This document shows positions 1-32,000 of a stretch of DNA of 32,000 nucleotides, in pieces. Where the stretch lies: assembly GCA_023252195.1 (NCBI GenBank), contig JAHEXI010000017.1, positions 18,604 to 50,603 of the forward strand, written 5' to 3'. Within the stretch, counting starts at the first letter, position 1; every line of letters begins with the position of its first letter. The notes below the pieces were generated by a model. The model made no database searches. It was not told the origin of the DNA and saw only the letters and a program-made list of their open reading frames with translations. Source of the stretch: Pseudonocardiales bacterium. Its GTDB lineage: Bacteria; Actinomycetota; Actinomycetes; Mycobacteriales; Pseudonocardiaceae. A program made the position numbers and the translations under genes.

Positions 1-217
1 CCTGGCAGTAGACCTCCACGTAGGCCTCGGTGGTCCAGCCCAGCGCCGACGGATCGACCACCACGGTGAAGCCCCGGATCGCGCCGCTGGCCCGCAGCCG
101 GTCGACCCGGCGCTTCGCAGCTGGCGCGGACAGGCCCACCTCAGCGCCGATTTCGGCATAGGTGGCGCGGCCGTCCCGGAGCAGGCGGCCGATCACCTGG
201 TGATCGATGGCATCCAC
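1..217 (-). CDS. Lrp/AsnC-family transcriptional regulator, N-terminal part (3' end lies outside the window)
   Basis: Reverse-strand translation from GTG at 215-217 gives VDAIDHQVIGRLLRDGRATYAEIGAEVGLSAPAAKRRVDRLRASGAIRGFTVVVDPSALGWTTEAYVEVYCQ. This is the AsnC-type HTH followed by the start of the ligand/RAM domain. It is divergent from an amino-acid catabolic pair. It is absent from the ORF track because it is truncated. Confidence 0.85.
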   Translation of the reverse strand, partial: MDAIDHQVIGRLLRDGRATYAEIGAEVGLSAPAAKRRVDRLRASGAIRGFTVVVDPSALGWTTEAYVEVYCQ

Positions 218-247
218 GGGCACTTACTCCTTCGTCACGGCGGGAGA

Positions 248-327
248 TACGCAAGGATCCATCATTAACCTCTAGATTACGCAACGAATATAGCTTCATT
301 CCGCAACATCTGCGTATTGTTTGCGTA
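248..327. promoter_or_regulatory. Nested inverted repeats (2x TACGCA, then 2x TGCGTA) in the Lrp/DDAH divergent intergenic region; candidate Lrp/AsnC operator array
   Basis: TACGCA at 248-253 and 278-283; TGCGTA at 311-316 and 322-327. TTACGCAA (277-284) is the reverse complement of TTGCGTAA (321-328). This is the AT-richest part of the intergenic region. Confidence 0.4.
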
Positions 328-345
328 ACGGGACGCACCTACCGT

Positions 346-1209
346 TTGGGTGTGACCGTCGTGTTGGAGTCCCCGAGACCCCGTGCCGTCTTCGGCCGGG
401 GCGCTCGCCCGCGCCGGTATCTGATGTGTCCGCCCGAGTACTTCACCGTGGCTTACTCGATCAACCCGTGGATGGACATCAGCCGCCCCATCGACACCAC
501 GCTGGCCAGGCGGCAGTGGGAGGTGCTGCGCCGGACTTACCTGGACCTGGGGCACACCGTGCAGGTCATCACGCCGGTACCCGCTCTGCCAGACATGGTC
601 TTCGCCGCCAACGGTGGGCTGGTCATCGACGGCACCGCGCTCAGCGCCCGGTTCGCCCACCCCCAGAGGGCCGCCGAAGGCCCGGCCTACCTGGCCTGGC
701 TACGCTGCGCCGGACTGCGCTCGGCGACCGAGGCCGAGCACGTCAACGAGGGCGAGGGCGACTTCCTGGTCGTCGGCGGCTCGGACGGCATCGTGCTGGC
801 CGGCACCGGGTTCCGCACCGCGCCTGCGGCGCACGCCGAGGTCCAGGAACTGTTCGGCCGTCCGGTGGTGTCGCTGCGGCTGGTCGATCCGCGTTTCTAT
901 CACCTGGACACCGCGCTCGCGGTGCTCGACGAGCACACCGTGGCCTACTACCCGGAGGCTTTCAGCCCGGGCAGCCGCGAGGTGCTGCGCAGGCTGTTCC
1001 CCGAGGCACTGCTGGCCGACGCGCGCGACGCTGCCGTGCTGGGACTCAACGCGGTGTCCGACGGTCGGCATGTGGTGCTCGCCGAGCAGGCCACCAGGCT
1101 GGCGGCGCAGCTGCGCGAGCGCGGTTACCAGCCGATCGGTGTCGACCTGTCCGAGCTACTTAAGGCCGGCGGCGGGGCGAAGTGCTGCACCCTGGAGATC
1201 CGGGAATGA
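346..1209 (+). CDS. Amidinotransferase / dimethylarginine dimethylaminohydrolase-like enzyme (guanidino-group-modifying superfamily)
   Basis: N-terminal RRYLMCPPEYFTVAYSINPWM and C-terminal GGGAKCCTLE (catalytic Cys region) are typical of this superfamily. Third-position GC is high. The TGA overlaps the rocD ATG (ATGA at 1206-1209). Start is ambiguous (TTG 346, GTG 352 or 361). Confidence 0.85.
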   Translation: MGVTVVLESPRPRAVFGRGARPRRYLMCPPEYFTVAYSINPWMDISRPIDTTLARRQWEVLRRTYLDLGHTVQVITPVPALPDMVFAANGGLVIDGTALSARFAHPQRAAEGPAYLAWLRCAGLRSATEAEHVNEGEGDFLVVGGSDGIVLAGTGFRTAPAAHAEVQELFGRPVVSLRLVDPRFYHLDTALAVLDEHTVAYYPEAFSPGSREVLRRLFPEALLADARDAAVLGLNAVSDGRHVVLAEQATRLAAQLRERGYQPIGVDLSELLKAGGGAKCCTLEIRE

Positions 1210-2510
1210 GCCTGCTCGCCGACGCCAGCTCGCCGGGGGTGGCCGACCACCTCCGGCTGACTGACGCGCACACCGCGCACAACTACGCTCCGCTACCGGT
1301 GGTGATCGCCGCCGCCGAGGGTGCCTGGGTCACCGACGTCGCCGGGAACCGCTACCTGGACTGCCTCTCGGCGTACTCGGCGGTGAACTTCGGGCACCGC
1401 AACGAGCGGATCCTGGCCGCCGCCCGGGCGCAGCTGGACCGGGTCACGCTGACCAGCCGGGCGTTCGGTCACGACCAGCTCGGCCCGTTCTGCGCCGAGC
1501 TCGCCGAGCTGGTCGGCAAGCAGCTGGTGCTGCCGATGAACACCGGCGCGGAGGCGGTGGAAAGCGCCATCAAGGTCGCCCGCAAGTGGGGCTACCAGGT
1601 CAAAGGCGTGCCGGACGGCCTGGCCACGATCATCGTCGCCGGTGGGAACTTCCACGGCCGCACCACCACGATCATCAGCTTCTCCGACGACCCGGACGCC
1701 CGCGCCGACTTCGGCCCGTACACCCCCGGCTTTCGGACCGTGCCCTACGGCGACGCGGCCGCACTCGCCGACGCGATCGACGAGCACACCGTCGCGGTGC
1801 TGCTGGAACCGGTGCAGGGCGAGGCTGGCGTCATCCTGCCGCCGCCCGGCTACCTGGGTCGGGTCCGCGAGCTCTGCACCCGCGGCAACGTGCTGTTCAT
1901 CGCCGACGAGATCCAGTCCGGGCTGGCCCGCACCGGCCGGACGCTAGCCTGCGAGCACTACGGCGTAGTACCGGACATGTACCTGCTCGGTAAGGCCCTC
2001 GGCGGCGGGGTGGTGCCGGTGTCCGCAGTGGTCGCCGACGCGGACGTGCTGGGCGTGCTGCAGCCCGGCCAGCATGGCTCGACATTCGGCGGTAACCCGC
2101 TGGCCTGCGCGGTCGGCCGGGCCGTGGTCGCGATGCTGGGCACCGGCGAGTACCAGCACCGGGCTCGCCGGCTCGGCGAGCACCTGCACCGCGGGCTCGA
2201 CGCACTGGTCGGCCGCGGCGTCACCGCCGTGCGCTGCCTCGGACTGTGGGCCGGGGTGGACATCGACCCGATCCTGGGTACCGGACGCGAGGTATGCGAA
2301 CGGCTGCTCGAACACGGCGTGCTCGCCAAGGACGCCCACGGCGCCACCATCCGGTTGGCCCCGCCGCTGGTCGTCGAACCCGACGAGCTGCGCTGGGCCG
2401 TCGCCACACTACACGCGGCGCTCGCCGAGATGAGCCGTGACTTACCCCAGGGCAAGCCTGCTGCATCACCAGTGCAGGTGCCGAGCCAGCCAGTCTGGCC
2501 CGCTGGCTAG
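1206..2510 (+). CDS. rocD: Ornithine--oxo-acid aminotransferase (class-III PLP aminotransferase)
   Basis: Translation MSLLADASS...HNYAPLPVVIAAAEGAWVTDV...DEIQSGLARTGR...LLGKALGGG (PLP-lysine context). I chose ATG 1206 over the track's GTG 1182 because it forms a 4-nt ATGA overlap with the upstream stop. Confidence 0.9.
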   Translation: MSLLADASSPGVADHLRLTDAHTAHNYAPLPVVIAAAEGAWVTDVAGNRYLDCLSAYSAVNFGHRNERILAAARAQLDRVTLTSRAFGHDQLGPFCAELAELVGKQLVLPMNTGAEAVESAIKVARKWGYQVKGVPDGLATIIVAGGNFHGRTTTIISFSDDPDARADFGPYTPGFRTVPYGDAAALADAIDEHTVAVLLEPVQGEAGVILPPPGYLGRVRELCTRGNVLFIADEIQSGLARTGRTLACEHYGVVPDMYLLGKALGGGVVPVSAVVADADVLGVLQPGQHGSTFGGNPLACAVGRAVVAMLGTGEYQHRARRLGEHLHRGLDALVGRGVTAVRCLGLWAGVDIDPILGTGREVCERLLEHGVLAKDAHGATIRLAPPLVVEPDELRWAVATLHAALAEMSRDLPQGKPAASPVQVPSQPVWPAG

Positions 2511-2554
2511 CACAGGCCAGTGGTGGGTTGCCCTCACGCGTGTCACGCGAGCGT

Positions 2555-3271
2555 TCAGGAGGGTTTGGGTGGTTTGCCGCTGATGCGGGTGATGATGTCG
2601 TGGGCGATGTCGCGCAGCTTGGTGTTGCGGTGCGAGGACGCGGCGCGCAGGATCTCGAATGCGTCATCGGCGGTGCACCGGTTTTGGCCCATGATGATGC
2701 CCAGCGCCTGATCGATGATGGTGCGGGAGGCCAAGGCGGCTTCGAGGTGACCGGTGAGCTCGACTTTATCGGCTAGCCGCCAGGCCAAACGCAGCGCACG
2801 AGCCGCCTCACCGGCGAAGCCTTCGGCGCGGTGCACCTGATCAGGGGTGAACACCCAGGGCTGGTGAGAGTAGAGGTTCAGCGCCCCGTTCTCGCCCAGG
2901 CTGATCAACAGCGGGACGGACAGGACGGATCCGATCCCGTGGGCGAGGGCATCCAGGCGGTAGTCGCCCCACCGGTATTCGGTGGCGAGGTCGTTGATGG
3001 TCACGATCTCGCCGGCGCGCATCGCGGTGAGGCAGGGCCCGTTGTGGTGGCCGTATTGCACCTCATCGAGGTTGGTCGCGGTGTCGTCGCTGCTGGCCAC
3101 GGTGAAGGGCCGACCGTCGCGGCTCAGGGTGATCCCGCACGACAGCCCGGGCCCTATGGTGTCCGCGGCGTAGTGGGACACATCGGTGAGGAAGTCGGTG
3201 AGGCTGTCGGTGTCGAGGAGTAGTTGCTGAAGCTCGGCGGCGGCCGACGGGCCGAGGGCGCCCTGTACCAC
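2555..3271 (-). CDS. GAF + ANTAR domain RNA-binding regulator (antiterminator-type one-component regulator)
   Basis: The C-terminus ...LEAALASRTIIDQALGIIMGQNRCTADDAFEILRAASSHRNTKLRDIAHDII is a clear ANTAR helix bundle. The preceding ~150 aa look like a GAF domain (GPCLTAMRAGEIVTINDL...LSVPLL...GALNLYS). High third-position GC starts at about GTG 3271. The rest of the 517-aa track ORF upstream is Trp/Cys/Pro-rich and does not look coding. Start is uncertain. Confidence 0.8.
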   Translation of the reverse strand: MVQGALGPSAAAELQQLLLDTDSLTDFLTDVSHYAADTIGPGLSCGITLSRDGRPFTVASSDDTATNLDEVQYGHHNGPCLTAMRAGEIVTINDLATEYRWGDYRLDALAHGIGSVLSVPLLISLGENGALNLYSHQPWVFTPDQVHRAEGFAGEAARALRLAWRLADKVELTGHLEAALASRTIIDQALGIIMGQNRCTADDAFEILRAASSHRNTKLRDIAHDIITRISGKPPKPS

Positions 3272-3758
3272 GAGATTGTCACCAGTCTCGGCGTGAGAGC
3301 CGAGTCTCCGATCATCGCAGACGGCGCGCCGTGGGGCCGACGAACTCGGAGTGCCTCCGACACCCCCCGTGGTGGCCGCGGCGTGGTGCCGCTCGGTGGG
3401 CACCACCTGGGCCCTGGAGCTGCACGAACTCGACGCTGGCACCGCGCGGGGGACGGTCGTGGCCTGGATCAGCTCCGGAGTACCTGTCACCCAACCAGCG
3501 CCGGACGCGCTGGCCCGCGACCTGCTTGCCGCGGGCTGCGGCTGCTCCGCGATCCGTCCGCCGGCCCCGGCACCCGCAGCCGGCGTCGCATTGGCTACGT
3601 CTGTGCCCACACCGAGCCGATCACAGGGACCGACCCCGCCACCCGCGCCGCGCTGCTCCTGGCCCTTGCCTGGGGCCCGGCCACCACCGAATCCGACCCA
3701 TCGACCAACCACACCGCCCGGATCACCGCCGTTGATTCCCGGCGTCCGGCCCCCGATT

Positions 3759-4043
3759 TCAGGCCCGGCGGCCCAATCCGGGGTAGTCCAGCACCACGCT
3801 ATCGGCATCCACAGTGAGCTCCGCTTCGAACGAGTCCCCGCTGATGCCGACCACTGCCGGCTCGCCCAGCGACACCGTGCGGTAGCTCTGGGATACCGGG
3901 CACACCTCCAGGCTGGGCAAGCCGACGAACACCACCAGCAGATCGTGCCGGGCATCGGCGCGATGCAGTTCCAGCCGGCGCACCGGCGGCGCGGTGAACA
4001 GCGGACTGAACGCCAGGCCGCCGCCTTCTGGATAGCGGGGTAG
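3759..4043 (-). pseudogene. C-terminal half of a putative glycolipid-binding-domain protein (Glycolipid_bind/DUF1089-like), 5'-truncated
   Basis: The open frame reads LPRYPEGGGLAFSPLFTAPPVRRLELHRADARHDLLVVFVGLPSLEVCPVSQSYRTVSLGEPAVVGISGDSFEAELTVDADSVVLDYPGLGRRA*. This matches my recollection of the C-terminal part of that family (...FTAELTVDxDGLVxDYPGLFxR). An in-frame TGA lies immediately upstream (4044-4046), followed by AT-richer unrelated sequence. Confidence 0.55.
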
Positions 4044-4793
4044 TCATTTGTTGGTGAGCGTGACCCTGAATCGTCGTAGCTATCGGTTGGAACCAATAAG
4101 TGGGTCATACGGTCATCACTCTTCGTCGTCTCGCGTTAAAAGCAAAAGGCAAAAGAACGCCCTCCCAGGGTACATCGGGCTGAATTCCGCGCAACGCGCA
4201 CGCACAGTTCCCATCGGCCAGTACCGGCCGACTTGTGAGATTTCTCGCTGGTTGTTCTACCGGTGGGCCCGGCTGTCGCCGACAGTGGTGGTGATGTCCA
4301 GGCATCGTTGCGCGAGGTGACGCTGGGTGGCGACGAGCTCGTCGACGACCTCGCGCTGAGCCGCGAGCACCCTCTCGAACAGGTCATAGGCGCCCGATGG
4401 GGGATCATCGCAGTGGCGCACTGTTTGGGTGGATTTTTGCTGGTAGCGTGGGCCGCGGTCCGGCAGCGTGGCCAGCCCACAGAGATTGATGTGCGTGGTG
4501 CGAGATGCCCCTGGACTGTTTCCTCACGCGCGGAGGTGCCAGCGTGGTGATGATGCCCGGGTGCGCGTCCGCGGTGCCGGTCGCCGTGGCCACCCGCCGG
4601 AACCGCGATGGGTAGCGCCACGGGGAGCCGACACCGCTGTTGGTGCTGGTGCAGGTGGGTCGGGGATCTCTCACCAGCAGGGGCCCTCACAGCGCACGTG
4701 AGCCGACGAGACCGCGACGGTCACCGGTGGGAAGTAGGCGGTTGGGCGACCAACCGCAGACAACGCCGCTTGAGCGGCCGAGGACGGATGGAC

Positions 4794-5066
4794 ATGACCG
4801 AACGGTTCGATGCCCACAACATCTCTATAGACGAGCAGCTGGCCCACGAAGGCGCGTGCGCCCAGATCCATCTGCCTTCCGGCCGGACCTGCGGGCTGCC
4901 CCTCCACCACCACGGAAGCTGCCGATTTCTTCACCTCACGGATTCCCCCGCTCCCGCTCGCCGTCGCCACCTGGGCGCAGCCCTGGGAGCTGAGTTCCCA
5001 CCCGCGGCCGAAGGTCCGATCGCGCCGCAGGCGGCAGGCGGGCAGCATGAGGGCAGAGTCCTCTAG
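4794..5066 (+). CDS. Hypothetical small protein with a Cys/His cluster (orphan)
   Basis: ATG 4794 lies 9 nt after AGGA (4781-4784). Product MTERFDAHNISIDEQLAHEGACAQIHLPSGRTCGLPLHHHGSCRF..., with a C-x12-C-x7-HHH-x2-C pattern. Third-position GC is moderately high in the first ~45 codons. I recognised no family. Confidence 0.35.
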   Translation: MTERFDAHNISIDEQLAHEGACAQIHLPSGRTCGLPLHHHGSCRFLHLTDSPAPARRRHLGAALGAEFPPAAEGPIAPQAAGGQHEGRVL

Positions 5067-5167
5067 GGGGCACGCGCGTTTCCCGCCGAGCCTGCTGCCG
5101 CATTGGTATTACTAGACTTGCTTACCTTTTGTCGGCGTGGATCTCCCGGTGTACCCGGCTGGAAACG

Positions 5168-5326
5168 ATGCGCGACGCGTTGACCCGTCACCAACAATGG
5201 TGCGCAGCAGAGGACCTGACCGGGCCCACCTACGAACCGCAACGCGCGCACCTGCAAACTGAGGTCGCCGCCGAACTAGACCGCCTCGACCAAGCCCGCG
5301 GCCGGGATGCCAGCGATGCCGCCTAG
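5168..5326 (+). CDS. Hypothetical small protein (orphan)
   Basis: MRDALTRHQQWCAAEDLTGPTYEPQRAHLQTEVAAELDRLDQARGRDASDAA has a protein-like helical composition. It is co-directional with the flanking small ORFs. SD is weak and the start is uncertain (track uses GTG 5129). Confidence 0.3.
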   Translation: MRDALTRHQQWCAAEDLTGPTYEPQRAHLQTEVAAELDRLDQARGRDASDAA

Positions 5327-5343
5327 GCCCCCGCGGTTCGGTG

Positions 5344-5559
5344 ATGTCTGGAGCAATGCTGGCCGTCCCGATCCGGGACACCAGCAGACCCGGATCCCGA
5401 ATCGTCACCGAGCCGATCCCCGACGTCGGCCAGGCGGTGCTGGATCGGATCACCGCGCTACCCCGAACCTGGCTCACCGGTGACCAGCCGATCGCCAAAC
5501 TGCACCCCGACCGCCACACCGAGGTCGGTCGACGCATCTGCAACCTGATCGGCCCCTAA
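5344..5559 (+). CDS. Hypothetical small protein (orphan; may be a fragment of a larger gene)
   Basis: MSGAMLAVPIRDTSRPGSRIVTEPIPDVGQAVLDRITALPRTWLTGDQPIAKLHPDRHTEVGRRICNLIGP has high third-position GC and a protein-like composition. I recognised no family. Confidence 0.3.
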   Translation: MSGAMLAVPIRDTSRPGSRIVTEPIPDVGQAVLDRITALPRTWLTGDQPIAKLHPDRHTEVGRRICNLIGP

Positions 5560-5795
5560 CCCGTGCCGCGGTCGCCATAGTCACCGGGTCAATGCCATGC
5601 GTCACCGCACGTCCGACGATTTCTTGAGTGTTGCGAGGGCCGGTGGCACAGGACGCGCCGACTGGCTACAGGGCTGCGCGCCATCGAGCGCCGATCAATG
5701 AGCGCAACTTCGTCTTCCTGCTCCGCTGACAAGCGCTCTAGGCTCGGTGGGTGGGAACGCGGCCACGAGATCCCGCACGGAAAGAGGAGACCGTC

Positions 5796-6401
5796 ATGGC
5801 GATCGACCCCAAGACCACCGCCGTTGTGCTGATCGAGTACCAGAACGACTTCACCTCCGAGGGGGGCGTTCTGCACGACGCGGTCCGAGAGGTGATGGAC
5901 AAGACCGACATGCTGGCCAACACCAAGCGGGTGGTCGAGGCCGCCCGGGCCGCCGGCGTGACGGTCATGCACGCGCCCATCACCTTCTCCAAGGGATACG
6001 GTGAGCTCAACGTCCAGCCCTACGGGATCCTCAAGGGCATCGTCGACGGCCAGTGCTTTGTGAAGGACAGCTGGGGCGCCGCCATCATGGACGAGCTGGC
6101 GCCACAGGAGGGCGACATCGTGATCGAGGGCAAGCGCGGCCTCGACACCTTCGCCAGCACCAATCTCGATTTCGTCCTCCGCAACAAGGGAATCACGACG
6201 ATCGTCCTCGGCGGCTTCCTCACCAACTGCTGCGTCGAGTCGACTATGCGAACGGGCTACGAGCGCGGTTACCAGGTGCTGACACTCACCGACTGCACGG
6301 CAGCTACCTCACCCGAGCAGTACGACAACGCGCTCGCCTACGACTTCCCGATGTTCTCGCAGCCAACGACGTCGGAGGACTTCATCGGCGAGCTTCCCTG
6401 A
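5796..6401 (+). CDS. Isochorismatase-family cysteine hydrolase
   Basis: MAIDPKTTAVVLIEYQNDF...IVLGGFLTNCCVESTMRTGYERGY (catalytic Cys context G..T..CV.ST). ATG 5796 is preceded by AAAGAGGAGA. The track's upstream GTG extension was rejected. Confidence 0.9.
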   Translation: MAIDPKTTAVVLIEYQNDFTSEGGVLHDAVREVMDKTDMLANTKRVVEAARAAGVTVMHAPITFSKGYGELNVQPYGILKGIVDGQCFVKDSWGAAIMDELAPQEGDIVIEGKRGLDTFASTNLDFVLRNKGITTIVLGGFLTNCCVESTMRTGYERGYQVLTLTDCTAATSPEQYDNALAYDFPMFSQPTTSEDFIGELP

Positions 6402-6405
6402 ATCG

Positions 6406-7875
6406 TTATCGGAGCTTCTCCAGGGTAGTCCGTGCGCCGTGCTCGTGCAGTGACGCCAGCGATGCGCGGTAGTGCGCGGTGAAGCGCTCGTCATCGATCA
6501 GGTCGCCGAACAGCTCTCGATCCGCGATGAAGGCGAGCGGATTTTCGCGTTGCCGGCGAGCGTTCGCCATCAGGGTGTCTTTCAACCGGTCGACCACCTC
6601 GATCGGCCGGCCCTGCTCATCTATCCCTTCTGCGTAACGTGCCCAACTGGCCACTACCGCGGCCGATCGGGTGATCTCGCCTCCCGTGACCAGGTTGTGC
6701 CGGATGACCGGCAGGAGCCATTTCGGGATCCGGTCGGAGCTCTCCGCGCACAGTCGCGCCACGGTGTCCCGCACGTTCGGGTTGGAGAAGCGGGCGATCA
6801 GGTTCTGTTTGTAGCCCGCCACGTCGATTCCGGGGAGGGGCTGCAGGGTCGGCGTCGCCTCTTCGTCCATGTACGCGAGCAGGAAATGTTGGAACAGTGC
6901 GTCTTGGCACACCTCGTGCACCAGCCGGTAGCCGGTAAGATACCCGAAATAGCACAGTGCCTGGTGGCTGGCGTTGAGCAGCCGCAGTTTCATCAGCTCG
7001 TAGGGTTCGACGTCGCTGACGAGTTGCACACCGGCGTCCTCCCAGGGCGGGCGACCGTTACTGAAGTCGTCTTCCAATACCCATTGCGTGAAGGGCTCGC
7101 AGACCACCGGCCATTGATCGTCGATCCCGAACCGTCGGCCGATTTCGGCCTTGTCCTCGTCGGTGGTCACCGGCGTGATCCGATCGACCATCGAGTTCGG
7201 GAACCGGACCTGCTGCTCTACCCAGGCGCCGAGCTCGGGATCCTGCAGTGTGGCGAAGGCGACGAAGCTCTTTCTCGCGGCGTCGCCGTTGCCCTGGATA
7301 TTGTCGCAGGACATCACGGTGAACGGCGGCAGATCGCGCGCGCGCCGGCGGACCAGGGCCTCAGTGACCAACCCGAAAACCGTCTTCGGAATGGTTGCCG
7401 GCGCGGTGTCGTGCACGACGTCAGGGTTGCGCGCGTCGAACTCCCCGGTGACGGCGTGGAAGTTGTACCCGCCCTCAGTCACCGTCAATGACACGATCCA
7501 GGTCTGCTCGTCGGCCAGCTTCTCGATGACCGACTCCGGATCGTCCGGCGCGAACAGGTACTCGACAATCGAGCCGATCACCTGAGGCTCAAGAGACCCG
7601 TCTGGATGTTTGACCACCAGGGTGTAGAGGCAATCCTGAGCCGCCATTGCGTCTTTCATCCTGCGATCGGATGGCAGCACGCCGACCCCGCAGATGCCCC
7701 AGTCCAGCGCCTTCCCGTCGCGCATCAGACGGTCGAGGTACATGGCTTGATGCGATCGATGAAACCCGCCTACACCGAAATGCACGATGCCCGTCCGCAC
7801 GGTGTCACGGTGATAGGTCGGAATCGACACTGATGCGGGCAGCGACGACAATGATGTCGCGTTGAGCGGCTGCAT
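6406..7875 (-). CDS. mtlK: Mannitol 2-dehydrogenase family (long-chain mannitol/fructuronate dehydrogenase)
   Basis: N-terminal GIVHFGVGGFHRSHQAMYLD Rossmann signature and overall ~490-aa length. ATG 7875 is preceded by GAAAGGA. It lies 11 nt downstream of the ABC ATPase stop and is the last gene of the polyol operon. Confidence 0.9.
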   Translation of the reverse strand: MQPLNATSLSSLPASVSIPTYHRDTVRTGIVHFGVGGFHRSHQAMYLDRLMRDGKALDWGICGVGVLPSDRRMKDAMAAQDCLYTLVVKHPDGSLEPQVIGSIVEYLFAPDDPESVIEKLADEQTWIVSLTVTEGGYNFHAVTGEFDARNPDVVHDTAPATIPKTVFGLVTEALVRRRARDLPPFTVMSCDNIQGNGDAARKSFVAFATLQDPELGAWVEQQVRFPNSMVDRITPVTTDEDKAEIGRRFGIDDQWPVVCEPFTQWVLEDDFSNGRPPWEDAGVQLVSDVEPYELMKLRLLNASHQALCYFGYLTGYRLVHEVCQDALFQHFLLAYMDEEATPTLQPLPGIDVAGYKQNLIARFSNPNVRDTVARLCAESSDRIPKWLLPVIRHNLVTGGEITRSAAVVASWARYAEGIDEQGRPIEVVDRLKDTLMANARRQRENPLAFIADRELFGDLIDDERFTAHYRASLASLHEHGARTTLEKLR

Positions 7876-7886
7876 GTGCGGTCCTT

Positions 7887-8999
7887 TCAACTGGGTAGCC
7901 GCTGAGCCGTGGTCACCGAGAAGAAATGCCCCTTGCCGGGCTGAATACGCAGGTACACGCGCGAGCCCTTGGCGGGCGTGTGGTTCGGGTCGACCCGGGC
8001 GATGATCTGTCCGTTCCCGGTGCCGTCACCGCGGGGCAGATCCGAGTGCCACCCGTGGAGAAACGCGTCCGAGCCGAGTTCTTCGACGACGGCGACGGTG
8101 ACCGGGAAGGCGTCGGGGTCGTTCTCCGTCACCAGGTCGACGGACTCGGGGCGGAAGCCGACGACAATGCGGTCCGCGCCCTCCTCGGCCAGCGCGGTCA
8201 GGGTCGCGCTCGCCAAGTGGACGCGGGCCTGCCCGAGCACCGCGTCTGTTCCGTCGAGCTTGAACTCCGCGATGTTCATCCCGGGAGAACCGATGAAACC
8301 GGCGACGAAAACGCTGGCCGGCTGCTGGTAAAGCCGCAGTGGCGTGTCACATTGCGCGAGGATGCCGTCCTTGAGCACCGCGACCCGGTCGCCCATGGTC
8401 ATGGCCTCGACCTGATCGTGAGTGACGTAGACCGTGGTTGTTCCCAGTCGGCGCTGCAGGGCGGCGATCTGAGTGCGAGTCTGGACCCGGAGCTTGGCGT
8501 CGAGGTTGGACAGCGGCTCGTCCATCAGGAACACCTGCGGGGAACGGACGATCGCCCGGCCCATGGCCACCCGCTGGCGCTGACCGCCGGACAGCGCCTT
8601 GGGCTTGCGGTCGAGATGGGATTGCAGGTCGAGGATCTTGGCAGCCTCGGCGACCCGGGACGTAATCTCCTCCTTGCTCCTGCCGGCGATCTTCAACGCG
8701 AAGCCCATGTTCTGTGCCACCGTCATGTGCGGATACAGCGCGTAACTCTGGAACACCATCGCGATATCGCGGTCCTTGGGCGCTAGGTGCGTGACGTCCC
8801 GGTCACCGATGCGGATCTGGCCGTGATTGACCTCTTCGAGACCGGCGAGCATACGCAGGCTCGTCGACTTGCCGCAGCCGGAGGGCCCGACCAGGACCAG
8901 GAACTCCCCGTCGGCGATGTCGAGGTCCAGCGCGTCGACCGCGGGCCGCTCGGCACCCGGGTAGATCCGACTTGCCTTGTCGTAGGTGACGGATGCCAT
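7887..8999 (-). CDS. Sugar/polyol ABC transporter ATP-binding protein (MalK/UgpC/SmoK type)
   Basis: MASVTYDKASRIYPG...; Walker A GPSGCGKST, signature LSGGQRQRVAMGRA, Walker B FLMDEPLSNLDA, and a C-terminal MalK-like regulatory domain. ATG 8999 is preceded by AAGGAG. The 190-codon upstream extension in the track is Arg/Pro-rich and does not look coding. Confidence 0.93.
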   Translation of the reverse strand: MASVTYDKASRIYPGAERPAVDALDLDIADGEFLVLVGPSGCGKSTSLRMLAGLEEVNHGQIRIGDRDVTHLAPKDRDIAMVFQSYALYPHMTVAQNMGFALKIAGRSKEEITSRVAEAAKILDLQSHLDRKPKALSGGQRQRVAMGRAIVRSPQVFLMDEPLSNLDAKLRVQTRTQIAALQRRLGTTTVYVTHDQVEAMTMGDRVAVLKDGILAQCDTPLRLYQQPASVFVAGFIGSPGMNIAEFKLDGTDAVLGQARVHLASATLTALAEEGADRIVVGFRPESVDLVTENDPDAFPVTVAVVEELGSDAFLHGWHSDLPRGDGTGNGQIIARVDPNHTPAKGSRVYLRIQPGKGHFFSVTTAQRLPS

Positions 9000-9031
9000 C
9001 AAGTCTCCTTGAGTCAGCGAGATGGGGCGGG

Positions 9032-10045
9032 TCAGGTCTGGGGGTGGACCATGACCTTGACCGACTGCTGGTCGCGCCGGCCGGCCGTCAGCGCCTGTTC
9101 CGCCTGGTCGAGCCGGTAGGTGCCGGTGACCAGACGATCGAGGTTGATCCGTCCCGACGCGATGAGCGCGATCGCCCTGGGCCAGGTTCCGGCGTAGCGG
9201 AACGTGCCGGTGAGCTCGAGCTCTCGCTCCTGGATCACGGCCAGCGGCAGTAGGATCTCGTCGCCACCCATGCCGACGAGCACCGCGCGACCAGCGCGGT
9301 CGAGCGCGCGGATCGCCTGGCTGATCGCTGGGGGGTGCCCGGAGCACTCGAGCAGCACCTCGGGTGGCCGGTGCAAATCGGTGACACTCGTCTTCCGCGC
9401 GTCGATCACCGTCGTGGCGCCCAGTTCCGTCGCGAGAGCGAGCCGTACCGGGTTGACGTCGGACACCACGACCTCGGTCGCACCGAAGGCGAGCGCCGCC
9501 GCAACGCTGACGAGCCCGATCGGTCCCGCGCCGGTGATGAGAACCCGGGAGCCAGCGGTGACCCGGGCTTTCATGCATGCCCAGATGCCGACCGAGAGCG
9601 GCTCGAGCAGGGCGGCGGCGTCATCGCCCACGCTGGCGGGCACCGGGTGGGCGAAGGCCTCGTGTACGACGACGTACTCGGCGAACGCGCCGTCAACCGG
9701 CGGGGTCCCGAAGAAGCGCATGTTCGGGCAGAGGTTGTACCGCCCGGCCAGACACTGCCCGCAGGTCAGGTCGGGTACCCCCGGCTCGATGGACACGCGT
9801 TCGCCGACGGCCAGCCTCGTGACCCCGGGCCCGAGATCCGTCACCTCGCCCGCGGCCTCGTGGCCCAACACGAGCGGGGCCTCGACGACGAAACGCCCGA
9901 TGCGCCCACGCTCGTAGTAGTGGGTGTCGGACCCGCACACCCCGACGGCGCGGACCCGGACCAGGACCTCTCCCGGACCGGGCCGGGGAATGGGCCGTTC
10001 CTCGATGACGAGGTCGCCCGGTGCGCGTAGTACGGCTGCTCTCAT
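9032..10045 (-). CDS. Zn-dependent medium-chain dehydrogenase, sorbitol/L-iditol/xylitol 2-dehydrogenase-like
   Basis: MRAAVLRAPGDLVIEERPIPRPGPGEVLVRVRAVGVCGSDTHYY...LGHEAAGEV...GAGPIGL. ATG 10045 overlaps the stop of the upstream permease (ATGA). Confidence 0.9.
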   Translation of the reverse strand: MRAAVLRAPGDLVIEERPIPRPGPGEVLVRVRAVGVCGSDTHYYERGRIGRFVVEAPLVLGHEAAGEVTDLGPGVTRLAVGERVSIEPGVPDLTCGQCLAGRYNLCPNMRFFGTPPVDGAFAEYVVVHEAFAHPVPASVGDDAAALLEPLSVGIWACMKARVTAGSRVLITGAGPIGLVSVAAALAFGATEVVVSDVNPVRLALATELGATTVIDARKTSVTDLHRPPEVLLECSGHPPAISQAIRALDRAGRAVLVGMGGDEILLPLAVIQERELELTGTFRYAGTWPRAIALIASGRINLDRLVTGTYRLDQAEQALTAGRRDQQSVKVMVHPQT

Positions 10046-10935
10046 TTGACGGCGCCGAGGGAGAGGCCCTGGACGAGTTTGTCCTGGGCCGCGAACCCGG
10101 CGATGATCACCGGCAGGGACACCACCAGGGCCGCTGCGCAGACCTTCGCGAGGAACAGACCCTGGCTGGTCACGAAGCCGGTGAGGAACACCGGTGCGGT
10201 CTGTGCGACGGTCCCGGTGAGGACCCGGGCGAACAGCAGTTCGTTCCAGGAGAAGATGAAGCAGATCAGGGACGTGGCAGCGATCCCGGGCAGGACGACC
10301 GGGGCGACGATCTCGCGCAGGGTCCGGACGAGGCCCGCGCCGTCCATCGCGGCGGCCTCGAGCATCTCGACCGGGACCTCGGCGAGGAACGAGCGCATCA
10401 TCCAGACTGCGATCGGCAGGTTCATCGAGGTATACAGCACGATGAGCAGCCACACGTTATCCAGCAGCCCGGCTACCTGGGCGAACAGGTAGATGGGCAG
10501 CAGACCCGCCACGACCGGCAGCATCTTGGTGGACAGGAAGAAGAACAAGACGTCAGTCCACTTCCGGACGGGTCGGATAGACAGGGCGTAGGCCGCGGGG
10601 ATGGCGAACAGCAGCACCAGCACCGTGGACAGCACGCTGGCCGTCACCGAGTTGAGCAGCGGAGGCCAGGGGCTGGCGCCGCTGGAGGCACCGAAGAACT
10701 CCCGGTAGCCCTGCAAGGTCAGCGGTGCCGCGATCGACGGCGGGTTGGTGGCGGAGGCCGCCTCGGAGTGCAACGACGTCAGCAGCATCCACAACACCGG
10801 CAGCACGAACAGGATGCCGATCAGCCAGGCAACCATCCCGAGGATCATCCCGCTCCGCGGTGGCCGGGTCCGCCGCGCAGCGCCCTCGGTGGTGCGGCTC
10901 GCGGGCACCGGTGCGGTGTCGGTGATGGAGGTCAT
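10042..10935 (-). CDS. Carbohydrate ABC transporter permease (MalG/SmoG type)
   Basis: Polytopic membrane protein with an EAA-loop-like segment (...EAAAMDGAGLVRTLREIVAPV...). ATGA overlaps at both ends (10932-10935 and 10042-10045). Confidence 0.9.
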   Translation of the reverse strand: MTSITDTAPVPASRTTEGAARRTRPPRSGMILGMVAWLIGILFVLPVLWMLLTSLHSEAASATNPPSIAAPLTLQGYREFFGASSGASPWPPLLNSVTASVLSTVLVLLFAIPAAYALSIRPVRKWTDVLFFFLSTKMLPVVAGLLPIYLFAQVAGLLDNVWLLIVLYTSMNLPIAVWMMRSFLAEVPVEMLEAAAMDGAGLVRTLREIVAPVVLPGIAATSLICFIFSWNELLFARVLTGTVAQTAPVFLTGFVTSQGLFLAKVCAAALVVSLPVIIAGFAAQDKLVQGLSLGAVK

Positions 10936-11867
10936 CGGGAGGTCTCCTCACGGAACAGCGACGACACGGTCCGCAGCGCGAAGGTGGCGATGATGATGGT
11001 GCCGATCACCACGACGACGCCGGCGGCGGAGGCACGGCCGTAGTCGTGGGCCTGGTAGAAGGTCTGGTAGATCGTGTAGGGCAGGTTGGCGGTGCCCAGC
11101 CCGCCGGAGGTGATGGTGAAGACCGCGTCGAAGTTCTGCACGATGTAGATCGATCCCAGCAGGGCGCCGAGCTCGAGGTACTGGCGCAGGTGGGGAAAGG
11201 TCATGTAGCGGAAGATCTGCCAGCTGCCGGCCCCGTCGATGCGCGCGGCTTCGATGACGTCCAGGGGCCGACCCTGTAGGCCGGCGAGCAGGATGAGCAT
11301 CATGAACGGGGTCCACTGCCAGATCAGGGCTGTCTCGACGGAGACCAGCGGCATGGTGGAGATCCAGTCCGGCTGCGGTGGGTGGTCGGAGCCGAACAGC
11401 CGCCACACCGCGGTGATCATGCCATTGAGCAGGCCGTACTCCGGGTTGAAGAGGGCGTGCTTCCACAACAATGCAGCGGCCACCGGAACGACCAGAAACG
11501 GCGTGATCATCATGGTCCGCACGGCGCCGCGCCCGATGAACTTCCGGTCCAGCAGCAGCGCGATCACCAAGCCGAGGAACAGGCTCACGAGCACCACCGT
11601 CACGGTGAGCAGCACCGTGGTGAGGATCGCGTCGCGCATGTTGACGTCGGTCAACACCCGTTTGTAGTTGGTGAGACCGGTGAACCCGCGTTCGTCCGGG
11701 TAATAGGCGTTCCAGTCCATGAACGAGACAATCAGGGTTACCACGAACGGAAGCTGGGTAACCACGATCGTGAAGATGAGGGCGGGCAGCAGGGGTGCCC
11801 TGCGGGCCCAATCCGCCGAGCGCCGCAGCACATCCCCACTTCGCGCCGTTGCCGCCGAGGTGGTCAT
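10932..11867 (-). CDS. Carbohydrate ABC transporter permease (MalF/SmoF type)
   Basis: Polytopic membrane protein with ...EAARIDGAGSWQIFRYMTFPHL... ATG 11867 overlaps the SBP stop (ATGA). Confidence 0.9.
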   Translation of the reverse strand: MTTSAATARSGDVLRRSADWARRAPLLPALIFTIVVTQLPFVVTLIVSFMDWNAYYPDERGFTGLTNYKRVLTDVNMRDAILTTVLLTVTVVLVSLFLGLVIALLLDRKFIGRGAVRTMMITPFLVVPVAAALLWKHALFNPEYGLLNGMITAVWRLFGSDHPPQPDWISTMPLVSVETALIWQWTPFMMLILLAGLQGRPLDVIEAARIDGAGSWQIFRYMTFPHLRQYLELGALLGSIYIVQNFDAVFTITSGGLGTANLPYTIYQTFYQAHDYGRASAAGVVVVIGTIIIATFALRTVSSLFREETSR

Positions 11868-13243
11868 CGCCCCTCCCGGGAGCGGTAGCGCTCGGCCACG
11901 TCGTCGGCGAGTTGCTGCCCGCGGTCCAGCGCCGCGTCAACGGTGGTCTGGCCGGCGATCGCGGAGCTGATTCCCTGGGACACCTGCGTACCGAGGTCAG
12001 GAAACTCGGGTATGTCAACGAACTGAATGCCCAGCGCCGGACGCGGCTGGACCCCGGGGTTGCGGGGGTCGGCGCTCTCGATGGCGCTGCGGGTGGGTTC
12101 GGCGAACGCCGATGCCTGCTGCAGGTACGCCGCGTTCTGGTAGGTCGAGGCACGCTTGCCTGCCGGCACCCTTGACCAGCCAAGCTCGGACCCCACGAGC
12201 TCTTCGTATTTCTTGCTGGAGGCCCACGAGATGAACCTCCAGGCATTGTCCTTTTTTGCACTCGCGTGCTGGATGCTCCACGACCACGCGTAGAGCCAAC
12301 CCGAGCTGGCGGTCTCGACCACCGGTGCGGGGGCGTACCCGATCTTGCCGTGCACCGGGGAGTTGGCTGCCTCGAGAGATCCCGCGGCGGAGGTGGCGTC
12401 GTACCACATGGCGGTATTGCCCTGGATGAGGTCGTTGAGGCATTCGGTGTAGCCGGCTTGCGGCGCTCCGGTCTCGCCGTGACTTCGGACCAGGTCCACG
12501 TAGAACTGAGTGGCTTTCTTAAAGGCCGCGCCGTTCACCTGGGGTTGCCAGTCCTTGGTGAACCAGGTCCCGCCAAAGGTATTGACGACGGTGGTCAGTG
12601 GGGCGAAGAGCTGACCCCAGCCCGGCTGGCCGCGTAGGCAGATTCCAGCCATCCCCGGCTCGGCGTGGTCGACCTTCGCCGCGATGTCGGCAACTTGGGG
12701 CCACGTCGGTTTCGCCGGCATTCCGATGCCCTTTGCCGCCAGCACGTCCTTGCGATACATGAGGAACGAGGACTCGCCGTAGAACGGCTCACCGTAGAGC
12801 TTTCCGTCCTGCGCTGTCAGTGACGTCGTCATGGGCCCGAGAATGTCCGCCTGATCGAACATGGGGTCGGCTGCTACGTAGCGGTCCAGTGGGGCGATCC
12901 ATTTGCTCTTGGCGTAAATCGGTATCTCGAAGTTGCTCAGGGTGGCAACGTCGTACTGCCCGGCCTGGCTGGAGAACTCTTGGCTGATCTTGTCTCGTAC
13001 GTCGTTCTCCGGCAGGACGGTGAAGTTAACCGTGATGCCGGTGTCCTTGGTGAAGTGCTTCGCGGTGAGCTGTTGAAGGTCGACCATCTGGGGGTTATTG
13101 ACCATCAGCACGTTGATGCTGTTGGGCCCGCCGCCGCCCGGGCCACCACCCCACCCGGCGCACCCGCTCACGACCAGAGCCAGCGTGGCCGTCACTACGG
13201 CCAGGGTCGATCGCACGCGGCTACGCACGGGTCGGTCCTCCAC
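11864..13243 (-). CDS. Extracellular solute-binding lipoprotein of the polyol/sugar ABC transporter (SmoE-like)
   Basis: Signal peptide with lipobox LVVSGC followed by a Gly-rich linker, then a family-1 SBP-like body. The true start may be GTG 13228 (GGAGGA lies 7 nt upstream) rather than GTG 13243. Confidence 0.88.
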   Translation of the reverse strand: MEDRPVRSRVRSTLAVVTATLALVVSGCAGWGGGPGGGGPNSINVLMVNNPQMVDLQQLTAKHFTKDTGITVNFTVLPENDVRDKISQEFSSQAGQYDVATLSNFEIPIYAKSKWIAPLDRYVAADPMFDQADILGPMTTSLTAQDGKLYGEPFYGESSFLMYRKDVLAAKGIGMPAKPTWPQVADIAAKVDHAEPGMAGICLRGQPGWGQLFAPLTTVVNTFGGTWFTKDWQPQVNGAAFKKATQFYVDLVRSHGETGAPQAGYTECLNDLIQGNTAMWYDATSAAGSLEAANSPVHGKIGYAPAPVVETASSGWLYAWSWSIQHASAKKDNAWRFISWASSKKYEELVGSELGWSRVPAGKRASTYQNAAYLQQASAFAEPTRSAIESADPRNPGVQPRPALGIQFVDIPEFPDLGTQVSQGISSAIAGQTTVDAALDRGQQLADDVAERYRSREGR

Positions 13244-13272
13244 TAGTTGGAAGAGCGATGCAGACCCGGCTG

Positions 13273-13316
13273 CTCATAGGAGCGTGCCGGATCTCATACG
13301 TGATACGAGTCTCATA
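13273..13316. promoter_or_regulatory. Three direct CTCATA repeats in the SBP/SorC divergent intergenic region; candidate SorC-family operator
   Basis: CTCATA at 13273-13278, 13293-13298 and 13311-13316, spaced 20 and 18 bp (about two helical turns). The last two are embedded in TCTCATAYG. This is the only intergenic region shared by the regulator and the operon. Confidence 0.4.
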
Positions 13317-13386
13317 TGCCGCGCAGGCGCCGTCAAGGGCATGTGCAATAGTGGGCAGGTCATCGCTCAAATGAGCAGGAGGTGTG

Positions 13387-14337
13387 ATGGCAGATCAGGT
13401 CGGGGGGCCCGCCCAGGTGGTACTCACTGCGTCAGTCGCGCGCCGCTACTACCTCGACGGGCGGTCCAAGGTTGAGATCGCCGAGGAGTTCGGACTGAGC
13501 CGCTTCAAGGTCGCACGGCTCATCGACGCGGCCCGGGACAGTGGGCTGGTCCGGATCGAGATCCGCCACCAAGGGGTGATCGACGTGGAACTGTCGGCGC
13601 ATGTCCAGGATCGGTTCGGGCTGCAACACGCGATCATTGTCGACACGCCGGACGACCACGCGGAGTCGCTGCGTCAGCATCTGGGGCGAGCTGCAGCCGA
13701 GTTGCTCAGCGAGGTGATCACCCCTCGAGACGTGCTCGGTCTCGCTTGGGCACGGTCGGTCAGCGCGATGGCCAAGACCTTGCCGCGACTGCCCGGCATA
13801 CCGGTGATCCAGCTGACCGGAGCCCTTTCGCTACCGAACGACGACGACAGCTCCGTCGACGCCGTGCGGGACGTGGCACGCGCCTCGGGCGGGCGCGCAT
13901 ACCTCTTCTACGCGCCCTTCACCGTTCCCGATGCCACGACCGCCCGCGCTCTGCGCCAACAACCCGAGGTCGCCCGAGCTTTCGACCAGTTAGGCCTTGT
14001 TACCAAGGCCGTTGTCGGGGTGGGGCTCTGGGAATGTGGCCAGTCAACGCTGTATGACGCAGCGGAGGAGCGCGACCGCCGAGCGCTGCGTCACCTCGGC
14101 GTCTGTGCCGATATCTCCGGTGTCTTTGTCTCAGCCGACGGCGAAACGGTGAAGACTGACCTCGCGGAGCGGATGATCGGCATCACCGCGGAACAGCTGC
14201 GAGCGATACCGGAAGTCATTGCCATTCCATACGGCACGGCCAAGGCGCCCGCGGTGAGGGCCGCTCTCCGCAGCGGCCTGGTAAGCGGCCTCGTGACGCA
14301 CACAGCACTTGCTCACGCCCTGCTCGACAACGGATGA
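13387..14337 (+). CDS. SorC/DeoR-type sugar-binding transcriptional regulator
   Basis: N-terminal HTH ...VARRYYLDGRSKVEIAEEFGLSRFKVARLIDAARDSGLVRIEI... followed by a ~250-aa sugar-phosphate-binding-like domain. ATG 13387 follows AGGAGG. Divergent from the polyol operon. Confidence 0.88.
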   Translation: MADQVGGPAQVVLTASVARRYYLDGRSKVEIAEEFGLSRFKVARLIDAARDSGLVRIEIRHQGVIDVELSAHVQDRFGLQHAIIVDTPDDHAESLRQHLGRAAAELLSEVITPRDVLGLAWARSVSAMAKTLPRLPGIPVIQLTGALSLPNDDDSSVDAVRDVARASGGRAYLFYAPFTVPDATTARALRQQPEVARAFDQLGLVTKAVVGVGLWECGQSTLYDAAEERDRRALRHLGVCADISGVFVSADGETVKTDLAERMIGITAEQLRAIPEVIAIPYGTAKAPAVRAALRSGLVSGLVTHTALAHALLDNG

Positions 14338-15119
14338 ACCAGCCCGAAATCCCGTTACTTGGGGGCACCGCCAACCGGGGACAGGTCGTTCGAGTCGGTA
14401 ACACGGTACGTCGGCCGCAACGACGAACCAGCCCGGCGATCCACGCCCTGCTGCGCCATCTGACGGATATCGGATTCGACGGCGCCCCGCGCTTCATCGG
14501 CATAGATTCGCAGCAGCGAGAAGTGCTTTCATACATCCCGGGAACAGCCGTGACCCCACCGTATCCCGACTGGGCACTCACCGATGAAGCCCTGGTCAGT
14601 GTGGCCGAACTGCTGCGCGCGTACCACCAGGCCGTCCGCACCTTCGATCCCACTCCTTACGCATGGCCGTCGTCGCCCCCGGAGTCTTTTACCGGGGAGC
14701 TGATCAGCCATAACGACCCCAACTTGGATAACGTCGTGTTCCGCGCCGGTAAAGCCGTGGCGCTCATCGACTTCGACCTCGCGAGCCCAGGTGGCAGATT
14801 GTGGGACATCGCATGCACAGCGCGACTGTGGGCGCCGCTACGACCTGACTGTTATATCGACGATGGCCGGCGAGGCCGAGTGCCCGACCGGTTCCGGCTG
14901 TTCATAGATAGCTACGGGCTGGTTGACGCCGACCGGTCACGTGTCGTGGACGCCGTTGCACAGAACCACAATTGGTGCTATGACAACGTCCGCAGCAGCG
15001 CCGCGCAGGGTCATCTCGCTTTTTCTGAATATTGGACGGCAGCGGCCACGGAGCGAGCTGACCGGATTTGCCAGTGGTACCTCGAAAACGGACAGGCCCT
15101 GCGGGCCGCACTGGTCTGA
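14334..15119 (+). CDS. Aminoglycoside-phosphotransferase (APH)/protein-kinase-like-fold phosphotransferase, substrate unknown
   Basis: HNDPNLDN (HxDxxxxN catalytic loop) and ALIDFDLA (metal-binding D, DFG-equivalent). N-terminal GGTANRGQVVRVGNTVRRP is nucleotide-lobe-like. The ATG overlaps the SorC stop (ATGA at 14334-14337). Confidence 0.8.
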   Translation: MNQPEIPLLGGTANRGQVVRVGNTVRRPQRRTSPAIHALLRHLTDIGFDGAPRFIGIDSQQREVLSYIPGTAVTPPYPDWALTDEALVSVAELLRAYHQAVRTFDPTPYAWPSSPPESFTGELISHNDPNLDNVVFRAGKAVALIDFDLASPGGRLWDIACTARLWAPLRPDCYIDDGRRGRVPDRFRLFIDSYGLVDADRSRVVDAVAQNHNWCYDNVRSSAAQGHLAFSEYWTAAATERADRICQWYLENGQALRAALV

Positions 15120-15149
15120 TCTAGCAGGGACTGCGGCGAGGATCGGGCG

Positions 15150-16113
15150 CTAAGCGCCGTCCAGCTCGATCCGTTGACCTTCCGGGGTGATCGTGAACTG
15201 CCAGCGGTCGGCGCTGGGTTTGCCGCGCTGCACCCACCAGGCGTGCGCGGCTTCGACCTCATCCCACAGCCGCCGAGGGCCGTACTGGCGTACCGGGACT
15301 CGTCGTCGTTGGCGTCTGGGGTGAGGTGGGTCAGCTTGGCCCAGGAGCGGGACTCGGGAGCCAGTAGCCAGACCACCGCTGCCCCGTCCTTCTCGTCGTA
15401 GGGCCAGTACCGCCACTGGCATTGCGGCACCCGCTGACCGACCGCGAATTGTGCGCCCCGATCTCCGGTGACCCAATACGGGTGCAGATCGGTGGCGCTG
15501 ACCTCTGCCCGGTCCTCGTCGGCGCCGACTACAGCGGCCACGGGTCCGCGCCGCTCCCGCAACCACATGAAGCTGCTTTCGGCAACGATGCCGCCGCCTG
15601 CGCAACCGTGATCGTCGATGTCACGAGCGCACCGGTATAGCTGTTGGCCCAGGGCAGCAGAACTCTGCCGCCGGGCCGGGTCTGTTCCACCCAGGAATAC
15701 GGGATTTGGTGTACGGCGGCCGTAGCGATGATCCGGTCATACGGGGCTCCCGCTGGATGCCCGAGAGCCCCGTCGCCAGTGATCACGCTGATCTCGCCAT
15801 AGCCGGTGTCAGACAGCGCTTTGCGTGCCTGGGCTGCTACTTTCTGGTCGATCTCTAGGCTGGTCACGAGCTGGGCACCGAGCCGGTAGGAGAGCAACGC
15901 GGCGTTGTAGCCAGTGCCGGTGCCGATCTCCAGGACCCGATACCCGGGAACGGCGTCGAGAGCGGCCAGCATCACCGCGACCATGATGGAAGACGACGCC
16001 GAGCTGGTCGGCATCGTCCCACTCAGACCCGGTCCGATGGGGCGTCCATCGTCGATCTGGGTGATCACCGCATCGTCAGCGTAGGCCAGCTCCAGCCACC
16101 GCTGCGGGTCGCC
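15150..16113 (-). pseudogene. Protein-L-isoaspartate O-methyltransferase (PIMT/PCMT)-fold methyltransferase with a C-terminal extension; disrupted
   Basis: Three track ORFs in three frames join into one homologue: ...WLELAYADDAVITQIDDG...TSSASSSIMVAVMLAALDAVPGYRVLEIGTGTGYNAALL...APYDRIIATAAV...GGRVLLPWANSYTGALV / DIDDHGCAGGGIVAESSFMWLRERRGP...THLTPDANDDES / VRQYGPRRLWDEVEAAHAWWVQRGKPSADRWQFTITPEGQRIELDGA*. Frame switches lie near 15617-15625 and 15293-15300 (G3 run). In-frame TGA (16114-16116) and TAG (16129-16131) lie upstream, and there is no room for a normal N-terminus before the divergent XRE gene. Confidence 0.75.
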
Positions 16114-16237
16114 TCACCGACCCGGGAGCTACGGTGGTCGCGCGCCAGCAGCGGGCGGCCGCATTGTCGCTCGGTCAGCCGTGGGCTGCCTACGTCAGAG
16201 AACGGCCGGAATTGGCCCAACGGGTGCCCGCCGCGCA

Positions 16238-17099
16238 GTGGCCGTACTGAACCCGCGGCGGGCGCGCCTCGCAGCAACCCTGAAGCGGCTGCGGCAGGCA
16301 GCGATGCCCTCCGGTTCCGAGATGGCCCGCCGGACGGGATGGGTGCAGCCGAAAGTTTCGCGGTTGGAGACCGGGTCGCAACTGCCTACCGAGGACGATC
16401 TACGAACCTGGGCTCAGCACACCGGCGCGTCGACTGAGCAGACCGAGGCGCTGCTGGAGATGCTGTACGCCGCAAGTGTGGAGTACACCGATTACACGCA
16501 CACCGCGGACCTACTCGCCGGGGGTTCACTGGCCCGTCGGCAAGCGCGTATCGAGGCGACCGAGGCCGCTGCTACTCGTATCGGCGAGTATCAGCCAGCG
16601 TTCCTCCCGGGCTTGGTGCAAACACCCCGCCTATACCCGGGCGCTGCTTGAGTTGCCTGGTAGTGCCCGGTCTAAGGGCGCATCGGACACCGAGCTGGAG
16701 AGGATCGTCGCCGCGCGGGGCAAGCGTCAGGCCCTTCTTTTCGAGCCGGGGCGGCGTTGGCAGTTCGTCATCGGTGAGACCGCGCTGTGGTCCTGCCCTG
16801 GCACTACGAGGGTTCAGTTCGAGCAGCTGGACCATCTGGTCACCGTTAGCGAGGTGCCCGGTGTTGAGATTGCGGTGATCCCGCTGCGGGCTCCGATGCC
16901 AGTGCTGCCGCTGTCGGGTTTTCGGTTGCTCGACGATGAGTTCGTCTTCGTGGAGTCGTTGGCCGGGGAGCAGCGACTGGATGATCCCGAGGAGATCGCC
17001 CCGATCATCCGCGCCTTCGAGGTGCTCCGTGACGCCGGCGTAACCGGGGATCAGGTAGTGGCGCTGATCCAGCGGGTCGCGGCCGAGCTGAGACGGTGA
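16238..17099 (+). pseudogene. XRE-family HTH regulator with DUF5753 C-terminal domain (WhiJ / Scr1-antitoxin-like), frameshifted
   Basis: Frame 1: ...NPRRARLAATLKRLRQAAMPSGSEMARRTGWVQPKVSRLETGSQLPTEDDLRTWAQHTGAS...EYQPAFLPGLVQTP. Frame 2 continues AYTRALLELPGS...VIPL...LSGFRLLDDEFVFVESLAGEQRLDDPEEI...VAAELRR*. The switch coincides with a CCCC run at 16625-16628, where one extra C relative to an uninterrupted PGLVQTPAYTR reading explains it. Confidence 0.8.
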
Positions 17100-17161
17100 G
17101 GCTGCCTGGGATCTTCGGCCAAGGCACCCTCCTGCGCCGCCCCACGCCCCTATCGGTCCGC

Positions 17162-17503
17162 TCACAGCAGCGGTAGATCACCGGTGATGGCGTCGATCCG
17201 GCGGTCTTCCGCCGGGCCGATCGCGGCGCAGGTTAGGGTGCCCGGCGGTAGTTGGGTTCGTCCTGCGTCCTCTACCAGCGAGATCGGAAGCCCCGCCTGT
17301 TTCCCGGCTTCGGCCAGCCGGCGAAGCTCGTTTGCGTCGCCGACCTTGAGTACGACTTTGGGTTGTCCCTGTTCAAGCCAGGTCGCGAAGTCTGCTGTGC
17401 CGAGTCCGCTTAAGGCGGCGAGGACGGCGGCGTGCGCGACCTGGGCGGCCATCTTGCCGCGGCTCATAGCGAGGTCCGTTCTGGCCAGCATTACCAGTTT
17501 CAC
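17162..17503 (-). CDS. PTH2-family (archaeal/eukaryotic-type) peptidyl-tRNA hydrolase homologue
   Basis: VKLVMLARTDLAMSRGKMAAQVAHAAVLAAL...PKVVLKVGDANELRRLAEAGKQAGLPISLVEDAGRTQLPPGTLTCAAIGPAEDRRIDAITGDLPLL* has the characteristic ...DAGrTqi.pGT.T..aiGP...id.iTg.L.Ll ending. It is ~113 aa, as expected for the family. Start is GTG 17503 or ATG 17491. Confidence 0.8.
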   Translation of the reverse strand: MKLVMLARTDLAMSRGKMAAQVAHAAVLAALSGLGTADFATWLEQGQPKVVLKVGDANELRRLAEAGKQAGLPISLVEDAGRTQLPPGTLTCAAIGPAEDRRIDAITGDLPLL

Positions 17504-17546
17504 CAGGTGATCATCCCGCTCGACGCCGCCCCTATACACCCGAGTA

Positions 17547-17576
17547 CAGGGAACTTCGGACCTCAGTGCAGGGAAC
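17547..17576. repeat. Direct repeat CAGGGAAC (x2, 22 bp apart) upstream of the PTH2 gene, next to an AATATATT palindrome
   Basis: CAGGGAAC at 17547-17554 and 17569-17576, and AATATATT at 17581-17588. All lie 44-85 nt upstream of the PTH2 start, read on the minus strand. Confidence 0.3.
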
Positions 17577-17614
17577 CTCAAATATATTGGCAGCTCGGGT
17601 GGACGAAGGACCCG

Positions 17615-17712
17615 TCACCGGGGCACGAGTTTGATCGTCGCGGCTCGGGCCTCGGGGCTGGTGATGGCGTCGAGGATGGCGCAGTGGAAAGCCGAGCTGG
17701 TCGGTGCGGGAC
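17615..17712 (-). pseudogene. Possible C-terminal remnant of a medium-chain (Zn) dehydrogenase
   Basis: The reverse-strand frame directly downstream of the AKR stop reads ...APTSSAFHCAILDAITSPEARAATIKLVPR*. This resembles the usual MDR C-terminal ending (f.l..i.eA......a.gKivL.p). It is short, so the support is weak. Confidence 0.3.
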
Positions 17713-17724
17713 AGCCCCGATCGG

Positions 17725-18698
<974 letters not shown>

Positions 18699-18702
<4 letters not shown>

Positions 18703-19109
18703 AGTCGTGCTCCTCTTCTCGAAACGTTCAGGGGCCGATGAGCAACGGCTTCGCCTTGGCCTGCGTCCACGCCCGGTGCGCCCCACTGGCCGCCGTGGCG
18801 GCAGGAGGTCTGCAGTCCTTCGGTGCAGAAGTCGCAGATGTTGTCGACCCACACGAATGGCGCGACCACGACGTCGCCGGGCTTCAGCGCGGACACCTCC
18901 GAGCCGACGTCCTCCACGACGCCGAGGAACTCGTGGCCCATGCGACTGCCCTCCTGCGAGGCGGGCATGGAGCCATACGGCCACAGATCGCTACCGCAGA
19001 TACACGACCGCAGCACTCGCACCACGGCATCGGTGGCCTCACGCAGCTTCGGGTCGGGGACATTCTCCACTCGCACATCACCGGCGCCGTACATCACAGT
19101 CGCTCGCAT
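18699..19109 (-). pseudogene. Zn-dependent alcohol dehydrogenase, N-terminal ~120 aa only (truncated)
   Basis: [45 protein letters not shown]...[15 protein letters not shown]...[39 protein letters not shown]. The frame then runs into the AKR ribosome-binding region and stops (..[14 protein letters not shown]). The Rossmann domain is absent. ATG 19109 is preceded by GAAAGGAAA. Confidence 0.8.
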
Positions 19110-19123
19110 GGCTTTCCTTTCAG

Positions 19124-19441
19124 TCAGGATCGGTCTTGGGCGGGCGCGGCGTGGTACTCCTCGTCGGTGACCAGCTCGCCCCACTCGGTCTCGGCGCCCT
19201 GGCCCTCGCGGGGGCCCTCCCACATAGCTAGGTGGGTCATGAAGTGGTCCGGGGCGGCGCCGTGCCAGTGCCACTCGCCCGGAGGCGTGTGGACGGTGTC
19301 GCCGGGACGGATCTGGATGACCTCGCCGCCCCGGGACTGGATGAGGCCGACGCCTTCGGTGACGTGCACGGTCTGCCCGTTGACGTGTGCGTGCCAGGCG
19401 TTGCGGGCGCCGGGCGCGAAGCGCACCACGTTCACGCGCAT
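19124..19441 (-). CDS. Cupin-domain protein; conserved N-terminal segment lies upstream in frame but without a start codon
   Basis: MRVNVVRFAPGARNAWHAHVNGQTVHVTEGVGLIQSRGGEVIQIRPGDTVHTPPGEWHWHGAAPDHFMTHLAMWE carries the cupin motifs G(x)5HxH...G(x)5PxG(x)2H. In-frame upstream sequence ...QPSVKAPAETFSGDAWYDVIAKGER looks like the normal N-terminus of this family. The only upstream ATG (19543) is in another frame, and a TGA (19540-19542) closes the cupin frame. Confidence 0.6.
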   Translation of the reverse strand: MRVNVVRFAPGARNAWHAHVNGQTVHVTEGVGLIQSRGGEVIQIRPGDTVHTPPGEWHWHGAAPDHFMTHLAMWEGPREGQGAETEWGELVTDEEYHAAPAQDRS

Positions 19442-19663
19442 CCGTTCGCCCTTGGCGATGACGTCGTACCAGGCGTCCCCGCTGAAGGTCTCGGCCGGCG
19501 CCTTAACCGATGGCTGCTTGGGCTGAAGCGATGTGCCTGGCGTCTCGCGTCATGACCCCGTACCCCGTGCACCGCCCAGGTAACCCCTGTCGGCGCTGAC
19601 GTGGGAGTTCCTGGTGATCCAGGTACTGGCAGAACCCCCACACGGTCCCGGGGCGGACGTAGC

Positions 19664-20005
19664 GTGGTGGTCGTGGACAACCGGAAGGACACACGCGACT
19701 TCCTGGTCTCCAGACGGGCCAGGATCACCCCGGAAAAGGCCAGGCTGCCCGCCTACGGCCGCAACCGACGCGTCCCCGGGCTACGCCGTGAAGAGGTCGC
19801 GCTGCCGGCCGGGGTCAGTGTCGACTACTACACCGGCCTGGAACGGGGAAACCTCAACGGGGTCTCCGAGAGCGTGCTGGAAGCCCTCGCCCGTGCGCTG
19901 CAGCTCGACGACGCCGAGCGCGCGCACCTGTTCGACCTCGCTCGAGCGGCGAACAGCCGCGATGTCTTGTCGGGTGATCTCGTGGGCGTGGCTCTCCGCG
20001 CATAG
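19664..20005 (+). pseudogene. MmyB-like XRE-family regulator, N-terminal HTH only (C-terminal ligand-binding domain missing)
   Basis: ...DNRKDTRDFLVSRRARITPEKARLPAYGRNRRVPGLRREEVALPAGVSVDYYTGLERGNLNGVSESVLEALARALQLDDAERAHLFDLARAAN is the canonical MmyB-family N-terminus. It is followed by 14 unrelated codons and a stop. Full-length members are ~280 aa. Confidence 0.75.
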
Positions 20006-20086
20006 ATCCGGGGAGCTTCGGGATGCTAGCGATAGGCGATGTTCCGTCGACGGAGCACCGGGCTGCGCACCACTCGGTGAGCGGTG

Positions 20087-20839
20087 CTAAACAGGAGGCT
20101 CGGGTTGTTCGGCGAGGTCGTTGTCGGAGCGGACGTCGGGCAGCCGCTGCATCCCGGCTGGTCGCACAGGTTCGCTCGGATGTAGTCCAGATTTTGCCCC
20201 GCCCGGCCGGGACAGAAGCGTTGTCCATCCGGACCTGTCCGCCGGTAGGAAGCTGCTAGCGATGGCGTGGTACATCAGCACCATTCCACCGATTTGCCCC
20301 AGGTGGTAGCCGGAGTCGGGGTCCAGTCCCGCCAGCGCCGCGGCGCCGGGCACGAGGCGCAGCATTGCGGCTGCGATGCTCACGCCGATGGCAACCAGCA
20401 TCGGGCGACCCATCGGGTGATGACGCAGCCACGCCCAGATCCACAGCCCGAGAACGCTGGCCATCGTGAGGCTCTCGCACCACATGATCGCCGTTATGCT
20501 GGCATGGCCGGTGGCGGCGAGGATCACATACGCCACTAGGCCCACCGAGCGCAGCAGCCAAAACACGCCGGCTCGACGCCGCCCCAGGACCTGCACCACG
20601 GACGCCGCCAGCAGGTAGGACACGACGACAACGACCATGATGCTCGTGACCGCCCAGCTCAGGGTGTTCACCCGGGCGATCCCGACGAGGACACCGTGGT
20701 AGACGGCTCCTGCAAGTGCAGTCCCCGCCGCCCACGCGAACGCCGTGCGCCAATGTCTCGACACCTCACCGCCGCGCGGCAACCGCCAGACCAGGTAAAG
20801 AGTCACCAGCCCCAGCGCGAGGTCGGTGAGCGAAGGCAT
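20087..20839 (-). CDS. Integral membrane protein, unknown function (about 6-7 predicted TM helices)
   Basis: MPSLTDLALGLVTLYLVWRL...AFAWAAGTALAGAVYHGVLVG...WAVTSIMVVVVVSYLLAASVV...VFWLLRSVGLVAYVILAATG...SLTMASVLGLWIWAWL...MLVAIGVSIAAAML...IGGMVLMYHAIA. I chose ATG 20839 because the track's upstream 45 codons are Arg/Cys-rich and not membrane-like. Confidence 0.65.
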   Translation of the reverse strand: MPSLTDLALGLVTLYLVWRLPRGGEVSRHWRTAFAWAAGTALAGAVYHGVLVGIARVNTLSWAVTSIMVVVVVSYLLAASVVQVLGRRRAGVFWLLRSVGLVAYVILAATGHASITAIMWCESLTMASVLGLWIWAWLRHHPMGRPMLVAIGVSIAAAMLRLVPGAAALAGLDPDSGYHLGQIGGMVLMYHAIASSFLPADRSGWTTLLSRPGGAKSGLHPSEPVRPAGMQRLPDVRSDNDLAEQPEPPV

Positions 20840-21035
20840 CGGCTGGACGAGCACGAACCTACGGTAGATCGCGCGGTACCGGATGCGGCAGCCCCGTGGG
20901 TCTACTGCTGAAAGCCCTCCCGAGCGACACCCTGGCGCGGAAACGCGACCTGGCCAACCGTCGTCGGACAGCACCTTTGCATAGCGGAGGGTTGAGGGAT
21001 TTGGTGGCCCACAACTGGCTGACTGGCATATCGCG

Positions 21036-21607
21036 TCAGGCTGCCGTCCATGAGGGGTCGCGCCCGCTGAGGCCGATGACGCGGTCGAGGAGTGGGGCGT
21101 CGGCAGGGACGTCGACGACCGGGCCGAAGAGGCCTTCGCGGCCGCCCCCCTCTGTGGACATCATGGATACAACTCCATGGATGTCTGCAGCGCACGGGGG
21201 TCGCACGCGAACGGCTGTTGGCTGGCGCGGGCGACGTCCCAGCCGTGGATAACCAGCTCATTGAGGGCGATCTTGCCTGCTATGGCGGCGGGCAGGTCGA
21301 TGCCGCCGGCTTGGGTCATCCCCTCCCATGCGTTGGGGTTGCGCCACGCGTCGGCGAGTGCGGCGAGTTGCTTGGGAATGCGGGTGCGCCAATCGTCACC
21401 CAGCCGGGAGGCGTCTCCGGAGGGGTCCTGTGACGTTGCCGATCCGACGTCCTTGGTGGCGGCGGCGGTGAAGGCCTGCGACAGCCCGCTGACATGGTCG
21501 ATGAGATCGCCGAGTGTGTACGCGGGGCACGGCGTAGGTTGTGTGAACTGGTCGGCGGTAAGTCTCTCCAGCAGGCTCGACATCTGAGCAGCCGCCGACG
21601 GCGACAA
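21036..21607 (-). pseudogene. TIGR03086-like / mycothiol-dependent maleylpyruvate isomerase N-terminal (DinB-like) metal-binding protein, frameshifted near the 3' end
   Basis: ...MSSLLERLTADQFTQPTPCPAYTLGDLIDHVSGL...NELVIHGWDVARA...DPRALQTSMELYP* stops at 21161-21163. The family's usual ending continues in another frame: (V)SMMSTEGGGREGLFGPVVDVPADAPLLDRVIGLSGRDPSWTAA* (stop 21036-21038). Confidence 0.7.
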
Positions 21608-21653
21608 CCGCCAATGAGTACGGGCCGGGCCCGCTTCCACGCTCGGAGTCGCG

Positions 21654-22209
21654 ATGTCCGACGGTGACGCGGAGGCAGATAAGCACACCGAGCAGCGGCC
21701 CATCTGGGCCACCGAAACCGTCCGGCTCGTCGAGCCGCAACCGGCGTGGGCCAGCCTCGCCGAACACTTCATCGGCGAGATCCAAGACCTGCTCGGCCAT
21801 GTGTTGAACAGCGAGGTACTCCACATCGGTTCCACCGCGATCCCCGGACTACCAGCCAAGCCGGTGATCGATCTCCAAGCACTCTCCCAAGACCCGGACA
21901 CCACCATTGCCAACGCCCACGGCGAGCTGACCGCCCGGTCCTGGTTCTTTGTTCCGCGCCGACTCGACCAGCGGCCATGGCGCTGGTTCATCGTCCGCGC
22001 CGCCGACACCGACTGGCCCACCTACACCTCATGCAACCCGGCCAACGCCGCTGGCACGAACAGCTCCTATTCCGAGACCGCCTGCGCACCGAGCCTCCCT
22101 GACCGACGAATACGCCGCCCTGAAGACCCGAGCCGCCGCTGAGCACCCCGACGACCGCGAGGTCTACACCCAAGCCAAGACGGAATTCATCCGCCGGGTC
22201 CTCAGCTGA
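21654..22209 (+). pseudogene. GrpB-family (UPF0157) protein with at least two frameshifts
   Basis: Frame a: ...VRLVEPQPAWASLAEHFIGEIQDLLGHVLNSEVLHIGSTAIPGLPAKPVIDLQ... Frame b: RLAHLHLMQPGQRRWHEQLLFRDRLRTEPP. Frame c: SLTDEYAALKTRAAAEHPDDREVYTQAKTEFIRRVLS*. Switches lie near 22000-22015 and 22094-22099. Confidence 0.75.
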
Positions 22210-22627
22210 CCGGGTACATCCCCGCTTCCTCGATCGGGGCGTCGCCGCAGGACCGAACGTTCCCAGGCTGGAAATACAGACCACTCGATCAACGAAGCCT
22301 GCCAGTACTACACCCCAAAGCGGCGGAGGTGCACGCGCTTGAGGTGCAGGCTGTCGATGAACGCCGCGGTCCGCGCGCTGGGCGATGGATCGCTCAGTCA
22401 GTCCGCGCCGTTACGGCAACGGAGACCAAGACTCCGAGGACAAGCGGAAAAACGTGGGGGCAGGCTACGAGCGAGGGCTTCTAGGTCGTGACGGCGTGCG
22501 AGCGCAGCTCGGAGCGATGCCCTCCGGTTCCAGCGGCGCGCGGAGGTGCCACTGACAGCAACTTTGCGTAGTTGCCGCAGGTGGCACCCTCTGCGCCGCG
22601 TTCGGGGAGACCCTAGAGGGAACGACG

Positions 22628-24346
22628 TCACCTGTCCGCGAGCTCGATGATCGGGTACTTGGGCTGCCACATGGCCTGGTGCACTTGCCGGACCGGGTCG
22701 TCCACGGGCACCTGCGCCAGCCCCTGCTCGACCGCGGCAACCGCGACCGCGACAGCTACGGCGGCGGAGACGGTGCGTAGGTCCTCGATCGGCGGCAGCA
22801 GCGGCGCTCCGGGAGCGGTAGCGTCCGACAGTCGGGCAACGGCGTCCGCGGCCGCGGCGATCATTGGTTGGTTGATCCGCCGGGCACGGGCCACCGTGAC
22901 GCCGAGGCCGAGTCCGGGGAAGACCAGGGCGTTGTTGGCCTGGGCGATGCGATGGGTGATCCCACCGCGGAGGACCGGCGGGAACGGGCTGCCGGTGGCG
23001 ACCAACGCCCGGCCGCCGGTCCACCGGATCAGATCCTCGGGCAGCGCTTCACATTTCGACGTCGGATTGGACAGCGGCATGATGATCGGCCGCTCGGTGT
23101 GCGCGGCCATCTCCCTGATGATGGTTTCGGTGAACACGCCGGCCTGCGCCGAGGTGCCGATGAGCATGGTGGGGCGTGCGGCTGACACGACGTCGGCGAG
23201 GGTGACCGTGGTGCCCGTATCGGTGGACCAGCCGGCCACCTCTGCCGCGCTCCGCGCGTAGGGCAGCTGGAAGTCGCGCAGGTTGGGTGTGTCGTCGACC
23301 AGCAGGCCCCGGCTGCCCAGGGCGTAGAAGCGCGCGGTGGCCTCGGCGCGGGACAGTCCGTCGCTGATCATGATATCGCGCATCATGTCGGCGATGCCCA
23401 GCCCGGCGGTGCCGGCGCCGTGGATGACCACCCGCTGGTCGCGTATCCGGGTCCCCGCCGCCCGGACGGCGGACAACGCCGCGGCCAGCACGACCGCGGC
23501 GGTGCCCTGCAGGTCGTCGTTGAAGGTGCACACCTGGTCGAGGTACTTGTTCAGAATGCGTCGCGCGTTGCCAGCGGCGAAGTCCTCCCAGTGCAGCAGC
23601 GCGTTCGGGAAGAGCCTGGTGGCGGCGGTGACGTAGGCGTCGACCAGATCGTCGTAGCGCTGGTCGCGGACTCGGGCGTGCCGCGCACCGAGGTAGGTCT
23701 CGTCATCGAGAAGCGCCACATTGTCGGTGCCCGTGTCCAGCACCACCGCCAGCACCCGGTGTGGGTGGATGCCTGCCGCGGCCGTGTAGACCGCGAGCTT
23801 GCCGATCGCGATCTCGATGCCGCCCACGCCCTGGTCGCCGATGCCCAGGATGCCCTCCGAGTCGGTAGCCACGATCAGGTCGACGTCCTCGGCGTCCATG
23901 CCACAGTTGCGCAAGGACGCCTCCACGTCCTCCGGCCGGTCGACGGAAAGGAACACCCCGTGCGGGCGACGGAACTCATAGCTGAACCGCTCGATCGCCA
24001 GCCCGACCGTCGGGGTGTAGACCACCGGCAGCATCTCCTCGATGTGCTCGCACAGCAACCGGTAGAACAGCACCTCGTTGCGGTCCCGCAGATTGGCCAG
24101 GTACACCCAGCGGCGCAGATCGTCGGCCTGCGCGCGGTACTGGCCGTAGACCCGCCGCACCTGGCCGTCCAACGTGCTCACAGCGGTGGGCAGCAGGCCG
24201 GTCAGGGCCAAGGCCTCGCGTTCTTCGAGGGTGAACGCCGTCCCACGGTTGATCGTCGGGCTGGTTAGCACGGCGTGGCCCCTCGCGTGGATGCGCGCTA
24301 CCACACCGTCAGCGGTTGAAAAGAGCTCGTATCGCGGCTGGTGCAT
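22628..24346 (-). CDS. mez: NAD(P)-dependent malic enzyme
   Basis: MHQPRYELF...TSPTINRGTAFTLEEREALALTGLLP...VVYTPTVG...ATDSEGILGIGDQGVGGIEIAIGKL...FNDDLQGTAAV...IHGAGTAGLGIA...PIIMPLSNPTS. ATG 24346 follows AAGGAGAGG. The 51-codon upstream extension in the track was rejected. Confidence 0.93.
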   Translation of the reverse strand: MHQPRYELFSTADGVVARIHARGHAVLTSPTINRGTAFTLEEREALALTGLLPTAVSTLDGQVRRVYGQYRAQADDLRRWVYLANLRDRNEVLFYRLLCEHIEEMLPVVYTPTVGLAIERFSYEFRRPHGVFLSVDRPEDVEASLRNCGMDAEDVDLIVATDSEGILGIGDQGVGGIEIAIGKLAVYTAAAGIHPHRVLAVVLDTGTDNVALLDDETYLGARHARVRDQRYDDLVDAYVTAATRLFPNALLHWEDFAAGNARRILNKYLDQVCTFNDDLQGTAAVVLAAALSAVRAAGTRIRDQRVVIHGAGTAGLGIADMMRDIMISDGLSRAEATARFYALGSRGLLVDDTPNLRDFQLPYARSAAEVAGWSTDTGTTVTLADVVSAARPTMLIGTSAQAGVFTETIIREMAAHTERPIIMPLSNPTSKCEALPEDLIRWTGGRALVATGSPFPPVLRGGITHRIAQANNALVFPGLGLGVTVARARRINQPMIAAAADAVARLSDATAPGAPLLPPIEDLRTVSAAVAVAVAVAAVEQGLAQVPVDDPVRQVHQAMWQPKYPIIELADR

Positions 24347-24360
24347 GCACCTCTCCTTGT

Positions 24361-24395
24361 CGTCCGCAACCAGCGCGAGCCCGCTGGTTCGGACG
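24361..24395 (-). promoter_or_regulatory. Strong stem-loop in the mez 5' leader, directly abutting the Shine-Dalgarno
   Basis: Plus-strand CGTCCG(C)AACCAGCG-CGAGCC-CGCTGGTTCGGACG forms a 14-bp stem with one bulged C and a 6-nt loop. On the mez mRNA it ends 14 nt before the ATG, immediately 5' of AAGGAGAGG. Confidence 0.35.
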
Positions 24396-24483
24396 CCGCC
24401 CGTAAGTGTGGCCGACGCCGCGCGGGTCGGCGAGCCTGGCAACCACCGAAGTTGCGCCCTACTCCTTCTAAAACACATCATAG

Positions 24484-24512
24484 TTGACCAAATAGCCATA
24501 GCGTTCTATCGT
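24484..24512 (+). promoter_or_regulatory. Sigma-A-like promoter candidate (TTGACC - 17 nt - TATCGT) reading toward the small ORF and gdh, with an ATAG-N4-CTAT inverted repeat over the spacer/-10
   Basis: TTGACC at 24484-24489 and TATCGT at 24507-24512, with ATAGCGTTCTAT at 24498-24509. This is the AT-richest patch of the mez/gdh divergent region. Confidence 0.35.
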
Positions 24513-24656
24513 TAGTGCATCAAGTCATTAGAAGGGCCCCGACGGCCAGGAGGGCAGAGATGGGTCAGCGCACTCACAGAGGCGCCAGTCCAACATCACG
24601 AGTCCGCGGACGCGCCGGATCGGTTCAAGGCCCAGGAAAGAAGAGGAGAGAACGAT

Positions 24657-24848
24657 ATGAGGATCACGGAAATCTTCGAACTTGGCGGTTTTGGCCGAGG
24701 CCATGACCACGGCGACAACTGTGGTGATAGGGGCCACCGGGGTCACGGTGGCCAGCGGGATCACGGGGATCGCGACGATCGTGGCAGTTACCGGGGTGAT
24801 AGGGGCTACTGGAGCGGCGGCTACAGAGATGGCAGGGATGGGTACTAA
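24657..24848 (+). CDS. Orphan 63-aa Gly/Arg/Asp/His/Tyr-rich small protein
   Basis: The ATG lies 7 nt after GAGGAGAG. Product MRITEIFELGGFGRGHDHGDNCGDRGHRGHGGQRDHGDRDDRGSYRGDRGYWSGGYRDGRDGY*. The frame was chosen on SD/ATG context, because the region is stop-free in 4 of 6 frames. Confidence 0.55.
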   Translation: MRITEIFELGGFGRGHDHGDNCGDRGHRGHGGQRDHGDRDDRGSYRGDRGYWSGGYRDGRDGY

Positions 24849-24849
24849 G

Positions 24850-24866
24850 CCCTTGGGCGGCAAGGG
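24850..24866 (+). terminator. Short hairpin immediately after the small-ORF stop (possible weak terminator or attenuator)
   Basis: CCCTTG-GGCGG-CAAGGG has a 6-bp stem and a 5-nt loop and starts 2 nt after TAA. No U-tract follows. Confidence 0.3.
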
Positions 24867-24905
24867 ATCGATACCAAGGCTTGTGGCTTAGAGTCCGCAG
24901 CTGAG

Positions 24906-25049
24906 GTGATCCCGCAGGACCCCGCGACCGCCACCGCGATCCGGGCGTGCCCGACCGCGATTCTGCTTCTGATCTTGGTCGCCGTGCTCGGACTCGTGGT
25001 GGCTGTTGCGGTGCTGCTAGCCGACCGAGTGTGGAGCCAGCAACGATGA
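24906..25049 (+). CDS. 47-codon micro-ORF encoding a single-pass transmembrane peptide; stop overlaps the gdh start
   Basis: From GTG 24906: VIPQDPATATAIRACPTAILLLILVAVLGLVVAVAVLLADRVWSQQR*. It has a 22-residue hydrophobic core. By hand count third-position GC is 38/47 in this frame versus 13/33 in the gdh frame over 24947-25045. The TGA at 25047-25049 overlaps the gdh ATG at 25046-25048. It is below the 60-aa cutoff of the ORF track. SD is weak. Confidence 0.45.
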   Translation: MIPQDPATATAIRACPTAILLLILVAVLGLVVAVAVLLADRVWSQQR

Positions 25050-28000
25050 CCGCCACAGCGCCCACCCCTCGTTCTGGAGCCGAGGCCGATCGACCACGAG
25101 ACTTGGCCGACCCCGCGTCGTGCAGCGCTCTCGCCGAGCTGATCGTGCTCTACTACCGGCTCGTTCCTGCTGAGGAGCTGAGCACCGCCGAACCCGGAGA
25201 ACTCGCGGCAGCGGTCCAGTCGCATCTGGCCCTGGCCGCGGACCGGGTGCCCGGTCGGGCGCTGGTTCGCCTGCTCAACCCCACCCGTGCCGAGGACGGC
25301 TGGAGCTCCCGCGACATGGTGGTGCAGATCGTCACTGATGACATGCCCTATCTGGTGGACTCGGTGGTCGCCGAGCTAGCCCGGATCAACGTTTCGGTGC
25401 GGCGCCTCGTGCATCCGATCGTCGTGGTCCGCCGCGATCTCACCGGAACCCTGCAGGAAGTACTCACCGGCTCTGATCCAGACAAGGCGCCCACAGATGC
25501 GCTGGTGGAGTCCTGGATGTATGTCAACGTCGATCGCATCACCGATCCCGACCGGGCCCGGCAGGTGCAGCAGCGGCTGCTGACCGTGCTCACGGATGTG
25601 CGTGAGGTTGTCGAGGACACCGAGGCGATGATCGGCGCTGCGTGCGCCCTGGCTGACGCACTGGACGCTGCGCCGCCGCCGCTGCCGGCTCAGGAGGTGG
25701 CCGAGGGTACCGCCCTGTTGCGCTGGCTGGCCGACGAACATTTCGTTTTTCTCGGCTACCGGCGCTACGAGCTGCTCTGGAAATCGACCGATGACCCGGC
25801 GGACGGCACGGCGCCCGCGCTGCGGGCGGTGCTCGGGTCCGGGCTCGGTGTGCTGCGCAGGGACAGCGTTGCCGCCAAAGGTCTCCGCACCGGACCGGAC
25901 GTCGACCCGCTGGCCCGGAATCTGCTGGTGCTTACCCAGGCTAGTGCGCCCGCCACCGTCTACCGGCCGGTCTACCCGCACTACATCGGGGTCAAGATCT
26001 TCGACGAGCGTGGCGCGGTCACCGGGGAGCATCGCTTTCTGGGGGTGCTGGGCACCACTGCGCTGCATGCGGACGTGCTGGGAATCCCGGTGATCGGCCG
26101 CCGGGTCCGCGAGGTGATCCATCGCGCCGGTGTCCCTTTCGATTCCTACTCCGGGCAGCGGATGGTGGAGGTGCTCCAGACCTACCCGCGGACCGAGCTG
26201 TTCTCCACTGACATGGACTCGCTGTACCAAACGGTGACCGGGGTGTTGTCCCTGGCGCAGCGGCGCACGGTGCGGTTGTTCTGCCGGCGTGATCCCTACG
26301 GCCGGTTTTTCTCCTGCCTGGTCTACCTGCCGCGCGATCGCTATACCACCGCCGCGCGGCTGGCCATGCAGGACGTACTGCTGCGCGATCTGCACGGCAC
26401 TGAGCTGACCTACAGCGCGCAGATCGGCGAGTCCGTGCACGCACGGGTGCACTTCACCGTGCACACCGACCCGGATGATGGTGGCGTGCCGGCGGCACCC
26501 GACGTCGGCGCGATCACCGAACGCCTGGAGCACGCCGTTCTTACCTGGGATGATCGGCTCCTCGACGCTGCCTCGACGAGCGGCGCAGCCACTGCGGAAC
26601 TTGTGCAGCGTTATTTGACGGCTTTCCCGCAGGCATATAAGGAAAACTTCGACGCTGCCACCGCGCTGGCCGACATCTCGCGGCTGGAGGCGCTGGCCGC
26701 ACCAGACGGTCTGGACTTGTGCTTTGAGATCCCGGAGGGCGGCGAGCCGGGGGAACGGCGGTTCAAGGTCTACTTGGCGGGGCAGCGGATCACCCTGTCC
26801 CAGGTGCTGCCGGTGCTACAGCAGCTGGATGTCGAAATCGTCGACGAGCGGCCCTACCAGGTAATCCGCGGCGACAGGGTGCACTGCTGGATCTACGACT
26901 TCGGGCTGCGGTTGGATGCCACGCTGTTGGAACAGCTGGCCGGTCAGGCCGTCGAGGACGTGGAGCGGCGGTTCGGCGAGGCGTTCGTGGCTGGCTGGCG
27001 CGGCGCCTGCGAGGTGGACCGCTTCAACGCCCTGGTGTTGCGCGCCGCGCTGGACTGGCGCCAGGTAGCGGTGCTGCGGGGTTACGTCCGCTATCTGCGG
27101 CAGGCCCGAAGCCGCTACAGCGAGCGCTATGTCGAGGAAGTGCTGCTCGCGCACAGCGGCATCGCCGCTGCCCTGGTCGGCCTGTTCGAGGCCCATTTCG
27201 ATCCGGCGCGCGATGGCGCCACCCGAGACATCAGGCACGACGAGCTAGCGGTGCAGATCACCAGGATGATCGACGAGGTGGCCGGGCTGGACGCCGATCG
27301 CATCCTGCGCGGCCTGTTCACCCTGGTACGCGCCACGCTGCGGACCAACTACTACATCCGTGACGCCGAGGGTGCCCCTCGGCACTACCTGGCGCTCAAA
27401 CTCGACCCGGGGACGGTGCCGGAGCTGCCCGAGCCGCGGCCGGCGTTTGAGATCTTCGTCTGCTCCCCCCGGGTGGAGGGTGTGCATGTGCGCTTCGGCC
27501 CGATCGCCCGTGGTGGGCTGCGCTGGTCGGATCGCCGGGAGGACTTCCGCACGGAGGTGCTCGCCTTGGCCAAGGCGCAGACGGTGAAGAACGCCGTGAT
27601 CGTGCCGGCCGGAGCCAAGGGCGCCTTCGTGGTCAAGCGCCCACCGGCGGCTACCGGTGACCCCACGCTGGACCGCGAGGCACTCCAAGCCGAGGGCATC
27701 GCCTGCTACCGGATGTTCGTATCAGGATTGCTCGATCTCACCGACAACCTGGTAGCCGGCCGGACTCGGCATCCCGACCAGGTGGTGTGCCACGACGGCG
27801 ACGACAGCTACCTGGTCGTCGCAGCCGACAAGGGCACCGCGACGTTCTCCGATATCGCCAACGAGGTCGCCGCGTCCTACCAGTTCTGGCTGGGCGACGC
27901 GTTCGCCTCCGGCGGCTCGGCAGGCTATGACCACAAGGCCATTGGGATCACCGCCAGGGGTGCCTGGGAAAGCGTCAAGCGGCACTTCCGCGAACTGGGC

Positions 28001-29917
28001 ATCGATCCCCAGACCGAGGATGTCACCGTGGTCGGGATCGGGGACATGTCCGGCGACGTGTTCGGCAACGGGATGCTGTGCTCGCAGCACATCAGGCTGC
28101 TCGCGGCGTTCGATCACCGGCATGTCTTCCTCGACCCCGACCCGGACCCGGCCAGCTCCTACACCGAGCGGCGGCGGCTGTTCGAGCTGCCCCGCTCGTC
28201 CTGGGACGACTACGACCGTTCGCTGATCAGCACCGGCGGCGGGGTGTGGCACCGCGGCATCAAACGCATTCCACTCAGCGCGCAGCTGCGCCGGGCTTTG
28301 GGCATTTCTGGGGGCATCACCGAACTGTCCCCGCCCGAACTCATCCGGGCGATTCTGCTCAGCCCAGCTCAGCTGTTGTTCAACGGCGGGATCGGCACCT
28401 ATGTCAAGGCCTCCACCGAGACCCACGCCGAGGTCGCCGACAAGACCAACGACGCGCTGCGGGTAGACGGTGGGCAACTGCGGGTGCGGGTGATCGCCGA
28501 AGGCGGCAACCTCGGGCTGACCCAGCGCGGCCGGATCGAGTTCGCCCGAGCCGGGGGGAAAATCAACACCGACGCCATCGACAACTCCGCCGGGGTCGAC
28601 TGCTCCGACCATGAGGTCAACATCAAGATCCTGCTGGATCGGCAGGTCACTGACGGTGTGCTGAACACCGCCCAGCGCCGCGCGCTGCTGTTCGACATGA
28701 CCGACGCCGTCGCCGCACTGGTGCTCGCCCACAACGCCGACCAGAACACCCAGCTTGGCGTCAGCCGGGCGCACGCCGCGTCGATGATGTCGGTGTACGG
28801 CCGGCTGGTGACCTATCTGGAGGAGCACCACGGTTTAGACCGAACGTTGGCGATCCTGCCGACCCAGGCGCAGTGGGAGGTACGGCAGTCCACCGGCGAG
28901 GGGCTGACCTCGCCGGAGCTGTCCACCCTGATGGCCCACGTCAAGCTCGCGCTGACCGGCGAGGTGCTGGCCAGTGGCCTACCTGATGCCGAGGTGTTCC
29001 GCGAGCGGCTGCCGCAATACTTCCCCGCCCCGCTGCGAGACCGGTTCGCCGGAGCTATCGGCGAACATCCGCTGCGCCGGGAGATCACCACCACGTTGCT
29101 GGTCAACGAACTCGTTGACCGAGGTGGGATCACCTACTCCTATCGGTTGGCCGAGGAGCTGTCGGTCTCGGCCCCCGACGCGGTGCGGGCCTACTTCGTG
29201 GCGGTCGCGGTCTTCGACCTGCGGGCGACCTGGCAGGCGATCGCCACCATGAGCACCTCAGTGCCGGTCTCGGTCGCCGACGCCATGATGCTGGCGCTGC
29301 GCAGGCTGCTGGACCGGGTCAGCCGCTGGCTGCTGCTCAACCGGCCGCAGCCGCTCGCGGTCGGTGCCGAGATCGACCGGTTCCGCCCGATTGTCCGGGC
29401 GCTGGTGCCGCGGGTGCCGGACTGGCTGACCGGCCGCGAAGCCGGCGACGTCGCGGCCACCGCCCGCCAGCTCACCGAGCAGGAAGTGCCCGATGAGCTG
29501 GCGCGCCGGGCGAGTGCGGGTTTGACCAGCTTCGGGCTGCTCGACGTCATCGAGGTCGCCGAGCTGGCAAAAGCGGATCCCGAGCCGGTCGCTGCGCTGT
29601 ACTACGCGCTGTCCGCGCACCTGGGCATCGACCGGATGCTGGGCTTGGTCAGTGAACTGGCCCGCGGGGACCGCTGGCACGCGCTCGCTCGCCTGACCCT
29701 GCGCGATGACCTCTACGCGTCGTTGCGCAAGATCACCCTGGACGCGCTGCACACCGGTGACGTCGGGGTCGACCCAGCGACGACGATCGCCGCGTGGGAG
29801 CGGCGCAACTCCGCTCGGCTGTCCCGGGCCAGGGCAACCCTCAACGAGATCTCCGACGCTGGAAACCTCGACCTGGCGACCCTGTCGGTCGCGGTTCGAG
29901 CGTTGGCGCGCTTATAA
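25046..29917 (+). CDS. gdh: NAD-specific glutamate dehydrogenase, large (~180 kDa) class
   Basis: 1623 aa, the length characteristic of the large bacterial NAD-GDH family. Central catalytic region ...FGPIARGGLRWSDRREDFRTEVLALAKAQTVKNAVIVPAGAKGAFVVK...VVAADKGTATFSD...GYDHKAIGITARGAWESV...GIGDMSGDVFGNGML. ATG 25046 has GGAG 9 nt upstream. The track's GTG 24947 extension has low third-position GC. Confidence 0.95.
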   Translation: MTATAPTPRSGAEADRPRDLADPASCSALAELIVLYYRLVPAEELSTAEPGELAAAVQSHLALAADRVPGRALVRLLNPTRAEDGWSSRDMVVQIVTDDMPYLVDSVVAELARINVSVRRLVHPIVVVRRDLTGTLQEVLTGSDPDKAPTDALVESWMYVNVDRITDPDRARQVQQRLLTVLTDVREVVEDTEAMIGAACALADALDAAPPPLPAQEVAEGTALLRWLADEHFVFLGYRRYELLWKSTDDPADGTAPALRAVLGSGLGVLRRDSVAAKGLRTGPDVDPLARNLLVLTQASAPATVYRPVYPHYIGVKIFDERGAVTGEHRFLGVLGTTALHADVLGIPVIGRRVREVIHRAGVPFDSYSGQRMVEVLQTYPRTELFSTDMDSLYQTVTGVLSLAQRRTVRLFCRRDPYGRFFSCLVYLPRDRYTTAARLAMQDVLLRDLHGTELTYSAQIGESVHARVHFTVHTDPDDGGVPAAPDVGAITERLEHAVLTWDDRLLDAASTSGAATAELVQRYLTAFPQAYKENFDAATALADISRLEALAAPDGLDLCFEIPEGGEPGERRFKVYLAGQRITLSQVLPVLQQLDVEIVDERPYQVIRGDRVHCWIYDFGLRLDATLLEQLAGQAVEDVERRFGEAFVAGWRGACEVDRFNALVLRAALDWRQVAVLRGYVRYLRQARSRYSERYVEEVLLAHSGIAAALVGLFEAHFDPARDGATRDIRHDELAVQITRMIDEVAGLDADRILRGLFTLVRATLRTNYYIRDAEGAPRHYLALKLDPGTVPELPEPRPAFEIFVCSPRVEGVHVRFGPIARGGLRWSDRREDFRTEVLALAKAQTVKNAVIVPAGAKGAFVVKRPPAATGDPTLDREALQAEGIACYRMFVSGLLDLTDNLVAGRTRHPDQVVCHDGDDSYLVVAADKGTATFSDIANEVAASYQFWLGDAFASGGSAGYDHKAIGITARGAWESVKRHFRELGIDPQTEDVTVVGIGDMSGDVFGNGMLCSQHIRLLAAFDHRHVFLDPDPDPASSYTERRRLFELPRSSWDDYDRSLISTGGGVWHRGIKRIPLSAQLRRALGISGGITELSPPELIRAILLSPAQLLFNGGIGTYVKASTETHAEVADKTNDALRVDGGQLRVRVIAEGGNLGLTQRGRIEFARAGGKINTDAIDNSAGVDCSDHEVNIKILLDRQVTDGVLNTAQRRALLFDMTDAVAALVLAHNADQNTQLGVSRAHAASMMSVYGRLVTYLEEHHGLDRTLAILPTQAQWEVRQSTGEGLTSPELSTLMAHVKLALTGEVLASGLPDAEVFRERLPQYFPAPLRDRFAGAIGEHPLRREITTTLLVNELVDRGGITYSYRLAEELSVSAPDAVRAYFVAVAVFDLRATWQAIATMSTSVPVSVADAMMLALRRLLDRVSRWLLLNRPQPLAVGAEIDRFRPIVRALVPRVPDWLTGREAGDVAATARQLTEQEVPDELARRASAGLTSFGLLDVIEVAELAKADPEPVAALYYALSAHLGIDRMLGLVSELARGDRWHALARLTLRDDLYASLRKITLDALHTGDVGVDPATTIAAWERRNSARLSRARATLNEISDAGNLDLATLSVAVRALARL

Positions 29918-30123
29918 GACCTAGTGGACATCCTCGAATACGCGAGCAAGTGAGCCAAGTTCGGTATCTCAACTAAATGAGTAAGTTTGCCGTCTGGCCC
30001 CAGGTACCCATTGCGCCGGGCTGGACCGCCAATTGGAACCATTTGCAGCTTCCGGTTGAGCTGGTAGCGGTGCGTCAGCGGCCATGGTGTACCTCCGCGT
30101 CGGGGAGCTGCCGGGCCGGGGGT

Positions 30124-30655
30124 TTAGACATCCCAGTCACACACCACGGTGTGCAGCACGTTCAACGCATCTCCGTCGACCTGCTGGCTGACTAGCGGTC
30201 TATCTGGGACGATCAAGGAAGACTTGCGGGCCCGTGCAGCGGTGCATCCCTGGCCGAACCCGGCGAGGTAGATGGTGTCGCGCCACTGGAGGGTCTCCCG
30301 GACGCCCACTGAAGACGACGAGTGGCTCGCGGACTCGCTCGACAACGTACCTCGACCCGTTGCCGTGGTCGTCGCTGGTGCCGTGGCTCATCGCGCAAGC
30401 GCGTCTGACCGGCCAACTCGCGTTCGGGTACCGCGGCGCCACCGGGCAGGGACTCGGCCGGGCCGAGCTGGGATCGCCTCGGCCTGACGGTGATACCCGA
30501 TGGTCACCACCGCGTCTGGCTTGACGAGCCTGACGGTGACTTTCGGTGGAGCTCGCCGCCGAGGGCCTCGCTTCTTCGCGGTCAGGAAACTCTTCTCAAC
30601 TCAATGGGTCCAGTTGTGTCGCATCGTTGCTGACGACATGTGGCCAGGTCAGGTG
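30124..30655 (-). pseudogene. Degraded ORF(s) of unknown family downstream of the DUF397 gene
   Basis: Protein-like segments sit in different frames: ...KVTVRLVKPDAVVTIGYHRQAEAIPA...; MSHGTSDDHGNGSRYVVERVREPLVVFSGRPG...; ...TLQWRDTIYLAGFGQGCTAARARKSSLIVPDRPLVSQQVDGDALNVLHTVVCDWDV*. No single frame is open across the region. Confidence 0.3.
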
Positions 30656-30882
30656 TCAGCTCAAGTCGTCGAATTCGCCGGCTTTGCAACCGTTGATCCA
30701 GACGTGTATTTCGGTGAGGATGAAGTATGAGGTCCCTGCCTGGGGGTGGTTGCTGTTGCGTAGGGCGATTGTGCCATCTTCCAGTGGGGCGATCTCGATG
30801 CAGTTGCCGCCTCCGGTGCCGCCGCTGCCGGAGTAGCTGCTCTACGCCAGTTGGCGCGGGTCAGGGGGTCTGTGTCGGTCAT
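30656..30882 (-). pseudogene. DUF397 (BldB-like) small protein, frameshifted
   Basis: ATG 30882 lies 7 nt after GAAGGAGG and gives MTDTDPLTRANWR. The hallmark SSYSGSGGTGGGNCIEIAPLEDGTIALRNSNHPQAGTSYFILTEIHVWINGCKAGEFDDLS* continues in the +1 frame. The junction tggcgtAGagcagc lacks one nucleotide relative to an uninterrupted W-R-x-S-S-Y-S reading, and TAG is in frame for the C-terminal part. Confidence 0.8.
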
Positions 30883-30908
30883 CTCGCATCCTCCTTCGTA
30901 TGTCATTC

Positions 30909-31679
30909 CTAGGTTTTCGTGGCTTTCTTAATCACGTCCACGGAATTAGCCTGGGAAAGGGCGCGCTCGGTGAGGATGCCCAATTTGACGATGCAAGCCC
31001 GGACGTCGGAGCGATCTTCGATGTAGACGGCTCCGCCGGGACCTTCGGCGTGGCCGAAGTCGGGGATGGGTTCGGGCAGGGTGAGCACAGAGAAGGGGCC
31101 GTCCATGGCGGGACTTGCCCCTGCTGCCTTCGGCAGTACCTGGATGGTGATGTGGTCGGCGGTTGATTCGTCGATCAGGTAGCGGAGTTGGTTGCGCATG
31201 ATCGCGGGTGTGCCGACTGGGCGTTCGAGGACCGCCTCGTCGAGGATCACGTGAAAGTGAAGTGGGCTGGCCCTGGTCAGGATCTGTTGGCGGGCCAGGC
31301 GAGCCATGACGCGCCGTTCCACGACATCGCCGGCCAGGCCGGGATTTGCGCCGTTGATGAGGGCGCGGGTGAAGTCGGCCGTGTGCAGCAGCCCGGGGAC
31401 GAGCATCGTCTCGAACTGGCGCAGCGCCACGAGGGCGGCCTCAACGCTGAGGAATCCGTGGAAGTCCTCGGGGAGATCCTTGCGGATCGCCAGCCAATAT
31501 CCCCGTTCCTGCGCCGTTGCCGCGAGGTCGAGCAGCCAGACGCGAAGAGCCGCGTCGGTGACATTGTATAGATCAAGAAGCTGCTCGATCTCACGAATCC
31601 GCACGCCCTGCGCGCGCGTTTCGATCCTGCCCAGCTTCGAACGAGACCACGCCCCCGACCCGGTCCGCAACTGTTGCAC
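30909..31679 (-). CDS. XRE-family HTH regulator with DUF5753 domain (WhiJ / Scr1-antitoxin-like); N-terminus compromised by an in-frame TAA
   Basis: ...QQLRTGSGAWSRSKLGRIETRAQGVRIREIEQLLDLYNV...MLVPGLLHTADFTRALI...ITIQVLP...GPFSVLTLPEP...AVYIEDRSDV.... The in-frame upstream sequence ASNRTPRSRGSAPSLAIPLRERAGLTIEQA completes the HTH but has no ATG/GTG/TTG. A TAA (31770-31772) separates it from an in-frame ATG at 31820 (MSDPTLDARPQTRVLR*). Confidence 0.7.
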   Translation of the reverse strand: MQQLRTGSGAWSRSKLGRIETRAQGVRIREIEQLLDLYNVTDAALRVWLLDLAATAQERGYWLAIRKDLPEDFHGFLSVEAALVALRQFETMLVPGLLHTADFTRALINGANPGLAGDVVERRVMARLARQQILTRASPLHFHVILDEAVLERPVGTPAIMRNQLRYLIDESTADHITIQVLPKAAGASPAMDGPFSVLTLPEPIPDFGHAEGPGGAVYIEDRSDVRACIVKLGILTERALSQANSVDVIKKATKT

Positions 31680-31920
31680 GGCCTGCTCAATCGTCAGTCC
31701 GGCGCGTTCCCGGAGCGGTATCGCGAGTGACGGGGCTGAGCCGCGAGATCGGGGGGTGCGGTTGCTGGCTTACCTGAGTACTCGGGTTTGGGGCCGGGCA
31801 TCGAGCGTGGGATCCGACATGCGGCGATCGCGGAGAACTTCCCCCGATTGACCCGGGCGGGCGTGCCGGTGGTGCACTACTGGCGGCCGTCGATGCCGTG
31901 CGCGGCTACACGCCTGCCCG

Positions 31921-32000
31921 GTGACCCAGCGCGAGCGGTGCCGGTTGGTCACGGCAGCTGGTGATCGGCCGAGTTCAGTGAGTGTCAGGGAGGCGCTGCG
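31921..32000 (+). CDS. Possible 5' end of a divergent gene (position expected for the ATP-binding, anti-sigma-factor-like partner of WhiJ-type loci)
   Basis: GTG 31921 gives VTQRERCRLVTAAGDRPSSVSVREAL..., open to the window edge. Only 26 codons are visible, so the assignment rests on context alone. Confidence 0.2.
   Translation, partial: MTQRERCRLVTAAGDRPSSVSVREAL

Follow-up and report, generated by a model that had tools for sequence, protein, structure and literature searches.

A probable low-complexity small protein encoded by a self-contained module of uncultured soil actinomycetes

Introduction

Several described systems resemble the locus analysed here. Among metal-binding proteins, Hpn of Helicobacter is small and His-rich, and the mycobacterial metallothionein MymT is Cys-rich; the product described below shares with them a length of about 60 residues, low complexity and many potential ligands and, with MymT, the property of being overlooked by standard annotation. 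Hydrophilins are a second point of comparison. Their definition includes induction by water deficit, and examples are Hsp12 and Stf2 of yeast and YciG and RMF of E. coli. These stress proteins are disordered, small in size and strongly hydrophilic, with much Gly (Garay-Arroyo et al. 2000, summarised in PMC6730492), and are screened for by a GRAVY below −1 and a glycine content of at least 8% (PMC6730492).

Short repeated motifs with aromatic residues or His are familiar from modified peptides. Triceptides are three-residue cyclophanes, with motifs of the form Omega1-X2-X3 in which the first residue is aromatic, and go together with a cyclophane-forming radical-SAM enzyme. Triceptide motifs include HTK, HAA, HNR and YDR, and there are precursors with several His-containing motifs (PMC11499958). 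HxsA, which has been reported to carry a peptidoglycan-binding domain, is kept together with the radical-SAM enzymes HxsB and HxsC and with HxsD in more than 99.8% of HXS systems, nearly always as an operon of four genes (PMC13128918). There is also a likeness to attenuation and arrest leader peptides, in which a short ORF containing rare codons is followed, as it is here, by a stable conserved RNA structure upstream of another gene.

The general kind of product described here, a small disordered protein of low complexity, is known. Unusual are its conserved head, the strictness of its tripeptide array, and a module that is self-contained and includes a constrained hairpin.

Results

A small ORF between mez and gdh

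The window (the whole 32-kb stretch of DNA that was analysed) contains an ORF whose product is MRITEIFELGGFGRGHDHGDNCGDRGHRGHGGQRDHGDRDDRGSYRGDRGYWSGGYRDGRDGY. It is located between mez, which encodes a malic enzyme (Pfam malic/Malic_M; start 24346, minus strand), and gdh, which encodes a large NAD-glutamate dehydrogenase (Pfam Bac_GDH_CD and others; start 25046). The coordinates of all features are collected in Table 1. An earlier sequence-only reading of this DNA had named both neighbours, which Pfam identified, and had described a 63-residue product with a composition that was identical on recount (18 G, 11 R, 10 D, 5 H, 4 Y). The Shine–Dalgarno sequence GAGGAGAG and the 12-nt direct repeat GGTGATAGGGGC that it listed are both present, and the spacing of 72 nt between the repeats is correct, but the distance from the Shine–Dalgarno sequence to the ATG is 6 nt and not 7, and the repeats start at 24723 and 24795, not at 24722 and 24794. 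The low third-position GC of the ORF was also found: its GC3 is 0.64, and that of mez and gdh is 0.90 and 0.84, respectively. As had been observed, four of the six frames can be read almost without interruption; internal stops are absent from +0 and −0, and +1 and −2 have one stop each, at the extreme edge of the ORF.

Table 1. Positions of the features of the module in the window.
Feature	Position	Strand	Remarks
TCTAAAA(A/C) box	24467-24474	+	TCTAAAA invariant in 9/9 sequences; marks left edge of homologous region
Sigma-70-type promoter, TTGACC-17-TATCGT	24484-24512	+	TTGAC and TAyCAT conserved in all loci
Candidate operator, palindrome of ~28 bp, outer arms TCTAy...TTAGA	24505-24532	+	Overlaps −10 element and predicted transcription start
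Predicted 5′ leader, ~140 nt	24519-24656	+	Start predicted from −10 element; aligned in nine sequences
Shine–Dalgarno sequence GAGGAGAG	24643-24650	+	Purine-rich GGAG/GAGAGG, same distance from ATG in 9/9 sequences
Small-protein gene (probable)	24657-24848	+	ATG at 24657, TAA ends at 24848; 63 aa plus stop
Conserved 15-residue head MRITEIFELGGFGRG	24657-24701	+	pN/pS 0.09
Tail, degenerate tripeptide array with 9-nt period	24702-24845	+	Lag-9 autocorrelation; end motif GGYxDGxxG[Y/C] conserved
Conserved non-coding 3′ region	24849-25017	+	Right edge is the module end
Long GC-rich RNA hairpin, 104 nt	24914-25017	+	42 pairs in window; loop 24963-24970

Relatives and distribution

The product had been left outside any named family, and it stays there: no significant match was found in Pfam, NCBIfam, PHROGs, PADLOC or the PDB sequences. 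A word-indexed search of 5.8 billion proteins found the homologues P0001 and P0002, and 1.84 billion representatives, searched exhaustively with a profile, yielded nothing beyond the family itself (P0001 and the truncated P0003). Further copies came from DNA. A genome scan gave at least one (L004, in a Pseudonocardiaceae MAG), two were obtained by a DNA pattern scan of metagenomes (L005 and L006), five were reached via the neighbouring DoxX gene (L008–L012), and three via deposited products in the wrong frame (L019–L021). On another contig (L007) an identical copy lies beside the same mez gene, and was not called as an ORF. The total is nine DNA versions encoding eight distinct homologous peptides of 61–67 residues. 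All lie on uncultured soil contigs of Pseudonocardiaceae type, and the carriers that are named are uncultured Pseudonocardiaceae or actinomycete MAGs. On the sequences collected, this is a very small and unnamed family, so far confined to uncultured soil actinomycetes of that type.

Gene callers omit the ORF or choose another frame, mostly +1. What public databases contain of the family is mostly translated in the wrong frame: the products P0124–P0128, deposited as hydrophobic “hypothetical proteins” of 60–71 residues, are +1-frame translations. A plasmid- or phage-derived mobile element was considered as the origin and rejected, there being no DNA or protein match in plasmid and phage collections.

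The reading frame

To test the reading frame, the nine sequences were aligned by codon and pooled pairwise pN/pS was computed. Frame +0 has no stops and a pN/pS of 0.38, made up of 0.09 in the head and 0.44 in both the middle and the C-terminal part, so that the tail is under moderate selection only. The other open frames give 0.97 (+1), 1.05 (−0) and 1.09 (−2). In a second test, the distinct single-step codon variants were compared with the share of synonymous sites (binomial). The synonymous excess has P = 1.3e-4 in frame +0, and P = 0.33–0.84 in frames +1, +2, −0 and −2. Frame −1 also shows an excess (P = 0.0013), which is an echo of +0 because the two frames have the wobble position in common; frame −1 is full of stops and therefore cannot be coding. 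The antisense frames −0 and −2, though open, show neutral substitution and were rejected as coding. The same applies to the frame that is usually annotated, +1 (MTTATTVV...), given its pN/pS and its lack of a synonymous excess.

The start codon, the Shine–Dalgarno sequence and the position of the stop are kept in all nine sequences, and all length differences are in frame, being 6 nt in the window copy and otherwise 9 or 18 nt. In the head, the pooled pairwise differences comprise 89 synonymous and 26 non-synonymous changes. The sequence-only reading had stated that it would be refuted if relatives lacked a conserved reading frame; such a frame exists, and is the one proposed.

It could be argued that this is not a protein gene at all, but a non-coding RNA or a relic, in which a G-rich 9-nt repeat in GC-rich DNA merely happens to leave a frame open. 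The four open frames, the atypical codon usage, the failure of gene callers to pick the ORF or this frame of it, and a conservation of the flanking non-coding parts that is much like that of the ORF itself all fit such an explanation, which we nevertheless consider highly improbable, because frame +0 alone joins an absence of stops to a synonymous excess, because ATG, Shine–Dalgarno sequence and stop are invariant in position and the length changes are in frame, and because of the preponderance of synonymous changes in the head; nor is there an Rfam match. The ORF is, on these comparisons, more than a product of chance. We conclude that it is very probably a genuine gene, translated into a small protein in the frame originally proposed.

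A self-contained module in different contexts

Blastn homology to eight loci with different flanks extends from 24467 to 25017 at 71–78% identity and is absent outside these limits, with the left edge varying between 24467 and 24484 among loci. Judged by this comparison, the gene is part of a self-contained unit of about 550 bp, which consists of a housekeeping-type promoter with a palindrome, a leader of about 140 nt, a strong ribosome-binding site, the ORF and a constrained 104-nt hairpin. Elsewhere, the module sits between a STAS-domain gene and the gene for a DoxX-like membrane protein, with an HTH_31/cupin regulator upstream and genes for a ferredoxin reductase and a transaldolase downstream. 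The suggestion that the ORF encodes a leader for gdh, conserved upstream of gdh orthologues, was not borne out: neither gdh nor mez is found near the module in any of the eight other loci, which have the STAS–DoxX context instead. In two loci (L003 and L021) DoxX is truncated, while the module is intact and the ORF still under selection. It follows from the varying contexts, and from the intact module beside a truncated DoxX, that the module is self-contained and not tied to gdh.

DoxX loci that lack the ORF contain no part of the module. The idea that the 3′ element belongs to DoxX was rejected on this account. Within the window, no second copy of the module and no extra copies of the operator were found beyond chance. 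A minus-strand sequence upstream of the promoter in the syntenic loci (PLDDPTRRQLYDH...) was also considered as a putative remnant of an ArsR-like gene. Neither Pfam nor BLAST supported this idea: the sequence has no Pfam match and does not resemble the HTH_20 regulator of L013, and the candidate was rejected.

Promoter, candidate operator and 5′ leader

The promoter proposed in the sequence-only reading is the sole sigma-70-like match in 24300–25150, where shuffled sequences lead one to expect 0.1, and it is conserved in all homologous loci. The palindrome (TCTAyCATCAAgAT / ATcTTGAyrTTAGA) has arms of 12–15 nt that are 80–92% complementary in L003, L008 and L019. No such arms were detected in the window or in L001; the window copy keeps the outer pattern, and its inner arms have decayed. 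The palindrome is likely to be a repressor site.

The predicted fold of the leader has three compensatory pairs, a count that was reached by 13 of 500 shuffles. Among the syntenic loci, leader divergence is 0.18–0.26 and the synonymous divergence of DoxX is 0.14–0.24. Because leader divergence is no lower than this, the conservation of the leader mostly reflects relatedness, and strong constraint on it was rejected. Mild constraint is suggested only by the comparison with the window. An upstream ORF within the leader (AGGAGG-N6-ATG) was likewise rejected, its ATG being missing in L008 and L019 and replaced by GTG in L021, and its frame and length varying between loci. A search of Rfam over 24200–25200 at E ≤ 1 gave a single match, a spurious one to a plant miRNA model, which scored 19 bits where 197 is the gathering score.

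The 3′ region and its hairpin

In comparisons of the window with its homologues, the 165 nt past the stop codon differ by 0.18–0.26, and the synonymous divergence of the ORF is 0.39–0.48, which is roughly twice as much. The indels of the 3′ region have lengths that are not multiples of 3, which shows it to be non-coding. A hydrophobic ORF of 47 residues (24906–25049) that overlies the RNA hairpin was rejected as a gene on the same grounds, and also meets a stop at codon 4 elsewhere.

The hairpin occupies positions 66–169 nt past the ORF stop and ends 29 nt before the gdh ATG, while the outer helices of the structured 3′ domain start 1 nt after the stop codon. The minimum free energy of 24846–25046 in the window is −103 kcal/mol (z = −4.1), in a fold of which the hairpin forms the main part. 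In the hairpin alignment 96% of the cells are paired and six pairs have compensatory changes, neither of which was reached by any of 500 shuffles; control alignments that were slid along the sequence had 25–48% of cells paired. On the aligned sequences, the 3′ region contains an RNA element under constraint. No terminator-like match with a U-tract was found at the hairpin, which probably ends or stabilises the transcript as a U-tract-less type, and may be a cis-regulatory element. No second promoter-like site was found between mez and gdh, and gdh may be reached by read-through from the module promoter.

This arrangement raises the question of whether the ORF encodes a regulatory leader peptide, the translation of whose rare codons modulates folding of the 3′ hairpin and so controls read-through into the downstream gene. 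The tight conservation of the 3′ region relative to synonymous sites, the outer helices placed directly after the stop, the richness of the ORF in rare codons (GC3 0.52–0.64), and the short distance to gdh with no other promoter-like site in between are all as one would expect. The reading is nevertheless disfavoured, because the downstream gene varies, usually being DoxX but here gdh, and is sometimes destroyed (L003 and L021). Furthermore, unlike attenuation and arrest leaders, the ORF is long at 61–67 codons, and strong selection acts on its N-terminal amino acids and not on a regulatory run of codons; there is no canonical U-tract terminator, and an unconserved spacer of 120–216 nt separates the element from DoxX. 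A role as a leader peptide is thus very unlikely.

Head and tripeptide tail

The head has the family sequence MRI[T/S/M]EIFELGGFGRG, in which the only variable position is residue 4 (T, S or M). It is probably a docking element or a short amphipathic element. The tail consists of about 15–17 degenerate triplets of the form (H/Y/F/D/N)-(R/G)-(D/N/G/S), as can be seen from the L021 tail written in triplets: HGD DCG NRG HRS HGD HRD HRN HRN FGD HGR FSG YRS GGY RDG RGG Y. The nucleotide autocorrelation has maxima at lags of 9, 18, 27 and 36. Measured against codon-shuffled controls, lag 9 gives z = +3.6 for the window and values from +2.2 to +4.4 for the homologues, and TRF reports an 18-nt period at 24732–24766. 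The 12-nt repeat is spaced at 72 nt, i.e. 8 × 9, because it is part of this array. The tail changes in length by 9-nt slippage.

The repeat unit is approximately NAY-CGN/GGN-GAY/AAY/GGN, and the first-position residues H, Y, D and N are one base apart. Every family member has a GC3 of 0.52–0.64 and many rare codons, in a genome GC3 of near 0.9. The T-ending and rare codons are most simply explained as inherited from the amplified unit, and not shaped by translational selection.

The 9-nt tripeptide periodicity, the constrained 3′ hairpin and the likeness to His-Xaa-Ser and triceptide precursors had not been remarked on in the sequence-only reading.

This likeness suggests a further explanation, namely that the ORF encodes an orphan RiPP precursor, with the head acting as leader for a maturase encoded elsewhere and the (His/Tyr/Phe)-X-(Asp/Asn/Ser) triplets as triceptide or His-Xaa-Ser cores, cross-linked by a radical-SAM enzyme. 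As in HxsA and triceptide precursors, a conserved N-terminal part is followed by units of three residues with His, Tyr or Phe in first place, and the contrast in pN/pS between head (0.09) and tail (0.44), the tripeptide periodicity, and the aromatic residue or His at position 1 of most units are all in keeping with this. In four of six members the best NCBIfam match is to HxsA3, although with a non-significant E of 0.07–1.5: the scores are 9–13 bits against a cut-off of 65 for HxsA3 (NF038309) and 7.7 bits against 121.65 for TIGR03979, and the window protein has no match. Units starting with H, Y, F or W make up about two thirds of the total in the homologues and fewer in the window copy; the rest start with D, N, R or G, so that many units are non-aromatic at their first position, often with Asp, Asn or Arg.

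The sequence-only reading had found no tailoring enzymes adjacent to the ORF, and this holds more widely: no radical-SAM/SPASM gene, protease or exporter is present in the 32-kb window or within 6 kb on either side of L004, and none is among the genes listed for the other loci. Pfam finds no Radical_SAM or SPASM domain in 23 ORFs of the window or the 10 ORFs scanned in L004, and there is none in the gene lists of L001–L003 and L008–L012. HxsA differs in having its maturase and HxsD nearby, and is larger. The module, moreover, has its own promoter and occurs in unrelated contexts. An orphan RiPP precursor is therefore quite unlikely.

A double-glycine leader was examined separately. In such leaders, which are of the class II bacteriocin type, the GG is preceded by Glu at −8 and by a hydrophobic residue at each of −4, −7 and −12, and a peptidase-domain ABC exporter goes with them. 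Counting back from G10–G11, the head has E at −4, E at −7 and T at −8, and the leader would be just 11 residues long, so the candidate was rejected. A single ABC transporter is encoded in the window, and it is of the sugar type (MalK-like OB, BPD_transp_1, SBP_bac_1).

Composition and possible function of the product

The window protein has a GRAVY of −1.70, and its homologues of −1.52 to −1.80. Gly accounts for 29% of residues in the window protein and 22–28% in the homologues. Lys is absent throughout the family, and the net charge is small (−1 to +4). There are 5–8 His per protein, with 5 in the window copy, of which only one in the tail is invariant, and at most one or two Cys. AlphaFold2 gave a mean pLDDT of 49 and a pTM of 0.10, with no stretch of secondary structure longer than 3 residues. 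The alignment contained only three sequences, which may partly cause the low confidence, and so the low pLDDT is weak as evidence of disorder; the model is consistent with disorder.

Metal binding had been put forward by the sequence-only reading, and the composition fits: His and Asp together form roughly 17–24% of residues, and the homologues contain runs such as HRDHRDHGGHRNHRN. The product could accordingly be imagined as a metal-buffering or chaperone peptide like Hpn, its tail binding Zn, Ni or Cu multivalently, under a metal-sensing repressor at the palindrome. The candidate operator does overlap the promoter, and one member has a sub-threshold NCBIfam match to the His-rich part of the zinc-uptake protein ZrgA (E 0.8; 9 bits against 185). 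The ligand positions, however, are not conserved, with the single invariant His in the tail; position 1 of the repeat may be H, Y, D, N or R and changes freely from one to another (NAY or CGN codons). The modest number of His, the scarcity of Cys and the lack of sequence similarity set the family apart from Hpn and MymT, no metal transporter or sensor is found nearby in any context, and the idea of an ArsR-like remnant upstream gained no support from Pfam or BLAST. We regard metal buffering as the function as unlikely.

The sequence-only reading had also suggested a hydrophilin, and in this case the physico-chemical properties agree: GRAVY is below −1 and glycine is above the 6–8% that counts as high, in the window protein and in the homologues. 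Small size, no predicted structure and a composition that is kept over sequence are further points in common with hydrophilins. There is no sequence relationship to them, and the family differs in its conserved hydrophobic and acidic head, its strict tripeptide period, its lack of Lys and its richness in His, Tyr and Arg. In favour of a hydrophilin-like function, composition is conserved beyond sequence and the carriers are soil actinomycetes; against it, the low GC3 and rare codons are unexpected if stoichiometric action demands abundance. A hydrophilin-like function is thus possible, though doubtful. On this proposal, derepression of the promoter would lead to synthesis of the protein, the bulk physical chemistry of the tail would make it a protectant of the hydrophilin kind, and binding of metal by His and Asp could be a side property of the tail.

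As a whole, the explanation that we tentatively prefer is that of a real gene in a self-contained module with a disordered, hydrophilin-like product; we judge it to fall a little short of probable. Against it can be set the fact that a conserved head and a variable repeat core are also what a RiPP precursor looks like, as well as the decay of the palindrome in the window copy and a leader conservation that goes little beyond relatedness.

Discussion

Should the gene prove real, it would bring to light a hitherto unnamed family of small proteins. The deposits P0124–P0128 are an example of how low-complexity small genes are mis-annotated in GC-rich genomes. Should the RiPP reading be true, the family would be a new class of actinomycete precursor, carried on its own regulated module away from biosynthetic genes. 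A real gene would also be a remarkably clean natural example of a short conserved head linked to a Lys-free tripeptide-repeat tail of Arg, Asp, His, Tyr and Gly whose length changes in 9-nt steps, and would provide a compact model of function driven by composition, whether in protection, metal buffering or condensates. In the genome described here, the position of the module directly upstream of gdh may have rewired gdh expression.

Reading frames and gene calls

At this family of loci, public gene calls mostly follow a +1 frame that overlaps the small ORF, and the resulting products are hydrophobic, 60-71 aa long and labelled 'hypothetical proteins' (e.g. MAITVVIGVTG...). No selection was seen on this frame. 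On L007, a contig with an identical copy of the window's small ORF, no gene is called at the ORF position.

The start-like motif in the 5' leader was rejected as a second start, given that its ATG is absent in three loci with module homologues (L008, L019 and L021) and that its frame is not conserved. In a further such locus, L004, the leader ATG shares the small ORF's frame, and one gene caller took it as the start (P0003, a truncated homologue). Coordinates of all features are collected in the table.

Features in and around the module, with positions in the window or in the named locus
Feature	Position	Strand	Remark
+1 frame overlapping small ORF	window 24682-24891; L008 2543-2749		proteins P0124-P0128
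AGGAGG-N6-ATG	window 24548-24563		inside 5' leader; resembles second translation start
GC-rich hairpin, 104 nt, 42 pairs	window 24914-25017		shortly upstream of gdh start codon (25046)
47-aa hydrophobic ORF (MIPQDPATATAIRACPTAILLLILVAVLGLVVAVAVLLADRVWSQQR)	window 24906-25049		overlaps hairpin; its end shares ATGA with gdh start
DoxX lacking 5' part	L003 about 1290-1700; L021 1149-1559		downstream of module
Two conserved genes, about 496-517 and 141-146 aa	L008 3571-5061, 5084-5524; L002 4658-6638		downstream of DoxX
Short conserved reading, ...PLD(D/E/N)PTRRQLYDH(V/G)...	L004 5534-5812	-	upstream of module's promoter; same region in L001, L003, L005, L021
PCMT gene	window 15529-16068	-	8.6 kb from small ORF
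GAF-ANTAR gene, 517 aa	window 2555-4108	-	RNA-binding antiterminator-type regulator

Flanking regions in other loci

The 5' part of DoxX is deleted in L003 and L021 with differing end points, and the module is intact in both; this is a recurrent rearrangement adjoining the 3' hairpin. The two conserved genes downstream of DoxX (L008, L002) gave no Pfam match at E <= 0.1, and the corresponding position in L015-L018 is occupied by a Condensation-domain protein.

The short minus-strand reading starts exactly at the TCTAAAAA box, is interrupted by frameshifts and continues until it enters the STAS gene at its end. It may resemble the N-terminus of ArsR-type regulators, an identity that neither Pfam nor BLAST supported.

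Other genes in the window

The window also encodes a protein-L-isoaspartate O-methyltransferase (PCMT). Asp-Gly and Asn-Gly sites, which are isoaspartate hot spots, are abundant in the small protein; this pairing is probably a coincidence. The GAF-ANTAR gene, which adjoins a class-III aminotransferase gene, has no relation to the small-ORF finding.

Hairpin upstream of gdh

The overlapping 47-aa ORF was dismissed as a gene because other loci have no conserved ORF there. The hairpin itself is more conserved than the synonymous sites of the small ORF, and compensatory changes occur in it. Apart from the module's own promoter, the interval between mez and gdh (NAD-glutamate dehydrogenase) showed no promoter-like site, and transcription of gdh may therefore pass through the hairpin.

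Follow-up and report, generated by a model that had tools for sequence, protein, structure and literature searches.

The 47-codon open reading frame (micro-ORF) that immediately precedes gdh, the gene for a large NAD-specific glutamate dehydrogenase, in the 32-kb stretch of DNA analysed here (the window; 67% GC) is most likely a commonplace gene remnant rather than a new regulatory peptide. Comparisons with related loci indicate, with a probability that we put at roughly 80%, that it is the leftover 5' end, coding for the signal anchor, of a truncated gene for a small membrane-anchored cupredoxin. On this reading, a module lies between the malic-enzyme gene and gdh, in which a promoter-like site is followed by a conserved small ORF, a spacer and the cupredoxin gene. 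Everything past the signal-anchor helix has been lost in this species, and the break at about 25017-25025 abuts the ancestral gdh leader with its Shine-Dalgarno (SD) sequence; the frame of the relic stays open by chance from an upstream GTG and ends in a near-universal TGA. The features are listed in Table 1, with positions counted along the window.

Table 1. Features of the region between the malic-enzyme gene and gdh
Feature	Position	Strand	Basis
Malic-enzyme gene, divergent, 572 aa	22628..24346	-	Same neighbour in L001 (96%) and L002 (94%)
Promoter-like site TTGACC-17-TATCGT, left edge of the putatively imported module	24484..24512	+	Sigma-70-like match
Shine-Dalgarno sequence GAGGAG, 8 nt upstream of the small-ORF ATG	24643..24648	+	Read from sequence
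Small ORF, 63 aa, MRITEIFELGGFGRG...GGYRDGRDGY, stop TAA	24657..24848	+	Homologues, conserved stop
Non-coding spacer from small ORF to probable cupredoxin relic, containing the 6-bp stem 24850-24866	24849..24905	+	Homology
47-codon micro-ORF, frame left open in a probably truncated gene	24906..25049	+	MAG annotation, no SD-like motif
Probable relic of cupredoxin signal-anchor coding region, ATATAIRACPTAILLLILVAVLGLVVAVAV	24921..25016	+	tblastn, profile, DNA identity
Strong RNA hairpin predicted within the relic, roughly -59 to -61 kcal/mol	24921..25011	+	Folding against shuffles
Junction of probable cupredoxin relic and ancestral gdh leader	25017..25025	+	Ends of two homologies
Ancestral gdh leader with its own SD, GGAG 25033-25036	25026..25045	+	Cross-genus motif conservation
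gdh, large NAD-specific glutamate dehydrogenase, 1623 aa	25046..29917	+	Pfam GDH_ACT1, GDH_HM1, GDH_ACT2

The micro-ORF and its annotation

Read from the window sequence, the frame opens with the GTG at 24906 and closes with the TGA at 25047-25049, encoding a 47-aa peptide with a hydrophobic run of 22 residues (AILLLILVAVLGLVVAVAVLLA) and a Kyte-Doolittle maximum of 3.46 over a 19-residue span. The earlier note on this DNA had described the 47 codons with a 22-residue hydrophobic helix, the overlap of the TGA with the gdh ATG at 25046-25048, and a third-position GC of 38/47 in this frame against 13/33 in the gdh frame over 24947-25045; frame and helix were found again on re-reading, the overlap is present as ATGA, and a recount gave the same fractions. 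GC at codon positions 1/2/3 was 0.77/0.47/0.81 in the micro-ORF and 0.72/0.47/0.85 in gdh, and T occupied the second position in 20 of the 47 codons, with a T frequency of 0.167 in the window. The coding periodicity of the micro-ORF frame is not due to chance; this coding signature would be there because it was inherited from the former gene. None of the SD-like motifs GGAG, GAGG and AGGA was present 5-12 nt upstream of the GTG.

At least five NCBI MAG records list the micro-ORF (47 aa) under the name 'hypothetical protein'. It is intact in at least five conspecific sequences, in which three variants are known, namely I2T, A14T and one synonymous SNP. Four conspecific NCBI MAG contigs (~99% identity) all carry the identical micro-ORF, the TAA and the small ORF, so the locus is not an assembly artefact. 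The window comes from an uncultured member of the Pseudonocardiaceae whose nearest gdh relatives are MAGs, the cultured genera being just 57-64% identical. Elsewhere in the window, segments at ~19036-19307, 21160-21607, 22007-22307 and beyond 30058 did not align to the conspecific loci L082 and L083, which are ~99% identical otherwise; these segments are strain-variable or indels, and may be linked to the 'pseudogene load' named in the earlier note.

Searches of general collections yielded little. The micro-ORF, the 63-aa ORF and an alternative-frame ORF had no match in Pfam or NCBIfam, the sole Rfam match within 24300-25200 (E<=1) was a meaningless miRNA, and a literature search retrieved nothing relevant to the micro-ORF/gdh locus. 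A HMMER search with the 66-aa open frame against 1.84e9 representatives matched the micro-ORF itself (P0121) and P0122 alone; the latter, a repetitive protein of 594 aa, was dismissed as a homologue, the match being compositional.

Bacterial gene callers can annotate gene remnants as short hypothetical proteins, and the micro-ORF would resemble such pseudogene fragments in being an open frame whose coding signature is inherited; its sole oddity in that company, the 4-nt overlap with gdh, is explained by the Met-Thr start of gdh. The deposited annotation would thus need correction, since the 47-aa "hypothetical protein" is probably a pseudogene fragment and its conserved neighbour, the 63-aa ORF, is uncalled. 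A functional micro-protein should not be called from a transmembrane helix, a coding signature and an overlap of 4 nt with the next gene, even together, as all of them can be inherited or incidental.

Homology to the signal anchor of small membrane cupredoxins

Used as a protein query, the read-through product of both small ORFs gave a single weak match, P0001, a 159-aa cupredoxin whose N-terminus (MRIMKIFELGGYGRGHDNGG...TSTATAIRPRVTVILLGVLVVVLGLVVGSSG, followed by the cupredoxin domain) carries both the beginning of the 63-aa ORF and the micro-ORF 'ATATAIRACPTAILLLILVAVLGLVV'. The search seeded with P0001 returned more than 120 clusters of 110-185-aa PF13473/PF00127 proteins, chiefly from Pseudonocardiaceae metagenomes, in which one group has a lipoprotein-type N-terminus (M..TAIRLRPTAIVLTMLVAVLGLVLGCGGG) and a second an N-terminal extension of the form MRIxEIF[ED][LF]GG. 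A metagenome scan with P0001 found at least 12 loci; among those listed, one, L086, covers the N-terminus.

When 11 members of this family were used as tblastn queries against the window, the matches were confined to 24657-25028. P0001 gave one alignment spanning this whole interval, through the TAA (E 5e-10), while P0006 was 77% identical to the relic over 26 aa, and P0054 and P0051 were 77-78% identical to it. A profile of the pre-domain regions of 82 family members, with the window left out, matched the frame 24849-25046 at E 4.5e-10, the runner-up among 13,172 six-frame segments drawn from the window and 80 high-GC loci having an E value of 0.13, which points to specific homology and not to transmembrane composition. 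Both methods placed the signal-anchor region of the family (TAIRxRPTAILLxxLVAVLGLV) in the micro-ORF frame, and the 80-nt helix region showed 71-79% DNA identity to L104, L103, L102 and L081. No match to the mature domain, the cupredoxin beta-sandwich with its copper ligands, was detected by tblastn anywhere in the window. That the frame arose by chance in GC-rich sequence that never coded for protein has next to no probability: high-GC genomes do yield many long spurious ORFs, and there are many around this locus, but such a frame would have neither the run of T at second codon positions nor the specific protein and DNA homology to the N-termini of one protein family.

The likeness to the small membrane-anchored or lipoprotein cupredoxins (P0001, P0006 and P0054) thus lies in the signal anchor, 'TA(I/V)RxRPTAILLxxLVAVLGLV', at both the protein and the DNA level, and it continues upstream, where the MRIxEIFELGG element, the SD and the promoter-like site of cupredoxin genes in Pseudonocardiaceae MAGs also match the window. 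By comparison with the intact proteins, annotated as 'plastocyanin' or 'cupredoxin domain-containing protein', the window lacks the domain, the copper ligands and the Gly/Ser linker. The usual partner genes are likewise missing, the relic abutting gdh instead. In the intact family a DUF2231-Rieske protein lies downstream in L081, L098 and L101, an HTH_20 regulator upstream in L099 and L100, and two Ferritin_2 genes upstream in L102; none of the intact members in the loci examined adjoined gdh or a malic-enzyme gene. The DUF2231-Rieske fusion that follows extended-type cupredoxins has 283 aa (L081:5682-6533, L098:3580-4431 and L101:1714-2565), which suggests that cupredoxin and fusion protein form a small membrane electron-transfer pair.

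At the DNA level, 24483-25014 formed a single homologous block with L104 (blastn, 76.4% over 535 nt, E 7.5e-107) and was collinear with L106, L107, L103, L081, L098, L101 and L102. The order within the block is promoter-like site, strong SD, small ORF, spacer and signal-anchor coding region, and its left edge coincides exactly with the promoter-like site. On the right, homology to L104 stops at 25014-25016, and the match to the sequences upstream of gdh in L025, L056 and L015 begins at 25020-25026; the junction is therefore placed within about 9 nt. As to the beginning of the former gene, in the alignment of the native cupredoxin start region (GACGGTAAAG...ATG in L102 and L103) the ATG of L103 falls on GAC in the window, and the 20 nt preceding the relic align to intact genes at a random level, with 'GTGATCCC' resembling 'GTGATCCCATG' of L102. 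An extension of the homology to 'VAVTDLAD' just before the first beta strand, for which 'VAVLLAD' of the window would need an in-frame deletion in the linker, was suggested by the stretch GCTGTTGCG common to the window and L101; the match was without statistical support, and the L104 alignment explains those bases better.

L104 and L106 are the only relatives found in which an intact small ORF is followed by this relic. L104 reads CTG ATC CCG TAA GAC and thus lacks a start codon and stops at codon 4; L-to-P and G-to-R changes have ruined its helix (DPATATAIPARPTALLLPALVTGRAPVVAVAV), beyond which lie frameshifted scraps of the linker and of the first beta strand. In L106 the sequence is GTG ATC CCG TAA, and the helix has deletions of 9, 14 and 11 nt. 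With the intact genes as outgroup, 3 lineage-specific changes were counted in the 80-nt helix region of the window and 11 in that of L104 (one-sided binomial estimate, p ~0.03). On the simplest reading, the gene of the window would have been functional for longer and truncated recently, and the low number of changes would also fit residual constraint.

The hydrophobic frame was sought upstream of gdh in 80 related loci, 57-93% identical across the first 400 residues of the protein. No conserved transmembrane micro-ORF was found there by tblastn of the peptide (absent in 80/80), and blastn with 24400-25130 detected nothing conserved in these 80 loci upstream of ~25020. The closest sister species, L001 and L002, which share 93% gdh identity and the same divergent malic-enzyme neighbour, are without the relic region. 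Alignment of L001:3953-4001 and L002:1760-1882 with window 24347-25129 showed that the module and roughly the first 26 gdh codons are lost in these two, and just ~13-120 nt are left between the malic-enzyme gene and gdh. In the window itself, the mechanically called malic-enzyme ORF (22628-24499, minus strand, 623 aa) is over-extended, the start conserved in relatives being 24346.

The 63-aa small ORF and its stop codon

The ORF upstream of the spacer is, judged from its homologues, a real and conserved small gene. Rich in His, Gly, Arg, Asp and Tyr, with 8 His, 11 Asp and 1 Cys in its product, it has separate homologues in P0123 (61 aa), P0124 (64 aa), P0130 and a 77-aa ORF in L103, the first two retrieved from 5.8e9 proteins at E 1.2e-14 and 1.6e-6, respectively. 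Conservation among the homologues runs from MRITEIFELGGFGRG to GGYRDGRGGY. The family signature consists of an N-terminal MRI[TS]EIFELGGFGRG, a C-terminal GGYxDGRxGY followed by the stop, and a strong SD, all of which the window ORF matches; the SD region is conserved in L103, L104 and L106. Family copies at 24657-24848, L103:546-779, L104:3604-3789 and L106:936-1130 were located, with sizes of 61-77 aa. The lengths of indels within the small ORF (6, 3 and 42 nt) are divisible by three, unlike those in the spacer and the 5' UTR. The exact 63-aa sequence is absent from the protein collection, and the gene is uncalled at this position in the conspecific MAG loci.

The earlier note had correctly placed the 63-aa ORF in frame with the micro-ORF, with the TAA at 24846-24848 and 19 sense codons between them, and a 6-bp hairpin just past the TAA (stem CCCTTG/CAAGGG, 24850-24855 and 24861-24866). 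One of its three options took the two ORFs as halves of a ~130-aa tail-anchored protein split by a nonsense mutation. The part of this option that survives is that of a gene relic tied to the upstream ORF, with P0001, P0011 and P0016 as fused forms; the nonsense split and the tail anchor do not. A stop occupies the position of the TAA in L103 (TAG), L104 and L106 (TAA), following a shared GGGTAC, and the TAA is common to all conspecific MAGs examined; no sense codon was seen there in any of these sequences. On the contig of the intact cupredoxin P0006 (L103), a separate 77-aa ORF (MRITEIFELSGYGGG...GGMGGY) ends with TAG at the equivalent position and is followed by a 65-nt spacer, after which the cupredoxin starts in a different frame. 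The spacer of the window is homologous to those of L103, L104 and L106, with indels of 1 and 2 nt, and it is because of such indels that small ORF and cupredoxin are in different frames in L103. By these comparisons the TAA is the natural, conserved stop of the small ORF and not a nonsense mutation, and the frame that it shares with the relic in the window is a one-in-three coincidence.

A single ~130-aa tail-anchored gene, whether recently split by a nonsense mutation or read through at the TAA, is accordingly very improbable. The shared frame would suit it, as would P0001, P0002, P0011 and P0016, which encode the MRIxEIFELGG N-terminus and the helix in one ORF, and its read-through product would resemble tail-anchored membrane proteins in having a single helix near the C-terminus. 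However, the stop before the helix is conserved in identical position in L103, L104, L106 and all conspecific MAGs, the intact cupredoxin of L103 lies in another frame, and the spacer indels are not multiples of three. Moreover, every intact homologue has a secreted cupredoxin domain on the C-terminal side of the helix, which makes the helix a signal anchor and not a tail anchor, so that the lesion in the window would be the loss of what lay downstream of the helix.

The fused forms would link the small ORF and the cupredoxin functionally without making the window TAA a lesion. They point to an undescribed small-ORF family that is joined to cupredoxins in some genomes and apart in others, and the small ORF is intact where the cupredoxin has decayed. 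This actinobacterial, cupredoxin-linked family of small proteins is perhaps worth a short follow-up. In P0003, P0004, P0084, P0089 and P0095 the long N-terminal extensions (e.g. ...VAWVGTRSLWSKAQSQIRGLKLAFNGHG...) resemble an alternative-frame read-through of small-ORF/spacer DNA, so that the starts of these cupredoxin gene models are probably set too far upstream.

The gdh leader, the promoter-like site and possible uses of the relic

The gdh start at 25046 is also called in the conspecific MAGs, and the N-terminus MTATAPTPRS is common to L025, L003 and L011. Upstream of it, the leader motif 'cgagYgtggagccRRcaacgATGAC' is kept across genera (L015, L025, L056, L021, L035 and others), and gdh would use this conserved SD of its own. 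The overlap that the earlier note had taken as a sign of coupling is common in relatives and incidental: ATGA occurs in 49 of 55 related gdh loci with an ATG and SD-like start, whatever lies upstream, and is near-universal because the second gdh codon encodes Thr or Ser (ACC or AGC). The ORFs ending at this ATGA in related loci range from 0 to 362 aa and are never hydrophobic, with a maximum KD19 of 1.19 against 3.46 here. The overlap is therefore uninformative.

The promoter-like site was the sole sigma-70-like match in 24300-25150, where shuffled sequences averaged 0.1. Its hexamers and flanking bases recur ahead of the small ORF/cupredoxin in L104, L081 and L098 as conserved sequence, and again in L002, where TTGACT-18-TATCAT stands directly upstream of the shortened gdh. 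The element as a whole (TTCTAAAA..GTTGACnAAA..GTTCTAnCnT) was located at 24466-24512, L002:1821-1850, L104:~3425-3465 and L081:~4870-4910. In L002 it lies right against the gdh start, its -10 overlapping an ATG, which suggests that gdh is driven there by a captured promoter, perhaps by way of a leaderless mRNA. In the window, a search of 24300-25150 for terminator-like sites returned none. Since none separates 24512 from gdh, and since the L002 element stands before gdh, the module promoter may drive gdh transcription in this clade, on an mRNA that would also carry the small ORF and the relic. These signs of gdh behind the module promoter are perhaps worth a short follow-up as well.

The relic is predicted to fold into a strong hairpin, with z = -5.3 against dinucleotide and z = -6.2 against mononucleotide shuffles; it is long, rich in G-U pairs and lies 35 nt upstream of the gdh ATG. 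A conserved RNA element was ruled out, given that L102, an intact homologue, forms a comparably strong fold (z = -4.9) in which other bases are paired, and that no strong fold was seen in L103 and L086. The hairpin is probably a by-product of composition, with Thr/Ala codons opposing Val/Gly codons.

The two remaining options of the earlier note, an independent membrane peptide and an upstream ORF controlling gdh translation, lose their ground with the absence of the frame from the 80 loci, its breakage in L104 and L106 and its loss in L001 and L002; a frame that relatives do not conserve or that stops interrupt is what the note itself had named as refuting. A version in which the relic has been exapted, either as a 47-aa membrane peptide translated from GTG 24906 or as an upstream ORF that hands ribosomes to gdh at the ATGA, seems unlikely on the comparative evidence. 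Such a use would fit an ORF and helix that are intact across conspecific MAGs, the 3 changes as opposed to 11 in the L104 relic, the 4-nt overlap of stop and start, and a module promoter that leads to gdh with no terminator. Nevertheless, GTG 24906 has no SD and is replaced by CTG in L104, gdh has its own SD, conserved across genera, and the ATGA simply follows from a Met-Thr/Ser start; L104 and L106 have the frame interrupted, sister species that retain gdh have it deleted, nothing similar occurs in the 80 gdh loci, and the region would be sequestered in the hairpin of ~-60 kcal/mol.

Hydrophobic ORFs whose stop overlaps the next start are familiar from translationally coupled small membrane proteins, upstream ORFs and leader peptides, such as KdpF, CydX and attenuator leaders. 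The likeness is one of geometry alone, whereas the micro-ORF, unlike these, is not conserved with its downstream gene, has no SD and is broken or absent in relatives. Less likely again is that gdh has captured a foreign unit, with a tricistronic mRNA, transcribed from the small-ORF/cupredoxin promoter, for the conserved His/Gly/Arg-rich small protein, the relic ORF and gdh, on which the relic would serve as a coupled leader; if true, a regulatory upstream ORF setting gdh output would have been born from the signal peptide of a dead gene.

Different genera of Pseudonocardiaceae (L015, L025, L056, L035, L037 and L050-L057) share with the window the stretch 'gtggagcc' of the gdh leader, some 10 nt upstream of the ATG. 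It translates as 'SVEP' in the gdh frame and could mislead start calls, and in the window GTG 24947 yields a spurious gdh ORF of 1656 aa.
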